In this document: piece by piece, positions 1 through 64,000 of the stretch
Layout of the letters: the number at the start of each line of letters is the position of its first letter
How positions within the stretch are numbered: position 1 is the stretch's first letter
From: an uncultured Candidatus Saccharibacteria bacterium
GTDB taxonomy: Bacteria > Patescibacteriota > Minisyncoccia > UBA6257
NCBI GenBank assembly: GCA_964479005.1
Contig: CAYZJA010000001.1
Coordinates: 80,642 to 144,641, forward strand
Reading direction: 5' to 3'
DNA length: 64,000 nucleotides
Made by a program: the position numbers and the translations under genes
The notes under the pieces: generated by a model
Told to the model about the DNA's origin: nothing
Database searches by the model: none
What the model saw: the letters and a program-made list of their open reading frames with translations, nothing else

Positions 1-1
1 G

Positions 2-844
2 GCTCCAACAGAGAGCCCAGAATTAAAAGAGCCTTCTTTTATAGTTTTATTTTCAGCTACTGAGCTTCAGCAAGGAAATACATTAATTATTATGGCAGAG
101 AATATTCCTGAGGGGGAAAAAATTACGGGAAAATTTAACGGTAAATCATTTGATTTTTTTCCAGTTAAACCAGAAGGAAAATGGAGAGCTCTTTTGGGAA
201 TTGATGCAAAAAAAGCTCCTGGAGAATATTCTTTATCAGTTTTTCTTTCTGATGAATCAGAAATCAAAGAAACAATAACAGTAAAAAAGAGCAACTTTCC
301 TGTAACCAAAATTGTAATAACGCCAGAACTGGAAGAAAAGGGTTTTACTGCATCAAATATAGCAGGAAATATTGCTACTAAAGACGGGGTTATTATTTAT
401 GGGGTTTTAGAAAAATATAGTTCTATGGCATATTTTAACCAGAGTTTTATTTATCCGTTTGAGGAAATAATAAACGTGGGCGCTTTTGGAAACATTAGAA
501 AAGACGGAAAGATTACAATTCAGCATTTGGGAGTGGATTTAGATGCTGTTGAGGGGACATCAGTTTATGCGATTAATAATGGTAGAGTAGTTTTTGTTGA
601 AGAATTAACAGTTTTTGGTAATACAATTATTATAGATCATGGCTTAGGAATTTATTCTTTATATTTACATCTTTCTGAATTTAAAGTTTTGGAAGGAGAA
701 ATACTGGAAAGGGGAGAATTAATTGGACTTTCTGGAAACACTGGTTGGTCAGTAGGGCCTCATTTACATCTTTCCATAAAAGTAAATGGAGCAAGCGTTG
801 ATCCTTTGGAGTTTATTAGAACGGTTGATGAATTTTTGAAATAG
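2..844 (+). CDS. M23/LytM-family metallopeptidase (5' end lies outside window)
   Basis: Frame of ORF 92..844 stays open back to base 2. M23 signatures HLGVDLDA, IIIDHGLGIYSLYLHLS, GNTGWSVGPHLHLSI. Confidence 0.85.
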   Translation, partial: APTESPELKEPSFIVLFSATELQQGNTLIIMAENIPEGEKITGKFNGKSFDFFPVKPEGKWRALLGIDAKKAPGEYSLSVFLSDESEIKETITVKKSNFPVTKIVITPELEEKGFTASNIAGNIATKDGVIIYGVLEKYSSMAYFNQSFIYPFEEIINVGAFGNIRKDGKITIQHLGVDLDAVEGTSVYAINNGRVVFVEELTVFGNTIIIDHGLGIYSLYLHLSEFKVLEGEILERGELIGLSGNTGWSVGPHLHLSIKVNGASVDPLEFIRTVDEFLK

Positions 845-933
845 CGAAACAAAAGGTCGAAAATTAATCGAAAATGAAATCTGTTTGGAGGTTGGGCCTC
901 GCATTATTCTTTTTAAAATGATAATCTTAATAT

Positions 934-1545
934 ATGAGATTAGTTTTAAAAAATAAATACTTCTTACTAAGGCACGGAAAAACTATTCATCAAGCAGAGA
1001 AGGAGGATATTGTTTATTACCATCCTGATGATAATCCTGCTTGTGCTTTATTAGAGAAAGGAATAAAGGAAGCTCAGCTAGCTGGGGAAGCACTAAAAGA
1101 AAAAAACATCGATTTAATATTTTCATCAGATATTTTAAGAACAAAACAGACAGTTAAAATTGTTGCTGAATTAATTAACTATGATCTAGAGAAAGTAGTT
1201 TATGATGTAAGGTTAAGAGATGTTAATTGGGGAATATTTGGAGGAAAGAGTGAAGAAGAAGCTTGGTCATACTATAACAATGATATGATGAACAAGTTTG
1301 AATCAAGTGTTCCTCAAGGAGAGAGCTGGAATCAGTGCAGAGAAAGGATGGTTGAAGTTTTAAAGGAAATTGAAAATAATTTTGCAAATAAGAATATTTT
1401 AATAGTTTCTCATGGAGATCCTTTATGGCTTTTAGAAGGATATATTAAAGGAAAAAGTAATGAAGAATTGGTTTTTGGAAAGAATAGAAAAAAAGATATT
1501 AAAACCGGGGAAATAAGAGAAATTAATAATCAAACCAAAAAGTAA
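934..1545 (+). CDS. histidine phosphatase (phosphoglycerate-mutase-like) family protein
   Basis: N-terminal LLRHGKT (RHG motif), SSDILRTKQT, C-terminal SHGDPL. Confidence 0.8.
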   Translation: MRLVLKNKYFLLRHGKTIHQAEKEDIVYYHPDDNPACALLEKGIKEAQLAGEALKEKNIDLIFSSDILRTKQTVKIVAELINYDLEKVVYDVRLRDVNWGIFGGKSEEEAWSYYNNDMMNKFESSVPQGESWNQCRERMVEVLKEIENNFANKNILIVSHGDPLWLLEGYIKGKSNEELVFGKNRKKDIKTGEIREINNQTKK

Positions 1546-1567
1546 GAATTAATTGGGAAATAAAAAT

Positions 1568-1903
1568 ATGTCGAAAATGACTATAAAAGAAGCTCAAGAA
1601 ATTGTTGATAAATGGATTAACACAACCGGGGTGCGATATTTTTCTGAACTTACAAATTTAGCTCAATTGGTTGAGGAAGTAGGTGAGGTTGCTCGAGTTA
1701 TGTCCAGAACTTATGGTGATCAGAGTTTTAAGAAATCAGAAGAGGGTAAAAAATTAGCCGATGAATTGGCGGATGTACTTTTTGTACTTATATGTCTTGC
1801 CAACCAAACGGGTGTTGATTTGACAGAAGCACTTCAGGGGAATATTGAGAAAAAGACAAAAAGAGACAAAGATCGGCATCGAAATAATCCAAAATTAAAA
1901 TAA
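1568..1903 (+). CDS. MazG-like nucleotide pyrophosphohydrolase
   Basis: EEVGEVARV ... ADELADVLFVLICLANQTGVDL pattern of small MazG/YpjD proteins. ATG at 1568 preferred over TTG at 1553. Confidence 0.75.
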   Translation: MSKMTIKEAQEIVDKWINTTGVRYFSELTNLAQLVEEVGEVARVMSRTYGDQSFKKSEEGKKLADELADVLFVLICLANQTGVDLTEALQGNIEKKTKRDKDRHRNNPKLK

Positions 1904-1935
1904 AAAACGTCAAAAATTAATTGAAAATTAAAATG

Positions 1936-1959
1936 CCCAAGGATAAGCTTATCCTTGGG
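1936..1959. terminator. perfect 24-nt palindrome between convergent genes (terminator for the minus-strand gene)
   Basis: cccaaggataag/cttatccttggg. On the minus strand it is followed by cattttaatttt; there is no U-run on the plus strand. Confidence 0.55.
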
Positions 1960-1977
1960 CGGTGATAGTGGGATTTA

Positions 1978-2214
1978 TTATTTCTTTTCATGATAAACTA
2001 CCATAAAGATTGCAAATATTGCTACGAGCAAATAAATAGTAAAATCCGAGCTCATTATACCAATATTTTTGACCGTTAATCTTTCTATTGAAGAAAACAT
2101 AATGATAATACAACAGACAAGAGATGTTACAATAGAAATTATAAGCAGAATTGTCAAAGACGCTAACACACGAGAGAAAATCTTCTCAATTTTAAAAGGA
2201 AAAAATTCTTTCAT
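1978..2214 (-). CDS. small membrane protein, unknown function
   Basis: 78 aa with two hydrophobic spans. Strong SD (aaggagg) about 8 nt upstream of the ATG on the minus strand. Confidence 0.6.
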   Translation of the reverse strand: MKEFFPFKIEKIFSRVLASLTILLIISIVTSLVCCIIIMFSSIERLTVKNIGIMSSDFTIYLLVAIFAIFMVVYHEKK

Positions 2215-2356
2215 TGATCCCTTCCTCCTTCTTATTTATTAAATCTTTTATCAAAGATTTTAATATACTATTTGTACAAAATAATACCATAAACTATTGG
2301 TTAGAAAACTTAAAAGATTATGAAAGTAGGGACAAGGAGAGCTAGAGAACTGGCTA

Positions 2357-2560
2357 TTAGCCTCCTTGTCGCCCGTGAGTTATTAAAAGAATTTTTTGTT
2401 TTTCGATTTCTATTTCAATCGTATTTAGTCCACCGTGGGTACTATCTGAGTAACCCTTGCCAGATCCGCAAACTGGACACGCTCCATCTTTCCAAAGTTT
2501 ATGATGGGTTTTGTATAAGCAATGGCTGCATCTCCAGATCCTTTTAGGTACATTTTGCAT
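2357..2560 (-). CDS. small zinc-ribbon protein, unknown function
   Basis: CSHC...CPVC pairs. Strong SD (gaaggagtg) 7 nt upstream of the ATG. Preferred over the overlapping plus ORF 2320..2547. Confidence 0.6.
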   Translation of the reverse strand: MQNVPKRIWRCSHCLYKTHHKLWKDGACPVCGSGKGYSDSTHGGLNTIEIEIEKQKILLITHGRQGG

Positions 2561-2781
2561 TTGCTTTCACTCCTTCTTTTTTCTCTTTTTATTAGATTTT
2601 AAGATGTCAATATGCTATTTGTATAAGATGATACCATTAATTATAATAAAGGTCAAGTTCGTAAAAGGTAAAAATTAATGGAATATAAAATAATAGTTAG
2701 ACTTTCTAATGTATTAGATTTTTGAAAAATCTGGTATAATTGAAAAGGTCGTTAACATTAATAAATAATTCTTAATAAATT

Positions 2782-3060
2782 ATGGCAGAAGTTATTAAAA
2801 AAAATGGAATGAAAGAACCATTTGATCCTGAAAAAATTAAAAAATCAATTGCTGGTGCTGCTCAACAGGCTGATGTCCCAGAAGAGAGAAAAGACGAAGT
2901 AGTATATGAAGTGGCAGGAACAGTAATCCCTATGTTTGAAGGTAAAGAGGAAATTGATACAAGTGATATTAAGAAAGCTATTCTTAGTGAGTTGGATAGG
3001 GTTGAACCGGCTGTAGCTAGTGCTTGGAGAAAATATGAGGAAGGTAAAAGGAAAGTTTAA
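2782..3060 (+). CDS. stand-alone ATP-cone domain protein
   Basis: VIKKNGMKEPFDPEKIKKSI start is typical of ATP-cone domains. Extended -10 tggtataat at 2732-2740. Confidence 0.7.
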   Translation: MAEVIKKNGMKEPFDPEKIKKSIAGAAQQADVPEERKDEVVYEVAGTVIPMFEGKEEIDTSDIKKAILSELDRVEPAVASAWRKYEEGKRKV

Positions 3061-3075
3061 TAAAGAAGGATGAAA

Positions 3076-3098
3076 GGCGTCCCAATGGGGCGCTTTTC
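3076..3098 (+). terminator. intrinsic terminator after the ATP-cone gene
   Basis: ggcgtccc/ggggcgc stem, 3-nt loop, then tttt. Confidence 0.6.
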
Positions 3099-3257
3099 AA
3101 TTTAGGTAAAAAAGAAATTAAAGTAATCTTTATTATCTATTACTTTTTCTACTTTTTAATTCCTTTATTAGCTAAGATATTAATTATATTATATACTTAT
3201 ATATAATTTTAATAAACTAATCTTTATAAAAAGCTAAAAATTAAGGGAGAATTTATT

Positions 3258-3464
3258 ATGGAATGTCAAAAAGAAGAAAATTTAAAAAGTTGTCCTTGTA
3301 CTTATCCTGATTGTCCAAGAAAAGGCATTTGTTGTGAGTGTATAAAATATCATTTGGCGCGCAATGAATTGCCAGCTTGTTGTTTTTCAAAGGAAGCAGA
3401 AAAGACTTTTGATCGTTCCTTTGAAATGTTTATTAAAAATCAAAAAGGCAAATTGAAAGAATAG
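3258..3464 (+). CDS. Cys-rich small cytoplasmic protein (DUF6485-like)
   Basis: CPCTYPDCPRKGICCECIKYH...PACCF pattern recalled for DUF6485. SD aagggag upstream. Confidence 0.55.
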   Translation: MECQKEENLKSCPCTYPDCPRKGICCECIKYHLARNELPACCFSKEAEKTFDRSFEMFIKNQKGKLKE

Positions 3465-3533
3465 AGAAGATAATAAGCATTTTATGTTAAAATATATTAA
3501 AAGGTCGGAAATTAATTAAAGAAATTAAATACT

Positions 3534-3698
3534 ATGAAAAAAGAATTTCCTTATCAAATTCATATGGCCCTTGGACTCATTTGGCTTTTTGTTGGGGTAG
3601 TTTTTCATTCAGGAATTGAGTTAGCTATTTGGGTCGCTGGAGGATTAGTGATGGTAACAATTGGTTTTTTAAACAAAAAAGGCAAAGAAAATCATTAG
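3534..3698 (+). CDS. 54-aa small membrane protein (below ORF-track cutoff)
   Basis: Hand translation MKKEFPYQIHMALGLIWLFVGVVFHSGIELAIWVAGGLVMVTIGFLNKKGKENH, two hydrophobic spans, tag stop at 3696-3698. Confidence 0.4.
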   Translation: MKKEFPYQIHMALGLIWLFVGVVFHSGIELAIWVAGGLVMVTIGFLNKKGKENH

Positions 3699-3721
3699 TA
3701 GGTAAAAATAGTAAAAATAAT

Positions 3722-3943
3722 ATGAATAATAAAATCTTAAAAGCCCTAAGAGAAGATTTAATTGGGGAATTAGGGGCTATTAATCAATATCAGGAGCATA
3801 TTGATGAAATTGATGATGAAGAGGCCAAAAAAGTATTAAGTCATATTAGAGATGATGAAAAAGAGCATGTCGCTGAGTTAATTAAGATAATTAGAAAATT
3901 AGATACTACACAGGAAGAAAAGTTCCAGAAAGAAGAGCTCTAA
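3722..3943 (+). CDS. small ferritin-like (EncFtn/rubrerythrin-like) protein
   Basis: ELGAINQYQEHI...HIRDDEKEHVAEL (E..H / ExxH di-iron-type motifs). Internal ATG 3722 avoids overlap with the 3534..3698 ORF. Confidence 0.55.
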   Translation: MNNKILKALREDLIGELGAINQYQEHIDEIDDEEAKKVLSHIRDDEKEHVAELIKIIRKLDTTQEEKFQKEEL

Positions 3944-3948
3944 ATCAT

Positions 3949-4239
3949 ATGGTAGGAAAATCTGAAAAATATTGGTCTAAAGAAGTTACTTTAAAGAGTC
4001 GCGCTTTAGTCTTAGAAGAGGGTGTTTTTACTTGGCAAGATCCAAAACATATTGCTCAATCGCTGAAAAAATCAGCTGAAGAAAGTACTGAGCGAAAGGG
4101 AACACCGCTTCAATCAGCGATGTCAATGCTTAATTTTTATATTAACCGCGCTGGTAAAAACCTTGATTCAAAGCAACGCAAGATTTTGGAACAAGCCAAA
4201 AAAGAATTGAGAATAGTTTTTGGAAAAAATAAAGAATAA
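3949..4239 (+). CDS. DUF3175 family protein
   Basis: ALVLEEGVFTW...IAQSLKKSAEES...SAMSMLNFYINRAGKNL...AKKELRIVFG matches the recalled DUF3175 consensus. Confidence 0.65.
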   Translation: MVGKSEKYWSKEVTLKSRALVLEEGVFTWQDPKHIAQSLKKSAEESTERKGTPLQSAMSMLNFYINRAGKNLDSKQRKILEQAKKELRIVFGKNKE

Positions 4240-4251
4240 TTAATAAAAAAG

Positions 4252-5253
4252 ATGAAGAAAGGAAGTAATATTAATAAAGGCGAGATTGTTATTTATCGTC
4301 CCAAAAGTGGTGAAGTTGAAGTAAAAGTTAAATTGGAGAAAGAAACAATTTGGTTAACGCAAGCGCAAATTGCTTCACTTTTTGGTACAAAAAGACCAGC
4401 AATTACCAAGCACCTTAGTAATATTTTTAAAAGCGGGGAATTAGATAAAAATTCAGTATGTTCCATTTTGGAACATACTGCCGCTGATGGAAAAACGTAT
4501 AAAACCAAGTTTTATAATTTAGACATAATTATTTCTGTTGGCTATAGAGTGAATTCTAAAAGAGCGACACAGTTTAGGGTTTGGGCAACAAGAGTTTTAA
4601 AACAGCATATTCTTCAGGGTTACACCATTAATCAAAGGCGTTTATTAGAAACCAGGTCCAAGTTTAAAGAATTGCAGAATGCCATTGCTTTTTTACGGGA
4701 AAAATCAAGCAAGAAAACACTTAAAGGACAGGAAAAAGAGATATTAGATTTATTAGGTAATTATGCTAAAACACTGACTATTTTAAGGCAGTATGATAAA
4801 GGAAGAGTGCGGAAGTCAAAGGGTATGGAGGCTAAGTTTGTTTTAAGATATGATAATTGCAAGAATATTATCGTTGTATTAAAGAAAAATTTAATAGCAG
4901 AAAAAAAGGCTAGTGGTTTTTTTGGCGTTGAGACTGAAAGTAAATTTGAAGGTATAGCTAAAAATTTATACCAGACATTTGATAGAAAAATATTGTATAA
5001 AACTATTGAGGAAAAAGCAGCGCATTTACTTTACTTTACTATTAAAGATCATCCATTTGTAGATGGTAACAAGCGAATTGCTTCGTTTTTGTTTGTTTAT
5101 TTCTTAGATAAAAATGATTATCTTTATCGTAAGAATGGTGAGAAGAAAATAAATGATAATGCTTTAGTTGCTTTAGCTCTCTTGGTTGCAGTAAGTGATT
5201 CTAAAGAAAAAGATATTTTGATTAAAATAATCATAAATCTTATAAATACTTAA
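4252..5253 (+). CDS. RhuM-like N-terminal domain fused to Fic/DOC domain protein
   Basis: N-terminus IWLTQAQIASLFG...NLDIIISVGYRVNSKRATQFRVWAT (RhuM-like). C-terminus HPFVDGNKRIA (Fic motif HPFxxGNxR). Confidence 0.8.
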   Translation: MKKGSNINKGEIVIYRPKSGEVEVKVKLEKETIWLTQAQIASLFGTKRPAITKHLSNIFKSGELDKNSVCSILEHTAADGKTYKTKFYNLDIIISVGYRVNSKRATQFRVWATRVLKQHILQGYTINQRRLLETRSKFKELQNAIAFLREKSSKKTLKGQEKEILDLLGNYAKTLTILRQYDKGRVRKSKGMEAKFVLRYDNCKNIIVVLKKNLIAEKKASGFFGVETESKFEGIAKNLYQTFDRKILYKTIEEKAAHLLYFTIKDHPFVDGNKRIASFLFVYFLDKNDYLYRKNGEKKINDNALVALALLVAVSDSKEKDILIKIIINLINT

Positions 5254-5285
5254 TTTTTAAATTTAAAAAGATAATTAATAAAAAT

Positions 5286-5999
5286 ATGAAATTAGATAAA
5301 AAAGTAGCTTTAGTAACAGGCGGTTCAAATGGCATTGGAAAAGCTATTGCCCAGAGATTTTTAGATGAAGGAGCAAAGGTTATAATCTTTGATATTGTAA
5401 AACCAGATTATGATGTGAATTTTTATAAAGTTGATATAAGTAAAGAGGAACAAATCAGAAAAGCGTTTGAGAAAATTGAAGAATTAGATATTGTTGTTAA
5501 TAACGCTGGAATTTATTTTCAAGCATCTGTTGAAGAAACATCAGGCGAACAATTAGACAAAATGATGGATGTAAACTTTAAAGGAGCATATTTGATTTCT
5601 AAATACGCGCTTCCTTTGGTTAGAAAAAACAAAGGAAATATTATCAATATTTCTTCTGCCATTGGAATTGCACCTGAGCCAGGATCTCCAGCTTATTGTT
5701 CATCTAAAGCAGCGATAATAATGCTTACTAAATGTATGGCTCAGGAATATGCTGCAGAAGGAATAAGAGTAAATGTGATATTACCAGGACCTATAGATAC
5801 TCCATTATTGAGAAGAGTTCTTTCTTCTGATGAAGCGATTCATAAGTATGCTGAGTTAAATCCCATGAGAAGAATTGGAAAACCTCAAGATGTTGCAAAT
5901 GTGGCAGTCTTTTTGGCTTCAGATGAAGCAGGTTATGTAACTGGTGGAATATATTCAGTGGATGGCGGAGAATCCAGTTCTAGCCGATATTCAAAATAA
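5286..5999 (+). CDS. short-chain dehydrogenase/reductase (SDR)
   Basis: TGGSNGIGKAIA, NNAG, YCSSKAA catalytic motif. Confidence 0.9.
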   Translation: MKLDKKVALVTGGSNGIGKAIAQRFLDEGAKVIIFDIVKPDYDVNFYKVDISKEEQIRKAFEKIEELDIVVNNAGIYFQASVEETSGEQLDKMMDVNFKGAYLISKYALPLVRKNKGNIINISSAIGIAPEPGSPAYCSSKAAIIMLTKCMAQEYAAEGIRVNVILPGPIDTPLLRRVLSSDEAIHKYAELNPMRRIGKPQDVANVAVFLASDEAGYVTGGIYSVDGGESSSSRYSK

Positions 6000-6046
6000 G
6001 AACCTGCTTCGCAGAACCTTGTTTTTCATTTCATTCAAAATAACAA
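5996..6046 (+). repeat. dispersed copy of the AAGAACCTTG repeat family
   Basis: aataagaacctgcttcgcagaaccttgtttttcatttcattcaaaataa begins on the SDR stop codon. Related to copies at 23991, 27404-27527 (reverse orientation) and 30450. Confidence 0.6.
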
Positions 6047-6424
6047 TTGAAAAATATTATGCTTAAATTAACAATTTTTGAAGCATTATTGATTACCCAC
6101 GTTCTAGTAGATTGGATATTTCAATGGAAGTGGGAGGCGATGAATAAATCTAAAAAATGGTTGCCTTTATTTTTTCATTGCGCAGTTTATACAATAGGTT
6201 TTATTCCAGTGTTTTTGATATATAAAATTAATTTAATTTGGTTAATTTTATTGTTTGTTTCTCATGTTGTTTTTGACAGACGGAAATTTGAGGTATGGTT
6301 GTTAGAAAGTTTTAAGGGAATCACCAAAAAAGACACACCCGAATCTCTTTGGAGGATATTGTTGATTGGAACTGACCAAATTTTACATATTGTAATTTTA
6401 ACATTGGTAGTTATATTTAATTAA
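6047..6424 (+). CDS. DUF3307-like integral membrane protein
   Basis: HVLVDWIFQ ... HVVFDR motifs in a multi-TM protein. Start is ambiguous (TTG 6047 or ATG 6059). Confidence 0.5.
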   Translation: MKNIMLKLTIFEALLITHVLVDWIFQWKWEAMNKSKKWLPLFFHCAVYTIGFIPVFLIYKINLIWLILLFVSHVVFDRRKFEVWLLESFKGITKKDTPESLWRILLIGTDQILHIVILTLVVIFN

Positions 6425-6433
6425 CAAAAAAAT

Positions 6434-6562
6434 ATGAAAAATGATTTTATAAAATATTTATTCTTGTTTATTATTGGAATGTTAGGAGTTTTTGTTGGTA
6501 GAAGGATGGCGATTAAAAGAATGATAAAAAAATCTTCGTCAGATAAGGAAGATATGGTATAG
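6434..6562 (+). CDS. possible 42-aa membrane peptide
   Basis: Hand translation MKNDFIKYLFLFIIGMLGVFVGRRMAIKRMIKKSSSDKEDMV. Fills the intergenic gap; no other support. Confidence 0.25.
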   Translation: MKNDFIKYLFLFIIGMLGVFVGRRMAIKRMIKKSSSDKEDMV

Positions 6563-6577
6563 TAATAAAAGAAAGAT

Positions 6578-7363
6578 TTGTATATGTCCCAATATTACAA
6601 TTCACAAAGAACGCATGGATTATATGATTCTGCTTCAAAAGAGCCGTTTAAAATTTCGCGGTCAAAAATTGATTTGTTTTTGCAATGTCCGCGATGTTTT
6701 TATTTGGACAGAAAATTGGGAGTCGCGCGGCCGCCAGGATTTCCATTTGCTTTAAATAGCGCTGTTGATACTTTACTAAAACAGGAATTTGATATTTATC
6801 GCGCTAAAGGCGCAAAACATCCTTTTATGGAAACTTATAAGGTTGATGCTGTTCCTTTTAAACATGAAAAGCTTGAAGAATGGCGTGATGCAAGAACAAG
6901 GGGAATAACTTATCTCCACAAACCAACAGATTTATTAATTACTGGTGGCATTGATGATATTTGGGTAAATTCTAAAGGAGAATTAATTATTGTTGATTAC
7001 AAGGCAACATCAAAGAACGGAGAAGTGAGTTTAGACGCTGATTGGCAGATTAGCTATAAAAGACAAATGGAAATATATCAGTGGTTGTTTAGAAAAAACG
7101 GATTTAAAGTTTCTGATACTGGATATTTTGTTTATTGTAACGGTAAAACAGATGTAAAAGTTTTTGATAATAAATTGGAATTTGATGTCACTTTAATAGC
7201 ATATAAAGGTGATGATTCTTGGATAGAAAAAACTATTTCTGATATTCATAAATGTTTGAATAATGATAAAATTCCAAAAGCAGACGCTGATTGTGATTAT
7301 TGTAACTATGTTGAATCAGTAAAATCTAAAACAATAGAATCTAAAAACGGAACATTGTTTTAG
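6578..7363 (+). CDS. PD-(D/E)XK (Cas4/RecB-like) nuclease family protein
   Basis: CPRCFYL near the N-terminus, GGIDDIW...IIVDYKAT (D...D/ExK core), C-terminal CDYCNY. Confidence 0.65.
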   Translation: MYMSQYYNSQRTHGLYDSASKEPFKISRSKIDLFLQCPRCFYLDRKLGVARPPGFPFALNSAVDTLLKQEFDIYRAKGAKHPFMETYKVDAVPFKHEKLEEWRDARTRGITYLHKPTDLLITGGIDDIWVNSKGELIIVDYKATSKNGEVSLDADWQISYKRQMEIYQWLFRKNGFKVSDTGYFVYCNGKTDVKVFDNKLEFDVTLIAYKGDDSWIEKTISDIHKCLNNDKIPKADADCDYCNYVESVKSKTIESKNGTLF

Positions 7364-7368
7364 AAAAT

Positions 7369-7848
7369 ATGAAAAAACAAAATCTTTTAATTGGTTCAAT
7401 AGTTATTCTGATATTGGTCTTAGTAGGAGTTATTGGGTATTTTATTATTGGACAAGAAAAAACCATGACAGTAAAGATATTTTTTGGAAATATTAAAGAA
7501 GATCCAGAAGTTCTAAATTGCGAGAAAGTTTATTCTGTAGAAAGGCAGGTTCTTAAAAGCAAAGCAATAATTCAAGCATTAGAAGAACTTTTAAAAGGTC
7601 CAACTGTAGAGGAACAAGAAAAAGGATATTTAACTAATATTAATTCTGGCGTGAATATTAATAATTTGATTGTAAAAAATAATGTAGCTAGAGTTGATTT
7701 TGATGAACAATTAGAATTTCAAGTAGGAGGGTCTTGTCGGGTAATGGCTATTCGTTCTCAAATTACTGGAACTCTAGTACAATCTTCTGAAATTAATGAT
7801 GTTATAATTTCTATTAATGGTCGTATTGAAGATATTTTACAACCTTAA
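7369..7848 (+). CDS. GerMN domain-containing lipoprotein/membrane-anchored protein
   Basis: N-terminal TM segment, then ALEELLKGPT..EKGYLT...VARVDF...GGSC...QITGTL pattern. Confidence 0.6.
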   Translation: MKKQNLLIGSIVILILVLVGVIGYFIIGQEKTMTVKIFFGNIKEDPEVLNCEKVYSVERQVLKSKAIIQALEELLKGPTVEEQEKGYLTNINSGVNINNLIVKNNVARVDFDEQLEFQVGGSCRVMAIRSQITGTLVQSSEINDVIISINGRIEDILQP

Positions 7849-7857
7849 ATATATCAA

Positions 7858-8085
7858 ATGCTAATTAAAGTTAAAGTTTTCTCGCATTCAAAGAAGCGAG
7901 GAATAATTAAAAAAACTGAAGATAGTTTTGAAGTAAGAGTAAAAGTAAAGCCATTGCAAGGTCAGGCAAATAAAGAAGCAATTAAAGTTCTGGCAGAATA
8001 TTTTGAAATTCCAGAATCAGATATAAGATTGATTAAAGGATTTAGGCACACAAATAAAGTTTTTACAATATCAGAAATTAAATAA
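7858..8085 (+). CDS. DUF167 (YggU) family protein
   Basis: VKVKPLQGQANKEAIKVLAEYF...IRLIKGFRHTNKVFTI. Confidence 0.75.
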   Translation: MLIKVKVFSHSKKRGIIKKTEDSFEVRVKVKPLQGQANKEAIKVLAEYFEIPESDIRLIKGFRHTNKVFTISEIK

Positions 8086-8089
8086 ATTT

Positions 8090-8215
8090 ATGAAAAAGGA
8101 GATTAAAATTAGAAGAAAAGTGCATACGCCGTTGCGCCGTCCGCCTCGTTTAAGTGGGAAAAGGCATAAATTTGGAATAAAGCCAATTAAGAAAAAAGCA
8201 AAAGGTCGGAAATAA
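8090..8215 (+). CDS. possible 41-aa highly basic peptide
   Basis: Hand translation MKKEIKIRRKVHTPLRRPPRLSGKRHKFGIKPIKKKAKGRK. Locally GC-rich core; not recognisably L34/L36. Confidence 0.3.
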   Translation: MKKEIKIRRKVHTPLRRPPRLSGKRHKFGIKPIKKKAKGRK

Positions 8216-8225
8216 CAATTAAAAT

Positions 8226-9434
8226 ATGGATTTTGTAGATAAAAACAAGCCATTGGCTGATAGAATGAGACCAGACTCTCTGGGTGATTTTTTAGGTCAG
8301 GAAGAACTTGTTGGGGAAGGAAAACTATTAAGGCAGGCAATTGAATCTGATAAAGTCCCTTCAATGATTTTTTGGGGACCTCCAGGAAGTGGTAAAACCA
8401 CCTTGGCTTATATTATTGTCAAACAAACTAAATCTGAATTTAGACGGATGAGCGCTGTTTCCAGCGGAATAAAAGATTTAAGAGAAACTGTAAAACAGGC
8501 AGAAGAAAACAAAAAATTAGGAAAAAGGACAATTTTATTTATTGATGAAATTCATCGTTGGAATAAAGCTCAGCAGGACGCATTGCTTCCTCATATTGAA
8601 CAAGGATTGATAATACTTATTGGGGCTACAACAGAAAATCCCAGTTTTGAAGTTATAGGGGCATTACTTTCCCGTTGTAGGGTTTTTGTTTTAAAACAGC
8701 TCAATAAATCTCAGATTTCAGAGATTATTAAAAGAGCGCTGAAAGATAAGAAAAAAGGATTAGGCAAATTAGGCATAAAAATAGATAATGAAATAATTGA
8801 TACTATTTCAGAGATGAGCAATGGGGATGCTAGAATTGCTCTTAATGTTCTTGAATATGCGTCTTCTATTTCAAATGAAATCACATTAGATCTTGTAAAA
8901 GACGCTTTTCAGAAATCCAATTTGTTTTATGATAAAAATGGTGAAGAACATTATAATATAATTTCAGCATTACACAAATCAATGCGTGGATCTGATGCTA
9001 ATGCCGCTTTGTATTGGTTAGCAAGAATGTTGGAAGCAGGTGAGGACCCTTTGTATGTAGCTAGAAGAATTGTACGGTTTGCTTCAGAAGATATAGGTTT
9101 ATCTAATTCTCAGGCATTACAACAAGCTGTTACTGCTTATCAGGCTTGTCATTTTATAGGAATGCCAGAATGTAATGTTATATTAGCCCAGGCAGTTGTT
9201 TATATGGCTAAATGTAAAAAATCAAATGATTTATACGTTGCTTATAAAAAGGCCGCTGAAGATGTGAGGAAATATGGAAATTTGCCAGTGCCTTTGCATA
9301 TTCGTAATGCCCCGACAAAATTAATGGAGGATTTAAAATATGGTAAAGGATATAAATATAGCCCTGATTATGATTACAAAGAAAATCAAGAATATTTACC
9401 AAAAGAATTAAAAGATAAAAAGTATTTAAAATAA
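8226..9434 (+). CDS. rarA: replication-associated recombination protein A (AAA+ ATPase)
   Basis: PLADRMRP...GPPGSGKTT (Walker A), FIDEIHR, GDARIALN, ARRIVRFASEDIG. Confidence 0.92.
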   Translation: MDFVDKNKPLADRMRPDSLGDFLGQEELVGEGKLLRQAIESDKVPSMIFWGPPGSGKTTLAYIIVKQTKSEFRRMSAVSSGIKDLRETVKQAEENKKLGKRTILFIDEIHRWNKAQQDALLPHIEQGLIILIGATTENPSFEVIGALLSRCRVFVLKQLNKSQISEIIKRALKDKKKGLGKLGIKIDNEIIDTISEMSNGDARIALNVLEYASSISNEITLDLVKDAFQKSNLFYDKNGEEHYNIISALHKSMRGSDANAALYWLARMLEAGEDPLYVARRIVRFASEDIGLSNSQALQQAVTAYQACHFIGMPECNVILAQAVVYMAKCKKSNDLYVAYKKAAEDVRKYGNLPVPLHIRNAPTKLMEDLKYGKGYKYSPDYDYKENQEYLPKELKDKKYLK

Positions 9435-9474
9435 AAATCCTCTCATTCCTTTTTTGTAGAAATAAGAGGATTTT
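9434..9474. terminator. bidirectional hairpin between convergent rarA and the acyltransferase gene
   Basis: aaaatcctct / agaggatttt 10-bp stem with A/T runs on both sides. Confidence 0.55.
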
Positions 9475-10189
9475 AAATTTTGTCTGCCATGTTTAAGAGT
9501 TCTTCAATTATGGCTTCTCTTGTTTCCTTTTTGCTTTCTTTATTATCAAGCATTTTTTCCAAATCCTCAAGAGAAATATGGTCACCAATTTTTACTTTAA
9601 TTCTTACTTTTCGGAGTAAGTAACCAATCCAATCCCCATCTGGTTTTCCATAAGGACCTTCCGCTTCAATTCTGAGAGGGAAAACAGCGATTTTTTGATT
9701 AGTTGTTTTTTCTGTTTGTTCGATAACCAGACTAACTAATCCCCCGACTCTTTTGTCTTTTGGGACTACTGTTCCCTCAGGGAAGATAACTATACTGACA
9801 CCCTGCTTTATAAGACTGATCATTTCTCTAATAGTGTCCCTTTTTGTATTTTTTTGATTGATAAAGATAATATAAGGGCTTAAACAAAGGCATTTGAAAA
9901 GCGTTCTTAAGTTATCTTTAGCAACATATCTTGTTGTGCTATACAGAAAGATATGTCGAAACTGAAGTTTCCAAAAAGCAGCTGCCAGAAAAACCGGATC
10001 CCAACAACCGAAGTGGCGAGCTACAAAAATAGAACCGAGATTATTCCGTTTTTGCCAGAGAGAGATTTTCTTTTGACCATATACCCGCACTCCGAAGAAA
10101 ATTAGAGAAAGTAAAAAGCACAATAATCCGTAGACTTGATAAATCCAAGCATAAACAATTTTCAAAGAGCTTGATTTCATTTCTATCAC
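9473..10189 (-). CDS. lysophospholipid (1-acyl-sn-glycerol-3-phosphate) acyltransferase-like protein
   Basis: HFGCWDP (H(X)4D acyltransferase motif) and FPEGT motif, with an N-terminal TM segment. Confidence 0.75.
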   Translation of the reverse strand: MIEMKSSSLKIVYAWIYQVYGLLCFLLSLIFFGVRVYGQKKISLWQKRNNLGSIFVARHFGCWDPVFLAAAFWKLQFRHIFLYSTTRYVAKDNLRTLFKCLCLSPYIIFINQKNTKRDTIREMISLIKQGVSIVIFPEGTVVPKDKRVGGLVSLVIEQTEKTTNQKIAVFPLRIEAEGPYGKPDGDWIGYLLRKVRIKVKIGDHISLEDLEKMLDNKESKKETREAIIEELLNMADKI

Positions 10190-10344
10190 CTCCTAAAGTG
10201 ATTATTAATTATTTATAAAACTATACAATTAACCAAGATAGATGTCAACTGGCATGCTTTAGGAAAAATATCCTGAGATTCCAGTAATAACCGTTAGCCT
10301 AAAAGAAACTAAAAATTCAATAGAGAGGGGAATCTTAGAACTAC

Positions 10345-10373
10345 TTGACAAGAGCAAGGAACTATGCTAACAT
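10345..10373 (+). promoter_or_regulatory. sigma70-type promoter (TTGACA-17-TAACAT, TGn-extended)
   Basis: ttgaca agagcaaggaactatgc taacat. Confidence 0.5.
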
Positions 10374-10379
10374 AAATGT

Positions 10380-10629
10380 AGTACATTTTGAGAATAAATT
10401 GAGAATACAGAGAGTCCTTGGTTTTATTAAAAGCTCTAAGATAGAGTTTTATGAGATAATAGGGTTATCCAGATAACCTAAAGAAATATCTCAATATTGA
10501 TAAACTAGCTAGAATGTAGCAATTACCGCAACAATTAAATAAGTTGTAATTGAAGAAGCGAGGACTCTTAATTAATCGGCGGTGTCAGGTTAGTCAGGAA
10601 AAAGGAACTAATCTGATACCGCCTTTTTT
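10380..10629 (+). ncRNA. ~250-nt structured RNA of unknown class ending in a strong intrinsic terminator (candidate riboswitch/leader of the antiporter gene, or an sRNA)
   Basis: No ORF in the 487-bp gap. Long-range pair agagtcct/aggactct encloses hairpins tgagata..tatctca (with ggttat/ataacc inside) and caattac..gtaattg. 17-bp terminator stem 10578-10623 followed by tttttt. Confidence 0.45.
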
Positions 10630-10676
10630 CTTTGTCAAAAAATTGATAAGATATAATAGATCTGAAAATATTAAAT

Positions 10677-11645
10677 ATGTTTATAATATATAGCTTAATT
10701 TTTATAACCTCTTGCGTTGCACTTTATTTTTCAGGCAATTGGCTCATTGATGGGTTAAAAAGAATTGGTAGATTTTTACGTTGGAGGGAATTTATCATTG
10801 CTTTTTTCGTTATGGCTTTTGCAGGGTCTTTGCCAAATCTTTTTGTAGGAATCAGTTCAGCTCTTCATAAAGTTCCGCAACTCTCTTTTGGTGATATTGT
10901 TGGAGGTAATTTAATTGATTTAACATTGGCTGTGGCTTTAGCTGTTTTAATTGGTGGCAATGCTATTCCTACCAAGGGCAAGATTTTAGAGAGAAGCGCT
11001 CTTTTTACGACTTTTGTCGCCATTTTACCCCTGCTTTTAATATGGGACGGCGTATTGGCAAGAGGTGATGGATTAATACTACTTTTCGTTTTTGTTTTTT
11101 ATATCTTTTGGCTCGTTTTAAATAAAGAAAGATTCAGAGAATTTTCCGGAGATGAAGAAAAACAAATGCCAAGTATTTTAAAAGAATTCAAGGTTTTTAT
11201 AAAAGATATTGGGTTAATTCTTTTGTCTTTTATTTTGCTTTTATTAGCAGCAGAGGGCATGGTACAAAGCGCTAAATTTTTTGCTGTGGCTTTGAATATT
11301 TCCTTGCCTATTATTGGGATTTTAATTGTAGGATTAGGTAATACTTTGCCGGAAATTCGTTTTGCTGTTGCGTCGGCTAAAGCTGGGAAAACAGAAATGA
11401 TTTTAGGAAATTTAATGGGCGCTGTTATTATGCCTGCTACTTTGGTTTTAGGCACAGTCGCTTTGATTAGTCCGATTGTAATTCCCAGTTTTACGCCTTT
11501 TGCTGTTGCAAGAGTTTTTTTGATAATTTCAGCAGTAACTTTTTATATCTTTACAAGAAGATATAGAAAGATTACAAAGAAAGAGGCGATAATTCTGCTT
11601 TTACTTTATGTTGCTTTTGTCGTAATTGAAATTTTAATAAGATAG
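10677..11645 (+). CDS. Ca2+/Na+ antiporter (CaCA, YrbG-type)
   Basis: About 10 TM segments. Two alpha-repeat motifs: GSLPNL...GDIVGGNLIDLTL and GLGNTLPEI...GNLMGAVI. Confidence 0.85.
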   Translation: MFIIYSLIFITSCVALYFSGNWLIDGLKRIGRFLRWREFIIAFFVMAFAGSLPNLFVGISSALHKVPQLSFGDIVGGNLIDLTLAVALAVLIGGNAIPTKGKILERSALFTTFVAILPLLLIWDGVLARGDGLILLFVFVFYIFWLVLNKERFREFSGDEEKQMPSILKEFKVFIKDIGLILLSFILLLLAAEGMVQSAKFFAVALNISLPIIGILIVGLGNTLPEIRFAVASAKAGKTEMILGNLMGAVIMPATLVLGTVALISPIVIPSFTPFAVARVFLIISAVTFYIFTRRYRKITKKEAIILLLLYVAFVVIEILIR

Positions 11646-11646
11646 C

Positions 11647-11675
11647 TTGACAAAACAAGGAAAAGGATATATAAT
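11647..11675 (+). promoter_or_regulatory. consensus promoter TTGACA-17-TATAAT
   Basis: ttgaca aaacaaggaaaaggata tataat, upstream of the 11777 gene. Confidence 0.6.
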
Positions 11676-11776
11676 CGGGGTAGTTATGGAGAAGATTGAG
11701 TTGCACCTTTACATTTTAAAAGATAAAAAAGATTAAAATATAAGAAAGATTAGAATATAAAAAGGAGGTATTGAAA

Positions 11777-12361
11777 ATGAAAAAGTTATTATTAATACTA
11801 ATGATGATTGTTTTGGTGGCTTTTGCTTTAATGATCCTTGTTTTTCCTGTAGAGAGTATGTATACTGCCCTAGATTCTGAACACGAGATACCTGAAACTA
11901 TTTTGATAAGTAAATTAGGCATAGAGGTATCATACCAATATTGGTATGATACAAAAGAGGGTATAATGAAAGTAGAATTTGTAACCTATATAGATGAGGA
12001 TGATCAAACATCGTGTGCGCAGATTGTTGATGCTGAGGTAGGAGATACCTTCACTGGGATTTCCGGAAGAACCTATGTACTACAAGAACAAACAACGCTT
12101 ACTCAGGCACAAATACAATATCTGACTCATAAGGATATTGTAGTTGTAGGTGAGTGGGTGCCGGTAGATGAAGCTAGTGATAGTGGAGGAAGTGAAGGTA
12201 CTAGTAGTATAGGTATTTCTACTCTGGGGCCATATTATTTTATAGAAGGTGGCGTCACATATAAATATTATATAGGATACATTCCGCCTCCACCTCCTAT
12301 TACTGAAGTTGATGAAGCTGTCGATGGAGGATGGATTGTAACATACTTTCAGCAGAATTAA
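11777..12361 (+). CDS. secreted/membrane-anchored hypothetical protein
   Basis: Signal-like N-terminus KKLLLILMMIVLVAFALMIL. ATG 11777 sits behind a strong SD (aaaggaggt). PPPPP tract near the C-terminus. Confidence 0.6.
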   Translation: MKKLLLILMMIVLVAFALMILVFPVESMYTALDSEHEIPETILISKLGIEVSYQYWYDTKEGIMKVEFVTYIDEDDQTSCAQIVDAEVGDTFTGISGRTYVLQEQTTLTQAQIQYLTHKDIVVVGEWVPVDEASDSGGSEGTSSIGISTLGPYYFIEGGVTYKYYIGYIPPPPPITEVDEAVDGGWIVTYFQQN

Positions 12362-12503
12362 AATGAAGATGAATGAAGATAAAATTGTCAACTTTTCAAT
12401 ATATAAAGAGGCGTTTGGTTTAGAACTGAACGTCTTTTTCATTAACAAGGACTAGCTTTACTAAATTTATGCCTTTGGCATTTGTCCTTATTTGGTGTGG
12501 GGG

Positions 12504-12531
12504 TTGACAAATTATTTTTCTTTGCTATACT
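12504..12531 (+). promoter_or_regulatory. promoter TTGACA-16-TGcTATACT (extended -10)
   Basis: ttgaca aattatttttctttgc tatact. Near-identical context to the 54247 promoter. Confidence 0.6.
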
Positions 12532-12535
12532 AAAG

Positions 12536-12595
12536 ATGCCGTTGTTTTGAGATATGTAGCTTGCTATATATCAATGGGCAGCGGCATTTTTTTTT
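12536..12595 (+). ncRNA. ~60-nt hairpin RNA, family member 1 (unknown function)
   Basis: Outer stem atgccgttg/cagcggcat, inner stem gatatgtag/ctatatatc with loop cttg, then a run of 9 T. Homologous to 54279-54342. Confidence 0.45.
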
Positions 12596-12656
12596 GCGCT
12601 TTTTGATGGTATAATAAAATATAGAAATAATTAAAAAAGATAAAGTATTAATTAAT

Positions 12657-13319
12657 ATGATTAGTTTAAATCAAGTTAAAAAGAATCCGCAGATATTAGA
12701 ATTTATCAAACAGTCAGATGAAGCTTTAGCGGCAGTAGGTTATACAGAGCATAGTTTGTCTCATGCCAAGATTGTTGCTACTCGAGCGAGAACAATTGCT
12801 AAAGAACTTGGTTTTTCAAAACAAAAGCAAGAAATAGCAGCTATTGCCGGTTTTTGTCATGATATGGGGAATTTTTTAAGCAGAAGCCATCATCATTATT
12901 TTGGAGCTTTATTATTCCATCAGACTTTTAATCAGGATTTTACTCCAGAGGAATTAGCAATAATCATGAATGCAATTTCCAATCATGATAAAGACGAAAT
13001 GAATTTTTCCAACATTATTACTGCGATACTTGTTTTAGCTGATAAAACAGATGTGCGCCGTTCAAGGGTGGTTAATAAAAAACCTAAGAAAATAAAAAAG
13101 GATATACATGATAGGGTTAATTTTGCCACAAAAATATCAAGAGTAAGAATTAACAAAAAGAAAAAATTAATTACTTTAATTCTTAAAATTGATACTGGCT
13201 TTGTACCAATAATTGAATACTTTGAAATTTTTACAGATAGAATGGTTTATTGTCGAAAAGCGGCAAAGTTTTTAGGCTATAAATTTGGTTTAATAATTAA
13301 TAACTTTAAATTACTTTAA
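12657..13319 (+). CDS. HD-domain phosphohydrolase
   Basis: HSLSHAKIVA ... GFCHDMGN (H...HD motif). Confidence 0.75.
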   Translation: MISLNQVKKNPQILEFIKQSDEALAAVGYTEHSLSHAKIVATRARTIAKELGFSKQKQEIAAIAGFCHDMGNFLSRSHHHYFGALLFHQTFNQDFTPEELAIIMNAISNHDKDEMNFSNIITAILVLADKTDVRRSRVVNKKPKKIKKDIHDRVNFATKISRVRINKKKKLITLILKIDTGFVPIIEYFEIFTDRMVYCRKAAKFLGYKFGLIINNFKLL

Positions 13320-13331
13320 AATTAAAACAAA

Positions 13332-14009
13332 ATGGCAAATTTATTTATTGTTGCCACGCCGATAGGGAATTTAGAAGATATTTCTTTGCGAGCGCTTCGT
13401 ATCTTGAAAGAAGTTGATATAATATTATGCGAGGATACGAGAGTAACAAGGAAGTTATTATTGCGTTATGATATCAAAACTCCAGTTTTAAGTTATCATC
13501 AACATTCGCAATTAAAAAAAGTAAATCATATAGCAGATTTATTAGAAGAAGGAAAGAACTTAGCATTAGTTTCTGATTCTGGTACTCCTGGGATTTCTGA
13601 TCCGGGAAATAAATTAATAGATTTTCTTGTTAAGAAAAATATTAATTTAACAATTATTCCAATACCTGGCTGTTCAGCTTTAATAACTGCTGCCTCTATT
13701 TCCGGTTTTCCAATGGATAGATTCACTTTTTTAGGATTTCCTCCACATAAGAAAAAAAGAAATAAATTCTTTGAAGAATTATTAAAAATAAAACACCCAG
13801 TTGTTTTCTATGAATCACCTCATAGAATTATTAAAACATTAGAAGAGATTGGTAATAAATCTCAAAAACTTAATCTTAATTTACAAGTAATCGCTTGTCG
13901 GGAATTAACTAAAAAATTTGAGACGATTTACAGAGGAACGATTAATGAAGTGATAAAAAAGGTAAAAGATGATAAAATAAAAGGAGAATTTACAGTAATA
14001 ATAAATTAA
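13332..14009 (+). CDS. rsmI: 16S rRNA (cytidine1402-2'-O)-methyltransferase
   Basis: LFIVATPIGNLEDISLRALRILKEVDIILCEDTR ... SDSGTPGISDPG. Confidence 0.9.
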   Translation: MANLFIVATPIGNLEDISLRALRILKEVDIILCEDTRVTRKLLLRYDIKTPVLSYHQHSQLKKVNHIADLLEEGKNLALVSDSGTPGISDPGNKLIDFLVKKNINLTIIPIPGCSALITAASISGFPMDRFTFLGFPPHKKKRNKFFEELLKIKHPVVFYESPHRIIKTLEEIGNKSQKLNLNLQVIACRELTKKFETIYRGTINEVIKKVKDDKIKGEFTVIIN

Positions 14010-14013
14010 AATC

Positions 14014-14334
14014 ATGTATAATTTGAAGCAATTATATAAACTTAAGCAAAAAGTAAGGACATTAGAGGATGAAAAAAACAGAGTAGAAAGAGATCTGAGA
14101 AAGATAACAGTAGGCTATATTATTGCAGCCTTTGGTTTTGTGGCTGGTTTAGCTTGGAGGGATTTATCCATAGCCTTGGTAGAATATTTATTCCCGATGA
14201 GTAAAGACACTATTTTAGCTAAGTTTATTTACGCAATTTTGGTAAGCGTTGCATTAGCTTTTGCTAGTATCTATGTGCTGAGATTTATAGGTAAAACAAA
14301 GAAGAAAAAAGGCCTTGAAGATATACAACGATAG
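14014..14334 (+). CDS. small membrane protein, unknown function
   Basis: Coiled N-terminus followed by two TM spans; no recognisable motif. Confidence 0.5.
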   Translation: MYNLKQLYKLKQKVRTLEDEKNRVERDLRKITVGYIIAAFGFVAGLAWRDLSIALVEYLFPMSKDTILAKFIYAILVSVALAFASIYVLRFIGKTKKKKGLEDIQR

Positions 14335-14359
14335 ATTATTTAAATAGAATTCTATATTT

Positions 14360-15247
14360 ATGGAAAATTTGGTAATAGGAGATGAGTTAGCTAAAAAATT
14401 AGCCAGGCAACTGAACTTAGATTTCATTTTAATAGAAGACAGGGTTTTTCCTGATGGTGAAGTACAGCCCCGTTTAGAAAAAGAGAAAAAAGCTAATAAA
14501 GCTATTTTAATTTTTCAGAAAAAACAAAACGAAGACATTAATACTTATTTAATTAAGTATTTTTTATTATTAAGAAAGCTAAAAGATCTTGCGCAAGAAA
14601 TAATATGTATCATGCCTTATTTTCCTTATGCTCGCCAAGATTCTATTTTCCAAGAAGGTGAATCTCTTTCCTCTTTGTACATTTCTGAATTAATAGAAAA
14701 AAATGCAGATGTTTTTATTACATGTAATATGCATGAACATAGAAAAAAAATTGGAGATTTATTTAAAATTTCAAGCCACAACGTCTTTCTTTTTCAGGAT
14801 TTGGCAGAAGAATTTGAAGATTTTTCCCCTTCTAATTCAGTGGTTATAGGCCCAGATAAAGAGTCTGAAGCATTTGTTAATGATTTCTGTAAAAGATTTT
14901 CCGCGCAAAAAGTGATTTTTCAGAAAACAAGAGATATTAAGACAGGAAAGATAGATTTTTCTTATGATAAAAATTGTGACTTCACAAATAAAGATGTTAT
15001 TATCGTAGACGATATTGTTTCAACTGGCAGAACTATTTTACAAGCGGCCGAGATAGCGAAAGAACTTAAAGCCAAAACAATTAGCTTTGCCTTTATTCAT
15101 TCCATATTTGGGGACAAAGCAATAGAACAATTGAGTAAAATAAATCCTAAGAAGATTGTATTTACAAATACTTTAGAAAACTCTTGTTTTTCAGTTGATA
15201 TTACCAAGCCGATAGCAAAATATATTTTAGAAAATAAATTAGTTTAA
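14360..15247 (+). CDS. prs: ribose-phosphate pyrophosphokinase-like protein
   Basis: MPYFPYARQD, GPDKES, IIVDDIVSTGRT (PRPP-binding loop). Confidence 0.8.
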   Translation: MENLVIGDELAKKLARQLNLDFILIEDRVFPDGEVQPRLEKEKKANKAILIFQKKQNEDINTYLIKYFLLLRKLKDLAQEIICIMPYFPYARQDSIFQEGESLSSLYISELIEKNADVFITCNMHEHRKKIGDLFKISSHNVFLFQDLAEEFEDFSPSNSVVIGPDKESEAFVNDFCKRFSAQKVIFQKTRDIKTGKIDFSYDKNCDFTNKDVIIVDDIVSTGRTILQAAEIAKELKAKTISFAFIHSIFGDKAIEQLSKINPKKIVFTNTLENSCFSVDITKPIAKYILENKLV

Positions 15248-15252
15248 AAAAG

Positions 15253-16788
15253 ATGAAAAAGAAAAACAATTCTAAAAATTCAAAAACAAACGGTATTTTT
15301 TTTCTCAAAGTTAAATATTTAGATATTAAAACAGGGCATCCTTGGATTGTTATTATTAATGAAAAAGATGGTCGGCGTTTTGGCATTAGGCCAGGCGATG
15401 AATTAGTTGTTAAATGGGAAGAAAAGCAAACAGAAATCGCAGTAGATACTACAGAATCTTTGGTAAAAAAGGGAGAAATTGGAGTTTTTCGAGATATAAC
15501 AAACAGGTACAAAATTAAACAAGGGGAATTTTTGGAATTAAAACTCGCAGGCCATGCGCCTTCTCTTAAAATTATTCACAAAAAGCTAAATAGAAAGAAA
15601 TTGTCTTATAAGGAAATGCATTCCTTGGTTTCAGATATAGCTAAGCATAGAATTAATGATTTAGAATTATCTTTTTTTATTGCTTCTGCTTTTGATGAAA
15701 AAAACTTTTCAAAAGAGGAGATTTATTATTTAACCAAAGCTATTAGTGAAACAGGGGAAATGATGAAATTTGGAAAAGTTGCGGCTGATAAACATTCTAT
15801 CGGAGGAATTCCAGGTAATCGCGTAAGCCCCATAATAGTTGCCATTGTGGCAAGTCATGGAATTACAATCCCAAAGACTTCTTCCAGAGCAATAACTTCC
15901 GCAGCAGGGACGGCAGATACAATGGAAGTGTTGGCGCCAGTGAGTTTTTCTTTAGATAAAATAAAAAAGATTGTTAAAAAAACGAATGCTTGTTTAATTT
16001 GGGGAGGGGCTTTAAAATTAGCTCCTGCTGATGATAGGTTTATTAAAATTACTCGTCGATTAGGATTAGAACCTTATTCTAAAATGGTTGCTAGTATTAT
16101 GTCTAAACAAGTAGCCACTGGAATTAATCATTTGGTTATAGATATGCCGATTGGCCCCACCGCAAAAATTTCAAGTGTAAAAGATATTCAGTTTGTTAAA
16201 AATTTATTCTTGTATTTAGCAAAAAGATTTAATATTAAAATTAAAATTGTTTCTCAAAAAACGATGGGCCCTATAGGAAAAGGTGTTGGTCCTTGTTTGG
16301 AAGCAAGAGATGTATTGAGAGTTTTGCAACAAAAAGAAAACAGGCCAAAAGATTTAGAGAAAAAGGCCATATTATTATCAGGATATTTATTAGAATTAGT
16401 TGGGAAAGCAAAAAAAAGAAATGGGAAAAAATTAGCCGAGGAGAGTTTGCGATCAAAGAATGCTTTTAAAAAAATGCAAGAGATTATAAAAGAACAGGGA
16501 GGGAATTCAAATATTGATTCTGAAGAGCTTCCTTTGGGTAAAGTCACTTATGAATTGAAATCTTCTCAAAATGGTTTAGTTAAGTCTATTCATAATAAAA
16601 ATCTGAACAAGATTTGTGGATTATTAGGTACGCCTTTGACTCAAGAGGCAGGGATTTATTTAAATAAATCTATTGGAGAAAAAGTAAAAAAGAAAGATAC
16701 TCTTTGTATTTTTTATACTGATAGCGAACAAAGGTTAATTTTAGCTAAGCACGCTTTGCAAAAATTGGAATTGTATAACATATCATAA
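15253..16788 (+). CDS. AMP phosphorylase / thymidine-phosphorylase family (archaeal DeoA type)
   Basis: 511 aa. N-terminal extra domain LKVKYLDIKTGHPWIVIINEKD..., then DKHSIGGIPGN, PKTSSRAITSAAGTADTMEVL. Confidence 0.8.
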   Translation: MKKKNNSKNSKTNGIFFLKVKYLDIKTGHPWIVIINEKDGRRFGIRPGDELVVKWEEKQTEIAVDTTESLVKKGEIGVFRDITNRYKIKQGEFLELKLAGHAPSLKIIHKKLNRKKLSYKEMHSLVSDIAKHRINDLELSFFIASAFDEKNFSKEEIYYLTKAISETGEMMKFGKVAADKHSIGGIPGNRVSPIIVAIVASHGITIPKTSSRAITSAAGTADTMEVLAPVSFSLDKIKKIVKKTNACLIWGGALKLAPADDRFIKITRRLGLEPYSKMVASIMSKQVATGINHLVIDMPIGPTAKISSVKDIQFVKNLFLYLAKRFNIKIKIVSQKTMGPIGKGVGPCLEARDVLRVLQQKENRPKDLEKKAILLSGYLLELVGKAKKRNGKKLAEESLRSKNAFKKMQEIIKEQGGNSNIDSEELPLGKVTYELKSSQNGLVKSIHNKNLNKICGLLGTPLTQEAGIYLNKSIGEKVKKKDTLCIFYTDSEQRLILAKHALQKLELYNIS

Positions 16789-16837
16789 GGTAGTATAATA
16801 ATATATAGAAGGTCGATAATTTTAAAAAAATAAAAAT

Positions 16838-17203
16838 ATGATTTGGATACTTTATTTTCTTGTGGCTGTATGGGGAATTTTTGGGATTCTTATGCTTTTT
16901 GCTCCTAGAAAAGCAATAGGTTTAGCCTTAAAGTTTACTCATAGCGGTCCTTATTGGGTATGGGGAATAATAGCTCTAATAATTGCTGTTTTGCTTTGGC
17001 AGTCTGCGAATTCACTAAGCACTCCTTTACCTATTCAGATTTTAGCAGTTTGGGCAGGTATTAAAGGATTATTTACGTTACTTTTGCCAAAAAGCAAAAT
17101 GAATCGCATGTTAAATTATTTCACTAGTATCTCAGATGTTTTTTTAAGAGTATTTGGTGTAGTTTTGTTGGTTTTAACTTACTACATCTTCATGCTGATT
17201 TAG
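16838..17203 (+). CDS. small integral membrane protein, unknown function
   Basis: 121 aa with about 4 hydrophobic spans. Confidence 0.5.
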   Translation: MIWILYFLVAVWGIFGILMLFAPRKAIGLALKFTHSGPYWVWGIIALIIAVLLWQSANSLSTPLPIQILAVWAGIKGLFTLLLPKSKMNRMLNYFTSISDVFLRVFGVVLLVLTYYIFMLI

Positions 17204-17229
17204 GAAATTAATCATTAATAGAAATAAAG

Positions 17230-17265
17230 ATAGCAGGTATGTTTATCATGCCTGCTATTGTTTTT
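17230..17265 (+). terminator. intrinsic terminator
   Basis: atagcaggtatg/catgcctgctat 12-bp stem (one G-U pair), loop tttat, then tgttttt. Confidence 0.65.
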
Positions 17266-17319
17266 AAAAAAGATAAAAGAATGATACAATAAAATAAGTA
17301 TATTTTAATTATTAAATTT

Positions 17320-17940
17320 ATGTTTGCAGAAGTTCCTTTGATTTTTCAGCTTATAATTCTTTTATTTTCTGTTGTTGTTCATGAAGTTTCTCATGGATTG
17401 GCTGCTTTACGTTTGGGCGACGACACAGCAGAAAAAATGGGACGTTTAACATTAAACCCATTAAAACATTTAGATCCGATTGGGTCTGTTCTTGTTCCTT
17501 TGATGCTAGTTTTAATGAAATCAGGATTTATATTTGGTTGGGCTAAACCTGTTCCTTATAATCCATTGAATCTTAAAATGCCGCGTCGTGATTCAGCTAT
17601 ATTGGCTTTTGCCGGACCAATGTCCAATTTTTGCTTGGCTCTTATTTTTGGATTGATTATTAGAATAATAATTATAACTTCTTCGTTTGTATCGCTTTTG
17701 CCGTTTTTGATAGTTATAGTAAAGATTAATTTAATTTTAGGTATATTTAATTTACTACCGATCCCTCCATTAGATGGTTCAAAAATATTATTTTATTTTT
17801 TTCCATCCCGTGAATTAGAAATCTTTCTTCACCGATATGGCATCATTGTTTTGTTTCTTTTTATTATGTTTGCAGGGGCGATTATCTTTCCCATTATTAA
17901 GTTATTATTCTTGATTTTAACTGGAATCCCATTGGGCTGA
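17320..17940 (+). CDS. site-2 protease (M50) family membrane metalloprotease
   Basis: HEVSHGLAA (HExxH) in a TM helix, and NLLPIPPLDGSK. Confidence 0.85.
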   Translation: MFAEVPLIFQLIILLFSVVVHEVSHGLAALRLGDDTAEKMGRLTLNPLKHLDPIGSVLVPLMLVLMKSGFIFGWAKPVPYNPLNLKMPRRDSAILAFAGPMSNFCLALIFGLIIRIIIITSSFVSLLPFLIVIVKINLILGIFNLLPIPPLDGSKILFYFFPSRELEIFLHRYGIIVLFLFIMFAGAIIFPIIKLLFLILTGIPLG

Positions 17941-17969
17941 TTGACATAAAATGCCTTATTTGCTAAACT
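17941..17969 (+). promoter_or_regulatory. promoter TTGACA-17-TGcTAAACT directly before rpsL
   Basis: ttgaca taaaatgccttatttgc taaact. The -10 ends 10 nt before the rpsL ATG. Confidence 0.55.
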
Positions 17970-17979
17970 ATTTTTTGTT

Positions 17980-18393
17980 ATGCCTACTTTACATCAATTA
18001 ATTAAAAAAGGGAGAAAATCAATTGTGAAGAAGAGCAAATCAGTTGCTCTGTCTTTTTCTTTTGATACTATAAAAAATAGGCCAAGCAATCATCCATCTT
18101 CTTTTAAAAAAGGTGTTTGCTTAAAAGTTTTTACAGCAACTCCAAAAAAGCCAAACTCCGCTTTACGAAAAGTAGCTAGAGTGAAATTAAGCAATGGCAT
18201 GGAAGTTACCGCATATATTCCAGGAATAGGGCATAATTTACAGGAGCACTCAATAGTCTTAGTAAGAGGTGGAAGAGTAAAAGATTTGCCAGGAGTTCGT
18301 TATCATGTAGTTCGTGGCAAACATGATATTTCTGGAGTAGATGGAAGAAAACAGCAAAGAAGTAAATATGGAACAAAAAAAGCAAAAGAATAA
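17980..18393 (+). CDS. rpsL: 30S ribosomal protein S12
   Basis: [11 protein letters not shown] ... [20 protein letters not shown] ... [15 protein letters not shown]. Confidence 0.97.
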
Positions 18394-18402
18394 GCATCTA
18401 TT

Positions 18403-18870
18403 ATGAGGAGAAAACATAGACAAGAAAAAGAATATGAACCAGATTTAATTTATAAAAGCGCTTTAGCGACGCGTTTTATTAATTATTTAATGAAAGATGG
18501 AAAAAAGTCAGTGGCGCAGAGAGTTCTTTATAACACAATGGAAAATATTAAAAAACAAACTAAGCAAGATCCATTGAGTATTTTTGATTTAGCTATTAAA
18601 AATGTTTCACCAGAATTAGAAGTTAAAAGCAGAAGAATAGGAGGCGCTAATTATCAAGTTCCTCAAGCGGTTCCTGAATATAGAAAAACCACATTAGCTT
18701 GCCGTTGGATTATTAATATGGCCCGGGCTAAAAAAGGAAAAACAATGGCAGAAAGATTAGCAGAAGAATTAATTCTGGCTTCGAAAAACGAGGGAGCAGC
18801 TATAAAGAAAAAATTAGATATTCATCGTATGGCTGAGGCAAATCGCGCTTTTGCTCGTTTTCGTTTCTAA
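18403..18870 (+). CDS. rpsG: 30S ribosomal protein S7
   Basis: [16 protein letters not shown] ... NRAFARFRF. Confidence 0.97.
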
Positions 18871-18880
18871 ATTTAATATC

Positions 18881-20989
18881 ATGACTAAAATATATCCTAT
18901 AGATAAAATAAGGGACATTGGTTTTATAGCTCACATTGACGCTGGTAAGACTACCACTACTGAGCGCGTTTTATTTTATACTGGAATATCCCATAAAATA
19001 GGAAATATAGATGACGGAGATACTGTGATGGATTGGATGGACCAAGAGAGAGAAAGAGGCATTACCATTACTTCTGCCGCCACTACTTGTTTTTGGATTC
19101 CTTCATATAGAAATCAAGATTCTAATTATGAACATCGAATAAATATTATTGATACTCCAGGGCATATTGATTTTACTGCTGAAGTGCAGCGATCTTTAAG
19201 GGTGCTTGATGGCGCAGTAGTCATTTTTGATGGAGTAGCTGGTGTGGAATCTCAATCTGAAACAGTTTGGCATCAAGCTGATAAATATAATGTTCCGAGG
19301 ATGTGTTTTATTAATAAAATGGATAGAATAGGCGCTGATTTTTATAAAGGACTAAAATCTATTTATGAAAGATTAACTCCAAATGCCCAACCAATTAATA
19401 TACCTATTGGAGCTGAAGATAAATTTGAAGGGATTGCTGATTTAATTACAATGAAAGCTGTGTATTTTGAAGGTGAAAAAGGTGAGAATATAATCACAAA
19501 AGAAATCCCTTCAGATTTACTGGATAAAGCCAAAGAATATAGAAAATTATTGATAGAAAAAGTAGTGGAGCAGGACGAAAAATTATTAGGCGAATATTTA
19601 GAAGGCAAAGAGCCAACAGAGGAAAAGATAAGAGAGATATTGAGAAAGATTACTATTAAAGGGGATATAGTTCCTGTTCTTTGCGGCGCTTCTTTTAAAA
19701 ACAAAGGAGTGCAGCTTCTTATTGACGCGATTGTAGAATATTTGCCTTCTCCTAAAGATGTTCCAGCTGTTGAAGGAATTCATCCTAAAACCGGAGAAAA
19801 AGTCATTTGTCCTCCAGATGATAAAAAACCTTTTGCTGCTTTGGTATTTAAGGTAGCGAATGATCCTTATGTTGGTACATTAAGTTTTTTCCGGGTTTAT
19901 TCTGGAGTGTTTAAAAAAGGCAATTATGTTCTTAATGCCACTAAATCAAGCCAAGAAAGGATTGGAAGATTATTGCAAATGCATTCTAATCGCCGTGAAG
20001 AATTAGATGTGATACGAGCAGGTGACATAGCGGCTACAGTTGGATTAAAAGATACAGGAACAGGTGACACTTTGTGTGATATTAATTCACCTGTCATTTT
20101 AGAAAAGATTTTTTTCCCAGAACCTGTTATTTCAATAAAAGTAGAGCCACAGACAAAATCTGACCAGGAAAAAATGTCTTTGGTATTAAAAAAATTAGCT
20201 GAAGAAGATCCAACTTTTCAAGTAAAAACTGATGAAGAAACTTCAGAAACAATCATATCGGGAATGGGTGAACTTCATTTGGAAATCTTGGTAGATAGAA
20301 TGAAAAGAGAGTTTAATCTTAAAGTGGACACTGGAAAGCCTCAAGTGGCTTATAGAGAAACAATTAAGAAAATTGTTGAAAGTGAAGGTAAGTATATTCG
20401 GCAATCTGGGGGACGCGGCCAATATGGCCATGTTGTATTGAGATTAGAGCCATTAGAAAGAGGAAAGGGGTTTGAATTTGTTGATAGTATTAAAGGTGGA
20501 GATATTCCTAAAGAATTTATTCCTGCAGTACGAAAGGGAATAGAACAAGCTTTGGAAAAAGGTATTTTAGCGGGTTATCCAATGTCTGATGTAAGAGTTG
20601 CGCTTTATGATGGATCTTTCCATGATGTGGATTCTTCAGATTTTGCTTTCAAGATTGCTGGTTCTATGGCTTTTCAAGATGGAGCAAAAAGAGCTAATCC
20701 CGTTCTTTTAGAGCCAATAATGAAATTAGAAGTTGTGGTGCCTGAAAAATTCTTAGGTGATGTTGTGGGTGATTTGAGTTCTAAAAGAGGCCTTGTAGAA
20801 AGCATGCATGATAGAGGGGTCATGAAAGTAATTGACGCTAAAGTTCCTTTAGCTGAAATGTTTGGTTTTGCTACAAAATTACGTTCTATGACTGAAGGCA
20901 GAGGTACGTTTACCATGGAGTTCTTCTGCTATAAAGAAGTTCCTTCTAATATAACCGAGGAGATAATGGGTAAACAGTCTGCGGCTTGA
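18881..20989 (+). CDS. fusA: elongation factor G
   Basis: [38 protein letters not shown] 18881 preferred over the track start, which overlaps rpsG. Confidence 0.97.
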
Positions 20990-21014
20990 CAATGAATTAG
21001 TTATGCCTTAATAT
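20986..21014 (+). promoter_or_regulatory. promoter TTGACA-17-TAATAT overlapping the fusA stop
   Basis: ttgaca atgaattagttatgcct taatat. Followed by the 5'-UTR hairpin tccgcc..ggcgga. Confidence 0.5.
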
Positions 21015-21108
21015 TGTAGATACAAAGGTAATCCGCCATTTACCAGTCAGTGAAGGCGGAGAAAAATAAAAAAAACAATAAAAATAATAAAAATTAAAAT
21101 TAAAAAAC

Positions 21109-22308
21109 ATGGCAGAAAAAGAGAAATTTGTTCGTGGAAAAACACATATGAATGTAGGAACCATTGGTCATATTGATCATGGTAAAACTACCTTAACAGC
21201 AGCTATTTCACATGCGCTTCACCTGAAAGGTTTAGCGAAGAAGGCCCTTAATGTTGCTGAAATTGATAAGGCTCCTGAAGAAAAAGCCCGTGGTATTACC
21301 ATTAACGTTCATCATTCCGAGTATGAAACTGAAAAAAGGCATTATGCTCATATCGATTGTCCAGGACATATTGATTATATTAAAAATATGGTCACTGGAT
21401 CAGCGCAAATGGATGGCGCCATCCTAGTAGTTTCTGCTCCTGATGGCCCTATGCCGCAAACATTTGAGCATATTCTTTTAGCTCGTCAAGTTGGAGTTCC
21501 TGCAATGGTAGTCTTTTTGAATAAAACAGACATGGTTCAGGATAAAGAATTATTGGAATTAGTGGAAACTGAGATAAGGGAACTTTTAACTAAGAATGGT
21601 TATCCTGGAAATGATGTTCCTATAATAAAGGGATCATCTTTAAAAGCATTGGATGCTAAATCTGTTGATGATACTGAAATAAAGCCAATATTTGAATTAA
21701 TAGATGCGCTTGATTCTTATTTCCCTGATCCAGTAAGGGATACAGATAAACCATTTCTTATGCCTATTGAAGATATATTCTCTATAGAAGGACGTGGTAC
21801 TGTAGCTACTGGAAGAGTTGAAAGAGGAAGAATTAATATCAATGATGAAGTAGAAATTATAGGATATCATCCAACAGTAAAAACTGTTGTGACTGGCCTT
21901 GAAATGTTTAATAAATCTCTTGATGAAAGCCAAGCTGGAGATAACGTAGGCGTTCTATTAAGAGGAACTAAGAAAGAAGAAATAAGGAGAGGCCAAGTAT
22001 TAGCTAAGCCAGGTTCTATTACTCCTCATACAGAGTTTGAAGCAGAGGTTTATATCTTAGCCAAAGAAGAAGGCGGAAGGCATACGCCGTTCTTTAGTGG
22101 CTATAAGCCCCAATTCTTTATTCGCACAGCTGATGTTACAGGAGAAGTTACTCTTCCTGAAGGAGTAGAAATGGTTATGCCTGGCGATAATGTAAAGTTT
22201 AAAGTTAAATTAATTGCTCCAGTTGCGTTAGACGATACTTCTCGTTTTGCCATTAGAGAAGGTGGACGAACTGTAGGTGCTGGAGTTGTTACAAAAATTA
22301 TAAAGTAA
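21109..22308 (+). CDS. tuf: elongation factor Tu
   Basis: [31 protein letters not shown]. Confidence 0.98.
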
Positions 22309-22318
22309 AGAATTTATC

Positions 22319-22645
22319 GTGCCTACTTCTAAGACCGAGATTCAACAGAAGATTAGAATTAAAATAAAGGGCTATGATCATCGGATCCTTGACAACTCTT
22401 GTCAGCAAATTATTGAGACTGTAATGAGATATGGCAGCGAAGCTATTGGTCCAATCCCTTTGCCAACCGAAATTCATCGTTATACAGTGAATAGGGCTAC
22501 TTTTGTTAAAAAGGATGCCAGGGAGCAGTTTGAAATCAGGATTCATAAAAGATTGATAGAAATTCCTAATCCTAATCAGAAAATTATTGAAGCCCTTACA
22601 AGTTTAGATTTGCCGGCAGGAGTAGATATAGAAATAAAGATGTAA
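22319..22645 (+). CDS. rpsJ: 30S ribosomal protein S10 (GTG start)
   Basis: [15 protein letters not shown] ... GPIPLPT ... HKRLIEI. Confidence 0.97.
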
Positions 22646-22682
22646 AATCAGCACAGCTAGTCTATAGCGGTAACCTTGAGGA

Positions 22683-22706
22683 AAACTGGGCTAGTGCCCA
22701 GTTTTT
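22683..22706 (+). terminator. terminator-like hairpin between rpsJ and rplC
   Basis: aaactggg/cccagttt 8-bp stem, 6-nt loop, U-run. Confidence 0.4.
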
Positions 22707-22719
22707 CAATGTCAAATTT

Positions 22720-23319
22720 ATGAAATTTATATTAGCTAAAAAATTGAAAATGTCGCAGGTTTTTGATAGCGAAGAAAAAGTTATTCCAGTAACTATTTTA
22801 GAGGCTGGTCCTGTTAAAATTACACAAATAAAAACCGAAGATAAAGATGGTTATGAAGCTATTCAGATTGGCTATGGGCATAAAAAAAATCAAACAAAAG
22901 CTTTGGCCGGGCACTTAAAGGATTTAGGAAAGTTTTCTTGGCTAGCAGAAATTCATGGAAAGGTTTCTGATTACAAAGTTGGTGATGAAATTAAGGTAGA
23001 TATTTTTAAAGAAGGGGATAAAGTAATAGTAATAGGAAAAAGTAAGGGAAAGGGCTTTCAGGGCGTGGTTAAAAGACATGGATTTAGAGGTTCTCCTGCA
23101 AGCCACGGAACAAAAGATAGATTGAGAGCGCCTGGATCAATTGGCGCTACTGGGCTTCATCGTGTAGTAAAGGGCAAAAAAATGGCGGGCAGAATGGGCC
23201 AGGATCAGTTGACATTAAAAAAAATAGAGGTTATAAAAGTTGATTCAGAAAAAGGTCTTCTTTATTTGAAAGGAGCTATTCCCGGCAGAAGAGGTTCATT
23301 AATAAAAGTTATGGGATAA
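22720..23319 (+). CDS. rplC: 50S ribosomal protein L3
   Basis: KGKGFQGVVKRHGF.G.PASHG pattern. Confidence 0.97.
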   Translation: MKFILAKKLKMSQVFDSEEKVIPVTILEAGPVKITQIKTEDKDGYEAIQIGYGHKKNQTKALAGHLKDLGKFSWLAEIHGKVSDYKVGDEIKVDIFKEGDKVIVIGKSKGKGFQGVVKRHGFRGSPASHGTKDRLRAPGSIGATGLHRVVKGKKMAGRMGQDQLTLKKIEVIKVDSEKGLLYLKGAIPGRRGSLIKVMG

Positions 23320-23324
23320 AAGAT

Positions 23325-23957
23325 ATGAAAGCGCCTATTTACAATTTAAAAGGAAAGACATTAAAAAAGATTGAGTTATCTGAGGATATTTTTGGTAAGA
23401 AGATTAATAATAATCTTGTTCACCAGGTTTATACAAGCCTTTTAAGCAATCGACGAAAACCATTAGCTTTTAGTAAAGACAGGTCAGAAGTGAGAGGTGG
23501 AGGAAAAAAGCCATGGAGGCAAAAAGGGACAGGAAGGGCCAGGCATGGCTCTATTCGTTCTCCTTTATGGAAAGGAGGTGGGGTGACATTTGGTCCGAGA
23601 GCAAAAGAAAGAGATTTTAAAAAGAAGATAAATAAAAAGATAAAAAAGGACGCTATTAAAATGGTTCTTTCCCAGAAGTTTAGAGATGGGGAGATTAAAA
23701 TAATTGAGGATATCGATTTAAAGGAACATAAAACCAGCCAAATGGATAAATTTTTTAGAAGCCTTTTAAAAATAGAAAAGAAATTTCCAAAAGTTTTGTT
23801 TTTAATTGACTCAAAAAATGAGGTATTACGAAAGAGTGCGAAAAATCTACCCTATATTAAAATTATGAATGCTGAGAATATTGATTTGATAGAAATATTA
23901 AATAATAAATATTTGGTGATATCAAAAAATATTTTGCCAATGATAGAGATTAAGTAA
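23325..23957 (+). CDS. rplD: 50S ribosomal protein L4
   Basis: EVRGGGKKPWRQKGTGRARHGSIRSPLWKGGGVTFGP. Confidence 0.97.
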   Translation: MKAPIYNLKGKTLKKIELSEDIFGKKINNNLVHQVYTSLLSNRRKPLAFSKDRSEVRGGGKKPWRQKGTGRARHGSIRSPLWKGGGVTFGPRAKERDFKKKINKKIKKDAIKMVLSQKFRDGEIKIIEDIDLKEHKTSQMDKFFRSLLKIEKKFPKVLFLIDSKNEVLRKSAKNLPYIKIMNAENIDLIEILNNKYLVISKNILPMIEIK

Positions 23958-23965
23958 ATAAATTT

Positions 23966-24424
23966 ATGGGTATTTTGAATATTTTTAAAAATAAGAACCT
24001 TTTTCGTTCTACTCAAAAGAACCTTGTTTCTCGTGATGCTCGAAATAAGAAAATCGAAGAAAAAAAGGTTGAGAAAGAGAAAACCAAAAAGCCAGTAGCA
24101 GAAGAAAAGAAAGTTGAAATAAAAGGGAAGATTGTTTTAGAAGGATCCTCTTCGGCATTGTTGATTAATCCTTATTTGAGCGAAAAGTCTACTAGTTTAA
24201 GAGAGCAAGAAAATAAATATATTTTTAAAGTTAGCCCTAGAGCGACAAAAAACGAAATAAAAAAACTTTTAGAAAATATTTACAATGTGGAGGTAACCAA
24301 GATTAATGTAATAAATACCCCTGCTAAGCCTAAAAGATGGAGACAGAAAAAAAGATATTTTAACAGGAGTAAAAAAATGATGGTTACCATAAAGAAAGGC
24401 CAAAAAATAGAATTAGGAATATGA
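23966..24424 (+). CDS. rplW: 50S ribosomal protein L23 with ~55-aa N-terminal Lys-rich extension (start uncertain)
   Basis: The L23 core starts near LLINPYLSEKSTSL...KYIFKV...NKIKKLLENIYNVEV. The upstream part of the ORF contains a repeat-family copy. Confidence 0.85.
   Translation: MGILNIFKNKNLFRSTQKNLVSRDARNKKIEEKKVEKEKTKKPVAEEKKVEIKGKIVLEGSSSALLINPYLSEKSTSLREQENKYIFKVSPRATKNEIKKLLENIYNVEVTKINVINTPAKPKRWRQKKRYFNRSKKMMVTIKKGQKIELGI
23991..24049 (+). repeat. AAGAACCTTG-family repeat copy inside the rplW 5' region
   Basis: ataagaacctttttcgttctactcaaaagaaccttgtttctcgtgatgctcgaaataag. The second half aligns to the unit ataagaaccttgttattcgcctttggctcataataag. Confidence 0.55.
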
Positions 24425-25257
24425 TAAAAAGATATAAACCAACAACACCATCTCGTCGCCACTATACTGTTTCTGATTATTCAGTTTTAACTAGTGAAAA
24501 GCCTTTTAAAAGACTAACTTCTTCTAAAAAAAGAAGCGTTGGGAGATCTAAAGGAAGAATAACGGTTCGGCATAAAGGTGGCGGCAACAAGAAACTGCAT
24601 AGAGAGATTGTTTTTGGCGAGCAAAAAAAAGGAGTTCCGGGAATAATAAAGACCATAGAATATGATCCTTACCGCTCTGCATTTATCTCATTGGTATCTT
24701 ATAAAGACGGCGATTGGCGCTATATTTTATCTCCACATAATTTGAAAGTTGGGGATGAAATTATTTGTGATGAAAAAACGCCTTTTAAGAAAGGAAATAG
24801 ATTGCAATTAAAAAATATTCCAGTCGGAAGCTTGATACATAATATAGAAATTAGAGTAGGCGCTGGAGGAAGACTAGCTAAGTCAGCAGGATCTTCTGCG
24901 CAAGTTATAACCCAAGATGGAAAACATACCCATCTTAAAATGCCTTCATCAGAAATAAGGAAGATATTGGATGTTTGCTATGCGTCAATTGGGCAACTTT
25001 CTAATGTTGAACATGGAATGGTAAGCATTGGAAAAGCAGGAAGGGCGCGTCATATGGGAAGAAGGCCCAAAGTAAGAGGAACGGCAATGAATCCTGTAGA
25101 TCATCCATATGGTGGCGGAGAAGGAAAAACGCAAAGAGGAACAAAAAGGCCAAAAAGCATTTATGGTAAAGTTACTGGTGGCGTAAAAACAAGAAAGAAG
25201 AAAAAATATTCTAATAAGTTTATTATAAAAAAGCGAAAGAAAAAACGTAAAAAATAA
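24421..25257 (+). CDS. rplB: 50S ribosomal protein L2
   Basis: [12 protein letters not shown] ... [17 protein letters not shown]. Confidence 0.97.
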
Positions 25258-25261
25258 TATT

Positions 25262-25591
25262 ATGTCTCGTTCACTAAAAAAAGGCCCATACGTTCATCCA
25301 AAATTGTTAAAGAAACTCTCCAAGATAAAGATAGGAGATAAAACTCCTATTAAAACTTGGTCTAGAGATTCAATAATTACACCAGAAATGGTTGGTTTTG
25401 TTTTCGCCGTGCATAATGGTAAAGATTTTATTGAGGTAGAAACAAGAGAAGAAATGGTTGGGCATCATTTAGGGGAATTTTCTTTAACAAGAAAGTTTTT
25501 TAAACATGGTGGAAAAATGCAAAAAGAATTGGAAGCAAAAGCAAGGGTTTCAGAAAAAACATCAGCGTCTGCGCAAAGTGAAAAAAAATAA
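25262..25591 (+). CDS. rpsS: 30S ribosomal protein S19
   Basis: [10 protein letters not shown] ... [27 protein letters not shown]. Confidence 0.97.
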
Positions 25592-25610
25592 ATATTTAGC
25601 AGAATAAATT

Positions 25611-26123
25611 ATGGAAGTTAAAGCCTCTTTAAAATATTTAAGAATTAGTCCTCGGAAAGTCCGATTACTCACAAATTTAATAAAAGGGCTATCTGTTAAA
25701 AGCGCAGAAGCTAATTTGCTTCATATTTCTAAGAAAAGCAGCAAGCCTTTGTTAAAATTATTAAGATCTGCTATAGCTAATGCTAAACATAATTTTGATT
25801 TAGATAAAGACAATCTTTTTATTAGGGCTATTAGAGTAGATGAAGGGCCGGCTTTTAAGAGGTTCCGTCCTAGAGCGCGTGGAGCAGCTTATCCAATAAG
25901 AAAAAGAACCTCACATATCTTTCTTACCTTAAAGGAAATAAAAGAAAAGGAAACTAAAACAAAAAAAGAAGTTAAAGATGTTAAACATGAGAAGGAGATA
26001 AAAGAGAAAAAAGCTCGAGTAAAAAGTTCCGCTTTTGTAAAAAAACCAGAGTTTAAAAAAGAAGAAAAAATAATAAAGAGATCTGCTCAAAAACAAAGAA
26101 TATTTCGTCGTAAAGCAATTTAA
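25611..26123 (+). CDS. rplV: 50S ribosomal protein L22 with long K/E-rich C-terminal extension
   Basis: ISPRKVRLLTNLIKG ... RVDEGPAFKRFRPRARGAAYPIRKRTSHI, followed by ~55 aa rich in K and E. Confidence 0.95.
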   Translation: MEVKASLKYLRISPRKVRLLTNLIKGLSVKSAEANLLHISKKSSKPLLKLLRSAIANAKHNFDLDKDNLFIRAIRVDEGPAFKRFRPRARGAAYPIRKRTSHIFLTLKEIKEKETKTKKEVKDVKHEKEIKEKKARVKSSAFVKKPEFKKEEKIIKRSAQKQRIFRRKAI

Positions 26124-26131
26124 ATATTGAT

Positions 26132-26779
26132 ATGGGTCAAAAAATTAATCCAAAATCTTTTAGGATAGGTATTAACAAGGGATGGCATTCCCGTTGGTTT
26201 AATTTAAAAGAATCCCCAAAATTATTGGAACAGGATTATAAAATTCGTGAATTTATTTATAAAAAAGCTAAAACATGCAGGATAGAAAGCGTGGATATTG
26301 AAAGAAAAGCCGGTGATATTAAAATTATTATTAAAACTGCTCGTCCCGGATTATTGATTGGCCGTCAGGGTAAAGGCATAGAAGATATTCAAAAAGGATT
26401 AGCAAAGTTATTAAAGATCAAATCGCGTATTGATATTTCAATTGAAGAAGTTAAACATCCGGAAATATCTGGGGAGATTGTAGCTCAAAGCATTGCTGAA
26501 GATATAGAAAAGAGAATGCCATACAGAAGAGTCCTAAAGCAATATATAACCAAAGTAATACAGCGTAAAGAGGTCTTGGGTGTGAAAATTATGCTTTCAG
26601 GCAGGTTAGACGGAACAGAGATTGCACGTAATGAATGGCTAAAAGAAGGAAAATTGCCCTTATCAACTATTAGGGCAGATATTGATTATGGTTTTACTGA
26701 AGCGCGTTGTACTTATGGAACAATAGGAATAAAAGTATGGATTTATAAAGGAGAAAAGTTTTCAGATATTAATAAATAG
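26132..26779 (+). CDS. rpsC: 30S ribosomal protein S3
   Basis: MGQKINPKSFRIGI ... RPGLLIGRQGKGIE (KH domain). Confidence 0.97.
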   Translation: MGQKINPKSFRIGINKGWHSRWFNLKESPKLLEQDYKIREFIYKKAKTCRIESVDIERKAGDIKIIIKTARPGLLIGRQGKGIEDIQKGLAKLLKIKSRIDISIEEVKHPEISGEIVAQSIAEDIEKRMPYRRVLKQYITKVIQRKEVLGVKIMLSGRLDGTEIARNEWLKEGKLPLSTIRADIDYGFTEARCTYGTIGIKVWIYKGEKFSDINK

Positions 26780-26787
26780 TAATTCTT

Positions 26788-27201
26788 ATGTTATTGCCAA
26801 AAAAAGTAAAACATAGAAAAATGCATAAAGGTCGGAAGAGATTTCGCCAAGTAGAAACCAGGGGAATTGAACTTTCTTTTGGTAGTTTTGGATTAAAGGC
26901 CATGGAAGAATCCTGGTTAACATCCCAACAGATTGAATCAGCTTATCGGGCAATAGCCCGTTCCTTGCGAAAAGAAGGAAAAATCTGGATGAGGGTATTT
27001 CCTGATAAACCTATTACTAAAAAAGCGGCAGAAACTAAAATGGGCAAAGGAAAGGGTTCTGTGGATCATTACGTTTTTCCAGTAAGGCCCGGAAGAATTC
27101 TTTTTGAATTAGACGGAATCTCTTATGAAAAAGTGAAAGAAGCTTTTCGTTTGGCTAATTCAAAATTACCAATTAAAACTTTAATTATTAGAAAACAATA
27201 A
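26788..27201 (+). CDS. rplP: 50S ribosomal protein L16
   Basis: MLLPKKVKHRKMHKGR ... PITKKAAETKMGKGKG. Confidence 0.97.
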   Translation: MLLPKKVKHRKMHKGRKRFRQVETRGIELSFGSFGLKAMEESWLTSQQIESAYRAIARSLRKEGKIWMRVFPDKPITKKAAETKMGKGKGSVDHYVFPVRPGRILFELDGISYEKVKEAFRLANSKLPIKTLIIRKQ

Positions 27202-27203
27202 TT

Positions 27204-27404
27204 ATGGTAAAAGCAAAAGAATTACGATTAAAACCCGAAGAGGAATTAAATCAATTACTGTCTGAATCCCAAAAGAAATTACGGGAATTGAGGTTTAATT
27301 TGGCTAGCGGAAAAGTTAAAAACGTACGCACCATTCGTGTTTTGAAAAAGAACATTGCGAGAATTTTAACTATTTTAAATGAAGAAAATGAAAATCAACT
27401 CTAA
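27204..27404 (+). CDS. rpmC: 50S ribosomal protein L29
   Basis: KAKELRLKPEEELNQLL...LRELRFNLASGKVKN. Confidence 0.95.
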   Translation: MVKAKELRLKPEEELNQLLSESQKKLRELRFNLASGKVKNVRTIRVLKKNIARILTILNEENENQL

Positions 27405-27527
27405 TTATGAGCCAAAGGCGAATAACAAGGTTCTTATTATGAGCAAAGCAAATAACAAGGTTCTTATTATGAGCCAAAGGCGAATAACAAGGTTCTTATT
27501 ATGAGCAAAGCAAATAACAAGGTTCTT
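27404..27527 (+). repeat. tandem array A-B-A-B (32+30+32+30 nt) between rpmC and rpsQ
   Basis: A = attatgagccaaaggcgaataacaaggttctt (27404, 27466). B = attatgagcaaagcaaataacaaggttctt (27436, 27498). The two A copies are identical, as are the two B copies. Confidence 0.95.
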
Positions 27528-27529
27528 AT

Positions 27530-27838
27530 ATGGAAAAACAAATTAAAAAACAAAAAAGGATATTAAAAGGAGAAGTTATATCAGACAAGATGGATAAAAC
27601 TGTTGTAGTTAAGGTTTCCAGATTGAAAGTGCATCCGAAATATAAGAAGCGCTATAAAATTACCAAGCGTTTTAAAGCCCATGATGAGAAGAATGAGTGT
27701 CGTGTAGGCGATAAAGTAATGATTGAAGAAACAAGGCCTCTATCTAAAGGGAAAAGATGGAAAGTGAAACATAAAGAACAAATAACAAATAATAAGAAAG
27801 AAGATGATTCAACCGCAGACAATATTAAAAGTAATTGA
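27530..27838 (+). CDS. rpsQ: 30S ribosomal protein S17
   Basis: [19 protein letters not shown] ... [23 protein letters not shown]. The C-terminal tail overlaps rplN. Confidence 0.95.
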
Positions 27839-28172
27839 TAATAGTGGCGCGAAAGTAATCCGTTGTTTTCGAGTATTAGGCGGAACGAAAAGAAGATATG
27901 CTGAGATTGGCGATATTGTTGTTGCTTCTGTTCAAATAGCTGAGCCTCGTAGAGAAGTGAAGAAAAAAGCGGTAGTAAAAGCCATAATCGTGCGTCAGAA
28001 AAAGGCTTTTAGGAGAAAAGACGGAAGCTATATTCGTTTTAATGAAAACGCTGCGGTTCTTGTTAATGATAAAAAAGAACCTTTGGGTAATCGTATTTTT
28101 GGTCCTGTGCCGCGCGAAATAAAAGAAAGAGGGTATAGTAAAATAGCGGGTTTAGCCCCAGAATTAGTATAA
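27804..28172 (+). CDS. rplN: 50S ribosomal protein L14
   Basis: [17 protein letters not shown] ... [10 protein letters not shown]. Confidence 0.97.
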
Positions 28173-28181
28173 TTTATATTT

Positions 28182-28490
28182 ATGAATATTAAAAAAGGCG
28201 ATACAGTTTTAATGAAAAAAGGCAAAGATAAAGGAAAGACAGGTAAAGTGATAAAGGTTTTGCCAAAAGATGGCAAGGTGGTTGTTGAAGCTTTAAATTT
28301 AATAAAAAAGATTCAAAAAGCCAAAAAGGCAGGTGAAAAAGGGCAAATGATTTCAGTTCCGAGACCTGTTTATAGAGCTAATGTTATGCTAATTTGTCCT
28401 AATTGTAAGCGACCTACAAGAATTAGTTATACTAAAGATGATGGCGCTAAATACAGAGTTTGTAAAAAATGCGGTTCAAAGATTTCCTAA
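28182..28490 (+). CDS. rplX: 50S ribosomal protein L24 with C-terminal CxxC...CxxC
   Basis: IKKGDTVLMKKGKDKGKTGKV (KOW domain). C-terminus CPNCKRPTRISYTKDDGAKYRVCKKCG. Confidence 0.95.
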   Translation: MNIKKGDTVLMKKGKDKGKTGKVIKVLPKDGKVVVEALNLIKKIQKAKKAGEKGQMISVPRPVYRANVMLICPNCKRPTRISYTKDDGAKYRVCKKCGSKIS

Positions 28491-28496
28491 GTATTA

Positions 28497-29069
28497 ATGA
28501 CGTTTATGAAATTTTCTTACAAAGAACAATTTAAAAAAATAGTAATTCCAGAAATGAAAAAAGAATATCATATTGATAATGATTTGAGAGTACCAAGAAT
28601 TATAAAGGTGGTGGTTAATATAGGCATAGGTCGATTAACTACTGGTTCTAAGAATAACAAAGAATTAATTAAAAGGGTTTCAGATGCTTTGGCAATAATT
28701 ACCGGCCAAAAACCATCTGTAAGGGCGGCAAAAAAATCTATTGCAAGCTTTAAAACAAGAGAAGGAATGCCGATTGGTTTGAAAGTTACTTTAAGAGGCA
28801 AGAGGATGGAGGATTTTATTTATAAATTTGTTAGTTTGACCATTCCAAGGATTAGAGATTTTTGGGGAATCCCTTTAAAGAATATTGACGAGACTGGAAA
28901 TTTAAATTATGGTATTAAAGAATGTAATGTTTTTCCGGAGACAGAAAGCATACAAAATATTCCTTCATTTGGCTTGGAAATTACCTTTGTTACAAGCACA
29001 AAAAATAGAGAGCAGTCAATGAAATTATATAAACTATTAGGTTTTCCTTTATGGCAAAAAAATCAGTAA
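28497..29069 (+). CDS. rplE: 50S ribosomal protein L5
   Basis: [13 protein letters not shown] ... ITGQKP ... [22 protein letters not shown]. Confidence 0.97.
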
Positions 29070-29236
29070 TAGCAAGATCTAAAAAGAAACCCAAGTTCTC
29101 TTCACGAATAGTGCGGCGTTGTTGGCGTTGCGGAAGAAAAAAAGGCTATATTAGAGATTTTGGCCTTTGCCGTATATGTTTTAGGGAGTTAGCTTCAGAA
29201 GGAAAAATACCTGGAATAAAAAAAGCAAGCTGGTAA
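29051..29236 (+). CDS. rpsZ: 30S ribosomal protein S14, zinc-binding type Z
   Basis: 61 aa, [23 protein letters not shown]. Confidence 0.95.
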
Positions 29237-29290
29237 AAGGTAAATAACAAATAACAATAAACAATAGAACAATTTAGTAATTTATATCTT

Positions 29291-29683
29291 ATGACCGATC
29301 CTATAGCAGACATGTTAACAAGAATACGTAATGCTCAAGCAGTTAAAAAAGAAACCGTTGTTTTCCCTTATTCAAAAATAAAATGGGAGATTTTAAATGT
29401 TTTATCAAAAAGTGATTATATCAAGGGGTTAGATAAAACAAACAAAAAAAATAAAAAGTTTATTGAAATAATTCTAAAATATGATGAAGAGAAAACTCCA
29501 AAGATTTCTGAATTAAAGAGAGTTTCTAAGCCATCAAGACGCGTATATGTTCACGCAAAAGATATTTGGTTTTTTAAAAAAGGTTTAGGCATAAAAGTTT
29601 TGTCAACTCCAAAAGGAGTTCTTTCTGATAAAGAATCAAAGAAATTAAATGTCGGCGGGGAGATTTTATTAGAAATATGGTAA
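29291..29683 (+). CDS. rpsH: 30S ribosomal protein S8
   Basis: TDPIADMLTRIRNA ... VLSTPKGVLSDKE. Confidence 0.97.
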   Translation: MTDPIADMLTRIRNAQAVKKETVVFPYSKIKWEILNVLSKSDYIKGLDKTNKKNKKFIEIILKYDEEKTPKISELKRVSKPSRRVYVHAKDIWFFKKGLGIKVLSTPKGVLSDKESKKLNVGGEILLEIW

Positions 29684-29693
29684 TTTATATATT

Positions 29694-30236
29694 ATGTCTC
29701 GTATAGGTAAAAAAGAAATTAATATTCCAGATTCAGTTGAAGTAGTATTGGAAGAAAACAAATTAAAAGCCAAGGGTCCTAAGGGTGAGGATTTTTTAAT
29801 TATCAAAAATGGTTTTAAAATTAATATTAAAGATAATGCCTTATTAGTTATTCCTTTAGAGCAAAAAAAAGATACTTCTGCCCAATGGGGGACTTTAAGA
29901 GCATTAATTAATAATCTTATAATAGGGGTAGATAAAGGATTTGAAAAACAATTGGAGATTAATGGAGTAGGTTATCGCGCTGATATGGATGGAGCTAATT
30001 TGAATCTTAAATTAGGATATAGTCATCCAATTATACTTTCTGTTCCCGAAGGACTGGATGTAAAAGTGGAAAAAAATATAATCACTATTAATGGTATTTC
30101 AAAAGAAAAAGTTGGACAATTTGCCGCGCTAATAAAGTTTCAAAGGCCTGTGGAACCTTATAAAGGAAAAGGTGTTCGTTATGTTGGGGAAAAAGTTTTA
30201 CGAAAAGCGGGTAAGAAGGTGGTAACCACTGCTTAA
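29694..30236 (+). CDS. rplF: 50S ribosomal protein L6
   Basis: MSRIGKKEINIP ... GVGYRA ... LGYSHPI ... PYKGKGVRY. Confidence 0.97.
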   Translation: MSRIGKKEINIPDSVEVVLEENKLKAKGPKGEDFLIIKNGFKINIKDNALLVIPLEQKKDTSAQWGTLRALINNLIIGVDKGFEKQLEINGVGYRADMDGANLNLKLGYSHPIILSVPEGLDVKVEKNIITINGISKEKVGQFAALIKFQRPVEPYKGKGVRYVGEKVLRKAGKKVVTTA

Positions 30237-30253
30237 ATTAATTAAAAGAGTAA

Positions 30254-30658
30254 ATGAATAAAAATAGCAAAAGAGAGCAAAGAGAAAAAAGGCATAGAAG
30301 AGTAAGGGCAAAGATCCATGGAACAAAAGATAGGCCCCGTCTTTGTATTTTTAAATCCAATAAGCATATTTACGCTCAAATTATTAATGATGATAAGGGA
30401 TTTACACTCGTTTTTGCTTCAGATTTAGAAATCAAAGATTCAAAAAAAGATAAGAACCTTGCTTCGCAAGAACCTTGTTATTCGCCTTTGGCTCATAATA
30501 AAAAAATTAATTTAGCTCAAAAAGTTGGGGAATTAATAGCTAAGAGGGCAAAAGATAAAAAAATAACGAAAATTCTTTTTGACAGAGGTGGATTTAAATA
30601 TCACGGTCAAGTGAAAACTTTAGCTGATGAAGCCAGAAAACACGGATTACAGTTTTAA
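30254..30658 (+). CDS. rplR: 50S ribosomal protein L18 carrying an internal ~15-aa insertion
   Basis: [32 protein letters not shown] ... [26 protein letters not shown]. The insertion [15 protein letters not shown] is encoded by a repeat copy. Confidence 0.95.
30450..30499 (+). repeat. AAGAACCTTG-family repeat copy in frame inside rplR
   Basis: 30469-30499 aagaaccttgttattcgcctttggctcataa is the exact reverse complement of ttatgagccaaaggcgaataacaaggttctt in tandem unit A (27406-27436). It is preceded by a half-unit with hairpin cttgc-ttc-gcaag. Confidence 0.9.
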
Positions 30659-30671
30659 TTTTTAAACCATT

Positions 30672-31226
30672 ATGGCTTTTAATAGAAGATCGAAGGTAAA
30701 TAAAAGTGAATTTGAAGAGAGTCTTTTAGATATTGCGCGTGTAACTCGAGTAGTAGCAGGAGGAAAACGTTTAAGTTTTCGAGCTACGTTGGTAATTGGC
30801 AATAAATCCAAGCATCAAGTTGGTGTCGGGATAAGTAAAGGAAAAGATGTGGCTCAGGCGATTCAAAAAGCAAATAATAATGCAAAAAAGAATCTCATTA
30901 TTGTTCCAATTATTAATGAAACAATTCCACATGAAGTAAAAGCGAAATATAAAGCCTCAAGAGTAATCATAAAGCCAGCCAAAAAAGGAAGAGGAATAAG
31001 AGCTGGCGGAGCAGTGCGAACTGTATTAAAATTAGCTAATGTCCCAAATGCTAATGCTAAAATTTTAAGTTCCAGCACTAATGCTATTAATAATGCCAGA
31101 GTAACTATTCTTGCTCTTTCTAAATTAAAGAGTTTTGTCAGTAAAGAAAAATCTAATGAAGAAAAATCCATTGATAAAAAACAACAAACAAAGAATTATG
31201 CAAATTCATCAGATAAGATCAAATAA
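30672..31226 (+). CDS. rpsE: 30S ribosomal protein S5
   Basis: IARVTRVVAGGKRLSFRA.VVIGN ... GVGISKGKDV ... AGGAVR. C-terminal K/E/S-rich tail. Confidence 0.96.
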   Translation: MAFNRRSKVNKSEFEESLLDIARVTRVVAGGKRLSFRATLVIGNKSKHQVGVGISKGKDVAQAIQKANNNAKKNLIIVPIINETIPHEVKAKYKASRVIIKPAKKGRGIRAGGAVRTVLKLANVPNANAKILSSSTNAINNARVTILALSKLKSFVSKEKSNEEKSIDKKQQTKNYANSSDKIK

Positions 31227-31641
31227 TAAATCATCAAAAAAAAGGAAAGTCGGCAGAGGCGGTAAGAGAGGGACTTATTCTGGGCGAGGAATTAAAGGTC
31301 AGAAATCCCGGGCTGGATCAAAGATAAAACCTCAAATAAGAGAGATGATATTAAGGTTTCCTAAAAGACGCGGGGTGTCTTTTAATCCTTTAAAAAAGAA
31401 ATCTTTAGCCATAAAATTGAATGATATAGTAAAAGCTTTTCCTGAAGGTGGCGTTATTAACCTTAATAAATTAAAGAAAGCAGGCTTGATAAAAAAAATA
31501 AAAGGTGAAATTCGTCCAATTAAAATTTTAGGTGCAATACCTTTATCCAAAAAATATATTATTAAAAATTGTTTAGTTTCTGAAAAAGTAAAGGAGGTAA
31601 TTATAAAAGCCGGAGGAAAAATAGATTTTAAAATTAAATAA
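31198..31641 (+). CDS. rplO: 50S ribosomal protein L15
   Basis: KKRKVGRGGKRGTYSGRGIKGQKSRAG. ATG 31198 preferred; it overlaps the rpsE tail. No rpmD lies between rpsE and rplO. Confidence 0.93.
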   Translation: MQIHQIRSNNKSSKKRKVGRGGKRGTYSGRGIKGQKSRAGSKIKPQIREMILRFPKRRGVSFNPLKKKSLAIKLNDIVKAFPEGGVINLNKLKKAGLIKKIKGEIRPIKILGAIPLSKKYIIKNCLVSEKVKEVIIKAGGKIDFKIK

Positions 31642-31648
31642 ATTTAAT

Positions 31649-32920
31649 ATGTTCAAAAATCTTTTAGCTCTATTACGAACGCCTGATTTAAGAAAAAAAG
31701 TAATTATAATTTTACTGCTCTTGGTGATTTTTCGGATAATGGCTACCATTCCATTGCCTAATGTTGACAGAGAGCAATTACAGGTTTTCCTCAGCGCTAA
31801 TCAGATATTCGGGCTTTTTAACGTTTTTACAGGAGGCGCTTTTAAAAATATTTCAATTGCTTTACTCGGTGTCGGGCCTTTTATTACAGCTTCTATTATA
31901 ATGCAGCTTCTTACCATGGTTTTTCCTGCCTTAAAAGAGATGCTTAGCCAAGGTACTGATAAAGAAAGAGCAAAATTTATGCAATATTCCCGTTTATTGA
32001 CGATTCCTTTAGCTGCTTTGCAGGGATTTGGTTTTTTAAATTTATTAAGCAGGCAGGGTGTTATTGTTTTTGCTAATCCTATTGATTTGATAAGAAGTGT
32101 TATTATAGTTACTACGGCTTCAATATTTTTGATGTGGATTGGTGAATTGATAACAGAACAAAAATTGGGAAATGGAATTTCTTTAATAATTTTTACAGGT
32201 ATTGTTATAGGTTTTCCACGTGAAATTATGCAAACAATAATAAGCACAGACCCAACAAGGCTTCCTAATATGATAGCGTTTTTTGCTATTGCGCTTTTGA
32301 TGATTGTAGGAGTGGTATTTATTTCAAGGGGAGAAAGAAGGATTCCTGTGAGTTATGCAAAGCAAGTGCGTGGAACAAAAATTTATGGGGGGGCTTCTAC
32401 ATATTTACCATTGAAAATCAATCAAGCTGGCGTAATTCCTATTATTTTTGCTCTTTCTATTTTAATGTTTCCTCAAATGATTAGTCAGTTTTTAGCAAAT
32501 TCACAAAGTCCGTTTATGCTTAAAATGGCTCTCTTTTTGCAAGGATTTAATCAACAATCATTAATTTATCTTGCTTGTTATTTTGGTTTGGTTGTTCTAT
32601 TTACGTTTTTTTATACAACCATTACTTTTAATCCTGAAACTATTGCTGAAAACTTACAAAAAAGAGGCGGTTTTGTTCCTGGTTATCGGCCTGGCAAAAT
32701 AACTTCACAATACCTTGTCAACACCAGCCATAAGGTTACTTTTTTTGGAGCTATATTCTTGGGCATGATCGCTATTCTTCCAATAATTATGCAGCAGACT
32801 ACCGGTGTTACCACTTTTGCTATTGGAGGTACTTCAATCTTAATTATGGTAAGTGTAGCTATAGAAGTCATGGATACAATAGAAGCTCAATTAATAATGC
32901 GTGAATATGAAATCTCATAA
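31649..32920 (+). CDS. secY: preprotein translocase subunit SecY
   Basis: 10-TM protein, LGVGPFITASIIMQLL, GGTSILIMVSVAIEVMDTIEAQL. Confidence 0.97.
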   Translation: MFKNLLALLRTPDLRKKVIIILLLLVIFRIMATIPLPNVDREQLQVFLSANQIFGLFNVFTGGAFKNISIALLGVGPFITASIIMQLLTMVFPALKEMLSQGTDKERAKFMQYSRLLTIPLAALQGFGFLNLLSRQGVIVFANPIDLIRSVIIVTTASIFLMWIGELITEQKLGNGISLIIFTGIVIGFPREIMQTIISTDPTRLPNMIAFFAIALLMIVGVVFISRGERRIPVSYAKQVRGTKIYGGASTYLPLKINQAGVIPIIFALSILMFPQMISQFLANSQSPFMLKMALFLQGFNQQSLIYLACYFGLVVLFTFFYTTITFNPETIAENLQKRGGFVPGYRPGKITSQYLVNTSHKVTFFGAIFLGMIAILPIIMQQTTGVTTFAIGGTSILIMVSVAIEVMDTIEAQLIMREYEIS

Positions 32921-33551
32921 TATCATTTTTTTAGGACGCTCTGGTTCGGGAAAAGGCACACAGGCAGAATTATTAATGAAAAAATTCGCCTTAGTGAATA
33001 TAGATACAGGTGATATTTTAAGAAAGTTGGCAAGAAGAAAAGATAAATTTGGAAAAACGATTTTAGAAATCATGGACCAGGGGAAATTAGTTCCAATTTG
33101 GTTAGTACTTTATTGTTGGGTGGATAAACTTCTTAAAATTTCTTCCAAAAAAGGAATAATGATGGAAGGAAATCCTCGTCAGCTGGAAGAGGCAAAGATT
33201 TTAGAGGAAGTCTTTTCCTGGCTTGGGCGTGAAAATTTTAAAGTAGTTTATTTACGAACATCAGCAAAAGAAGTGATGCAGAGATTATTAATGAGGCGAA
33301 TTTGTTCTAAATGCGGCAGAGAATTTTCTTTGAATTTCACTCCAAATTTAAAAGAATGTTCTCATTGTAAAGGAAAATTGATTCGGCGATCTGATGATTA
33401 TCCAAAAGCTATCAAAAATAGAATGTTATTTTTTCAAAAAAAGATTTTACCTGTAATTAATTATTTTCGAAAGAAAAAAATTGTAATTGAGGTTAATGGA
33501 GAGGGTTCTATTGAAGAAATCCATAAAGGGATTCTTAAAAAATTATTGTGA
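32907..33551 (+). CDS. adk: adenylate kinase (zinc-lid type)
   Basis: IIFLGRSGSGKGTQA (P-loop). Lid CSKCGR...CSHCKGKLIRRSDD. Start is ATG 32907 or GTG 32901. Confidence 0.92.
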   Translation: MKSHNIIFLGRSGSGKGTQAELLMKKFALVNIDTGDILRKLARRKDKFGKTILEIMDQGKLVPIWLVLYCWVDKLLKISSKKGIMMEGNPRQLEEAKILEEVFSWLGRENFKVVYLRTSAKEVMQRLLMRRICSKCGREFSLNFTPNLKECSHCKGKLIRRSDDYPKAIKNRMLFFQKKILPVINYFRKKKIVIEVNGEGSIEEIHKGILKKLL

Positions 33552-34309
33552 TATATTTTAAAACTTCTCAAGATATCAGTATTCTACGTGAAGGCGGAAA
33601 AAAATTGGCATTAGTTTTAAAAAAAGTAACGCAGGCTGTTCAGCCAGGAATATCTACTGCTGATTTGGATAAATTGGCTTTTAATCTTATTTGTGAATAC
33701 GGGGGTAAACCCTCGTTTTTAAATTATCAACCAAGTTTTGCTAATAAGCCATTTCCATCAAGTTTATGTACTTCAATAAATGAAACTGTGGTTCATGGCC
33801 TTCCTTCAGAGAAAAAGATCTTAAAGCAAGGTGATGTGATTTCATTAGATTTAGGAATGGAGTATAAAGGATTATTTACTGATATGGCAGCAACAGTAGG
33901 CGTAGGAGAAATAAAGCCAATATATGAAAAATTGATAAAAATAACGAATGAGTCTTTATTACAAGCAATAAAAACGTCAAAGGTAGATAATACTTTGGGT
34001 GATATAGGTTATGCTATTCAAAAATGTGTAGAAAAAGAGGGATTTGTTGTTGTAAAAGGTTTAGTGGGGCATGGAGTTGGTTATTCTCCGCATGAAGATC
34101 CTGTTGTTTTTAATTATGGAACCCCGCATCAGGGGTTAAAATTGGAAGAGGGTATGGTTATAGCAATAGAGCCAATGGTGACTTTTGATGATGGAACTGT
34201 AAAAGAAGAAAAAGATGGCAGTTTTGTGACTCTCAATGGAAGAGTATCGGGTCATTTTGAACATACAGTGGCTATTACAAAAAAGGGACCAATAGTAATT
34301 ACGGAGTAA
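33548..34309 (+). CDS. map: type I methionine aminopeptidase (GTG start)
   Basis: VVHGLPS, DVISLDLG, GHGVG, IEPM, HFEHTV metal-ligand motifs. Confidence 0.95.
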   Translation: MIYFKTSQDISILREGGKKLALVLKKVTQAVQPGISTADLDKLAFNLICEYGGKPSFLNYQPSFANKPFPSSLCTSINETVVHGLPSEKKILKQGDVISLDLGMEYKGLFTDMAATVGVGEIKPIYEKLIKITNESLLQAIKTSKVDNTLGDIGYAIQKCVEKEGFVVVKGLVGHGVGYSPHEDPVVFNYGTPHQGLKLEEGMVIAIEPMVTFDDGTVKEEKDGSFVTLNGRVSGHFEHTVAITKKGPIVITE

Positions 34310-34330
34310 CAAAGGCGAGGAGATATATAA

Positions 34331-34518
34331 GCAAGTATTTCTCTTTCACTCCTACATTCCAGCAGAGACAAACAATACTCACTCACTCGGGAACACCTTC
34401 CGAAATTCCGCTTCGCCACGTTAAACGTGGCTTCGCTCCAGTTTCGGCTTTCCTTTTCGTTCGTTTCATTTGTTTGTATCTCTGCTTCCATTAATGTCGT
34501 TCAGGAGCAAATACTTGC
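34331..34518. ncRNA. ~190-nt GC-enriched imperfect rod-like hairpin (candidate 6S-like RNA or MITE; strand unresolved)
   Basis: Arms pair as gcaagtattt/aaatacttgc, ctctt/aggag, acatt/aatgt, agcagaga/tctctgct, caaacaa/ttgtttg, gaac/gttc, ccgaaa/tttcgg, with apical gccacgt/acgtggc. Large internal loops (15 vs 6 nt and 9 vs 10 nt). Confidence 0.35.
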
Positions 34519-34611
34519 TTTAATATTTTTTCAACAGCCTCTTCTTGCATTAAACTTTTATACATTCACACTTTGTTAATTGTTATTTGTTTTTTGTTTA
34601 TATCCTGGAGG

Positions 34612-34671
34612 TTGACCTTCGAGCAATAATGTGGTAGCATATAAATGTCCAAAAATGGACATTGTTTTTTT
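34612..34671 (+). promoter_or_regulatory. promoter (TTGACC-17-TGgTAGCAT) immediately followed by a hairpin + T7 terminator
   Basis: ttgacc ttcgagcaataatgtgg tagcat, then aatgtcc-aaaaat-ggacatt gttttttt starting 4 nt after the -10. Confidence 0.45.
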
Positions 34672-34732
34672 GACAAAAGAATAAAAATATAGAAAATAAA
34701 AATATAGAAATTATAGAAAAGGAGATTAAGAA

Positions 34733-34813
34733 ATGAAAAAAAAGAAAGGAAAAAAGGAAAAAAGAATCAAAGAATCAAAGAATCAAAGAATCAAAGAAAA
34801 TGATACCGTCTGA
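34733..34813 (+). CDS. possible 26-aa Lys-rich peptide containing an 8-nt tandem repeat
   Basis: SD aaaaggag 8 nt upstream. MKKKKGKKEKRIKESKNQRIKENDTV. Confidence 0.3.
   Translation: MKKKKGKKEKRIKESKNQRIKENDTV
34761..34798 (+). repeat. 8-nt simple repeat (aaagaatc) x ~4.75
   Basis: aaagaatc aaagaatc aaagaatc aaagaatc aaagaa. Confidence 0.95.
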
Positions 34814-34919
34814 TGAGGAGATTGGAAAAATGCTGGATATGTCTGAGTTTGTACAAGTAATGTATATCGATTGGGGAAATCCACTGGGCACAAAGCCCAT
34901 CAAATCAAAGTCAAAATAA
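34800..34919 (+). CDS. possible 39-aa peptide, +1 frame relative to the 34733 ORF
   Basis: MIPSDEEIGKMLDMSEFVQVMYIDWGNPLGTKPIKSKSK. It has no SD of its own and overlaps the end of the upstream ORF. Confidence 0.3.
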   Translation: MIPSDEEIGKMLDMSEFVQVMYIDWGNPLGTKPIKSKSK

Positions 34920-34964
34920 AAGCCAGAGGAGATAAAAAAATATAGAAAAAGGAGGTGAAATGTA

Positions 34965-35225
34965 ATGTTAAAAGTTGTAATAAAGGTTTTGTCTTTATTT
35001 GTTTTTATAGTTTTATGTTCATTATTTGCTGATAAAGCTTTATCTCAAATGATAAGTCTTTATGATAAATTTGGAACGAGATATATCATTGCAATTAATG
35101 GATTTGAATTTCTGAGTTTTATCTTTTGGACGGGGTTTATAGTCATGACTTTAATTATATTAAAGATAATTATATTGGTTGCTACAGAAAAGAAAGAAGA
35201 AAAGCAAGAAGAAGTAGAAGAATAA
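34965..35225 (+). CDS. small two-TM membrane protein with acidic tail
   Basis: Strong SD aaaggaggtg. Two hydrophobic spans and a KKEEKQEEVEE tail. Terminator follows. Confidence 0.6.
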   Translation: MLKVVIKVLSLFVFIVLCSLFADKALSQMISLYDKFGTRYIIAINGFEFLSFIFWTGFIVMTLIILKIIILVATEKKEEKQEEVEE

Positions 35226-35232
35226 AAAATGA

Positions 35233-35270
35233 CCCTCGCATCTATGGAGAGATAGGTGTGAGGGTTTTTT
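35233..35270 (+). terminator. intrinsic terminator
   Basis: ccctcgca/tgtgaggg stem followed by tttttt. Confidence 0.65.
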
Positions 35271-35310
35271 ATTTTCTTAAATTTTTGGTATACTACAGTA
35301 TATATAGAAG

Positions 35311-35769
35311 ATGAATGAACTTTGGACTATTATTATTGCTGGTTCTCCGATAGTTGAATTGCGAGGGGCGATTCCTGTGGCTATGGGAATTTTTAATTTT
35401 GCTTGGCCTAAAGCGTTAATTTTAAGTTTAATTGGGAATATTTTACCAATTATTCCTATAATTTGGTTTTTAGACAAATTATCTGATTATTTGAGTAAAC
35501 AATTTGATATTTTTAATCGTTTTTTTAATTGGCTTTTTGAAAGAACTAGGAAAAAGACAGAAAACAGCTTTAATAAATGGGGAAAATGGGCCTTAGTGGC
35601 ATTTGTTGCGATTCCTTTGCCTTTTACAGGGGTTTGGACTGGTTCAATAGCGGCATTTTTGTTTGGTGTTAAGTACAGAAACGCTTTTTGGCTTATTAGT
35701 TTGGGAGCGCTTTTTGCCGGGATATTAGTTACGATTTTAACTCTTTTAGGCACAAATATATTTTCATGA
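35311..35769 (+). CDS. small multidrug-export-like membrane protein (PF06695-like)
   Basis: SPIVELRGAIPVA motif near the N-terminus; about 4 TM segments. Confidence 0.6.
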   Translation: MNELWTIIIAGSPIVELRGAIPVAMGIFNFAWPKALILSLIGNILPIIPIIWFLDKLSDYLSKQFDIFNRFFNWLFERTRKKTENSFNKWGKWALVAFVAIPLPFTGVWTGSIAAFLFGVKYRNAFWLISLGALFAGILVTILTLLGTNIFS

Positions 35770-36542
35770 ATAAATTTATTGTTTTTAATTTTAAAATGGC
35801 CCCAGCATCTCTTGTAGAAGCAAAAGAAATTTTTCAAATTTTTAAAAAGTTTGCGCAAAAAACTAAGCCGAACAAAATAATTATAGCGCCGCCTTCTATC
35901 TATTTAGCAGAAGCGTCAGATGTTTTTCAAAAAGAATGCATCTTAGGGGCTCAAGATGTTTTTTGGTTTAATCGTAATTCTGCTACGGGAGAGATTTCAC
36001 CTAAGATGTTAAAATCATTGGGTGTAGAATATATTATTGTTGGGCATTCTGAAAGACGAGAATATTTTAATGAAACTAACGAAATAATTAATTCTAAAAT
36101 AAAAGCCTGTCTAAGTAATGATTTAACTCCGATTCTCTGTATTGGAGAAAAAGAGAGAAAAAAAGGGGATTGTTCTTTATCTTTCCGGATAAAAAAGATT
36201 CTTTTTGAACAATTAAATTATGCTCTAAGAGGCATTATTCTCGAGAAATCCACAGATTTAGTCATTACTTATGAGCCAGTTTGGGCTATTAGCGCTAATC
36301 AACCAAAAGAATTGGAAGATCCAGAAGAAATTGAAAAAACAATTAGTCTTATTCGTTTTTGGCTTGCCAGACGATTTTCAGAAAATATAGCAAAAAATAT
36401 ACATATTCTTTATGGCGGTTCAGTAGACTCACAGAATATTTCTTCTTTTTTGTCTTTGAAAGAAATTAACGGAGTTTTAGTTGGTCGAATGAGTACAAAT
36501 AAAATAGGCCTTAAAAAACTTTTTAAAAAAATAATAAAATAA
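35766..36542 (+). CDS. tpiA: triosephosphate isomerase
   Basis: NFKM, VGHSERR, YEPVWAI, LYGGSV. Confidence 0.93.
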   Translation: MNKFIVFNFKMAPASLVEAKEIFQIFKKFAQKTKPNKIIIAPPSIYLAEASDVFQKECILGAQDVFWFNRNSATGEISPKMLKSLGVEYIIVGHSERREYFNETNEIINSKIKACLSNDLTPILCIGEKERKKGDCSLSFRIKKILFEQLNYALRGIILEKSTDLVITYEPVWAISANQPKELEDPEEIEKTISLIRFWLARRFSENIAKNIHILYGGSVDSQNISSFLSLKEINGVLVGRMSTNKIGLKKLFKKIIK

Positions 36543-36550
36543 ATAAAATT

Positions 36551-37120
36551 ATGGATAAGAAGTATATTATAATTATAGCTATCTTAATTATTGTTAGTGG
36601 AATTTTTGCTTCGCTTATGATTTATGAAAAATTGACAGGAGTAAACAAAATTGAACCATTAGGGATAGCATCGGAAAATATTATAGTGGCAGGAGATGAA
36701 GAAGAAATAGTTCAGGTTATTACGCCAGCGACTGTAGATCAGGAGATAGAATTAGCAGCTAATTGTGATGCTTTTCCTGATATGTTAACATCTTGTACAA
36801 AATATAAATGTCAATTTATTCATCCATTTACTGGCGAGGATATGAAGAGAGAAATTTTGGGAATAATTGATGGAAAATGTAATTATATTGAGCAGATGCC
36901 TAATAGTGGGCAAATGGAATGTAAATATACAGAAAGTTTTAGAAAAGTTGTCGCTCAATATTATAGGGATATTGAATATGCAGAATCTATTGGATTTGAA
37001 ATAGATATAGATTTAGGAAGTGAAGAGCAAGTAACAAAATATACTATAGACGGCAAAGAGGTAGCAAATCCTCTGCAAGAAGCGACAGACACTGGAATTT
37101 GTATTATCTCAGGCTATTAA
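36551..37120 (+). CDS. membrane-anchored Cys-containing hypothetical protein
   Basis: N-terminal TM segment followed by an acidic extracellular-looking domain with 6 Cys. Confidence 0.5.
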   Translation: MDKKYIIIIAILIIVSGIFASLMIYEKLTGVNKIEPLGIASENIIVAGDEEEIVQVITPATVDQEIELAANCDAFPDMLTSCTKYKCQFIHPFTGEDMKREILGIIDGKCNYIEQMPNSGQMECKYTESFRKVVAQYYRDIEYAESIGFEIDIDLGSEEQVTKYTIDGKEVANPLQEATDTGICIISGY

Positions 37121-37222
37121 AGGATAAATTTTGACCAGATATATTTTGAGAGCAAGTGATATTAATAAAATCCATAGAAGTTAAAAATAATAAAACAAAA
37201 ATATAATAAAATAAATAAAATT

Positions 37223-38005
37223 ATGAATGAAAAAAAACAAAAACAGTTAATTGATACTTTAATAGTCTTCTTGGTAATTTTAGGTTTAGGTGTTTTGAGC
37301 TGGGGTTATTATAATTATCATCAAGCGCAAAGTATTATCAATGAAGGCGAGCATACGATTTCTTTTACTGCCGAGGGAAAAGTTTTGGCTAAACCTGATA
37401 TTGCGAAAATTACTTTTTATGTAATAAATCAAGGAGAAAAAGCTGAAACAGTGCAGAAAGAGAATAATGAAAGGATGCAAGAAGCTGTTACTTTTGTTAA
37501 AAATCAAGGAGTTGAAGATGACGATATTAGAACAGTTAGGTATAATTTAAACCCTGAATATGATTATACCTGGTGTAAAAAACCTGGTGAAAAACCTTAT
37601 CCCTCTTGTCCTCCAAAAATTATTGGTTATAAATTAGATCAGGGTGTAGAAGTTAAAATTAGAGATTTTGATAAAATTGATACAATTGTAGGAGGATTGT
37701 CTGAAAAAGGAGTGAATCAGATTTCCAATGTGAGTTTTGTTATTGATGATACTGAAAACTACAAAAATGAGGCTCGTATTTTGGCATTGGACAAGGTAGA
37801 AAAAAGAGCTAAATTATTAGCGCAAAAAAGCTCAATTAAATTAGGAAAGATTATTGATATTTCAGAAGGACAGGGCATTTACCCTGTTTATAGGGCTGCA
37901 ACAATGGAAGCAGTGCCTGGTTCTTCCGATGAAATAACAGCTCCAATTGAACCTGGCACAGAGGAAATTACTGTAACATTGACTGTTACCTACAAACTAC
38001 GTTAA
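37223..38005 (+). CDS. SIMPL/DUF541 domain protein
   Basis: N-terminal TM segment, ISFTAEGKVLAKPDIAKI..., and a C-terminus typical of DUF541 periplasmic proteins. Confidence 0.65.
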   Translation: MNEKKQKQLIDTLIVFLVILGLGVLSWGYYNYHQAQSIINEGEHTISFTAEGKVLAKPDIAKITFYVINQGEKAETVQKENNERMQEAVTFVKNQGVEDDDIRTVRYNLNPEYDYTWCKKPGEKPYPSCPPKIIGYKLDQGVEVKIRDFDKIDTIVGGLSEKGVNQISNVSFVIDDTENYKNEARILALDKVEKRAKLLAQKSSIKLGKIIDISEGQGIYPVYRAATMEAVPGSSDEITAPIEPGTEEITVTLTVTYKLR

Positions 38006-38022
38006 GGGCATTGAAGATATTT

Positions 38023-39195
38023 ATGAAGTCCATTAGATCTGCAAATATTTTGGGTCAGCTTGTTTTAATGAGAGTGGATTTTAATATTCCTGTTAAAAAT
38101 GGCAAGGTTTTAGATGATTTTCGTATTCAGCGCGTTTTACCGACCATTCAATTCTTAAGAGATAAAAAAGCGAAAAAGATTATCTTAATTTCTCATTTAG
38201 GTCAGCCAGATGCTAAAGACAGAGATAAACCAGAATTTAGTTTAGCTCCAATCGCGAGTCATTTAGAAAAATTAATTGGGGAAAGTGTATATTTTACAGC
38301 AATGTTAATTGGAAAAGGTCTAAAACAAGAAATTGAAAATCTACCAGATGGTTCCATAATTCTTTTAGAGAACATTCGCTTTTATAAAGAAGAGAATCAG
38401 AATAATAAAAATTTTGCTAAACAATTAGCAAAAATAGCTGATATTTTTATTAATGAAGCTTTTTCAGTTTGTCATCGCAAGATAGCTTCTTTATGCGCAA
38501 TAACAGAGTTCCTGCCTTCTTATGCAGGAATTTTGCTTGGAGAAGAGTTGGTTAATTTAAATAAACTTATTCAAAAACCGCAACATCCTTTAGTTGTAAT
38601 TTTGGGCGGAGTTAAAATAAAAGACAAAATATCTGTTATAGAGAAATTTAAGAATAAAGCTGATTTCATTTTATTAGGCGGAGTTATGGCTAATACGTTT
38701 TTAAAGGCAAATGATTTTTCTATTGGTAAGTCACTTCATGATGAAGAATCTTTTACACAAGTGAAAGATTTAAACATTGGAAAAACAGAGTTGATTTTAC
38801 CTGGTGACTTTGTGGTTTTAGATAAAAATAATCAAAAACAAATAAGAGAATTGGGGAAAATAGCTGAAAATGATAAAATTCTTGATATTGGGCCAATAGC
38901 TTGTGATACTTTTTCTAAAATTATTTCTAAAGCAAAAACAGTATTTTTTAATGGTCCTATGGGGAAATTTGAAGATAAAAGATTTTCTGATGGAACCAAT
39001 AAGATTATTAATGCAGTTATTGAAAATAAATTAGCTTTTTCAGCAATAGGCGGAGGAGAAACTATTGCCTGTTTTAGATTTTTTAATTCCAAATTCCAAA
39101 TTCCAAATTCTATATTCTTATCAACGGGCGGTGGGGCAATGCTTAAATATCTTGCTGGCGAATCTTTACCCGGCTTAGTAGCACTAAATAAATAA
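38023..39195 (+). CDS. pgk: phosphoglycerate kinase
   Basis: VLMRVDFNIP, LISHLGQP, LENIRF, GGGETIA. ATG 38023 preferred over TTG 38011. Confidence 0.95.
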   Translation: MKSIRSANILGQLVLMRVDFNIPVKNGKVLDDFRIQRVLPTIQFLRDKKAKKIILISHLGQPDAKDRDKPEFSLAPIASHLEKLIGESVYFTAMLIGKGLKQEIENLPDGSIILLENIRFYKEENQNNKNFAKQLAKIADIFINEAFSVCHRKIASLCAITEFLPSYAGILLGEELVNLNKLIQKPQHPLVVILGGVKIKDKISVIEKFKNKADFILLGGVMANTFLKANDFSIGKSLHDEESFTQVKDLNIGKTELILPGDFVVLDKNNQKQIRELGKIAENDKILDIGPIACDTFSKIISKAKTVFFNGPMGKFEDKRFSDGTNKIINAVIENKLAFSAIGGGETIACFRFFNSKFQIPNSIFLSTGGGAMLKYLAGESLPGLVALNK

Positions 39196-39203
39196 CAATA
39201 AAA

Positions 39204-40043
39204 ATGTCTGATATTATAGTTTTTTATCATAAAAATTGTCAAGATGGACTTGCTTCTGCTTGGGTGGCTTGGAAAAAATTTAAAAATAAAGCAGAATACA
39301 TAGCATTAAATTATCAAGATCCTTTTGATTATAATGTTAAAGGAAAAAAGATTTATTTTCTGGATGTAATTCCGAATAGAAAGATTTTAGAAAAACTGAA
39401 AAAAAGTGGTTGTGAAATTGTTATTATAGATCATCATTTAAGCGCTAAAAAGAACTTAGATTTAGCATCTCCTGGTTCGTTTATTATTAGGCTTGATATG
39501 AGGCGTTCGGCAGCGGTTTTAACTTGGAAATACTTCTTTCCAAGGAAGAAAATTCCGAAGATATTGCTTTATGTAGAAGATATGGATTTATGGAACAATA
39601 AAAAGCGATTTAGCCGTGAAATTGTAGCATCTATAAGTTTATCAGACTTTGATTCTAAAAAGTGGGATAAATTAGTTGATGATATTGAGGATAATAAAAA
39701 AAGAAAAAAATACATATTAAGAGGAAAAGAGATTGTTAAACATGAAGATGAAATGATAAAAGAGATTGTGCAAAAGGCAAAAAAGATTAAAATGGGGAAA
39801 ATAAAAACCTTAGTCGTTAATTCTTCAGTCTTAATTTCTCAGATAGGGGGTGTTTTAATAAAACAATTGCCTCCAATGGCAATAATATGGTTTGAGGCAG
39901 GAGATTTTAAAAGAATATCTTTGCGCTCTAATGGGGAGGTCGATGTTTCAAAAATAGCAGAAAAATATGGCGGCGGAGGGCATAAACGTGCAGCAGGTTT
40001 TGCTATTAAATCAAAAGATCCTTTTCCGTGGGAAAAGAATTAA
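39204..40043 (+). CDS. DHH/DHHA1 family phosphoesterase
   Basis: CQDGLASAW, IIDHH, C-terminal GGGGHKRAAGF (DHHA1). Confidence 0.8.
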   Translation: MSDIIVFYHKNCQDGLASAWVAWKKFKNKAEYIALNYQDPFDYNVKGKKIYFLDVIPNRKILEKLKKSGCEIVIIDHHLSAKKNLDLASPGSFIIRLDMRRSAAVLTWKYFFPRKKIPKILLYVEDMDLWNNKKRFSREIVASISLSDFDSKKWDKLVDDIEDNKKRKKYILRGKEIVKHEDEMIKEIVQKAKKIKMGKIKTLVVNSSVLISQIGGVLIKQLPPMAIIWFEAGDFKRISLRSNGEVDVSKIAEKYGGGGHKRAAGFAIKSKDPFPWEKN

Positions 40044-40047
40044 TTTT

Positions 40048-40485
40048 ATGAAAGAAAAAATAGATAATAAATTGGAAGTTTATACTGATGGAGGAGCAAG
40101 AAATAATCCCGGACCAGCAGGAATCGGGGTTGTTATTGGTGATAAAGAATACGCTGAATATATAGGCAAAGCGACTAATAATATAGCTGAGTATAAGGCG
40201 GTTATTTTTGCTTTAAAAAAAACCAAACATTTATTAGGAAAATCAAAGCTTAAAAACACCGAGGTAATTGTTAATATTGATTCGTTATTAGTAGTAAACC
40301 AACTAAATGGGGAATATAAGATTTTAGAAAAAGAACTTCAACTGCTTTTTATGGAAATATGGAATTTAAAATTTAATTTCCCCTATTTAAGATTCAATTA
40401 TATACCAAGAGAAGAAAACAAAAAGGCTGATCATTTAGTTAATCAGGCTATTGATACACGCAGCCAAAACACATTAAATTTGTAA
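40048..40485 (+). CDS. rnhA: ribonuclease HI
   Basis: VYTDGGARNNPGPAGIGVVI ... TNNIAEYKAVIFAL ... NKKADHLVN. ATG 40048 avoids overlap with the DHH gene. Confidence 0.9.
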   Translation: MKEKIDNKLEVYTDGGARNNPGPAGIGVVIGDKEYAEYIGKATNNIAEYKAVIFALKKTKHLLGKSKLKNTEVIVNIDSLLVVNQLNGEYKILEKELQLLFMEIWNLKFNFPYLRFNYIPREENKKADHLVNQAIDTRSQNTLNL

Positions 40486-40517
40486 AAAAAATCGTCCCGT
40501 TTAGCGAGACGATTTTT
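40484..40517. terminator. bidirectional terminator shared by rnhA (+) and rnpB (-)
   Basis: aaatcgtc/gacgattt stem flanked by A8 on one side and T5 on the other. Confidence 0.65.
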
Positions 40518-40524
40518 ATCTATT

Positions 40525-40945
40525 GACGATTGAACCTATAAGCCGAATTCTGTATCCTGTTAAACAGGACGATAGTCATTTATCTAGCCCTGAAATTACT
40601 CTCAGGGTCAAGCGGCCACTTTCTGACAAATGTCAGAACACGAGCCTTGCACCCAGTAAGGATTTAGCCGTTTCATTCTTGAAATTGCTTTCAAGACTCA
40701 CCCTAATTAAAAAATAATTAGGGTGTTTTGAACTTTTCAGTTCAAAACGTCTCTGTTCGCACCTCTATTCCAGTTGTAAATCCGTCATTAGCGTTACCGC
40801 TAAGAGGCAAAAACTGGAGCGATAGCTGTTAGCTATTACCTTTTACCAACTTTGTTTTAGGCAAAATTGGTGGTGTTCGGACTTTCCTCCCCGCCTAAGT
40901 TTTGCGAACAAAATTTTGGCGGGGTAACTACCCAGTTCAATCGAG
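40525..40945 (-). ncRNA. rnpB: RNase P RNA, bacterial type A
   Basis: The minus strand reads ggcggggaggaaagtccgaacacc (P4 5' strand), ggtgcgaacagagacg, ggctaaatcc..gggtgcaaggc, and acagaattcggcttatagg (P4 3' strand). P1 is cgattgaac/gttcaatcg. Confidence 0.93.
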
Positions 40946-40949
40946 AATT

Positions 40950-40978
40950 ATTATACACCTTTTTTTTGATTAATTCAA
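40950..40978 (-). promoter_or_regulatory. rnpB promoter TTGAAT-17-TATAAT
   Basis: Minus strand reads ttgaat taatcaaaaaaaaggtg tataat, about 5-7 nt before P1. Confidence 0.7.
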
Positions 40979-41011
40979 GGATTTATAGTAAGATAAAAAA
41001 AACAAGGAATA

Positions 41012-42703
41012 ATGATGAAAAATAAAAAAGTTCTGTTTATTTTTATATTAAGCTTATCACTTGTAGGTTTAATTTTTTTTGCCGGGCAGAAAATAGTTAA
41101 ATATAACAATACCAGTAAACAAATTATCAGTTTTTTAAGAGAAAATAATCTAGAAAAAGCAGTTAATTTAATTAACAATAAACCAGTTCTTAATGAAAAC
41201 TTTTCTTTTTTGCCTGTAATTGGGCAGGGGATTGAATTAAGACGATGCTTAGAAAGGATTGATAATAATTTAAAAGAAATAAATAGCGGATTTTTACTTG
41301 CTTCAATGTTCCAACAAGATAAAGATTCATTGTTTTTTCTGCAAGGAATCTATAAAGATTTAGATTATTTGAATAGATACAATATAGATTATATAAACAA
41401 CCAAAAACACTATTTAGAAAATTGGCTTTTGTTTTTTGGAGATAATAAGCCAAAGAATTATCTTGTTTTATTTCAGGAAACAGCGATACCAAGGCCTACA
41501 GGTGGTTTCATTGGGGCTTATGTGATTTTATCTTTTAATGAAGGAAAGATAGAATTTTCAGGAAATAATATTTTTGCTTTGGAGGAAACTTTTTTAGAGA
41601 AGATTATTCCGCCTGACCCCTTGCAATCTATTAGTGATAAATGGTTTTTTCATGACAGCAATTGGTTTTTTGATTATCCTTCCAGCGGACAAAAAATATT
41701 AAATTTTTATTCAAATACAGGAAATAAGCCCTTATTGGACGGAGTGATAGTTGTTAATTCTTCTGTCTTAAACAATCTTTTAGAAGTTATTGGACCAATA
41801 AGAGTTGATAATTACGATTCAATTATTGATCAAAGTAATTTTTATTCTTTTTTTAAAGACCAAATTCAAGAAGGAGCTAAACCTGCTCCTATGCGCGAAC
41901 AATCGGAGTTTTTTTCAGTATTTTTTCAAGCTTTGCAAACAAAATTGAGAAAGGTTTCTCCTCAAGTGCTTTCCCAGATTCCAGATATTTTAACAAATAA
42001 TTTTACAAAAAAGGAGATTCAACTTTATGTTATTGATGACAAATTGGAATATTTTTTCGATTCTTTAAATTGGACGGGGAAAATAGAAGAAAGCAAAGAT
42101 GATTACCTGGGAGTTTCTTTTAATCTTCTTAATCAGAATTTTTCTGAGGATATAAGAGGCAAAACAATAGAGTTAAAAACCGAGTTTGTTTCTAATGGGC
42201 AAATAATAAATACTTTAATAATCGATGTTCCTTCCCATTATTCTATGGATAGAACTCAGGAAACTTATCTAAAAATTTATCTTCCTAAAGGAATAATAAT
42301 TGAAAAGGCAGAAAACGGTTATTTAAAAAATAATAAAGATATTTCCTCGTATTATAAAAAATTAGGATACAAAGAGGACGATGATTTGTTTTTAATAGAG
42401 AAAACGAAAATAAGAAATGATAGTCTCGGAATTGAAATTTATGAGGAAGGAGGAAAAACAGTGGTTGGTACTTGGACAAAATTATCAATAAAACCTTTTA
42501 GGCTGGTTTATAAATTGCCTTTTGATTGGACTGATTTTTCGTCATGGGAATTAAAAATCCAAAAACAAAGTGGGCAGAATGTAAAATTTTCTTATCAATT
42601 TGCTATGCCTGATAATGTGAAAATTATTCCCACCCTTTTCCCTTTTAATAAATTTGTTTCATTGGAAAAAGATATGGTTCTTGAATTTGAAAGAGAATAT
42701 TAA
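41012..42703 (+). CDS. DUF4012 domain-containing membrane-anchored protein
   Basis: N-terminal TM segment. NYLVLFQETAIPRPTGGFIGAYVIL matches the recalled DUF4012 core (YL.LFQN.AE.R.TGGF.GSY). Confidence 0.75.
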   Translation: MMKNKKVLFIFILSLSLVGLIFFAGQKIVKYNNTSKQIISFLRENNLEKAVNLINNKPVLNENFSFLPVIGQGIELRRCLERIDNNLKEINSGFLLASMFQQDKDSLFFLQGIYKDLDYLNRYNIDYINNQKHYLENWLLFFGDNKPKNYLVLFQETAIPRPTGGFIGAYVILSFNEGKIEFSGNNIFALEETFLEKIIPPDPLQSISDKWFFHDSNWFFDYPSSGQKILNFYSNTGNKPLLDGVIVVNSSVLNNLLEVIGPIRVDNYDSIIDQSNFYSFFKDQIQEGAKPAPMREQSEFFSVFFQALQTKLRKVSPQVLSQIPDILTNNFTKKEIQLYVIDDKLEYFFDSLNWTGKIEESKDDYLGVSFNLLNQNFSEDIRGKTIELKTEFVSNGQIINTLIIDVPSHYSMDRTQETYLKIYLPKGIIIEKAENGYLKNNKDISSYYKKLGYKEDDDLFLIEKTKIRNDSLGIEIYEEGGKTVVGTWTKLSIKPFRLVYKLPFDWTDFSSWELKIQKQSGQNVKFSYQFAMPDNVKIIPTLFPFNKFVSLEKDMVLEFEREY

Positions 42704-42714
42704 TTAAATTTACA

Positions 42715-44310
42715 ATGGCTAGTTTTAGAAAAATATTAAACCATAAATCTGAAACAATTTTTGGTGCTGCAATGCTAATGAGCAGTTTGACATTGTTTGG
42801 CGCTTTTTTGGGTATTTTGAGAAACGCACTTTTGGCTAGCCGCTTTGGAGCTTCTGGAAATTTAGATATCTATTATGCTTCTTTCCGTTTGCCTGATATG
42901 ATCTATAATATTTTTATTATGGGCGCTATTTCTGCTGCTTTCATTCCTGTTTTTAGCCAGTACTGGGCAAAAGATGAAAAAAAAGCATGGCAATTTTCTA
43001 ATGCCATCCTTTTAATTATTGGTTCTTTTGTTGGGACATTAGCTCTATTAGTCGCGATATTTACAAAGCCTCTTTTATCCCGCCTTTTAGTGGGCTTTAG
43101 TCCTGATCAATTAGCAATAGCTGTTACCTTGACAAGAATTATGATGATTCAGCCTATCTTAATGGGAATTTCTTCTGTTGCTGCGAGTATTTTAAAAATA
43201 TTTAAATTATTTTTAGCCAGCGCCTTGGCGCCCTTAGTTTATAATTTAGGAATAATAATCGGCATTCTTTTTTTAGTTCCATCAATGGGCTTAAAAGGAT
43301 TAGCATGGGGAGTGGTTTTAGGGGCTTTATTGCATGTTTTAGTCCAAATTCCAGTCCTTTTTGGAACAGGTTATAAATTTACTTTTAATTTCTCTATTTT
43401 TAGGGAGTTAGATAATGGTCTAAAAAAAGTGGTTTTAATGATGGTTCCTCGTTCCTTAGGGATTATTGCTTATCAGGTTTTTCTTTTGGGTATTACTGCC
43501 ATAGCCAGTATGTTAAGAGAGGGAAGTATTGCTGTATTTAATTTTGCTAACGATATTCAGAATTTGCCTCAAACAGTTTTTGCATTGTCTTTTGCTGTTG
43601 CCGCTTTTCCAAGTTTATCAAAGTTAAACGTTGAAAAAAGATATAAAGATTTTGTTAAAACTTCTTTTGATACTCTTCTACAAATTTTCTTTTTCCTTAT
43701 CCCTATAGCTGTTTGGTTTTTCATTTTCCGCGAACCTATTATTCGATTTTTATTGGGGTATGGAAAATTTGATTGGACTTCTACGGTGAAAACGATACAA
43801 GTTTTTTCGGTTCTTTCTTTTGGAATGATTTTTCAAGGTGTTAACGCTTTTCTCTTGAGAGTATTTTTTGCAAAAGGAGATGCTTTAAAGCCATTTATTG
43901 CCAGTGTGATTTCTTATTCAACAGGATTCTTTTTGTGCTATAAATTAGGAATATCTTTTGGAGTAGTTGGTCTAGCCATTGCAGTAGCAATTACCTATCT
44001 TTTTTATTTTCTTATTCTTTTTCTTTTATTAAAAGCATATGTTCCTATTTCTTTATTGAAAAAGTTTTATTATTCTTTAGGGAAAATAACCATTGTTTCT
44101 CTATCAAGCGGAATAGTGGCTTATTTATTCTTTGCTTTTCTTAAGGGAATCTTTTCTATAGATAAAGTAATCAATTTGGCATTGTGCGCTTGCGTCGCTT
44201 TTATAATTTCTTTTGCCGTGTTTGTAGTTCTTTGTAATTGGTTTAAGATTAAAGAAATAGATGAATTAAAAAGAGTTGTTCTTCAAAAAATATATGGAGC
44301 AAAAGAATAA
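42715..44310 (+). CDS. murJ: lipid II flippase MurJ
   Basis: About 14 TM segments. LGILRNALLASRFGASGNLDIYYASFRLPD N-terminal signature. Confidence 0.9.
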   Translation: MASFRKILNHKSETIFGAAMLMSSLTLFGAFLGILRNALLASRFGASGNLDIYYASFRLPDMIYNIFIMGAISAAFIPVFSQYWAKDEKKAWQFSNAILLIIGSFVGTLALLVAIFTKPLLSRLLVGFSPDQLAIAVTLTRIMMIQPILMGISSVAASILKIFKLFLASALAPLVYNLGIIIGILFLVPSMGLKGLAWGVVLGALLHVLVQIPVLFGTGYKFTFNFSIFRELDNGLKKVVLMMVPRSLGIIAYQVFLLGITAIASMLREGSIAVFNFANDIQNLPQTVFALSFAVAAFPSLSKLNVEKRYKDFVKTSFDTLLQIFFFLIPIAVWFFIFREPIIRFLLGYGKFDWTSTVKTIQVFSVLSFGMIFQGVNAFLLRVFFAKGDALKPFIASVISYSTGFFLCYKLGISFGVVGLAIAVAITYLFYFLILFLLLKAYVPISLLKKFYYSLGKITIVSLSSGIVAYLFFAFLKGIFSIDKVINLALCACVAFIISFAVFVVLCNWFKIKEIDELKRVVLQKIYGAKE

Positions 44311-46081
44311 GAATATTAGAAATTTTGTTATAATTGCGCATATAGATCATGGTAAGTCTACTTTGGCTGATAGATTTTTGGAAATAACAAATACTATTTC
44401 CCAGAATAAACTAACACCACAATACTTGGATGGGATGGCTTTAGAAAAAGAACACGGGATTACTATTAAAATGCATCCTGTTCAGATGAATTATAATGGT
44501 TTTATTTTAAATCTTATCGATACTCCCGGTCATGTAGATTTTACTTATGAAGTTTCCCGCGCTTTAGCTGCTGTAGAAGGGGCTATATTATTAGTTGATG
44601 GTATTCAAGGGATTCAAGCGCAGACACTTTCTAATCTCCAATTAGCTAAGGAGCAAAAATTGAAAATTATTGGCGCTATTAATAAGATTGATTTAGATAT
44701 TCATGATTTAGAAAACAGGAAAAAAGAACTAGCAGATTTATTAAATATAACAAGTGATGATATTATTCTTGTTTCTGCTAAGACAGGTGAAAATGTGGAT
44801 TTATTATTGAAAAAAATCATTTCTGAGATTCCTGAACCAGTTATTAATGAAAAATTACCTTTTCGCGCTTTAATTTTTGATTCCCATTATGATTATTATA
44901 AAGGAGTAATAGCTTATGTTCGCGTTGTAGAAGGTGAAATTAAAAAAAGGGAAAAGATTATTTTTGCTGCAAGTAAAACAAAAGGTGATATTGTAGATTT
45001 GGGTTATTTTGCTCCAGAATTAAGACCAAAGGAAAGCTTGAAATCTGGAGAAATAGGATGGATAGCCACTGGTTTAAAAAATCCAGGATTAGTGAGAGTG
45101 GGTGATACAATAACCAAAAAACTGCCAATAGAGATTTTGCCAGGATATAAAGAACCAAAACCAATGGTATTTGCCGGTTTCTATTTGGCTAAAGGTGGTC
45201 AGGATTTTGAGAATTTTCGTTATTCTTTATCCCAATTAAAATTAAATGATTCTGCTATCTATTTTATTCCCGAAAATTCGGAAGTATTGGGAAGAGGTTA
45301 TCGTTTAGGATTTTTAGGAATGTTGCACTTAAAAATTACACAAGAGCGGCTTAAAGATGAATATGGGTTAGATTTGATTATTACTCATCCCACTGTACCG
45401 TACAAAGTTTTGTTAAAAGGCGATAAGGCGCCAAAGATTATTACTAATCCAAGTAAATGGCCACTTTCAGATGAAATTCTTTATTGTGAAGAACCTTGGG
45501 CAAAAATGGAAATTATCACACCTTTAGAATATTTATCAGTAATTTTGAAACTTATTAACGACTCTCGTGGTCAGGATATAAATACGCTTAGTCTTTCAGA
45601 TAGGCTGATAATTACTTGCCAGATTCCTTTAGAAGAGGTCATCAAAGATTTTTATGATAATTTAAAATCTATCTCTTCGGGATATGCTTCTTTAAATTAT
45701 GAAATATCTGGATATAAAAAGACTCAATTAGAAAAATTGGAAGTAATTTTAGCGGGAAAAACATTCCAAAGTTTGTCTAGAATAATTTTTGAAAAAAAGG
45801 CAGAAAAGGAAGCTAGGAGTTTGGCCTTAAAACTTAAAAAGATTCTATTACGCCAGAATTATCCAGTTTCTATTCAGGTAAGAGCGTTTGGGAGAATTGT
45901 TGCCAGGGAAACTTTATCAGCGTTAAAAAAGGATGTGACGGCAGGCCTTTATGGAGGCGATAGAACAAGAAAGATAAAAGTTTTGAAAAGACAACAAAAA
46001 GGAAAAAAAAGATTGTTGGATAAAGCTAATCTTCAGGTTCCCCCAGAAGTTTTTCTTAAGATTTTTTCTAAATCCGATTAA
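44294..46081 (+). CDS. lepA: translation elongation factor 4 (LepA)
   Basis: IRNFVIIAHIDHGKSTLADR, DTPGHVDF, NKID, C-terminal LepA domain. ATG 44294. Confidence 0.95.
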   Translation: MEQKNKNIRNFVIIAHIDHGKSTLADRFLEITNTISQNKLTPQYLDGMALEKEHGITIKMHPVQMNYNGFILNLIDTPGHVDFTYEVSRALAAVEGAILLVDGIQGIQAQTLSNLQLAKEQKLKIIGAINKIDLDIHDLENRKKELADLLNITSDDIILVSAKTGENVDLLLKKIISEIPEPVINEKLPFRALIFDSHYDYYKGVIAYVRVVEGEIKKREKIIFAASKTKGDIVDLGYFAPELRPKESLKSGEIGWIATGLKNPGLVRVGDTITKKLPIEILPGYKEPKPMVFAGFYLAKGGQDFENFRYSLSQLKLNDSAIYFIPENSEVLGRGYRLGFLGMLHLKITQERLKDEYGLDLIITHPTVPYKVLLKGDKAPKIITNPSKWPLSDEILYCEEPWAKMEIITPLEYLSVILKLINDSRGQDINTLSLSDRLIITCQIPLEEVIKDFYDNLKSISSGYASLNYEISGYKKTQLEKLEVILAGKTFQSLSRIIFEKKAEKEARSLALKLKKILLRQNYPVSIQVRAFGRIVARETLSALKKDVTAGLYGGDRTRKIKVLKRQQKGKKRLLDKANLQVPPEVFLKIFSKSD

Positions 46082-46090
46082 AATTAAAAT

Positions 46091-46483
46091 ATGAAAAAAT
46101 TATTATTGATTATAATTAGTTTAGCTCTTATTCTTCTCTTTTCATCAAGGATTAGGGAGGATTTGCAGACATATCGATTATTAACTGATGAAGTAAAAAG
46201 CCTAGAGCAAACAAAAGGCAATATTGAAAAAGAGAGGGAAAAGACTGAGCAACTTTTGGAAAAGGAAAAGCAAGAAGAGACACTTGAGCAGGCAGCGCGT
46301 TTAATGTTAGGACTTAAAAAAAGCGGGGAAGAAGTTATAATGATTTTACCTCCTAAAAATTCTTCTGATTCCGAACTTCAAATTAGTACTTCTTCTGATG
46401 TTTTACCTGAAAAATCTTTTAATTCCTTTTTTTCCAAAATTTCTCAAATTTGGTATAATTTAATAAGAAAATTAAAAAAATAG
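46091..46483 (+). CDS. septum formation initiator (FtsB/DivIC)-like protein
   Basis: N-terminal TM segment, coiled coil, then EQAARLMLGLKKSGEEVI resembling the family's are.LGl.kpgE.v motif. Confidence 0.55.
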   Translation: MKKLLLIIISLALILLFSSRIREDLQTYRLLTDEVKSLEQTKGNIEKEREKTEQLLEKEKQEETLEQAARLMLGLKKSGEEVIMILPPKNSSDSELQISTSSDVLPEKSFNSFFSKISQIWYNLIRKLKK

Positions 46484-46526
46484 ACGTTGCGGGCATCGTA
46501 TAGTGGCAGTACGTAACCTTCCCAAG

Positions 46527-46546
46527 CCCCCACACCAAACGAGTAT
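46527..46546 (+). repeat. left arm of the 20-bp inverted repeat inside the split tRNA
   Basis: cccccacaccaaacgagtat. Its partner is at 46638-46658. Confidence 0.9.
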
Positions 46547-46550
46547 CATT

Positions 46551-46621
46551 GCGAGATTAGTATAGTGGTAGTACATCACCTTCCCAAGGTGAAGGTGCCG
46601 GTCCGATTCCGGTATCTCGCT
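46551..46621 (+). tRNA. tRNA-Gly(CCC), nested within the insert
   Basis: gcgagat ta gtat agtggta gtac a tcacc ttcccaa ggtga aggt gccgg tccgatt ccggt atctcgc t. Complete cloverleaf, but the T-loop has C at position 55. Confidence 0.75.
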
Positions 46622-46637
46622 CCGTTTAAAATTTAAA

Positions 46638-46658
46638 ATACTCGTTGTGGTGTGGGGG
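46638..46658 (+). repeat. right arm of the inverted repeat
   Basis: atactcgttgtggtgtggggg is the reverse complement of the left arm with one extra g. Confidence 0.9.
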
Positions 46659-46778
46659 CAAGGTTAAAGTGTGGGTTCGATTCCCATTGTCCGCTCAAAT
46701 TATTTTTTCGTTACTATCCAAAAAGATTGACGAAGTTTCAAGTGCAATATGGTTTTGTATAATCTTTTTACATTGCTC

Positions 46779-46807
46779 TTGACAAATAGTTTTACATCGC
46801 ATATACT
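46779..46807 (+). promoter_or_regulatory. promoter TTGACA-17-TATACT for the island genes
   Basis: ttgaca aatagttttacatcgca tatact. Confidence 0.55.
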
Positions 46808-46848
46808 GGAGTTAGGTCGTAATAATTAACTATTTCATCACCAAAGCT

Positions 46849-47136
46849 ATGGCTACAAAAAAATTTAGTCCAACAAGAACAATAACGCAAAAAAACCTCG
46901 AAAATGTACCTGGCGACAAGCCAGGTGTCTATCGCATCAAAAACGCGTCAAATGATATTCTTTACATAGGTAAAGCAAAAGGAGGTAGATTAGATGACAG
47001 AATCGCTGAACATAAAGGACAATTCCAAGGTGGAACGAAATTCCAGTATAGATTAACTCACAGCAAAGATGCCGCCGAGCGATTAGAGCGTAAAGAAATT
47101 CGTGAATGGAAACCGCCTAGAAATAAAGATAAATAA
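46849..47136 (+). CDS. stand-alone GIY-YIG nuclease-domain protein
   Basis: PGVYRIKN..NDILYIGKA ... RIAEH ... ERKEIREWKPPRN (GIY / YIG / R / E order). Confidence 0.6.
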   Translation: MATKKFSPTRTITQKNLENVPGDKPGVYRIKNASNDILYIGKAKGGRLDDRIAEHKGQFQGGTKFQYRLTHSKDAAERLERKEIREWKPPRNKDK

Positions 47137-47139
47137 TTT

Positions 47140-47625
47140 ATGCCCTCTTCGTTAAAAACATACGCGAGCATAGAAGACATCAATAGAATTTATATGAGGG
47201 CTAATGCGCATAGTCTTACCGAAAGAATTAATAAGGATAGTGGTCTTGAACAAGATGTTTTATACATAGAAGCCTTTTTATTGCAAGCAACGTTATTGGA
47301 AGGCGTTCTTGTTAATCTTGGTCTAAGATTATTAGAAAGCAAAAAAGAATTAACTGGGCTTAAAGGTAAAAGATACGTTAAATATGGTTATGATAATGCG
47401 ATCAATGATTTATATTTAATGAATGCGATAAAAACAAAAGAGTTTAATTTATTAGAGAAATATAAATCAAAAAGAAATAAGTATATTCATAATCTATTGT
47501 CAAAAAATACGGAGTGTATAGAAAATGAGGTTTTGGATATTCATAATCAGTATAAAGATTTTGTTTGGAAAATGATAAAAAAATTGGGGAGATTAGAGAA
47601 AAAAAGATTAAGTAAAAAAAAATAA
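47140..47625 (+). CDS. hypothetical protein with HEPN-like Rx4H motif
   Basis: Predicted all-helical. KSKRNKYIHNL (R-x4-H) in the C-terminal third. Confidence 0.4.
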   Translation: MPSSLKTYASIEDINRIYMRANAHSLTERINKDSGLEQDVLYIEAFLLQATLLEGVLVNLGLRLLESKKELTGLKGKRYVKYGYDNAINDLYLMNAIKTKEFNLLEKYKSKRNKYIHNLLSKNTECIENEVLDIHNQYKDFVWKMIKKLGRLEKKRLSKKK

Positions 47626-47629
47626 AACT

Positions 47630-48406
47630 GTGCTTACAAAATTTATTCAAAAATTGCGAAAAAAGAATAATATGACGCAGGAATTTTTGGCGTCCGAGTT
47701 GAATATCTCTCGTCCTACTTATGTTCAAATAGAACAAGGCGAACGGGATTTAACTATCACCGAAGCGGAAAAACTAGCTTCTATTTTTGGAATTTCTTTT
47801 GAAGATTTTAGACATGGAAAAGATTCTTCAATTACCGCAAAAATTGAAAAGAATAAAATCAAACCAAAAATAGGAAAACAAGAGATAAGAATTAACGTCC
47901 CGCAAAAAAATCTTAAAAAATTTAAGGAAGTTTTACTTTATGTTTTGTCAAAAGTCGGCGGTAAATCAAATGTCGGCGAAGCGGTATTATATAAACTGCT
48001 TTATTTTATTGATTTTGATTTTTACGAAAAATTTGAGGAACAATTGATTGGCGCGACATATATTAAAAATCATTATGGGCCAACTCCTGTTGAGTTTAAA
48101 GCTATTATTGGCAATATGATTCAAAACGATGAAGTCGTAAAAGTTGAGGGAAAATATTTTAATTATCCACAAAGAAAATATCTGCCAGTTAGACGGCCAG
48201 ATCTTAATGTTTTATCTGGACGAGAGATAGAACATATTGATGATGTTTTGGCGCGTCTTGCTGATAAAAATGCTAAAGAAATGGAAAATTACTCCCATGA
48301 AGATATTCCGTGGAAAACGGCGGAAAATGGCAAACCACTTTCCTACGAAAGTGTTTTTTATCGTGACGAACGTTATTCTGTAAGAAATTATGAAGACGAA
48401 CTTTAA
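47630..48406 (+). CDS. XRE-family HTH fused to Panacea (DUF4065, SocA-like) antitoxin domain
   Basis: LRKKNNMTQEFLASELNISRPTYVQIEQGERDLTITEAEKLASIFG (HTH_XRE). LLYVLSKVGG...VLYKLLYFIDFDFYEKFEEQLIGATYIKNHYGPTP (DUF4065). Confidence 0.75.
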   Translation: MLTKFIQKLRKKNNMTQEFLASELNISRPTYVQIEQGERDLTITEAEKLASIFGISFEDFRHGKDSSITAKIEKNKIKPKIGKQEIRINVPQKNLKKFKEVLLYVLSKVGGKSNVGEAVLYKLLYFIDFDFYEKFEEQLIGATYIKNHYGPTPVEFKAIIGNMIQNDEVVKVEGKYFNYPQRKYLPVRRPDLNVLSGREIEHIDDVLARLADKNAKEMENYSHEDIPWKTAENGKPLSYESVFYRDERYSVRNYEDEL

Positions 48407-48725
48407 TGAACTATCTGAATTTTCTAAGGAATTTAAGCGGTTTTCAAAAAAATATAAATCGTTATATGATGACTTAGAAGAGTTTAAGCGCATCGTTGAT
48501 GTTGTACCATTAGGAAATAGCAAGCATTTTAATATTATTACACAAAACGAGCAATGCACCGTTATTAAGGCTCGTTTCTTTTGTCGTTATTTAAAACACT
48601 CTTCTTTAAGGATTATCTACGCTTTTTACAGCCAAAATTGTAAAATTGAGTTTATTGAGATATATTTTAAAGGCGAAAAAAATAATGAGGATCGCGAGAG
48701 AATCAAAGATTACTTGAAAGATTAA
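48390..48725 (+). CDS. RelE/ParE-superfamily (HigB/Gp49-like) toxin candidate
   Basis: FSKEFKRFSKKYK ... SLRIIYAFYSQNCKIEFIEIYFKGEKNNED pattern. Overlaps the antitoxin gene by 17 nt. Confidence 0.5.
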   Translation: MKTNFNELSEFSKEFKRFSKKYKSLYDDLEEFKRIVDVVPLGNSKHFNIITQNEQCTVIKARFFCRYLKHSSLRIIYAFYSQNCKIEFIEIYFKGEKNNEDRERIKDYLKD

Positions 48726-48758
48726 AAATAGATTTTGTTATTCTCTCACAGAAAATTT

Positions 48759-49202
48759 ATGGATAAAAGAATAATCAGGGAAAAATTGGATTTAATCAGA
48801 GGAGAAGTTATCTCATCCGCCACAAGAGTTGAGTTCGTTCTCGGCTATCGCTTAAGAAGGTATTTTTTTCCTAAAAGTAATAATAAAGCAACAATTCTTT
48901 TTTGGAATGTTATGAATACTCCTTACCTTACTTTTGATAATAAAATTAGTATTTATGAATCAATACCTTATTTTAAAAAATTGAAAGGTTATCCTACTAT
49001 TAAAAAATCTTTGAGATTTGTTCAGAGGTTGAGAAATACAATGGCTCATTGGGATTTAGATGAAAAGAAAAGCGATCTTAAAAATATTTTTATGTTCACA
49101 TTAGTTGGGAAATATAGAAAAATAACAATTAACGATAACTTGATTGAAAATTATAGAAAACAGATTACTTTTCTTCTAAAAAAATTTGGTTATAGTAGAT
49201 GA
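48759..49202 (+). CDS. HEPN-domain (Abi-like) protein candidate
   Basis: FVQRLRNTMAHWD, the RNxxAH form of the HEPN Rx4-6H motif. Confidence 0.45.
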   Translation: MDKRIIREKLDLIRGEVISSATRVEFVLGYRLRRYFFPKSNNKATILFWNVMNTPYLTFDNKISIYESIPYFKKLKGYPTIKKSLRFVQRLRNTMAHWDLDEKKSDLKNIFMFTLVGKYRKITINDNLIENYRKQITFLLKKFGYSR

Positions 49203-49276
49203 AGCTTGACGAGGGATTATCTATTTAGATGAAATCTTTTTTGTTTTCTCACTCTTATCTTAAAAAGATAATATAC

Positions 49277-50359
49277 TCAAATTATTCTTCCGCCGCCTAA
49301 GCATTTATCCTTTTGATAAAATACAGCAAATTGACCTGGGCAGGGAGCAAAGACGCCTTTTTTAAAGATAATCTTTAATTTTCTTTTTTCTGGAATTAAA
49401 CAAGCTTGCGATAGTTTTTGTTGATAGCGGGTTTTAACTTGCGCATGAATAGATTTTATCATTCTTTTTCCTGAAATCAAATGATATGGAAAAACAAACA
49501 GCTCTTTTTTATAAAGAGTTTTCTTATTTTTAGTAACAAAAAGTGTGTTTTTATTCTTATCCCAGCCTGCTACAAAATATGGACCCCCAGATAATTTTAT
49601 ACCTTTTCGTTGGCCTAAAGTAAAAAAATGTAGCCCTTGATGTTTAGTCAGTATATTTCCTTTTAAATCTAAAACTGGTCCTTGTTTTTCACCAACCTTT
49701 TCTTTAAGAAAGGGACAAACTGATTGGCCAGCAACAAAGCAGAAATCTTGGCTTTGTTTTTTCTTAATAAAAAATTTGAAACCTTGCTTTTTAGCAATTT
49801 TATATATGTCTTTTTTTATATAATTTGCTAATGGAAAAATAATATGAGCAAGATATTTTTGTGGTAATAAGCATAAATTATATGATTGGTCTTTATTTTT
49901 ATCTCGCGCTTTTAAAAGCTCATATTTTTTGGTTCTATTGTTTAATCTGAGTCGCGCATAGTGGCCAGTGGCGATATATTGAATCTTGTGTTTTCTTGCC
50001 CATTGCAATAACTGTTTAAATTTAAAATTAGGGTTACAAATAACGCAGGGGTTTGGAGTTCTTAGATTTTTCCATTCGGAAATAAAATAATCAACAACTT
50101 CTTTTTGAAAATCTTTTCTGGCATCTATAATATAGTAGGGGACATCTAGTTTTTTGCAAATGTTCTTGGCGATTTTCAAAGACTCCTTAGTGCAAAAAGG
50201 GTTTTCTTTAAAAGGATTTAATTTGTTTTGCCAGATAGGTAGTTTTAAAGAAACGCCAATTGGGTTCCACCCTTGCTTTTTTAATAATATTAAAGCCATG
50301 GAAGAATCTATTCCACCTGACATTCCAACAACAATTTTTTTACCCTTACCTAATTCCAT
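49277..50359 (-). CDS. mnmA: tRNA 2-thiouridine(34) synthase
   Basis: VVGMSGGIDSS (PP-loop), NPCVICN, ATGHYAR. Confidence 0.93.
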   Translation of the reverse strand: MELGKGKKIVVGMSGGIDSSMALILLKKQGWNPIGVSLKLPIWQNKLNPFKENPFCTKESLKIAKNICKKLDVPYYIIDARKDFQKEVVDYFISEWKNLRTPNPCVICNPNFKFKQLLQWARKHKIQYIATGHYARLRLNNRTKKYELLKARDKNKDQSYNLCLLPQKYLAHIIFPLANYIKKDIYKIAKKQGFKFFIKKKQSQDFCFVAGQSVCPFLKEKVGEKQGPVLDLKGNILTKHQGLHFFTLGQRKGIKLSGGPYFVAGWDKNKNTLFVTKNKKTLYKKELFVFPYHLISGKRMIKSIHAQVKTRYQQKLSQACLIPEKRKLKIIFKKGVFAPCPGQFAVFYQKDKCLGGGRII

Positions 50360-50829
50360 TCCTTATACTTTTCTTCAATTATCTTTTTTTCTTTTTCTAC
50401 TCTTTTATGATGTTTTTCCAATTCTTCTGATATTTCAATTTTGTTTTTTAAAAAATAATTATAAATCGCCTCTTTTAGGGAATCGGCAGCTAAAATCGAA
50501 CAATGGAGCTTAAAAGGTGGCAAAGGTTTACCCAATTTGTTTATTAAGTCTTCTTTTGCTATCTTTAATACTTTTTCAATTTTCTTGCCCTTTACTAAGG
50601 TAGTAAGTAAACTGGTATTGGCGATAGCAACAACGCAACCTAAGGTTTCGAATTTTATATCTTTGATAATCTTTCCGCCTTTTTTATTTTCTCCGATTTT
50701 CAAATAAATATTCATTATATCACCACAAAGAAAATTACCAGCACTACCTGCGCCGTCGGGATTTTTAATTTTACCCACATTCCTCGGTTTTTTAAAATGT
50801 TTAATTATTTCTTTTGAATAAATTGCCAT
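50350..50829 (-). CDS. iscU: Fe-S cluster assembly scaffold (IscU/NifU N-terminal type)
   Basis: HFKKPRNVGKI, CGDIMNIYLKI, FETLGCVVAIANTS. Confidence 0.88.
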   Translation of the reverse strand: MAIYSKEIIKHFKKPRNVGKIKNPDGAGSAGNFLCGDIMNIYLKIGENKKGGKIIKDIKFETLGCVVAIANTSLLTTLVKGKKIEKVLKIAKEDLINKLGKPLPPFKLHCSILAADSLKEAIYNYFLKNKIEISEELEKHHKRVEKEKKIIEEKYKEWN

Positions 50830-50833
50830 GAAT

Positions 50834-52000
50834 TTATTTTTTAAATGGAGATATTTTTCTTAATTTTTTTATGGCTTTTGACAGTATTTTAAGCAGATAA
50901 TTAATATCTTGTTCTGTAGTCCATCTTCCTATTGTTAATCTCAAAGAACTATGTGCTTGTTCTGGTCGTAATCCGCATGCCAAAAGAATATGGCTAGGTT
51001 CTAATTTTTCAGAAGAACAGGCAGAACCAGTAGAAGCGGCAATTCCATAGGAGTTTAAATTCATTACAATAGATTCACCTTCAACATAAGAAAACCAAAA
51101 ATTAGCATTATTAGGCAATCGTTTTTTGCCATGGCCATTAAGATGAGAATCTGGTATTTTCTTCAAAACTTCATTAATTAGCTTATCTCTTAACTTGATT
51201 TGTCTTTTTGATTCTTTTTTCATTTCTTTTTCACAGATTTCTATTGCTTTTCCAAACCCTACAATTGCCGGAACATTAACAGTTGATGCTCTTAATCCAA
51301 ATTCATGGCCTCCGCCGTGAATTAATGGTTCTATTTTTGTTCCTTTTTTAACATATAACAAAGCCGCGCCTTTTGGCCCATAGATTTTATGTGAAGAAGC
51401 AGTTAATAAATTAACTTTCATTTTCTGTACATCAAGAGGCATTTTTCCAAAACTTTGGACTGCGTCAGTATGAAAATATACTTTTTTCTTTTCACAGATT
51501 TTTCCTATTTTTTCAATTGGTTCAATAGTTCCTATCTCATTGCTCCCATGAATAATTGATACTAATATTGTATCTTTTCTTATGGCTTTTTCTATTTCTT
51601 TTGGATCGATCATGCCATATTTATTGACTTTTATTTTTGTAAGCTCAAAACCTTGTTTTTCTAACCATTCAGCGCTGTTTAAAACGCAGCTATGTTCAAT
51701 AGAGGAAATAATAATGTGTTTGCCCTTGTTTTGGTTAGCAAAAGCTATTCCCTTAATAGCAAGATTATTACTTTCTGTTGCTGAGCTTGTAAAGATTATT
51801 TCATTTTTATTTTTCGCATTAAGGACTTTTGACATTATTGAGCGGCTTTTTTCCAGAGCTTTTTTTGCTTCTTCACCAAAACTATGCAAAGAAACAGAAT
51901 TCCCAAATTTTTCTGTAAAATAAGGAAGCATCGCCTTTAATACGCGAGAATCAACAGGAGTAGTAGCAGCATAATCCAAATATGTTTTTGTAATTTTCAT
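50834..52000 (-). CDS. iscS: cysteine desulfurase (NifS/IscS)
   Basis: YLDYAATTP, SSHKIYGPKG (PLP-binding Lys), SACSS active-site Cys. Confidence 0.93.
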   Translation of the reverse strand: MKITKTYLDYAATTPVDSRVLKAMLPYFTEKFGNSVSLHSFGEEAKKALEKSRSIMSKVLNAKNKNEIIFTSSATESNNLAIKGIAFANQNKGKHIIISSIEHSCVLNSAEWLEKQGFELTKIKVNKYGMIDPKEIEKAIRKDTILVSIIHGSNEIGTIEPIEKIGKICEKKKVYFHTDAVQSFGKMPLDVQKMKVNLLTASSHKIYGPKGAALLYVKKGTKIEPLIHGGGHEFGLRASTVNVPAIVGFGKAIEICEKEMKKESKRQIKLRDKLINEVLKKIPDSHLNGHGKKRLPNNANFWFSYVEGESIVMNLNSYGIAASTGSACSSEKLEPSHILLACGLRPEQAHSSLRLTIGRWTTEQDINYLLKILSKAIKKLRKISPFKK

Positions 52001-52072
52001 AATTCAATCAATTTTAGCACAAAGAAAATGAGTTTACAATTCTTATAATTTCTGTTAATTTATATAAAGAAC

Positions 52073-52144
52073 GCCGGGGTAACTCAGTGGTAGAGTAGCT
52101 GTTTCGTAAACAGCAAGTCGCGAGTTCGAATCTCGCCTCCGGCT
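52073..52144 (+). tRNA. tRNA-Thr(CGU)
   Basis: gccgggg ta actc agtggta gagt a gctgt ttcgtaa acagc aagtc gcgag ttcgaat ctcgc ctccggc t. Confidence 0.9.
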
Positions 52145-52160
52145 CAGTAATTTTTATTCC

Positions 52161-52188
52161 TTGACTTGATTTTACTTTGCTCTATAAT
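52161..52188 (+). promoter_or_regulatory. promoter TTGACT-16-TATAAT
   Basis: ttgact tgattttactttgctc tataat. Confidence 0.55.
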
Positions 52189-52229
52189 TATGCATTAGGG
52201 TAATGGCAGGAAAAAAGGAGGTGTTTGTT

Positions 52230-52571
52230 ATGAGAATTAAAAGAACAATCTCTGGACCAAAAAGAAACACCCCCTCTACTTATGGACAGGAACTTTCTAT
52301 GGCCAAAAACGTTGTGGAAAGTACATTAAGTAGTAAAAATAAGCAACTGATAGAATATATTTTATCAGTTGCTAAATTGAAAATTAGAGGCGATAATTTT
52401 TTCGCTACTAAGATAAAAAAACTTTCAGATAGGGTAATGATAAACGGGGGTGTTTTAATGAAAAAAACCAGGAGAATCAATCTTTACATTTACAACATGG
52501 ATTTAAGGTCAACGCAAGAATTGATTGATAAAGCCCGAAGTATTTTAGAGGTAAATAAAAATGCAGCTTAA
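52230..52571 (+). CDS. hypothetical protein
   Basis: ATG 52230 lies 8 nt after a strong SD (aaggaggtg). No recognisable motif. Confidence 0.5.
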   Translation: MRIKRTISGPKRNTPSTYGQELSMAKNVVESTLSSKNKQLIEYILSVAKLKIRGDNFFATKIKKLSDRVMINGGVLMKKTRRINLYIYNMDLRSTQELIDKARSILEVNKNAA

Positions 52572-52626
52572 TAAATTAACAAACAAAGTAAAACAATACA
52601 TCCTGCCATTGCCTTACCCTACTTAC

Positions 52627-52654
52627 TTGACAAAAAAATTAGATTCTATATACT
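52627..52654 (+). promoter_or_regulatory. promoter TTGACA-16-TATACT for rplJL
   Basis: ttgaca aaaaaattagattcta tatact. Confidence 0.6.
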
Positions 52655-52659
52655 TAAGT

Positions 52660-52769
52660 AAAGTTTCCCAAGACATCAGGCAGCGATTAAGCATAAGGCC
52701 TGGTAAGGAATAAATTTAATGTTTTTATATTCTATCTGTGGGAAACCACAGATTTTTAATTATTTTTTT
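52660..52769 (+). promoter_or_regulatory. candidate L10 (rplJ) autoregulatory leader with terminator hairpin
   Basis: Hairpin caggc-agcgattaagcataa-gcctg, then ctgtgg-gaaa-ccacag + attttt at 52736-52757 just before the rplJ ATG. Position matches known L10 leaders. Confidence 0.5.
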
Positions 52770-53288
52770 ATGATTTCTAAAGAAAAAAAGGAACAAATTA
52801 TTAAAGAATTATCAGAACAGATAAAAAAAGCCAAGGCAATTTATTTTGCCAAATTTTTAGGACTAAAAGTTTCTGAAATGAATGAATTACGCCAAGAATT
52901 GAAAAAAGATAATGCTAAAGCGAGAGTAGTAAAAAAGAACCTGGCTAAAATTGTTTTTTCTCAGAAAGGTTATAAAGACGAGATTTCTAATGATGAAGCA
53001 AATTCTTTTATGGTTAATTTTGCTTTTGATGATCCGATTAGCACAGCTAAAGTACTTTGGAATTTTTCCAAAAAGAATGATAAATTTCAAATTTTGGGAG
53101 GAGTAACAGACGGAGTGTTCTTAGACGCAGAAAAAGTAATAAGATTAGCAAAGATACCATCAAAAGATATACTTTTAGGTCGATTAGTTGGTTCAATAGC
53201 TTCTCCAATACAACGATTATTATATGTCTTAAATGGAAATATTCAGAAATTAGTTGTGGTATTGGAAGGCATAAAAGCAACAAAATAA
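52770..53288 (+). CDS. rplJ: 50S ribosomal protein L10
   Basis: MISKEKKEQIIKELSEQIKKAKAIYFAKFLGLKVSEMNELR. Internal ATG 52770 lies after the leader terminator. Confidence 0.93.
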   Translation: MISKEKKEQIIKELSEQIKKAKAIYFAKFLGLKVSEMNELRQELKKDNAKARVVKKNLAKIVFSQKGYKDEISNDEANSFMVNFAFDDPISTAKVLWNFSKKNDKFQILGGVTDGVFLDAEKVIRLAKIPSKDILLGRLVGSIASPIQRLLYVLNGNIQKLVVVLEGIKATK

Positions 53289-53318
53289 TTCATTTAATAA
53301 TTTAGTAATATAATTATC

Positions 53319-53753
53319 ATGGCAGAAAAAAAAGAAGAAAAAAAAGAGGAAAAGAAAGAAAAAAAAGTTTCTGAAAAATTACAGGAAATAATGAAAAAAG
53401 TTGAGGAATTGACCGTTATAGAATTGGCAGATTTAGTTAAGGCATTAGAAGATAAATTCGGTGTTTCTGCTGCTCCTCAAGCAGTAGCCTCAGCTGGCGC
53501 AGCTGGCGTTGGCGAAGGTGAAGAGAGAGCTGAAGAAAAAAAAGAAACAGTTTCTGTAATTCTTAAAGATGCTGGTCAGGCAAAAGTGCAAATAATCAAG
53601 GAAATAAAGGAAATTATGGGTTTGGGGCTGAAAGAAGCAAAAGATTTAGTAGATGCTGCTCCAAAAGCGTTAAAAGAGAATATTTCTGTGTCTGAAGCAG
53701 AAGAAATTAAGAAAAAATTAGAAGAAGCTGGCGCTACAGTAGAGATAAAATAA
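53319..53753 (+). CDS. rplL: 50S ribosomal protein L7/L12
   Basis: [18 protein letters not shown] ... [20 protein letters not shown] ... EAGATVEIK. Confidence 0.96.
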
Positions 53754-53777
53754 TACGAAAGTGTAAAAGCGAAAAGT

Positions 53778-53851
53778 GCGCGTGTAGCTCAGTTGGTTAG
53801 AGCGTACGATTCACATTCGTAAGGTCTCTGGTTCGAATCCAGACACGCGCA
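53778..53851 (+). tRNA. tRNA-Val(CAC)
   Basis: gcgcgtg ta gctc agttggtta gagc g tacga ttcacat tcgta aggtc tctgg ttcgaat ccaga cacgcgc a. Confidence 0.9.
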
Positions 53852-53868
53852 CTGGTAATTTCAAGTTC

Positions 53869-53896
53869 TTGACTAATAGTTAAAGGTTGTTATACT
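53869..53896 (+). promoter_or_regulatory. promoter TTGACT-16-TATACT
   Basis: ttgact aatagttaaaggttgt tatact. Confidence 0.55.
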
Positions 53897-53969
53897 TTAA
53901 ATGTAGAAGAAAATTAAATAAAAAAGGTCGATAAAACTTTAAAATAATTATAATTGGAATTTTAAAAAT

Positions 53970-54170
53970 ATGAATAAAACCTGGTTAATCATAGCACTTG
54001 CAGTATTAGTAGTGGTTATTATTATGATCGTTCGTAGTGCAGGAGCGCCAACTGATGTTCCTGAAACAACAACTACTACTGAGGCAGTTGTAGATGAAGT
54101 TTTGCCTTTAGAAGGTGAAACAGTCGAAGATGAAGTTTCAGAAGATGAAGCAGTGGTTCCTGTTGAATAG
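53970..54170 (+). CDS. small membrane-anchored acidic protein
   Basis: N-terminal TM segment WLIIALAVLVVVIIMIV followed by a T/E/V-rich tail. Confidence 0.5.
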   Translation: MNKTWLIIALAVLVVVIIMIVRSAGAPTDVPETTTTTEAVVDEVLPLEGETVEDEVSEDEAVVPVE

Positions 54171-54182
54171 ACGATTTTTAAA

Positions 54183-54217
54183 AAGACCTGTTATATTTGA
54201 TATAGCAGGTCTTTTTC
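54183..54217 (+). terminator. strong intrinsic terminator
   Basis: aagacctgttatat/atatagcaggtctt ~15-bp stem followed by ttttt. Confidence 0.7.
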
Positions 54218-54246
54218 TTTATACATAAAGTTATCCACAATGGGAC

Positions 54247-54274
54247 TTGACAAGATTTAAATGTTTGCTATACT
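54247..54274 (+). promoter_or_regulatory. promoter TTGACA-16-TGcTATACT
   Basis: gggacttgaca agatttaaatgtttgc tatact. Paralogous to the promoter at 12504. Confidence 0.6.
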
Positions 54275-54278
54275 ACGG

Positions 54279-54342
54279 ATGCTGTCGTTTGGAAGTATTT
54301 GTTAGCTTGCTAATGGATATGGAAGAGTGGCAGCATTTTTTT
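54279..54342 (+). ncRNA. ~60-nt hairpin RNA, family member 2
   Basis: Outer stem atgctgtc/ggcagcat, apical ttag-cttg-ctaa, then T7. Shares the gatgcYgt...tagcttgcta...ggcagcRgcattttttt framework with 12536-12595. Confidence 0.45.
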
Positions 54343-54392
54343 ATACTTACATAATAACAAAAGATACGAAGAATTGTCCTTCATATTTTTGA

Positions 54393-54449
54393 TTGACTTT
54401 ATTAATAAGACGTGATATAGTAAAAATGCTCTTAATTGAGCATTTTTTT
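54393..54449 (+). promoter_or_regulatory. promoter (TTGACT-17-TATAGT) immediately followed by a hairpin + T7
   Basis: ttgact ttattaataagacgtga tatagt, then aatgctc-ttaatt-gagcatt ttttt. Confidence 0.45.
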
Positions 54450-54571
54450 GTACTTTGACATTTAAAATATATAGCCGTAACAGGGAAAATTCTTTGTTAT
54501 TGGAGATAAAAGATAGATTATTAAATGATTTGATTAGTAAAAAATAAATTTAAATAAAGGAGGAAAGAAAG

Positions 54572-55285
54572 ATGAAAAGGAAGTTAGTTATAGTTTTTGT
54601 TTTGTTTATTTTAGTGCTGAGTTTTACTCCAATTTTGAAACACTGGTCTTCAGAATGGGAATTGAATGCCCCAGTGTTATTGGATAGCGTTCAATTATCG
54701 AATGATTGCCGTATATTGTTGGGATCGTATTATTCAAGCGGGGTGATTTATCAGGATAATTCTTTTGAATTTATTACTCATTCATCTGATGTGTTTTCTG
54801 ATGTAAATGGTTTTAGGCCCTATCCTTGGGGAGGAGAAGTGTTTTCAGGAGAAATATCTTTTTTATGTTCCCTTGATAATTATACAGGATTCAGATCATT
54901 TATGATCCAGGGGAAACAGAAAGATGATCATGGCGCCATTGCTGTTCCTGGTTTACTGTCAAAACCAAATGTAGAATCAGGAGAATTATATTATCTATCG
55001 TTTTGGGTGAAATATGATATTCAAGAAGGAGGATTTAGGCTTACACAACAATTCTTTCGTAAGCAAGACAGCGAATATCCTCATTATGCTTGCTATGGTT
55101 CTTTGATTAAAGGTAATAGTAATAAACGCTGGGAGTATGTAGGTTTAATTGTTCAGGCACCAATTGATGCTTGGAAAGGAGATCCAGTATTAGAATTGAA
55201 AGGCAAGGGATTTGTTTTAGTTGATGATGTTTATTTCGGAAAGATAGAAATAATAAAGGAGGTGAATAAAGGTGAGATTCTTTAG
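54572..55285 (+). CDS. membrane-anchored hypothetical protein (possible carbohydrate-binding beta-sandwich)
   Basis: Strong SD aaaggagga and an N-terminal TM segment. First gene of the GT2 operon. The domain call is a weak guess. Confidence 0.5.
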   Translation: MKRKLVIVFVLFILVLSFTPILKHWSSEWELNAPVLLDSVQLSNDCRILLGSYYSSGVIYQDNSFEFITHSSDVFSDVNGFRPYPWGGEVFSGEISFLCSLDNYTGFRSFMIQGKQKDDHGAIAVPGLLSKPNVESGELYYLSFWVKYDIQEGGFRLTQQFFRKQDSEYPHYACYGSLIKGNSNKRWEYVGLIVQAPIDAWKGDPVLELKGKGFVLVDDVYFGKIEIIKEVNKGEIL

Positions 55286-56555
55286 AAAATTAGGTATTTT
55301 TTCTTTTGAGGATTTTGTCTATGCCGGTTCTACTTTTGTGCTCGCGATGTATGTCATTTGTATTCTTGTAATTACTCTTTTCCAAATAACAGGGCAATCA
55401 GTAATTTTTAGCAGCCGTTTTTCACTCTGTTCTTTGGACATTCAATTTCCTTTTTTCTTAATTATTTGCATCATCCTGATGTATTTGAGTATGTTTATCT
55501 GGATTTTTATGGGATTTGCAGGTATATTTTATAGAAAAAAGGTAGATTTGAAGCAAGAAGATGATTCTACTCTAATATCAGTTCTTATCCCTGCGCATAA
55601 TGAAGAAGATGTTATAGAAGGTATTTTGGGAGATTTAGTAGCGCAAGAATATAAGAACTTAGAGATTATCGTATTAGCTCATAATTGTACTGATTCCACA
55701 ATATCCAGAGCGCAATCAGTAGATGATTCAAGGATTCAAATATTGGATATAAGAACTCGTAAGTCAGGAAAAGCATTAGCCCTTAACAGAGGATTAGAAG
55801 AAGTAAAAGGAGAAATTATTGCTCTATTTGATACTGACAACAGGATAAAAGATAAAAAATTCTTTAATCGAGCAATAGTATATTTCAGAGACGAAACCAT
55901 TGATGCTATCCAAACCGAACTTGCTACAAGTAACAGATCTGCTTCTTTGTTGACTTTTCTTCAGGAAGTAGAATATGATACTTTCTCTTCAATATCCTGG
56001 CGTGGTAGGGATGTTCTAGGTCTTCCTTGTTTTTTAGCAGGAACAGGTATTTTTATCCGAACAAAAACCTTAAGAGAGATGGGTGGATGGAAAAATTCCT
56101 TGGTGGAAGATTTTGAACTTTTTACTAGATTGACTTTGGAAAAGAAGAAGATAGTTTTTGCTGATAATCTTGTTGTTTATGATGAAAAACCGCCATCTTG
56201 GAGTGGAATAATGAAACAAAGATCACGTTGGATAAAAGGTCATTTGAAGGTTACTTGGGATAATCTAGATAAGTTTGGAAATTGGTTGGACTATATTTAT
56301 CGCTTGACTCCTTTAGCTGTTTTTGCATGGTGGGCATCAAATTTCCTATACTGGTTTTACTATCTAACTGGCCAAATTTCTATTTTTAATGTAACAGGAT
56401 GGATTTGGTTAAGTTGGACTTTTGCCTTCTTTGCTCTTCCTACTTATAATAGTATAAAAAAACGCAGTTGGAAAGGGGTTTTATTTTTGCCTGTTTATTG
56501 GTTCTTTGTTTTTCACTTGCTGTGGGCAAGTTTATACAGTTTAGGAGTGAAATGA
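55272..56555 (+). CDS. family-2 glycosyltransferase, processive synthase type (GTG start)
   Basis: VLIPAHNEEDVI, LFDTDN, VEDFELFTRL, QRSRWIKG (QxxRW), with TM segments at both ends. Confidence 0.85.
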   Translation: MRFFRKLGIFSFEDFVYAGSTFVLAMYVICILVITLFQITGQSVIFSSRFSLCSLDIQFPFFLIICIILMYLSMFIWIFMGFAGIFYRKKVDLKQEDDSTLISVLIPAHNEEDVIEGILGDLVAQEYKNLEIIVLAHNCTDSTISRAQSVDDSRIQILDIRTRKSGKALALNRGLEEVKGEIIALFDTDNRIKDKKFFNRAIVYFRDETIDAIQTELATSNRSASLLTFLQEVEYDTFSSISWRGRDVLGLPCFLAGTGIFIRTKTLREMGGWKNSLVEDFELFTRLTLEKKKIVFADNLVVYDEKPPSWSGIMKQRSRWIKGHLKVTWDNLDKFGNWLDYIYRLTPLAVFAWWASNFLYWFYYLTGQISIFNVTGWIWLSWTFAFFALPTYNSIKKRSWKGVLFLPVYWFFVFHLLWASLYSLGVK

Positions 56556-57712
56556 AACTTAGTAGGGAAATTGTAATAACGATTATAATTTTAATCTTTT
56601 TATTGGTATCTTTATCCGAATTTGGAGCAACTTTTTATTCTTCTATATCTCAAAAGCAGAAAAGTAGTAATTATATTTACGATGAGAAAATTATAGTTAT
56701 AGATGAGAAAGTTATAGAAGATGAAAGACAGGAGATAGAGAATATTCAAATCAGTTTTAGAGGAATAGATTTCTATCCTGATCCTTATCCTTATTCTACT
56801 TCAGAAGCTTTTGATGCCTTAGAACAGCTCCTTAATTTTCAGGGAATGAATTATGTCCAATTACGTTTTTTCCTAACTCAAGATTCTCTTACTTCCAACA
56901 AAGTGGTTTATGATGAAAAACAAGATATTACTCTAGAAAGCATGATTGTTATGATTCATCAAGCAGGAAAGAGAGTATCATTACTGCCTGATATTATCAT
57001 TAAAACAGGGGATTATGTAGCTAGTCTTAGTCCTGAAGATATTGAACAATGGTTTGCTTCTTATTATGATGCTTTAATGCACTATGCTATTTTGGCGCAG
57101 ACATATGATGTAGAATTATACTGTATCGGTAATGAGCTTCATTCTTTATGGATAGAGGATCAAAAATGGAGATACATTATTGATAAACTGAGAGAGCAAT
57201 ACAAAGGTTTAGTCACTACTAAACTTAACTGTTGGTGGCAGGAAAAAACATTCCAAAAAGTATTAACTTATGGTTGGCTGGAAAAACTTGATTATATTGC
57301 CATTGCTCCATATTTTGATCTAACGTGGGAAAATGATCTTTCTTTAGAAGAAATAAAGAGCAGCTGGCAGAATAGTCGTCATGGACTTAATATAGTAGCA
57401 GAATTGGAAGAAATCGCTAAAAAATATAAAAAAAAGATGATTTTTTCAGAGATTGGTTATAGAAGCATTGATGGAACTACTATTGAACCTTGGAATAGTG
57501 ATTCTATAGTACCTCGTTCAGGAGGAAGTGGTAAGATTGATTTAGAAGAACAATCCTTAGCTACTCAAGCTTTATTTGATGTTTTCAAAGATAAAGATTG
57601 GTGGGGAGGAGTATTCTGGTTCTATTGGCCGACTGTTAAACCAAATGAACAAGATAAAACATGGGCTATATGGAATAAACCAGTACAGCTGGTTATTCAA
57701 AATAATTTTTGA
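56552..57712 (+). CDS. membrane-anchored clan GH-A (GH5-like) glycoside hydrolase
   Basis: ATG 56552 overlaps the GT2 stop (atga) behind SD aggagtg. IGNELHS (acid/base NE) and FSEIGYRS (nucleophile E). Confidence 0.65.
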   Translation: MKLSREIVITIIILIFLLVSLSEFGATFYSSISQKQKSSNYIYDEKIIVIDEKVIEDERQEIENIQISFRGIDFYPDPYPYSTSEAFDALEQLLNFQGMNYVQLRFFLTQDSLTSNKVVYDEKQDITLESMIVMIHQAGKRVSLLPDIIIKTGDYVASLSPEDIEQWFASYYDALMHYAILAQTYDVELYCIGNELHSLWIEDQKWRYIIDKLREQYKGLVTTKLNCWWQEKTFQKVLTYGWLEKLDYIAIAPYFDLTWENDLSLEEIKSSWQNSRHGLNIVAELEEIAKKYKKKMIFSEIGYRSIDGTTIEPWNSDSIVPRSGGSGKIDLEEQSLATQALFDVFKDKDWWGGVFWFYWPTVKPNEQDKTWAIWNKPVQLVIQNNF

Positions 57713-57715
57713 AAC

Positions 57716-57750
57716 AAAGGGGAAGATTAATCTTCCCCTTTTATTTTTTA
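57716..57750 (+). terminator. intrinsic terminator of the GT2 operon
   Basis: ggggaaga-ttaa-tcttcccc followed by ttttatttttt. Confidence 0.7.
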
Positions 57751-57845
57751 TAAATATAAAATATTTTTATCATTTAATTTATAAAGCCAATGAAAGAGTT
57801 GGCAAATCATTATTAATATCATATTTTACTTAATTAAGAGTGGAC

Positions 57846-57874
57846 TTGACAAGAAAAAAAAAGTTTGCTATTGT
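57846..57874 (+). promoter_or_regulatory. promoter TTGACA-17-TGcTATTGT
   Basis: ggacttgaca agaaaaaaaaagtttgc tattgt. Same ggacttgacaag / gtttgcta context as the 54247 promoter. Confidence 0.5.
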
Positions 57875-57879
57875 GTTTT

Positions 57880-58036
57880 CACGGTGGGGCTTTTATTTTA
57901 GCCCCGCAGTGGGGCTTATGAATAATATTCAAAAAAGGGGATTTCATAATTTAAACAAAATTTCTTTTCGATTTCTTGCGTTTAGTAAAATTGAAAAAGA
58001 AGTTTTTTGAGGTTGGCGTTTTTGCGCCAACTTTTT
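57880..58036 (+). promoter_or_regulatory. structured leader with alternative hairpins and a terminator upstream of the 58095 gene
   Basis: ggggct(57886)-agcccc(57900)-ggggct(57911) can form two mutually exclusive hairpins. Terminator gttggcg/cgccaac + ttttt at 58012-58036. Confidence 0.4.
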
Positions 58037-58094
58037 AATATTAAAATTAATAAAAAAAATAAATAAAAAAATAAAAATTAATAAAATAAAAAAA

Positions 58095-59357
58095 ATGAAA
58101 AAAATAATAACAATTTTAAGTACTTCCCTTTTGATGTTTGCTTTTGTAACTTCAGTTTCCGCAGCAGCTCCGAATTGGAATGTCAGTGGAACATGGATGG
58201 CAGAGCATGAGTTCGGGGGGAATACTTACTCTCATGTAAACAACATTGTTCAAGCACTAGACGGTTCCCTGACGGGGACCGGAGGATGGGATGGTACGCA
58301 AAACGGCATCCCCGTTGGTACTCCTAATACATGGGAGATAACCAACGGTTCGGTTTCTGGTAACAACATTCAATTTAACTACCAATACAATACCGTCGAG
58401 TTATGCGCCAAGGATGGAGGTATTGATGCAGTAATTAATGCTGACGGTTCTATGACTGGAACATGGCATGATGATTGTGGTACTGGACGAACTGGCGCAT
58501 GGACAGTCCCAGCAGGTTCCGCAGTCTATTTAAGAACTGCAGAAATTACTTCTCCAACATCAGGAGAAGAAGTTTCGGGAATGGTTTCATTTGATGCAAT
58601 ACTAACTGACAAAGATGGTGATGATAGTGTTCAATGGGCAGTTCGTCAGGGTACTTGCACTGCAGGAATAGGAACAGTGTTTGGTAATGTAGATGGTAAA
58701 TCAGATATCTACACTTGGGATCATGTCAATTTCCATGCATCAGCCGATACTTCTTCCTGGGCTCCTGGAAATTACTGTTTTGTCTTTAATCCCACAGAGA
58801 GTGCTGGAGATATAGCTATTAGAGAGACACGAGAGTTTATCCTAAAAGACACTGTAGCACCATTGGTAACGATAGAAAGTCCTAGTGAGGGTGATGTTGT
58901 TTCTGGTACAGTTGAAATTTATGGAACTGTTGTAGAATACTATATGCTAAGTCACTACAATATCTCGGTTTATCCAGGTGATGCCGACTTTAATGATTTC
59001 AGCAAAAGAATAGCTCAAGCAACTATTTATCGCACTACGGGTTTTAGTAATGAATTAATTTTCGCATGGGATTCAACTGGATTTGAAGATGGCGAGTATC
59101 TAATTAGATTAGCTGCTAGAGACGCTGCTGGTAATCGTAGTTATGATGGCGATGCATATCTAGGTGGTGATGATTCACAGCATGTGATTAGAGTAACTGT
59201 GAATAATATACCAGACCTAATTGGTCCACCGATTAATAAAGATCAATGTAAAAAAGATGGTTGGAAGATATTTGATAATCCAAGTTTTAAGAATCAGGGA
59301 GATTGTGTAAGTTATGTCCAGAGTAATGAAAATGCAAAAGGAAATAAAAATAAATAA
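58095..59357 (+). CDS. secreted protein with Ig-like repeats and C-terminal CK.DGW...FKNQGDCVSYV motif
   Basis: Signal peptide KKIITILSTSLLMFAFVTSVSAA. Repeated SGxVSGxV segments. C-terminal Cys motif. Confidence 0.7.
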   Translation: MKKIITILSTSLLMFAFVTSVSAAAPNWNVSGTWMAEHEFGGNTYSHVNNIVQALDGSLTGTGGWDGTQNGIPVGTPNTWEITNGSVSGNNIQFNYQYNTVELCAKDGGIDAVINADGSMTGTWHDDCGTGRTGAWTVPAGSAVYLRTAEITSPTSGEEVSGMVSFDAILTDKDGDDSVQWAVRQGTCTAGIGTVFGNVDGKSDIYTWDHVNFHASADTSSWAPGNYCFVFNPTESAGDIAIRETREFILKDTVAPLVTIESPSEGDVVSGTVEIYGTVVEYYMLSHYNISVYPGDADFNDFSKRIAQATIYRTTGFSNELIFAWDSTGFEDGEYLIRLAARDAAGNRSYDGDAYLGGDDSQHVIRVTVNNIPDLIGPPINKDQCKKDGWKIFDNPSFKNQGDCVSYVQSNENAKGNKNK

Positions 59358-59382
59358 AAAATAAATAAAAAAAATAAAAAAT

Positions 59383-61131
59383 ATGAATAAACAATTATTC
59401 TCTAAAACGATTTCACTTTTCTTAGTTTTTTCTTTGGTGTTCGTAGGTGTTTCAATATTTTCACCAAATAATATTGAAGCTAAAGGACAGAAACCAAATA
59501 ACAAAATATCAATTTGTCATAGAACTAGTTCTGCTACTAATCCTTGGAATGTAATTAATGTTAGTGTTAATGCTCAAGATGCTCACTTAGCTCATGGAGA
59601 TTTTCTTTATGAAGGTAGTTATCCAGTGAATTCTAAAGAAGCAGAGGAATGGTGTGGCATGACTAGATATACTTGTAATGAAAGTACTTGGCAATGTGTA
59701 ATTGATAACCAAGGTCAATATTCAAGTTATGATGATTGTTCAACTGTTTGTCAGGAACCAATGGCAACTGTAACAATTTGTAAATATGACGAAGAAAGGA
59801 ATCCTTTAAGTGGATGGAAAATGATTTTGAAAGGGGATTTGCAAGACCAAGTAACTGTTTTTCCTGATGGGTCAGCATATTTGTCAGGAGATTTACCATT
59901 AGAAGATTATTTATTAATGGCTTCTGGTCAATATGTTTATAGGCCTGGAACTTTAGGGGCTGAATATTCTGATGCTGGCTATACTAAGAGGAATTGTCCA
60001 GGAGATGCTACTTATTTATGTAGTGGTCCCTATACCCCATGGTTTAATGTTTTTGATATTATAGGTATTCATAAAGGATGGTTGGGGATTATGGTTAATG
60101 ACGCCGCAACTAATTGGGGTTCTTACTTTAACTCTGCTCATACTTATGCTCTGGGATATCCTAATTATAGTGGTTCATTATCTTTTACAATTAAAGATGA
60201 TGTGTATAGTGATAATTCAGGACAATTAAATGTTGATATTTATAAAGGATATACTGGGGAGACAGATGAAAATGGTTGTATAACCTTTAATGATGTTCCT
60301 TTGGAAACTTATTCTCTTGAGGAAATTCTTAAAGATGGATGGCAAAATGTTAGTGGTTTAGGACAGATTGTTATTGATGAATCTCAAGAAACTTTTGATG
60401 TGATTAATAGTGAAATTAAAAGCGAAAAAGAACTAGCATGCATAAATTCAGGTGGCACAGTTGGAACAGGTATATGCTGCAAAAGTGTAGAAGGTTTTCC
60501 AAATGATTGTGCTACAGGAGCCTGCGGTTGTTCTGCAGGAGATAGCCATGAAGTTCAGGTTTGTAATTGTCCAGCAGGCAAATGTTTTGATGGAAATTCC
60601 TGCGTAACAAAATGTGAAGAAGGAATTAATCTTCTTAAAAACGGTAGTTTCGAATATCCGGAAGTAACTAATACAAGCAAATGGCAGTTATTTCCATCAG
60701 GGACAGCTCTACTTGAATGGGTAGTTGGATGGGTTAGCGCTGCTCCATCAGACCCTCCAACAATTGAAATACAGAAAGGCGTAGTAGTTTCTCCTAGTAA
60801 TGGACTTCAAAGCATTGAATTAGATTCAGAAGCTCCAACCTATATTTCTCAAGCAGTTAATACAGAATCTGGCTATGGATATAAATTAAGCTTTGATTTT
60901 GCAGCCAGGCCTAATACTTCAGAAGAAGATAATAAATTAGAGGTTTGGGCTGATAGTATTCTTAAAGATAGTATTAGCAGCAATACATCTTGGCAAACAA
61001 AAACATATAATTTTAATGCTACTTCTAACCTTACGGAAATCAAATTCGTGGATATAGGAATTCCTAATACCGATTCAATGGGTACATTATTAGATAATGT
61101 TAAATTAGAATGTGTTCCGCCGGTTCTGTAA
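59383..61131 (+). CDS. secreted modular protein (ICHRT...HGD motif, prealbumin/Cna-B-like module, Cys-rich linker, DUF642-like lectin module)
   Basis: Signal peptide. KISICHRTSSATNPWNVINVSVNAQDAHLAHGD. VTICKYDEERNPLSGWKMILKG. NGSFEYPEV...SIELDS...YKLSFDF...LLDNVKLECV. Confidence 0.7.
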   Translation: MNKQLFSKTISLFLVFSLVFVGVSIFSPNNIEAKGQKPNNKISICHRTSSATNPWNVINVSVNAQDAHLAHGDFLYEGSYPVNSKEAEEWCGMTRYTCNESTWQCVIDNQGQYSSYDDCSTVCQEPMATVTICKYDEERNPLSGWKMILKGDLQDQVTVFPDGSAYLSGDLPLEDYLLMASGQYVYRPGTLGAEYSDAGYTKRNCPGDATYLCSGPYTPWFNVFDIIGIHKGWLGIMVNDAATNWGSYFNSAHTYALGYPNYSGSLSFTIKDDVYSDNSGQLNVDIYKGYTGETDENGCITFNDVPLETYSLEEILKDGWQNVSGLGQIVIDESQETFDVINSEIKSEKELACINSGGTVGTGICCKSVEGFPNDCATGACGCSAGDSHEVQVCNCPAGKCFDGNSCVTKCEEGINLLKNGSFEYPEVTNTSKWQLFPSGTALLEWVVGWVSAAPSDPPTIEIQKGVVVSPSNGLQSIELDSEAPTYISQAVNTESGYGYKLSFDFAARPNTSEEDNKLEVWADSILKDSISSNTSWQTKTYNFNATSNLTEIKFVDIGIPNTDSMGTLLDNVKLECVPPVL

Positions 61132-61237
61132 GTTATAAATAATATCCGGCAATTACAAAAGAAAAAGTTGATAGGATTTAATGGCGAATTAACCGTTCAT
61201 TTTAAATAAAAGATTAAAAAGTTAAATATATAAAAAA

Positions 61238-64000
61238 ATGAAAAAACAATTTTTCTCTAAAACATTTTCAATTTTCTTGGCACTTTCTTTTGTACTTTCT
61301 AATAGCGCAATGTTAGTGCCATTACAAGCTGAAGCTTGTGAGGAAGAAATATGCGAAGACGTTATTGTGGTAAGTAATATAGAAGATAAGGTTTTTGATA
61401 TTGCAGAAACTCTTCCCGGTGAAGCAGCTGTTCTTGCTTGGGATGATCATCCGGCATGGACAGCGTATATTGAAGGCGCAAATTGGATTTGGAAGACAGA
61501 ATATGTAGAAAATCCTGATCAAGACGAAACATATATATTTAAAAAAGATTTTGATATTGTTGGCATTCCAGATTCTGCAACATTAAAAGTTGCAACTGAT
61601 AATTCGTATAGTGTTTGGGTTAACAATGTTTTGATTGGAGAAGTTATAACTGAAGATAATCACAGTTCAACAACCCAAGATCAATATAATAATATCGTTG
61701 ACTTTCATACCGGTTCAAATGAAATTAAATTTGAAGTTAAAAACTGGGCAGGAAATGCGTCACCGAAATTAAATCCTGCAGGTCTTTTGTATAGACTTGA
61801 GATTGTAAGATCTTCTTGTGAACCTCAATGTATACCTCAATCTTCTATAGAAACAGACTGTACTAATGGTTTAGATGATGACTGCGATGGTTTTATTGAT
61901 AGTGAAGATTCTGATTGTCAGATGTTAATAATGGCTTCTAAAGTAATTTGTGATAATGAATCAGATTTACCTAATTGGGGGACAGGATCTGGAGTTGACT
62001 ATCCTTCATATAACATTGATCAAAACACAGCTTCGGATTATGTAGCTGAACATTCTGGTTGTTATTTAGCTTCTAATTGGTTTTTTCAATGGGGACAACA
62101 AGGTTCTGATGATTTTGGAAAAGACTTTTATGGAGAAGCTGGCAATGGCTACACTACTTTTGGGCCAACAAATGAAAATGGAGTAGCTAGTACAACAGTG
62201 GATTCTGTTACCGGTAGTTATTTGGAATTAAGGGAAGTTCTGCAGCAAGGTTATATTCCTTTTACGTATGACCAATCACATAAATCTAATGATAATAATA
62301 TTTCTGCAGAATTTTATTGCCACAATGATATTCTCAATTATGATAACTGGGATTATATAAAAAATCCTCAATTAGGAATTACTCATTATTGCGTTGGATT
62401 TAATGCATTAATCGAACAAGAAGAACCAGAACCTGTTTGTGGAAATGAAATTATAGAAACTGGTGAACAATGTGATCCACCTTCAACCACTGCTCCTAAT
62501 TCTACTGATGAATATTTCTGTGACCAAAATTGTAATTTAGTTCCTATCTATCATTCTCTGGATGGTTGTCCAAAAAATCAAATCCTAGAATTTATTCAGT
62601 CTTATCAAATTCATTCAACTAGTACGACAGAAGTTATTATTCCTGTGAGTGGTAGCGATACATATAAGTTTGAAGTTAAAGGAACTTTTTATCCTACTCA
62701 AAATGGAAAAAATGAGAATTTCCTATCAGATGCCGCCTATACGACTGAAGATGGCTGGGTTTCAACTTCTACAAAATACGGAATTAAAGGCATACCACCT
62801 GATTATGCTGCCCATGCTTTATTAGGTGATTTAGGATTAGGGGCTGGAGTAATTAATTGGGGAGATTATGATTCTTCTCATGAATATGATTTCTCTTACA
62901 CAATTCCTTCAGGCGCTACTTCTACTCAATTTGTGATAGGTGATAGATGGGATAATTGGTTTATACCAGATGATATTAGTTGGAATAATCAAGGCGGAAT
63001 GAAAGATAATCTTGGAAATTTGACTTTAGATGTTTATGAGTGTAAGCCAATCCAAGCTAGATGTGATCCTAAGTTAGAATTAGTTATGAATGGCGATTTT
63101 GAGAGTCCTGAAGTGACTGATCTAGTAAAAAAATGGGGTATTTTTCCATCAGGGACAACCGATTTAGAATGGTTAATTAATTGGAGAGAAATTTGGCCTT
63201 CAGCACCAAAAATAGCAAATCTTGAAATTCAGAAAAGTTATTATACTCCAGTAATAGCTCCTGTAGTTCCTGGAGATCCAGATCAATATGCTGAGTTAGA
63301 TACTGATTGGCATGGTCCAGGTGGACCTTCTGGTGAACCAGCCTCAGTAGCTATTTCTCAAGATATTCCAACAATTATAGGGGAAACTTATAGATTAAGT
63401 TTTGATTTTTCACCACGACCATATACTGATTTAGAACAGAATCATTTAAAGGGTTTTGTTGATAGCGCTGAATTATTTGATATTTCTGCTGATGGTTCTG
63501 GTTTAACAGATACTTTATGGAATCAATATTCTGATAATTTTGTTGCTACAAGTTCAATAACAAACATTAAATTTACTGATTATGGTACACCAGACTCTTT
63601 AGGCACTTTCTTAGATAATGTTAGCGTAAGATGTGTTCCTCAGGACGAACCTACTATGTATCATTGTAATGAGGAATGGCAATGTATAGCAGATCCTGAA
63701 GGTGAATATAATACTGATAATTGTGACAATCAATGTATTAAACCTGGAACATCCACAGTTACTATTTGTAAATATAATGAACAAGAAGAACCTTTAAGAG
63801 GTTGGAAGATGATACTTAAAGGTGATAGGTATGATACAGTGCCTGTTTTTCCAGATGGGCAAAATTATTCTTCAAATCCTTTGCTATTAGGTGATTACTT
63901 AATTCAGGCTTCTGGTCAATATTTATATAGACCAGGAACACCTGGCGCTGAGTATTCTGATGCTGGCTATACTAAGAGGAATTGTCCAGGAGATGCTGAT
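61238..64000 (+). CDS. large secreted modular protein, 3' end outside window (not in ORF track because no stop is reached)
   Basis: Hand translation from ATG 61238 stays open for 921 codons to the window edge. Signal peptide, CTNGLDDDCDGFIDSEDSDC motif, DUF642-like module (NGDFESPEV...AELDTDW...YRLSFDF...LDNVSVRCV), then the ICKYNEQEEPLRGWKMILKG module. Confidence 0.75.
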   Translation, partial: MKKQFFSKTFSIFLALSFVLSNSAMLVPLQAEACEEEICEDVIVVSNIEDKVFDIAETLPGEAAVLAWDDHPAWTAYIEGANWIWKTEYVENPDQDETYIFKKDFDIVGIPDSATLKVATDNSYSVWVNNVLIGEVITEDNHSSTTQDQYNNIVDFHTGSNEIKFEVKNWAGNASPKLNPAGLLYRLEIVRSSCEPQCIPQSSIETDCTNGLDDDCDGFIDSEDSDCQMLIMASKVICDNESDLPNWGTGSGVDYPSYNIDQNTASDYVAEHSGCYLASNWFFQWGQQGSDDFGKDFYGEAGNGYTTFGPTNENGVASTTVDSVTGSYLELREVLQQGYIPFTYDQSHKSNDNNISAEFYCHNDILNYDNWDYIKNPQLGITHYCVGFNALIEQEEPEPVCGNEIIETGEQCDPPSTTAPNSTDEYFCDQNCNLVPIYHSLDGCPKNQILEFIQSYQIHSTSTTEVIIPVSGSDTYKFEVKGTFYPTQNGKNENFLSDAAYTTEDGWVSTSTKYGIKGIPPDYAAHALLGDLGLGAGVINWGDYDSSHEYDFSYTIPSGATSTQFVIGDRWDNWFIPDDISWNNQGGMKDNLGNLTLDVYECKPIQARCDPKLELVMNGDFESPEVTDLVKKWGIFPSGTTDLEWLINWREIWPSAPKIANLEIQKSYYTPVIAPVVPGDPDQYAELDTDWHGPGGPSGEPASVAISQDIPTIIGETYRLSFDFSPRPYTDLEQNHLKGFVDSAELFDISADGSGLTDTLWNQYSDNFVATSSITNIKFTDYGTPDSLGTFLDNVSVRCVPQDEPTMYHCNEEWQCIADPEGEYNTDNCDNQCIKPGTSTVTICKYNEQEEPLRGWKMILKGDRYDTVPVFPDGQNYSSNPLLLGDYLIQASGQYLYRPGTPGAEYSDAGYTKRNCPGDAD

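Follow-up and report, generated by a model that had tools for sequence, protein, structure and literature searches.

Short palindromic DNA repeats of bacteria are the closest described counterparts of the element analysed here. ERIC/IRU sequences of enterobacteria (~127 bp) are single long imperfect palindromes of intergenic DNA, often lying just after genes in regions that are transcribed. Their hairpin is kept while their locations differ between related species, their copy number can be low, and they have no known transposase. MITEs such as the Correia/NEMIS elements of Neisseria are short and non-coding, have terminal inverted repeats, are present or absent between relatives, and form hairpins when co-transcribed. 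Rickettsia palindromic elements (RPE, 100-150 nt) are palindromic repeats scattered in a reduced genome. 6S RNA (RF00013) invites comparison by its outline: it is about 190 nt long, and its closing stem leads through a large internal loop to a distal stem.

Element A, a 188-nt imperfect palindrome found in a 64-kb window (the whole stretch of DNA analysed here), has the size class, the single long palindrome and the intergenic, often post-genic position of ERIC/IRU, the properties just listed for MITEs, the palindromic nature and reduced host genome of RPE, and the general layout of 6S RNA. It differs from ERIC/IRU in having no sequence relationship to them, in residing in CPR genomes, often nested with other palindromes, and in a copy number that looks low, about one per 64-200 kb, and apparently lower still than theirs. 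Unlike RPE, it was seen only in intergenic DNA and encodes no conserved peptide. Our literature search on MITEs or 6S RNA in CPR/Patescibacteria found no description, and the family is apparently undescribed so far. We consider it probable (about 0.6) that element A is a lineage-restricted non-coding palindromic repeat of Paceibacteria-like CPR, that is, mobile or horizontally exchanged DNA of the non-autonomous MITE/ERIC/RPE-like kind, and not a housekeeping RNA gene.

A rod-like hairpin directly after map

The map gene is the last of the rpsE-rplO-secY-adk-map run, and element A begins 21 nt beyond its stop codon (Table 1). On its 3' side it is directly followed by tttaatattttttc. The initial annotation had singled out this segment for its place directly after map and for its G+C enrichment; both points were borne out, with 45-47% G+C across the element against about 0.25-0.37 in the flanks (~30% in the surroundings). 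All the stems that it had listed were also found where it placed them, and they belong to the minimum-free-energy fold: gcaagtattt/aaatacttgc, ctctt/aggag, acatt/aatgt, agcagaga/tctctgct, caaacaa/ttgtttg, ccgaaa/tttcgg and the apical gccacgt/acgtggc. The result is a single long interrupted rod. As + strand RNA it reached -57.1 kcal/mol, whereas dinucleotide shuffles averaged -29.6 +/- 3.5 (z -7.99; none of 200 folded as well). The - strand RNA folded at -63.3 kcal/mol (z -6.06), and the single-stranded DNA at -27.5 kcal/mol (z -5.55). Covariance model R1 matched the window exactly at the limits of the element, with 182.5 bits, and no second copy was found within the 64 kb. Downstream, the promoter-like site and small hairpin of the next transcription unit were kept in all relatives at the map locus, with or without element A. 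The window belongs to a 551,616-bp JGI contig (Ga0309839_1000001). Its nearest GTDB species representatives are Paceibacterota/Patescibacteria MAGs, whose Map identity is only 57%; the host is therefore a CPR bacterium whose genome is very small.

Table 1. Coordinates of element A, of associated hairpins and of other features, in the window unless a contig is named.
Feature	Positions	Strand	Remarks
Element A	34331..34518	+	C-rich strand, co-oriented with map; limits from folds, model R1 and copy boundaries
5'-arm block CTCCTACATTCCAGCAGAGACAAACAATA	34349..34377	+	identical in 11/11 copies (alignment A1), 20 of its bases (34355-34374) being fixed by the search pattern itself
Apical module D	34417..34436	+	20-nt insert, CACGTTAAACGTG + GCTTCGC; forms apical hairpin
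7-nt direct repeat GCTTCGC around module D	34410-34416 and 34430-34436	+	
Left-arm remnant of hairpin B, AAAGGCGAGGAGATAT	34311..34326	+	aligns to B hairpin of L092
Right-arm remnant of hairpin B, TTTTTTCAACAGCCTCTTCTT	34526..34546	+	aligns to B right arm in L091, L092 and L098
map (methionyl aminopeptidase)	33548..34309	+	ORF; Pfam PF00557 on identical protein; context only
Promoter-like TTGACC-17-TAGCAT, then small hairpin and T7 run	34612..34663	+	next transcription unit; context only
ORF MEAEIQTNET...	34252-34491	-	rejected as a small protein gene
Repeat family C, 31-nt unit AAGAACCTTGTTATTCGCCTTTGGCTCATAAT	27399-27523, 30450-30504, 23995-24053, also 6013-6046		
Candidate small RNA or leader	57840-58040		intergenic; strong promoter-like TTGACA-17-TATTGT, ~150 nt with hairpins, terminator (GGTTGGCGTTTTTGCGCCAAC + T-run)
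Promoter-like direct repeat, TGGGxxTTGACA...TTTGCTATACTA	12498-12555 and 54241-54298		
B hairpins in other contigs	L092:3763-3850; L110:897-985; L109:5286-5480; L113:3690-3850; L117:1776-1846 and 1912-2062		
Unrelated hairpin directly after map	L017:3771-3890		Parcubacteria MAG; 120 nt
Folded ~150 nt element	L029:4450-4600; L040:4385-4540		Patescibacteria MAGs

Logan assemblies made independently from five sequencing runs (L001-L005, L007, L009, L010) were found to break within the hairpin. Of the contigs, four stop at 34474 and another at 34374, and the three downstream contigs recovered all restart at 34487, leaving a 12-nt gap and not a k-1 overlap. Micro-heterogeneity or a drop in coverage could be the cause; an invertible inner segment was rejected, as these three positions misfit recombination within an inverted repeat. 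Such palindromes break assemblies, all five of these stopping inside the element.

Element A recurs in unrelated genomic settings

Copies were found by searching JGI metagenome contigs for a 20-mer of the 5' arm of element A, which gave 12 loci. Eleven distinct copies of 166-199 nt were identified, in CPR (Paceibacteria-like) metagenome contigs. The ends of the 10 other copies fall within about 2-8 nt of those of the window element, and in BLAST comparisons among loci of different contexts, similarity stopped within a few bases of the element's ends. At least 6 unrelated genomic settings are represented. Besides the position after map (in the window and in L091, 2 nt past the stop codon), copies lie 7 nt past the stop of rplS and 36 nt before a tRNA (L104), 2 nt after gltX (L108), and 4 nt beyond a 129-aa ORF that converges with a nuclease-like gene (L111). 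Others are located between the divergent corA and hrcA genes (L101, L105/L112 and L110), between corA and rplU (L107), and between hrcA and corA in a block with hairpin B (see below) that is inverted relative to the genes (L106/L109).

When the 11 distinct copies were made into a covariance model, it recovered exactly these, with no further match in the window or across ~490 kb from other CPR loci. The initial annotation had held that multiple near-identical copies elsewhere in the genome would favour a MITE: there are none further in the 64-kb window, and one match each on a 152-kb and a 199-kb contig. The 20-mer scan gave a single match in 7 of 9 metagenomes, the collection being without some samples, including that of the source.

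The contexts bring to mind a selected cis-acting 3'-UTR stem-loop, ending or stabilising the upstream transcript and recruited repeatedly after genes. In the four contexts where a gene reads into the element, the same + strand is always co-oriented with it, a 4/4 count that is not significant (p about 0.125), and the element starts 2-21 nt past the stop codon. At the map locus a T-run follows it, with no other terminator before the next promoter. This T-run belongs to the right-arm remnant of hairpin B, and copies at other loci have no U-tract behind them. The scan flagged no terminator-like site at 34309-34600 on the + strand and the closing stem is A/T-rich, so that an intrinsic terminator was rejected. 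In addition, the next promoter of L096 and L099 follows the map stop codon directly, without a hairpin, the element of at least 6 genomes lies between divergent promoters with no gene reading in, and the wobble pairs favour the opposite strand. We regard a selected 3'-UTR function as rather unlikely.

Among 32 GTDB CPR genomes, no sequence relative of element A was found after map. The sole structural analogue, in L017, is an unrelated hairpin with a 31-bp perfect A/T-rich stem and a G+C-rich core, and the position after map may be a general landing place for palindromes. We also noted that L029 and L040 have in common a strongly folded and conserved element ~700 nt downstream of map, with no Rfam match.

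Presence, absence and decay between close relatives

At the map locus, the window was compared with relatives whose Map proteins are 86-91% identical. L091 (Map 90%) carries a copy of element A with 84% identity, whose apical palindrome is different and longer. In L092/L093 (Map 91%), only ~30 nt of the 3' end are left, beside a complete 85-nt hairpin B. The element is absent at this locus in L094, L096/L097, L098 and L099. A similar picture is seen at the corA locus, where L101 holds a full element A. Between L101 and L117, CorA is 98.3% identical and the flanks are 97.7-99.6% identical, yet the interval bounded by CIRCE (the HrcA operator) and the corA start codon differs entirely (1,362 nt in L117 vs 525 nt in L101), and only a ~45-nt stub with A-like ends remains in L117. 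The L117 version of this interval also holds an extra 133-aa gene. No element A was found at the corA locus of L113 (CorA 91%).

The corA-hrcA intergenic segment thus appears to have been swapped wholesale between the L101 and L117 strains, and its replacement is a direct sign that exchange happens; palindromes of this kind mark intergenic segments exchanged between genomes. Since relatives do without it, element A seems dispensable. A stable lineage-wide gene, as 6S RNA would be, does not fit, the element being absent or decayed where neighbouring proteins are 86-98% identical.

We then compared the similarity of the copies with that of their hosts. The elements of L101 and L107 are 94.5% identical for a CorA identity of 62.6%, those of L105 and L107 87.5% identical for a CorA identity of 88%. 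For the window copy, the closest match is the one at the gltX locus (95.2%), the other map-locus copy being at 91.1%. As far as these sequence comparisons go, the similarity of element A is decoupled from host divergence. Among the corA-locus genomes, element A is 87.6-93.5% conserved, against 80-85% for the corA coding DNA and 58-81% for the spacer. Strong constraint or recent exchange would explain this conservation above coding DNA, and either fits.

Nesting with hairpins B and D

Hairpin family B has arms like AAAGGCGAGGAGATGTTGTTGAAAAAAC; its apex is either small, GCTAATCGCTA, or taken up by large G+C-rich inserts. The family turns up both after map and in the corA-hrcA interval, and has a wider distribution than element A. 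Once element A is taken out, the two window flanks listed in Table 1 can be aligned with the complete 85-nt B hairpin found after map in L092. Since they match both of its arms, element A occupies the apex of B in the window. Arms of B adjoin element A at both the map and the corA loci.

Module D in turn sits at the apex of element A. Three copies have it (window, L104 and L111) and 7 lack it (L101 and L105-L110); in one it is replaced, the different and longer palindrome of L091/L103 standing in its place. A separate copy of module D lies outside element A in L110.

Element A might also be a DNA-level hairpin or cruciform site for a recombinase or replication protein, an attachment or resolution site that is itself immobile. 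The significant fold of the single-stranded DNA is consistent with it, as are the much higher conservation of one arm, the wholesale swapping of the intergenic segments that the element occupies, and the inversion of the A+B block at the corA locus. No integrase or recombinase gene adjoins any copy, and the ends of the element are unlike attC or dif core sites, for which reason an integron attC or dif-like site was rejected. The asymmetry between the arms is also partly an artefact of the search pattern. We find an immobile DNA site very unlikely.

The hairpin is maintained, with a strand bias

In the alignment of the copies (A1), 95.4% of the cells are paired on the + strand, compared with ~40% in slid controls. 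Ten pairs have changed on both sides, as in CCGAAA/TTTCGG vs CCGGAA/TTCCGG vs CCAGAA/TTCTGG, or in the closing stem, GCAAGTATTT/AAATACTTGC vs ACTGAATATT/AATATTCAGT. The covariation score was 0.163 vs 0.091 in shuffles, 0 of 500 of which scored as high. Covariation, which the initial annotation had proposed as a check on the fold, is therefore present. Since the two arms of a palindrome can also evolve together at the DNA level, with no role as RNA, we read the covariation as the mark of a maintained hairpin, not of an RNA.

Wobble cells favour the - strand, with 21 G.U vs 4 A.C overall, a bias that comes in part from composition and from the search pattern fixing one arm, only the closing stem (13:1) being free of it. 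The mean fold energy over the copies is likewise lower on the - strand (-61.1 vs -47.8 kcal/mol on +). Both biases hint at a folded - strand RNA or single-stranded DNA. Orientation points the opposite way, the + strand being the co-oriented one in all 4 contexts into which a gene reads. One arm is far more conserved than the other, an asymmetry due in part to the search pattern.

A more ambitious version of this idea is that the G/T-rich minus strand of element A yields a functional structured RNA or a folded DNA single strand. Selection would keep it at about one copy per genome, and it would move between related CPR genomes together with its flanks. If true, it would be a small horizontally mobile non-coding gene of an undescribed kind and not a selfish repeat. 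We hold this to be unlikely, and a function of the minus-strand RNA or folded DNA as such to be quite unlikely.

6S RNA and other identities

The layout of the hairpin had led the initial annotation to propose a 6S-like RNA, and a search with RF00013 and the other Rfam models on both strands as a check. At the gathering score, the whole window gave only RNase P RNA and three tRNAs, with no 6S. A permissive search (E<=10) of both strands detected no 6S, SRP or other family in 901 nt around element A, nor any family in 206 nt searched alone, and 7 other copy-carrying loci gave none on either strand at E<=5. The closing stems and the large, poorly paired internal region are conserved across copies. 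The supposed terminal stem is just 6 bp, unlike the distal stem of 6S RNA, and most copies either lack the apex or have another in its place. No conserved promoter-like or terminator-like site was found within or beside the conserved unit. With no covariance-model match, a patchy presence that includes absence or a stub at the same locus in close relatives, and no promoter or terminator travelling with the unit, the 6S RNA reading is rejected for this dispensable element. A false 6S RNA candidate is thereby removed, and palindromes of this sort can be mistaken for RNA genes in structure-based screens.

The same data bear on a lineage-specific small RNA gene of 6S-like or other type, single-copy, trans-acting and probably transcribed from the - strand. 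The rod shape with its large internal loop, the compensatory changes, the wobble asymmetry in favour of the - strand, a conservation above that of the neighbouring coding DNA, and the apparent number of about one copy per genome fragment or metagenome would all suit such a gene. The absence of any Rfam match on either strand of 8 copies, and of a conserved promoter or terminator in or beside the unit, argues against it. At the corA locus the element sits upstream of both divergent promoters; it is missing or a stub where neighbouring proteins are 86-98% identical, and its apex is freely inserted, deleted and replaced. Finally, for hosts diverged to a CorA identity of 62.6%, 6S RNAs are expected to have an identity far below 94.5%, so that the similarity between L101 and L107 is far above the expectation for 6S. 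A small RNA gene is therefore unlikely in our view.

Two further identities were rejected. Because copies adjoin corA, we considered an M-box (Mg2+) riboswitch (RF00380) as corA leader. It has no Rfam match, and a corA promoter-like site, TTGCTT-17-TAAACT, stands between the element and corA, which places element A upstream of that promoter and outside the corA transcript. A small protein gene was rejected as well: the minus-strand ORF of Table 1 has no ribosome-binding site, and its frame and length shift between copies through indels of the apex and a 1-nt deletion. This only recurrent ORF being broken by indels in alignment A1, the copies have no conserved ORF.

Element A as a probable mobile palindromic repeat

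A MITE was the other suggestion of the initial annotation, and it stands in part. The sharply bounded palindrome in at least six unrelated contexts agrees with it, as do the length of 166-199 nt, the inverted-repeat ends (GCAAGTATTT/AAATACTTGC or ACTGAATATT/AATATTCAGT), and the finding of occupied, empty and remnant sites at both map and corA. The target-site duplication is what does not hold: the flanks of 10 copies have no consistent direct repeat, and instead are A-rich on the left and T-rich on the right, extending the stem. No transposase or parent IS with the same ends emerged from reading the flanks, and phage, plasmid and viral collections gave no match. Carriage by phages or plasmids was rejected, BLAST and four pattern scans of viral contigs being empty. 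Element A departs from known MITEs in its inconstant terminal repeats; no target-site duplication or parent IS was found, and no burst of copies was seen in the stretches covered. Given the low copy number and the lack of both target duplication and transposase, we read it as a non-autonomous mobile palindrome of the MITE/ERIC/RPE-like kind.

Three points speak against mobility or recent spread. First, the one-copy pattern also fits a single-copy gene. Second, terminal stems that vary and yet remain complementary are not expected if a transposase reads a fixed terminal sequence. Third, selection instead of recent spread can account for a conservation above that of the adjacent corA coding DNA.

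As a mobile palindrome, element A would spread by inserting at AT-rich positions shortly downstream of stop codons, or in the loops of hairpins already there, possibly by means of a recombinase provided in trans. As an additional route, whole intergenic segments may pass between related genomes by homologous recombination. When an upstream gene reads into the element, map being the case here, it would probably be passively co-transcribed as a long 3'-UTR stem-loop, and the T-run from B may help terminate the map operon transcript. The data show that even CPR genomes of ~0.55 Mb hold small nested palindromic repeat families that turn over between close strains.

Other repeats and sites in the window

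A further repeat, family C, has four tandem units between rpmC and rpsQ. It is also found in-frame inside rplR, as an 18-residue peptide, and at the N-terminus of the ORF 23966-24424, and a near-identical peptide repeat is present in GrpE of L110. It is this family, and not element A, that shares with RPE the in-frame insertion within ORFs, including rplR.

Outside the repeats, the segment at 57840-58040 ends in a clean terminator and is a candidate small RNA or leader, with no Rfam match. Two similar, strong promoter-like sequences were found as a direct repeat (Table 1), and probably represent the consensus promoter of the organism.

Follow-up and report, generated by a model that had tools for sequence, protein, structure and literature searches.

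A tRNA-Gly(CCC) gene split by a MITE-like insertion that probably brought a replacement tRNA-Gly(CCC) in a CPR bacterium

Why should a bacterial chromosome hold one tRNA gene inside the anticodon loop of another, both of them tRNA-Gly(CCC)? The question is raised by a 207-nt locus (46489–46695) in the stretch of 64,000 nucleotides analysed here, hereafter the window, in which an interrupted tRNA-Gly(CCC) encloses a complete one. The reading that we favour, with a probability of about 0.78, is that a 132-bp non-autonomous mobile element inserted into the anticodon loop of the resident gene with duplication of the tetranucleotide CAAG, that the passenger tRNA which it carries takes over and that the outer gene is dead. 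A first-pass annotation of this DNA had described two outer tRNA halves, an inner tRNA, inverted arms of 20 and 21 nt differing by an extra G, and CAAG at both junctions, and every coordinate and sequence that it gave was confirmed. The parts of the locus are the following.

40523–40943: RNase P RNA gene
46431–46459, + strand: promoter-like site TTTCCA-17-TATAAT with TG in front, 10/12 matches, ~30 nt upstream of the outer tRNA
46489–46526, + strand: 5' half of the outer (resident) tRNA-Gly(CCC), 38 nt, comprising acceptor, D arm, 5' strand of the anticodon stem and loop to G39
46523–46526, + strand: left copy of the target-site duplication, CAAG, the final 4 nt of the outer 5' half
46527–46546, + strand: left terminal inverted repeat (TIR) CCCCCACACCAAACGAGTAT, 20 nt; the same 20-mer terminates elements at 25 CPR loci
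46527–46658, + strand: whole element, 132 bp (TIR, CATT, passenger tRNA, 16-nt spacer, TIR)
46551–46621, + strand: passenger (inner) tRNA-Gly(CCC), 71 nt, T-loop TCCGATT, CCA not encoded; ARAGORN call, Rfam tRNA score 64.6 bits
46638–46658, + strand: right TIR ATACTCGTTGTGGTGTGGGGG, 21 nt, one G more than the left arm
46659–46662, + strand: right copy of the target-site duplication, CAAG, corresponding to C36-A37-A38-G39 of the outer tRNA
46663–46695, + strand: 3' half of the outer tRNA-Gly(CCC), 33 nt, comprising 3' strand of the anticodon stem, variable loop, T arm, 3' strand of the acceptor and discriminator

The inner gene was called by ARAGORN on the native locus, in agreement with its first description. 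When the outer halves are joined (38 + 33 nt), the uninterrupted junction reads ...ACCTTCCCAAGGTTAAAGTG... within a species GCGGGCA...TGTCCGC, and the resulting 71-nt cloverleaf was likewise called tRNA-Gly(CCC) by ARAGORN, while the identical sequence of a relative (L016) scored 61.0 bits against an Rfam gathering score of 29. The expectation that the joined halves make a good tRNA was thus borne out. In its intron mode, ARAGORN reported the inner tRNA alone at the native locus; since the outer gene was missed in this way, it was validated through the joined sequence and through the intact orthologue, with whose first 38 nt the outer 5' half (ending ...TTCCCAAG) agrees exactly and with whose last 33 nt the 3' half is identical. 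The contrast first noted between the T-loops, canonical TTCGATT in the outer tRNA and TCCGATT with C55 in the inner one, was verified in the sequences. C55 was considered as a sign of decay of the inner T-loop and ruled out, since a Saccharibacteria locus (L048) has C55 in both its inner and its outer tRNA.

Concerning the reality of the assembly, the exact 207-nt string was found in contigs of 10 different samples (JGI or Logan, two pipelines), and an eleventh contig stops within a shared ACCTTC repeat. The presence of identical 207 nt in 10 independent metagenome assemblies excludes a chimeric assembly. The neighbouring genes are those of an ordinary bacterial chromosome: RNase P RNA, DUF4012, MurJ, LepA and DivIC/FtsB lie on the upstream side, and MnmA is found downstream together with IscU/IscS-like genes. 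Proteins homologous to DivIC carry Pacebacteria or Paceibacterota annotation, which places the window in the CPR/Patescibacteria (Paceibacteria).

A search for an uninterrupted allele was successful: in related Paceibacteria with the same DivIC–tRNA–MnmA locus, the syntenic tRNA-Gly(CCC) is intact. Relatives whose DivIC is 94%, 89%, 85% and 74% identical to that of the window all have DivIC, 4–5 nt, a whole tRNA-Gly(CCC) and then the end of mnmA. The relative with 89% identity (L016) shows DivIC, 5 nt, an intact tRNA and MnmA, its tRNA being 71/71 identical to the joined outer halves, and intact genes occur also in L025 (DivIC 94%), L019, L022 and L077. Deletion of the 132-bp element and one CAAG copy from the window recreates the intact L016 tRNA gene exactly, and the alignment with L016 shows the window allele to be the intact allele with 132 bp and a second CAAG added. 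Judged from these alleles, the insert is a DNA insertion and not an intron. The distribution of alleles is patchy among close relatives, the site being filled in the window, half-deleted in L026 and empty in L025, L016, L019 and L077.

An origin by local duplication or rearrangement of a tRNA gene now in decay, without any mobile element, or by assembly chimera, has in our view a negligible probability. The two tRNAs do have in common a 40-nt stretch at 83% identity (repeat family D1), which speaks for a duplication, but over their whole length they are just 75% identical, and the inner one groups with passengers found elsewhere (97% and 86%). Moreover, the ends of the insert are TIRs known from many other loci, accompanied by a 4-bp duplication, and the arrangement is the same in the 10 independent assemblies. 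The precise empty site and the target duplication likewise refute the decaying duplication that had been among the hypotheses of the first-pass annotation.

The arms of the element belong to a family spread over CPR genomes. A scan with an arm pattern that tolerated a 1-nt indel matched 21 loci in Paceibacteria-type metagenomes and 4 in representative genomes of GTDB (Saccharibacteria, Wolfebacteria, Minisyncoccales), so that the arm does occur in other genomes, and all 25 loci belong to CPR. The same pattern gave 0 matches in the viral contigs of IMG/VR, by which a viral origin of the element was ruled out. At nearly every locus an inverted second arm lies 25–260 nt off, delimiting elements of 65–303 bp whose interiors are unrelated to each other, being either empty or occupied by a tRNA or by a gene for an 85–92-aa GIY-YIG nuclease. 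Among the insertions counted after removal of duplicates (n = 17), perfect 4-bp direct flanks were present in 9 (CAAG four times, TAAA/TTTA three times, TCAA and TGAA once each), the chance of such a match being 1/256 per element, and in 3 more the flanks agree at 3/4 bases. CAAG/CAAG flanks, as in the window, were found at L033, L048 and L044. On the other hand, 5 of the 17 insertions show no target duplication, and all 5 have GGGGG|TGAA at one end. A single target consensus or insertion chemistry for the whole family was considered and does not readily accommodate these five elements, so that the insertion chemistry may not be uniform.

TIRs, in combination with a short duplication of the target, copies at many unrelated sites and an empty site that is precise, identify a MITE-like transposable element, and the window copy shows the corresponding traits: TIRs, target duplication, an empty site in relatives, many copies of the family, and a small size (132 bp) with a tRNA as its only content and no transposase gene. 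By chance, 0.01 occurrences of the arm sequence would be expected within the window. A search of the 64-kb window for a second element or for a unit of TIRs and GIY-YIG gene returned a lone TIR-like remnant at 12484–12503, and no unit of the latter kind was present. Together with recurrent independent cases, the empty-site allele and the many copies with the same TIR support the proposal, first made from this sequence, of a MITE-like insertion that brings a replacement tRNA.

A different explanation would place the whole arrangement at the RNA level, the 136-nt insert being an intron or processing cassette from which the inner tRNA is freed while the outer halves are ligated, or stay together non-covalently through the 22-bp helix as a split tRNA, with both tRNAs functional. 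We regard this as very improbable, even though the 207 nt fold as nested cloverleaves (−86 kcal/mol, z = −6.35 versus shuffles), the junction can, given the CAAG ambiguity, coincide with the 37/38 position canonical for introns, and undamaged outer halves are present in the window, in L048 and in the second layer of L033. A group I ribozyme core takes a few hundred nt, and a bulge-helix-bulge (BHB) motif has 3-nt bulges 4 bp apart. The 136 nt are too few for a group I core, and an Rfam scan of the insert at E ≤ 1 returned tRNA only, besides a sub-threshold sRNA match, that is, no intron or ribozyme family. In both the MFE and the centroid structure the junction shows a 7-bp extended stem that a single 5-nt bulge separates from an unbroken 22-bp helix, which is not a BHB, and manual inspection of the junction for an alternative 3-4-3 BHB arrangement gave none. 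It had been noted at the outset that the insert fits neither a group I nor a BHB intron, and this holds. The bacterial context also argues against processing of this kind.

Comparative evidence weighs further against an RNA-level arrangement and, with it, against the release of the inner tRNA from a functional split tRNA that the first reading had also entertained. The outer genes are damaged or half-deleted in L031, L026 and the first layer of L033, while the passengers there are intact. In addition, where sister elements lie in protein genes, the reading frame continues through them or begins at a start codon that they bring, implying that they are kept in the mRNA. In L028, a 68-bp element with its TTTA duplication lengthens a pilin-like gene by 23 in-frame codons and rebuilds ...VWG|FTLAE at the prepilin cleavage site, and in L037 an element disrupts the old leader and provides its own ATG and a leader ending ...RLVWG|FTLVE.

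If the insertion reading is right, it has to be asked which of the two tRNAs works. Most likely, as judged from the comparison of loci, the outer tRNA gene is non-functional and the inner tRNA is the functional gene, expressed from the native promoter. Among + strand promoter-like sites, the sole one near the locus lies upstream of the outer gene, its −10 motif being invariant in five aligned relatives, and a search of the element interior for a + strand promoter-like site found none; transcription of all 207 nt, and with them of the inner tRNA, is probably driven by this upstream site. That outer copies are dispensable follows from their corruption or partial deletion in L031, L026 and the first layer of L033, next to intact passengers. 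The pristine outer halves of the window point to a recent event rather than to function, since the useless 5' half left in L026 also differs from that of the window at one position only. That the passengers all lie in sense orientation, despite the symmetry of the TIRs, is in line with selection for passengers that the resident promoter can express.

These observations suggest the following course of events. Transcription of the locus would start at the native promoter, ahead of the outer gene; the inner tRNA would be freed by RNase P and 3' processing, receive its CCA and take over decoding, while both outer pieces, 5' and 3', would be thrown away together with the 22-bp helix. Loss of the element would then be costly to the host, since the resident gene has been destroyed, and the passenger could itself become the next target of invasion. 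Such a step would explain the nested, Russian-doll loci.

Passengers of the window's kind were found at four further loci (L026, L031, L033 and L048). In all six passenger/target pairs a tRNA-Gly(CCC) lies within a tRNA-Gly(CCC), at the same CAAG position and in sense orientation (6/6, in spite of the symmetric TIRs). The cargo-less elements were checked for location in tRNA genes and none lies within one, and when 80 sequences were searched for inverted repeats around tRNAs, tRNA-Gly(CCC) alone was flanked by them, other tRNAs available numbering 12. In L026 the outer 5' half, with its one difference from the window's, is followed by the left arm and a complete passenger, directly after which the native downstream sequence begins; neither the right arm nor the outer 3' half is left. 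A more distant relative (L031) has, at its syntenic LepA-FtsB locus, an intact passenger in an outer gene whose anticodon region is damaged, with one base changed and an A and a 20-nt palindrome gained, and which ARAGORN no longer calls as Gly(CCC). Three tRNA layers are present in L033, at a separate locus downstream of GatB and a DedA-like gene: the 5' half of a first tRNA and a variant arm precede a second tRNA, split at CAAG by an element with a complete third tRNA. At its end the outermost right arm is partial and the first layer lacks its 3' half. In the Saccharibacteria genome (L048) the element has CAAG/CAAG flanks, and a decayed left arm and an AGTTCT spacer, identical to that before the passenger, precede the outer tRNA, which marks this outer tRNA as an older layer. 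Outer halves remain intact in the window, L048 and the second layer of L033.

As to the descent of the passengers, the one in the window is 97% identical to that of L026 and 86% to that of L033; the passengers of these three loci are mutually 86–97% identical and 75% identical to the resident gene of the window. The Saccharibacteria passenger is closest to its own outer gene (82%). Rfam scores of the passengers, 64.6 bits in the window, reach 63.7–70.1 bits elsewhere. A further relative (L079) has an intact resident tRNA followed, after 24 nt, by the decayed 3' half of a passenger-type tRNA. A one-step derivation of this state from the other alleles was attempted and no simple path fits; the remnant itself, taken as sequence, hints at earlier rounds of replacement at the very same locus.

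The recurrence of these insertions poses the question of how the target is found. Random insertion at a 4-bp target alone cannot account for the fact that every tRNA-carrying copy lies in a tRNA-Gly(CCC). If selection is added, random insertion at such a loose target explains that cargo-less copies would be lost from a tRNA, and it fits the recurrent pilin insertions at one harmless position, but it does not explain why no neutral site is seen to hold a tRNA-carrying copy. Integration of the classical kind, at an anticodon-loop core, was also considered and rejected, as it would yield hybrid tRNAs, while both tRNAs here are internally coherent.

Homing would offer a targeted route, in which a nuclease cuts the anticodon loop of an intact tRNA-Gly(CCC) and repair copies in the insert from a filled allele, acquired for instance by DNA uptake; CAAG/CAAG would then be inherited from the first insertion and not remade at each event. 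The six tRNA-carrying insertions at one position and orientation, with none elsewhere, the patchiness of filled, half-deleted and empty alleles among close relatives, and the link of small GIY-YIG nucleases to the TIR family are all in line with such a process. We nevertheless hold it to be rather unlikely: the outer tRNAs are only 63–76% identical between cases, with ~12 nt of homology around the site; there is no donor-type conversion tract, the outer halves of the window being 100% of the local type and the 5' half of L026 having its own lineage variant; cargo-less siblings at many unrelated sites with their own 4-bp duplications look like products of transposition; and the 85–95-aa nucleases have no DNA-binding domain of the kind known from homing enzymes.

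We also put forward, as a tentative proposal that is more probably wrong than right, that the tRNA-carrying elements constitute a self-propagating 'tRNA gene replacement drive', in which the passenger directs targeting and the whole family is moved by the 85–92-aa GIY-YIG nuclease. Targeting may occur, for instance, by pairing between the anticodon stem-loops of passenger and target in single-stranded DNA, or through recognition of the folded tRNA gene by the nuclease. If so, each invasion would kill the resident tRNA-Gly(CCC), install the element's own copy and make this copy the next target.

A candidate for the mover comes from the family itself. In four loci at four different genomic sites (L027, L041, L052 and L057) a GIY-YIG ORF of 85–92 aa lies between the TIRs; two of the sites (L027 and L041) are from one aquifer metagenome, and L052 is inside an atp operon. 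In the 92-aa forms the ORF runs through the TIR (...TRLVWG) to a stop codon in the flank. The encoded protein matches the Pfam families GIY-YIG and T5orf172, its nearest solved relative being UPF0213 (1zg2, E = 4e-7). The TIR end of these units offers rpmI, secG and atpH an in-frame GTG (MGV...) and gives the gene upstream a stop codon in frame. We consider this TIR-enclosed single-domain nuclease, carried by the ~300-bp members, as the best candidate for the mover of the family. To our knowledge, no GIY-YIG nuclease has ever been shown to transpose DNA. If the proposal were true, the ~300-bp units would rank with the smallest known autonomous DNA transposons and represent a new class of transposase.

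How does the element compare with known systems? Bacterial MITEs and palindromic elements, such as the Rickettsia palindromic elements, Correia/NEMIS and ERIC, are likewise 65–300 bp long with TIRs in a long hairpin (PMC10969869), and they have short target duplications and many unrelated sites in common with the present family. Some copies of the Rickettsia palindromic elements are translated in frame within host genes, as is the 23-aa pilin-like insertion of L028. Unlike these MITEs, the window element carries a complete tRNA gene, of the same isoacceptor as the gene that it interrupts, and the tRNA-carrying members invade recurrently at the same site, in the same orientation and in nested fashion; a 2024 review of prokaryotic MITEs makes no mention of tRNA (PMC10969869). 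Also in contrast to MITE relatives with a DDE or HUH transposase, the apparent full-length members here encode a ~90-aa GIY-YIG nuclease alone.

The Ssn proteins are ssDNA nucleases with a single GIY-YIG domain, each encoded between copies of its own hairpin target repeat (NTS/SRM), an architecture that Chenal et al. (2025) themselves liken to an insertion sequence, in a paper which mentions neither Patescibacteria nor tRNA (PMC11893778). A ~90-aa GIY-YIG-only gene bracketed by a genome-scattered repeat is Ssn-like, and this exact layout is seen in L027, L052 and L057 and not in the window. However, the Ssn repeats are self-contained hairpins of ~30 bp, whereas here two 20-bp arms surround a variable interior, and the CPR protein is by structure nearest to UPF0213 and not to a tested Ssn/cd10448 member. 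From this comparison, the likeness to Ssn is better regarded as a lead than as a claim of membership.

Integrative elements and prophages that insert into tRNA genes carry an integrase and a part of the tRNA that overlaps the att site, and regenerate one hybrid gene plus a partial direct repeat. They resemble the present element in targeting a tRNA gene and supplying sequence that keeps tRNA function, but here the element brings in an independent tRNA in full, and what remains of the resident gene is two complementary, non-duplicate halves; an integrase gene was sought between DivIC and MnmA and none was found. Free-standing GIY-YIG endonucleases also take part in collaborative or intronless homing, as does T4 SegB in a tRNA cluster. 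The link of a small nuclease family to an insert disrupting a conserved gene at a fixed site is similar, yet the nucleases here are without DNA-binding domains and the adjacent 95-aa GIY-YIG protein belongs to another cassette. Finally, group I introns are what recent work describes as tRNA introns of Patescibacteria (PMC13011429). Like these and the archaeal BHB introns, the present insert occupies the anticodon loop, here in a CPR bacterium, and makes tRNA finders miss the outer gene; unlike them, it has no ribozyme core or BHB and shows TIRs, a target duplication, a tRNA cargo and decaying outer genes.

The searchable literature held nothing equivalent on MITEs carrying tRNAs, on nested tRNA genes or on CPR GIY-YIG genes with repeats. 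The element may hence be described as MITE-like with an unprecedented relationship of cargo to target, and its driver is possibly of a new type. What it suggests is a survival route for selfish DNA in very compact genomes, where an important gene is broken and a working substitute is brought along; deletion by the host would be costly, the substitute would serve as next landing site and fossil layers of half-tRNAs would remain. The relatives in protein genes appear equally 'polite', rebuilding a prepilin cleavage site or providing stop and start codons between operon genes. Half-tRNA remnants of this kind could be misread as split or intron-containing tRNAs, with the outer gene missed by tRNA finders, and phylogenies of CPR tRNA genes may show element-borne replacement and not vertical descent. 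The tiny GIY-YIG nucleases within the same repeats, as candidate drivers, would also provide a link to the recently described Ssn ssDNA nucleases.

A second GIY-YIG gene, reported in the first-pass annotation as a stand-alone nuclease gene ~150 bp downstream of the locus, deserves separate mention. Its neighbouring position was confirmed: the 95-aa ORF (46849–47136) starts 153 nt away. It is nevertheless no part of the tRNA insert, since it sits in a separate 2,582-bp block that is absent from all relatives and is bounded by direct repeats of its own, CTCAAATTATT(Y)TT(Y)CG, at 46694–46710 and 49276–49292. A link between the tRNA insert and this gene was ruled out by the cassette's own repeats, by its recurrence elsewhere and by L026, where the passenger tRNA is present without the 2,582-bp block; the two insertions are therefore independent. 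The 95-aa protein shows marginal similarity to the TIR-associated GIY-YIG proteins. The block comprises four genes, encoding the GIY-YIG/DUF7508 protein, a ~156-aa protein, an HTH + SocA/Panacea protein and a ~110-aa protein, and this four-gene module recurs at other CPR sites, often right behind an IS110-family transposase.

Insertion of the element into a tRNA-Gly(CCC) gene appears in layered and in decayed form at other loci from CPR metagenomes and genomes that were compared with the window (L numbers):

L033, 6707-6990: nested ("Russian-doll") locus with three tRNA-Gly(CCC) layers
L079, 1897-2032: intact resident-type tRNA-Gly(CCC), with a decayed passenger-type tRNA 3' half 24 nt downstream
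L031, 3190-3210, minus strand: perfect 20-nt palindrome CCTGCCTGCCGGCAGGCAGG in the anticodon region of a dead outer tRNA
L048, 2190-2470, minus strand: outer and inner tRNA-Gly(CCC) of a Saccharibacteria genome

In the nested locus, the 5' half of the first tRNA is followed by a variant arm (CCCCCGCACCAAATC...) and then by a second tRNA, itself interrupted at CAAG by an element that holds a complete third tRNA; at the 3' end the outer right arm is incomplete, and the 3' half of the first tRNA is missing. The decayed passenger-type half of L079 runs into the native downstream flank, a state that is not explained by any single-step history and suggests that this locus had already been through cycles of invasion and replacement. 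The palindrome of L031 may represent another type of small palindromic insertion. Since the T-loop TCCGATT, with C at position 55, occurs in both tRNAs of L048 as well as in the inner tRNA of the window, U55C may be tolerated or even typical for tRNA-Gly(CCC) in some CPR lineages.

Members of the family that carry no tRNA, one of them a probable remnant, were found both between and within protein-coding genes:

L027, 404-706; L041, 1-51; L052, 1475-1776; L057, 1475-1877: TIR-GIY-YIG units of about 300 bp
L028, 2231-2298 (also L043 and L032); L037, 5859-5988: cargo-less members inside type IV pilin-like genes
Window, 12484-12503: intergenic solo TIR-like remnant GTCCTTATTTGGTGTGGGGG

The first units, whose sole content between the family TIRs is a GIY-YIG gene of 85-92 aa, are squeezed between essential genes (rpmI, secG, atpF/atpH), where the gene before the unit ends at an in-frame stop and the gene after it begins at a GTG (MGV...), both supplied by the TIR; the right TIR of L057 contains a second, nested small hairpin element. 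Two different pilin-like genes were hit at exactly the G|FT codons, that is, at the prepilin cleavage site. In one of them the reading frame continues across the insertion, which adds 23 aa (ending ...RLVWG|FTLAE); in the other the insertion contributes an ATG and a leader peptide of its own (MKIIKGIQRLIKNIFHTRKAKSNTRLVWG|FTLVE). The remnant at 12484-12503 lacks a partner arm; it probably derives by decay from a member of the family to which the tRNA-carrying insert belongs.

Two further features of the window concern the surroundings of the split tRNA and the presumed processing of the inner one:

46694-49292: 2,582-bp insertion directly 3' of the tRNA, between two copies of the direct repeat CTCAAATTATT(T/C)TT(T/C)CG
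40523-40943, minus strand: bacterial class A RNase P RNA

The insertion carries genes for proteins of 95 aa (GIY-YIG/DUF7508), 161 aa and 258 aa (HTH+SocA/Panacea), together with ORFs of 111 and 155 aa. No counterpart was present in any of the relatives compared (genomes with the corresponding DivIC–tRNA–MnmA locus), and the module was found again elsewhere in CPR genomes, where an IS110-family transposase often directly precedes it. The insertion resembles a mobile cassette of the toxin-antitoxin or defence-like kind, targeting the 3' flank of the tRNA. RNase P would presumably be the enzyme that frees the 5' end of the inner tRNA; its RNA reaches no more than 110.1 bits, the gathering score being 100, and is therefore of a divergent CPR type.

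What the first reader, a model, noticed from the sequence alone, without database searches (positions are those of the whole stretch)
47140..49202. Two different HEPN-motif proteins bracket the toxin-antitoxin pair
ORF 47140-47625 carries KRNKYIH and ORF 48759-49202 carries LRNTMAHW. Both fit the HEPN Rx4-6H catalytic motif, and the second matches the RNxxAH form seen in Abi-type and Cas13-type HEPN RNases. Both proteins look all-helical. With the GIY-YIG DNase-like gene, the island therefore holds up to four nuclease or RNase candidates in 2.4 kb. That resembles a defence/abortive-infection cassette, but it is not an arrangement I recognise as a named system (inference).
Basis: inference. Interest (0 to 1): 0.5.

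Follow-up and report, generated by a model that had tools for sequence, protein, structure and literature searches.

The report
Two unrelated HEPN genes, separate modules
Both flagged genes very probably encode HEPN-type RNases from unannotated families, but they are not one system. The first is an optional add-on, always paired with a tiny GIY-YIG nuclease at the head of a common toxin-antitoxin operon. The second is a free-roaming single defence-island gene that landed next door.

Summary
Observation confirmed. ORF A (47140-47625) carries R112-N-K-Y-I-H117 and ORF B (48759-49202) carries R92-N-T-M-A-H97.

The "bracketing cassette" reading fails.

- **Context of A:** in 16 of 16 A-anchored loci, A sits directly after the same 95-aa GIY-YIG gene. 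That pair occupies a leader slot between a conserved promoter/operator and an HTH-Panacea antitoxin plus small toxin. The slot can also hold GIY alone, a 70-aa HNH gene, or nothing. GIY-A also occurs alone.
- **Context of B:** B never accompanies this operon elsewhere. Its DNA homology (82-91%) stops at the ORF ends, and its G+C is 27-29% against 35-48% in host flanks. It lies in seven different defence or mobile islands with no constant partner.

Best guess (inferred): A is a HepT-like RNase toxin or effector that depends on GIY, and B is a single-gene Abi-like HEPN. No named system matches.

The parts
46756..46848 (+). Conserved promoter/operator and 5' leader of the operon. TTGACA (46779-46784) and TATACT (46802-46807) are separated by 17 nt. 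The -35 element is bracketed by direct repeats TTTACATTGC and TTTACATCGC. This is the left boundary of the mobile cassette.
   Evidence: It is the best sigma-70-like site in the region, matching 11 of 12 positions. The stretch is 70-89% identical in nucleotides across dozens of loci. It aligns across GIY-A-PanA-Tox, GIY-PanA-Tox, HNH-PanA-Tox and bare PanA-Tox operons. The operator role for the PanA HTH is inferred.
46849..47136 (+). 95-aa stand-alone GIY-YIG nuclease domain (also matches DUF7508). It is the first gene of the operon and the obligate upstream partner of ORF A.
   Evidence: Pfam GIY-YIG scores 26.8 bits, above the 22.6 cut-off. The family profile hits the UvrC N-terminal domain 1yd6 at E 9e-7 and I-TevI at 0.036. 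Y28, Y39, R47/R51, E54, H55, E80, E83 and N92 are conserved whether or not A is present.
47140..47625 (+). ORF A: 161-aa HepT-like minimal HEPN protein of an unannotated family. The RNxxxH motif lies at nt 47473-47490.
47630..48406 (+). HTH_3 + SocA_Panacea antitoxin (PanA-type), 258 aa, GTG start.
   Evidence: Pfam SocA_Panacea E 1.7e-17 and HTH_3 E 2.7e-15. The gene overlaps the downstream toxin gene by 17 nt.
48390..48725 (+). 111-aa putative PanT-type toxin of unassigned fold (RelE-like is only a lead). Its stop marks the right boundary of the cassette.
   Evidence: No Pfam or PDB sequence match. The family has at least 7,921 clusters, and one member is named RelE by JGI. It always follows PanA. 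Nucleotide homology among cassettes ends at about 48727.
48759..49202 (+). ORF B: 147-aa solitary HEPN-like protein (RNxMAHW at nt 49032-49049). It is a separate, horizontally acquired gene and not part of the operon family.

Best explanation
The 2.45-kb island holds three separable modules that happen to lie in a row.

**(1) The TA backbone.** This is an autoregulated type II-like toxin-antitoxin operon: conserved promoter/operator, HTH-Panacea antitoxin, and an overlapping 111-aa toxin. It is very common in Patescibacteria. The architecture and conservation are shown. Toxicity, neutralisation and autoregulation are inferred from what is established for PanA/PanT pairs.

**(2) A variable leader slot.** Between the promoter and the antitoxin gene lies a slot that can be empty. 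It can also hold a 70-aa HNH gene, the 95-aa GIY-YIG gene, or, as here, GIY-YIG plus ORF A (shown). ORF A is a HepT-like minimal HEPN domain with a conserved RNxxxH (shown). Inferred: it dimerises into a metal-independent RNase that cuts mRNA or tRNA. A never occurs without the GIY-YIG gene directly upstream. GIY occurs without A, and A can be deleted with no other change. I therefore infer that A is a dispensable toxin or effector. I also infer that its safe carriage or activity depends on the GIY-YIG protein, which takes the place MntA holds for HepT. GIY-YIG keeps its own catalytic residues, so it is probably an active nuclease as well.

**(3) ORF B.** It is an unrelated, AT-rich, horizontally spreading single gene encoding a minimal HEPN domain plus a beta-hairpin. 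It inserts at the ends of other defence operons. Inferred: it acts as a single-gene abortive-infection RNase, in the manner of HepS or AbiD/F-type proteins, and is silent until triggered.
For: **HEPN assignment**
- B's relatives hit HEPN_RiboL-PSP, Abi_2, MAE_28990, pEK499_p136, Csm6_HEPN, Cthe2314, DUF4145 and Apea in Pfam. In PADLOC they hit CARF_HEPN/Csm6/Csx1, PD-T4-2_B, Cas13b, RTasHEPN and Cas13-ApeA.

**Modularity**
- All 16 A-anchored loci have GIY directly upstream.
- GIY-anchored census of distinct loci with at least 2.3 kb downstream: 14 GIY-A-PanA-Tox, 8 GIY-PanA-Tox, 5 GIY-A only.
- Toxin-anchored loci show promoter-PanA-Tox with an empty slot (L110) and with a 70-aa HNH gene (L108).
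- The promoter is conserved in all of these forms.
- A-less forms arise in at least 4 lineages of the GIY tree.
- L043 carries a fresh ~350-nt internal deletion of A, with 96-100% identical flanks.
- GIY catalytic residues are conserved with or without A.

**Independence of B**
- B is absent from all other operon copies.
- It lies in seven different defence or mobile contexts with no shared partner, except ThsB_TIR in 2 of 7.
- Its homology is confined to the ORF. dN/dS is 0.10-0.17, and its G+C of 27-29% is foreign to the host flanks.
- A and B profiles align only over the RN..H helix, E 0.12.
Against: - No biochemical data exist; RNase activity, toxicity and every partner role are inferred.
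- Neither window protein reaches any curated HEPN model.
- The co-occurrence logic for GIY and A fits the reverse model equally well (GIY as toxin, A or PanA as its antidote), because GIY was never seen without A or PanA downstream.
- A GIY-YIG protein acting as an antitoxin has no precedent in the papers I could search.
- The GIY-anchored census is biased towards GIY-containing operons. Only two toxin-anchored contexts were sampled.
- Phylum labels of metagenome bins that carry B may be unreliable.
Confidence: 0.55

Rival explanations
1. One reading: all five genes (GIY-YIG, HEPN A, PanA, toxin, HEPN B) form one integrated multi-nuclease defence or abortive-infection cassette.
For: The five genes are co-directional and tightly spaced (gaps of 3, 4, -17 and 33 nt). 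There is a single strong promoter upstream and no terminator before B. All five are probably co-transcribed in this genome.
Against: B is missing from every other copy of the operon in about 70 loci. It occurs in seven unrelated contexts. Cassette homology ends at the toxin stop, and B homology begins about 9 nt before its ATG. A itself is optional.
Confidence: 0.06
2. Reverse polarity. The small GIY-YIG (or HNH) nuclease is the toxin, a DNase. HEPN A, or the hyperpromiscuous Panacea antitoxin where A is absent, neutralises it. The operon would then be toxin-(antidote)-antitoxin-toxin.
For: GIY was never seen without A or PanA-Tox downstream. GIY catalytic residues are strictly conserved. A different small nuclease (HNH) occupies the same slot in L108. 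Panacea domains are described as neutralising many unrelated toxins (PMC10440598).
Against: The invariant RNxxxH in A argues for a catalytic role, not a mere binder. A's closest structural matches are HepT-type toxins. A has been lost several times while GIY stayed intact, although PanA was present in those cases. No HEPN antitoxin is known to me (own knowledge).
Confidence: 0.17
3. The GIY-YIG and HNH leader genes are selfish homing-type endonucleases that invaded the leader of a common TA operon and help spread the cassette. HEPN A is cargo that travels with GIY and has no functional link to it.
For: GIY-YIG and HNH are the two classic free-standing homing-endonuclease folds, and both occupy the same slot. 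The cassette has sharp boundaries, sits in many genomic sites and carries no recombinase. GIY-A forms compact 0.9-kb insertions between housekeeping genes, for example after atpC in L039.
Against: The 95-aa protein is only a catalytic domain, with no DNA-binding module. The strict GIY-A adjacency, with 3-10 nt gaps or overlap, looks like translational coupling of partners. No relatives were found in IMG/VR viral contigs. No target site or empty-site comparison could be made.
Confidence: 0.15
4. A and/or B are HEPN-fold proteins without RNase activity (ligand- or protein-binding adaptors or regulators), or B is a generic helical bundle whose RNxxAH is a structural motif.
Against: R and H are invariant across both families down to 18-25% identity, with N after R as in catalytic HEPNs. 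The hits of B's relatives fall almost only on catalytic HEPN families. Both genes lie in defence or TA contexts.
Confidence: 0.07

Closest known systems
HepT-MntA (HEPN-MNT) type VII toxin-antitoxin systems (e.g. SO_3166/SO_3165; Aphanizomenon HEPN-MNT)
   Different: The partner is a GIY-YIG nuclease domain, not a MNT nucleotidyltransferase. The Tyr two residues after the His, which MntA AMPylates (RX4HXY), is absent: A has H117-N-L. The pair sits in the leader of another TA operon. No sequence-level match to Pfam HEPN families.
PanA-PanT (Panacea-domain antitoxin) TA pairs
   Same: The 258-aa protein has a bona fide SocA_Panacea domain fused to an HTH. It overlaps a small downstream gene in a bicistronic arrangement. 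The pair is highly abundant and mobile.
   Different: The toxin belongs to no annotated family. The operon has a variable leader slot holding small nuclease genes, with or without a HEPN gene. The NetFlax paper does not describe this; it states that it treats only two-gene systems (PMC10440598).
Single-gene HEPN abortive-infection proteins: HepS (Gifsy-1), AbiD/AbiF (Abi_2), DARNA/PD-T7-3, ApeA
   Different: B is much smaller: 147 aa against HepS (the PDB chain is 218 residues), the ~300-residue AbiF chain and ~456-aa DARNA. It has no extra sensor domain beyond a beta-hairpin. There is no conserved flanking DNA and no tandem-repeat RNA antitoxin of the AbiF or ToxI type. No significant sequence match to any of these families for the window protein itself.
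Free-standing GIY-YIG / HNH homing endonucleases and the UvrC N-terminal domain
   Same: The 95-aa protein matches the UvrC GIY-YIG domain (E 9e-7) and the I-TevI catalytic domain (E 0.036). It keeps the catalytic Tyr, Tyr, Arg, Glu and Asn.
   Different: It has no DNA-binding or linker domain. It is always the first gene of this operon family, or paired with A. It was not found on viral contigs.

Membership tests
HEPN superfamily (ORF A) | Four-helix up-down HEPN fold | tested here: met
HEPN superfamily (ORF A) | Conserved Rx4-6H motif with a polar residue after R | tested here: met
   R112 and N113 are invariant. H117 is present in all 28 intact members.
HEPN superfamily (ORF A) | Significant match to a curated HEPN-clan sequence model | tested here: not met
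   The window protein has no Pfam, PADLOC or NCBIfam hit. There are only sub-threshold DUF4145 hits in 11 of 29 members, best E 0.018. The profile search against PDB sequences was negative.
HEPN superfamily (ORF B) | HEPN fold | tested here: inconclusive
HEPN superfamily (ORF B) | Conserved Rx4-6H motif | tested here: met
   RNxM[A/S]H is present in 120 of 120 close relatives. R92 and H97 are invariant, and N93 and A96 are at least 90% conserved, in 61 distant relatives.
HEPN superfamily (ORF B) | Sequence link to curated HEPN models | tested here: inconclusive
   The window protein has no hit. Its distant relatives hit about ten HEPN families in Pfam (best 1e-4) and many HEPN models in PADLOC (best 8.5e-6), and almost nothing else coherent.
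HEPN RNases (A and B) | Metal-independent endoribonuclease activity at a dimeric composite active site | not testable with these tools
HepT-MntA type VII TA (ORF A) | Adjacent MNT nucleotidyltransferase antitoxin | tested here: not met
   The upstream partner is a GIY-YIG domain: Pfam 26.8 bits, UvrC 1yd6 E 9e-7. No MNT gene lies in the island.
HepT-MntA type VII TA (ORF A) | RX4HXY motif with the AMPylatable Tyr | tested here: not met
   The motif reads R-N-x-Y-I-H-N-L-L, with Leu (not Tyr) two residues after the His, across the family. The defining feature itself is from own knowledge of Songailiene et al. 2020, cited in PMC10440598.
PanA-PanT TA (genes 47630-48725) | Panacea (SocA_Panacea/DUF4065) domain protein encoded next to a small toxin gene | tested here: met
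   SocA_Panacea E 1.7e-17. The genes overlap by 17 nt. The pairing is conserved in all loci.
PanA-PanT TA | Toxicity of the partner and its neutralisation by PanA | not testable with these tools
   The toxin fold is unassigned. Only one JGI label, 'RelE', exists on a homologue.
AbiF/Abi_2 type III TA (ORF B) | Cognate non-coding RNA antitoxin (repeats) next to the HEPN gene | tested here: not met
   The flanks of B are unrelated between loci. There are no tandem arrays near B in L008 or L014. Only 33 nt separate the toxin stop from B in the window.
Thoeris-like TIR system (ORF B as effector) | Constant linkage to a ThsB TIR gene | tested here: not met
   ThsB_TIR genes neighbour B in only 2 of 7 contexts (L005, L104), and there is none in the window.
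GIY-YIG nuclease superfamily (gene 46849-47136) | GIY...YIG motifs plus catalytic Arg, Glu, Asn | tested here: met
   The Pfam score is above the gathering cut-off. The alignment to UvrC covers residues 20-90. Y28, Y39, R47/R51, E83 and N92 are conserved in 45 or more of 47 distinct sequences.
Homing endonuclease (gene 46849-47136) | DNA-binding or target-recognition module and a defined homing site | tested here: not met
   The protein is 95 aa, catalytic domain only. A homing site could not be tested.

The most novel reading that the evidence does not exclude
The GIY-YIG/HEPN pair is a new kind of two-enzyme toxin-partner module. In it, a miniature GIY-YIG nuclease replaces the MNT nucleotidyltransferase as the controller, or co-effector, of a HepT-like RNase. 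It might do this by binding A or by cleaving A's mRNA.

The leader of the Panacea TA operon would then be a swap-slot where small nucleases (GIY-YIG, HNH, with or without HEPN) sit under a TA-controlled promoter. They would be unleashed when the labile HTH-Panacea repressor/antitoxin decays during phage attack.

Separately, ORF B would be the smallest known autonomous HEPN defence gene. It would spread between phyla as a bare ORF.
Probability: 0.25. Interest if true: 0.7.

Novelty: new variant of a known kind. Interest (0 to 1): 0.55.

Why it matters
HEPN RNases are effectors of Cas13, Csm6, HepT, AbiF, HepS and others. How each one is kept silent is the central question for this fold.

This island supplies two unannotated HEPN families, invisible to Pfam and PADLOC, whose control logic would differ from known cases:
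- One is strictly coupled to a miniature GIY-YIG nuclease instead of an MNT, a protein antitoxin or an RNA.
- The other is a 147-aa stand-alone gene with no partner at all. It moves between very different genomes as a bare ORF.

The work also shows that one of the commonest Patescibacteria TA operons (HTH-Panacea plus a toxin family of at least 7,900 clusters) has a leader slot that exchanges small nuclease genes. That is a concrete, testable case of TA modules acting as platforms for additional effectors.

All components are small and easily synthesised, so toxicity and rescue tests and phage-challenge tests are straightforward.

Tried and rejected
**Direct family and sequence searches**
- Searches of the five proteins in Pfam, PADLOC, NCBIfam and PHROGs gave nothing for A, B or the toxin.
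- Profile searches of the A, B and toxin families against all PDB sequences gave no meaningful hit.
- A Pfam scan of 17 toxin homologues gave only one Gp49 hit at E 0.055, so the RelE/ParE idea stays a lead.

**Structure searches**
- Foldseek of the B model against the PDB gave no significant hit.
- The afdb50 library was unavailable.

**Are A and B paralogues?**
- Profile-profile comparison aligned only the motif helix, E 0.12. Rejected.

**Distribution outside metagenomes**
- B and GIY relatives were absent from IMG/VR viral contigs.
- tblastn of A against PLSDB plasmids, and of B against PLSDB plasmids and INPHARED phages, found nothing.

**Control elements and partners for B**
- An RNA antitoxin for B, sought as tandem repeats or conserved flanks, was not found.
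- A common protein partner of B within 2 kb on either side was not found, apart from TIR in 2 of 7 contexts.
- An Rfam scan of the island found only tRNA-Gly.

**Cassette ends**
- Flanking repeats or att-like sites at the cassette ends gave only chance-level short repeats.

**Literature**
- Searches for GIY-YIG with HEPN, Panacea or antitoxin, and for DUF7508, found no description of this arrangement.
Full report
**What is there**

The island lies on the + strand between a tRNA-Gly locus (about 46487-46700) and the convergent mnmA gene (49277-50359, - strand). The surroundings are housekeeping genes: murJ, lepA and a DivIC-like gene upstream; mnmA, nifU and iscS downstream. The window is about 32% G+C and comes from a Patescibacteria-type genome, a 552-kb JGI contig.

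The island contains five genes:
- A 95-aa GIY-YIG gene at 46849-47136.
- ORF A at 47140-47625 (161 aa).
- An HTH_3 + SocA_Panacea gene at 47630-48406.
- An overlapping 111-aa gene at 48390-48725.
- ORF B at 48759-49202 (147 aa, counted from the ATG that all homologues use).

The only strong promoter-like site is TTGACA-17-TATACT at 46779-46807. No terminator separates the genes.

**The observation**

Both motifs are present as described: KRNKYIH in A and LRNTMAHW in B.

A bare Rx4-6H is not informative. It occurs in 24-36% of shuffled versions of these proteins, and R[NDH]xxxH occurs in 1-2%. Conservation is what matters:
- In 29 A-family sequences (47-79% identical), R112 and N113 are invariant. 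H117 is missing only in one chimeric fragment.
- In B, RNxM[A/S]H is present in all 120 listed relatives.
- R92 and H97 are two of only three invariant columns in an alignment of 61 relatives at 18-46% identity. These came from an exhaustive profile search of 1.8 billion representatives.

**Are they HEPN?**

Neither protein hits any model in Pfam, PADLOC, NCBIfam or PHROGs.

- AF0298, then Csm6, sacsin HEPN and others.

Eleven of 29 family members also give sub-threshold hits to DUF4145, which I recall (own knowledge) to be a HEPN-clan family. I regard A as a HEPN domain of the HepT type.

Independent support comes from B's distant relatives. Individual members hit these models, and hardly anything else coherent:
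- In Pfam: HEPN_RiboL-PSP (7 members), Abi_2 (6), HEPN_MAE_28990 (3), pEK499_p136, Csm6_HEPN, Cthe2314, DUF4145 and Apea.
- In PADLOC: CARF_HEPN/Csm6/Csx1, PD-T4-2_B, Cas13b, RTasHEPN and Cas13-ApeA models, best E about 1e-5.

I put B as HEPN at about 0.8. A and B are not paralogues; their profiles align only over the motif helix, E 0.12.

**ORF A belongs with the GIY-YIG gene, in the leader of a Panacea TA operon**

Neighbourhoods were retrieved for three A homologues from contigs and for 13 loci from a scan of one genome per species. In all 16, the same 95-aa GIY-YIG gene (54-92% identical) lies directly upstream, with a gap of 3-30 nt or an overlap.

Anchoring instead on the GIY gene gave 57 metagenome loci. 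Among distinct loci with at least 2.3 kb of downstream sequence:
- 14 are GIY-A-PanA-Tox.
- 8 are GIY-PanA-Tox, with GIY abutting PanA by 5-9 nt.
- 5 are GIY-A alone.

The five GIY-A-only loci include three Gammaproteobacteria chromosomes, where the pair is a compact insertion, for example between atpC and a dehydrogenase gene in L039. The other two are Patescibacteria loci lying next to a GmrSD-like gene or a methyltransferase gene.

Anchoring on the toxin, whose family has at least 7,921 clusters, gave two further forms:
- The same promoter directly followed by PanA-Tox (L110).
- The same promoter followed by a 70-aa HNH gene and then PanA-Tox (L108).

The about 95 nt upstream of the first gene align across all these forms. 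This stretch holds TGTGTATAA, two TTTACATYGC repeats bracketing TTGACA, the -10 element and a shared leader.

So the backbone is a promoter/operator-PanA-Tox module, with a variable slot between the leader and the antitoxin gene. The cassette in the window runs from about 46756 to about 48727.

**Inferring roles**

*GIY-YIG.* The GIY profile matches the UvrC N-terminal domain (1yd6, E 9e-7) and I-TevI. Its catalytic residues are conserved in 45 or more of 47 distinct sequences, with no difference between operons with and without A. It is therefore probably an active nuclease in its own right.

*A is dispensable.* A-less forms appear in at least four places on a GIY tree. L043 differs from its near-twin L044 by a clean ~350-nt deletion that removes the HEPN core, while the flanks remain 96-100% identical.

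*The asymmetry.* A was never found without GIY, while GIY, PanA and Tox all occur without A. This is the pattern expected of a toxin or effector (A) that needs its partner (GIY), and it matches HepT-type precedent.

*What A lacks.* The two features that define HepT-MntA were tested and not met: there is no MNT partner, and the AMPylatable Tyr is absent.

*The caveat.* The same data also fit the reverse model. GIY was never seen without A or PanA downstream, so GIY could be a DNase toxin neutralised by either. A third reading is suggested by two classic homing-endonuclease folds sharing one slot in a recombinase-less mobile cassette: a selfish-nuclease explanation. These three readings cannot be separated computationally with what was available. 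I rank them 0.55, 0.17 and 0.15 for the overall models.

**ORF B is a separate, roaming gene**

B is absent from all other copies of the operon. Its family (at least 182 clusters) is unusually uniform at 72-100% identity. The bins carrying it are labelled Patescibacteria, Thermodesulfobacteriota, Elusimicrobiota, Bacteroidetes and Zixibacteria.

Seven distinct neighbourhoods were read:
- After a HinP1I-type R-M system and Vsr, and before a TIR gene.
- After two ThsB_TIR genes, near NYN and Gabija-like genes.
- Between AbiEii and an SMC-like ATPase with methyltransferases.
- Between a HATPase-type cluster and a methyltransferase plus helicase.
- Next to an IS element.
- In an integrase/T4SS element.
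- Here, after the PanT-like toxin.

No protein within 2 kb on either side is shared between contexts, except TIR in two of them. There are no tandem-repeat arrays and no conserved flanking DNA that could encode an AbiF- or ToxI-like RNA antitoxin.

Nucleotide identity of 82-91% starts about 9 nt before the ATG and ends within 9 nt of the stop. dN/dS is 0.10-0.17 at dS 0.27-0.55, and the gene's G+C (27-29%) is well below its flanks (35-48%).

B therefore behaves as a horizontally spreading single ORF under purifying selection. How a bare ORF relocates so precisely is unexplained.

The nearest functional analogues are single-gene HEPN abortive-infection proteins such as HepS (PMC13043305), AbiD/F, DARNA and ApeA. 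B is smaller than these and lacks a sensor domain.

Neither B nor GIY has relatives in IMG/VR. B has no tblastn match in PLSDB or INPHARED, and A has none in PLSDB.

**Comparison and novelty**

Both genes are best filed as new families within the HEPN superfamily. Fold and motif tests are met; curated-model membership is not.

The PanA-PanT assignment of the middle pair is met at the domain level. The island as a whole matches no named system.

I found no description of the following in the searchable literature:
- An obligate miniature GIY-YIG/HEPN pair.
- A nuclease-swapping leader slot in a very abundant Panacea operon.
- A 147-aa partnerless HEPN gene that moves as a bare ORF.

All three remain variants of known themes (HEPN toxins, TA modules, defence islands), and the mechanisms are inferred. 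Hence the ratings: 'new variant of a known kind', interest 0.55.

Noticed in passing
window 46487-46700: Apparent tRNA inside a tRNA. ARAGORN and Rfam call only tRNA-Gly(CCC) at 46551-46623. That gene sits in a ~135-nt insert closed by a ~21-bp helix (CCCCCACACCAAACGAGTAT / ATACTCGTTGTGGTGTGGGGG). The insert interrupts the anticodon loop/stem of a second, outer tRNA-Gly(CCC), whose halves lie at 46487-46526 and 46662-46700. CAAG is duplicated at both junctions. The whole region folds as predicted (-86 kcal/mol, z -6.9). It looks like a MITE-like insertion carrying a replacement tRNA, or a split or intron-bearing tRNA. No second copy of the arm exists in the window.
   Followed up: partly
L108:3035-3247 (and L109): In another Patescibacteria genome, the slot occupied here by GIY-YIG plus ORF A holds a 70-aa HNH-motif gene (…GYEVHHIKPLAEGGKDTPKNIRV…). 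It sits behind the same conserved promoter and ahead of PanA-Tox. In L110-L115 the slot is empty.
   Followed up: partly
L043:842-969 versus L044:880-1379: A natural knockout of ORF A. A ~350-nt in-gene deletion removes the HEPN core, while GIY, PanA and the flanks stay 96-100% identical to the intact sister locus.
   Followed up: yes
window 48750-49211; L005, L008, L014: ORF B homology (82-91% nt) ends within about 10 nt of the start and stop codons, while the flanks are unrelated. The gene stays at 27-29% G+C in hosts of 35-48% G+C. The mechanism that moves a bare ORF so precisely is unexplained.
   Followed up: partly
L104:652-2359 and L005:5001-6366: ORF B homologues lie 4 nt after two tandem ThsB_TIR genes (L104), or one gene before a ThsB_TIR gene (L005). 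This hints that B may sometimes serve a Thoeris-like TIR module, but TIR is absent in the other five contexts and in the window.
   Followed up: partly
L017:1-1074, L108:1818-2927, L033:2458-3792, L025:107-3588: Copies of the GIY/PanA operon family repeatedly sit next to GmrSD/DUF262-HNH restriction genes. In L025 the neighbours are a HEPN_RiboL-PSP gene and a ResIII restriction enzyme. The cassette therefore tends to land in defence islands elsewhere, whereas in the window it sits among housekeeping genes.
   Followed up: no
window 48613-48727: The last ~110 nt of the toxin gene (encoding FIEIYFKGEKENEDRERIKDYLK) stay 78-88% identical in nucleotides in loci where the rest of the gene no longer aligns by BLASTN. 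This could be a strongly constrained C-terminus or a recombination boundary of the cassette.
   Followed up: no
P0047 (220 aa) and P0052 (162 aa), homologues of ORF A: Two database 'homologues' are chimeras of an ORF A fragment with an ABC-ATPase or ATP-grasp segment. They are probably assembly or gene-calling artefacts. P0052 is the only sequence lacking H117.
   Followed up: no
window 49155-49249: An imperfect 31-nt inverted repeat (74% complementary) spans the end of ORF B and the B/mnmA intergenic region. It may be a bidirectional terminator for the convergent genes. The consensus terminator scan did not call it.
   Followed up: no
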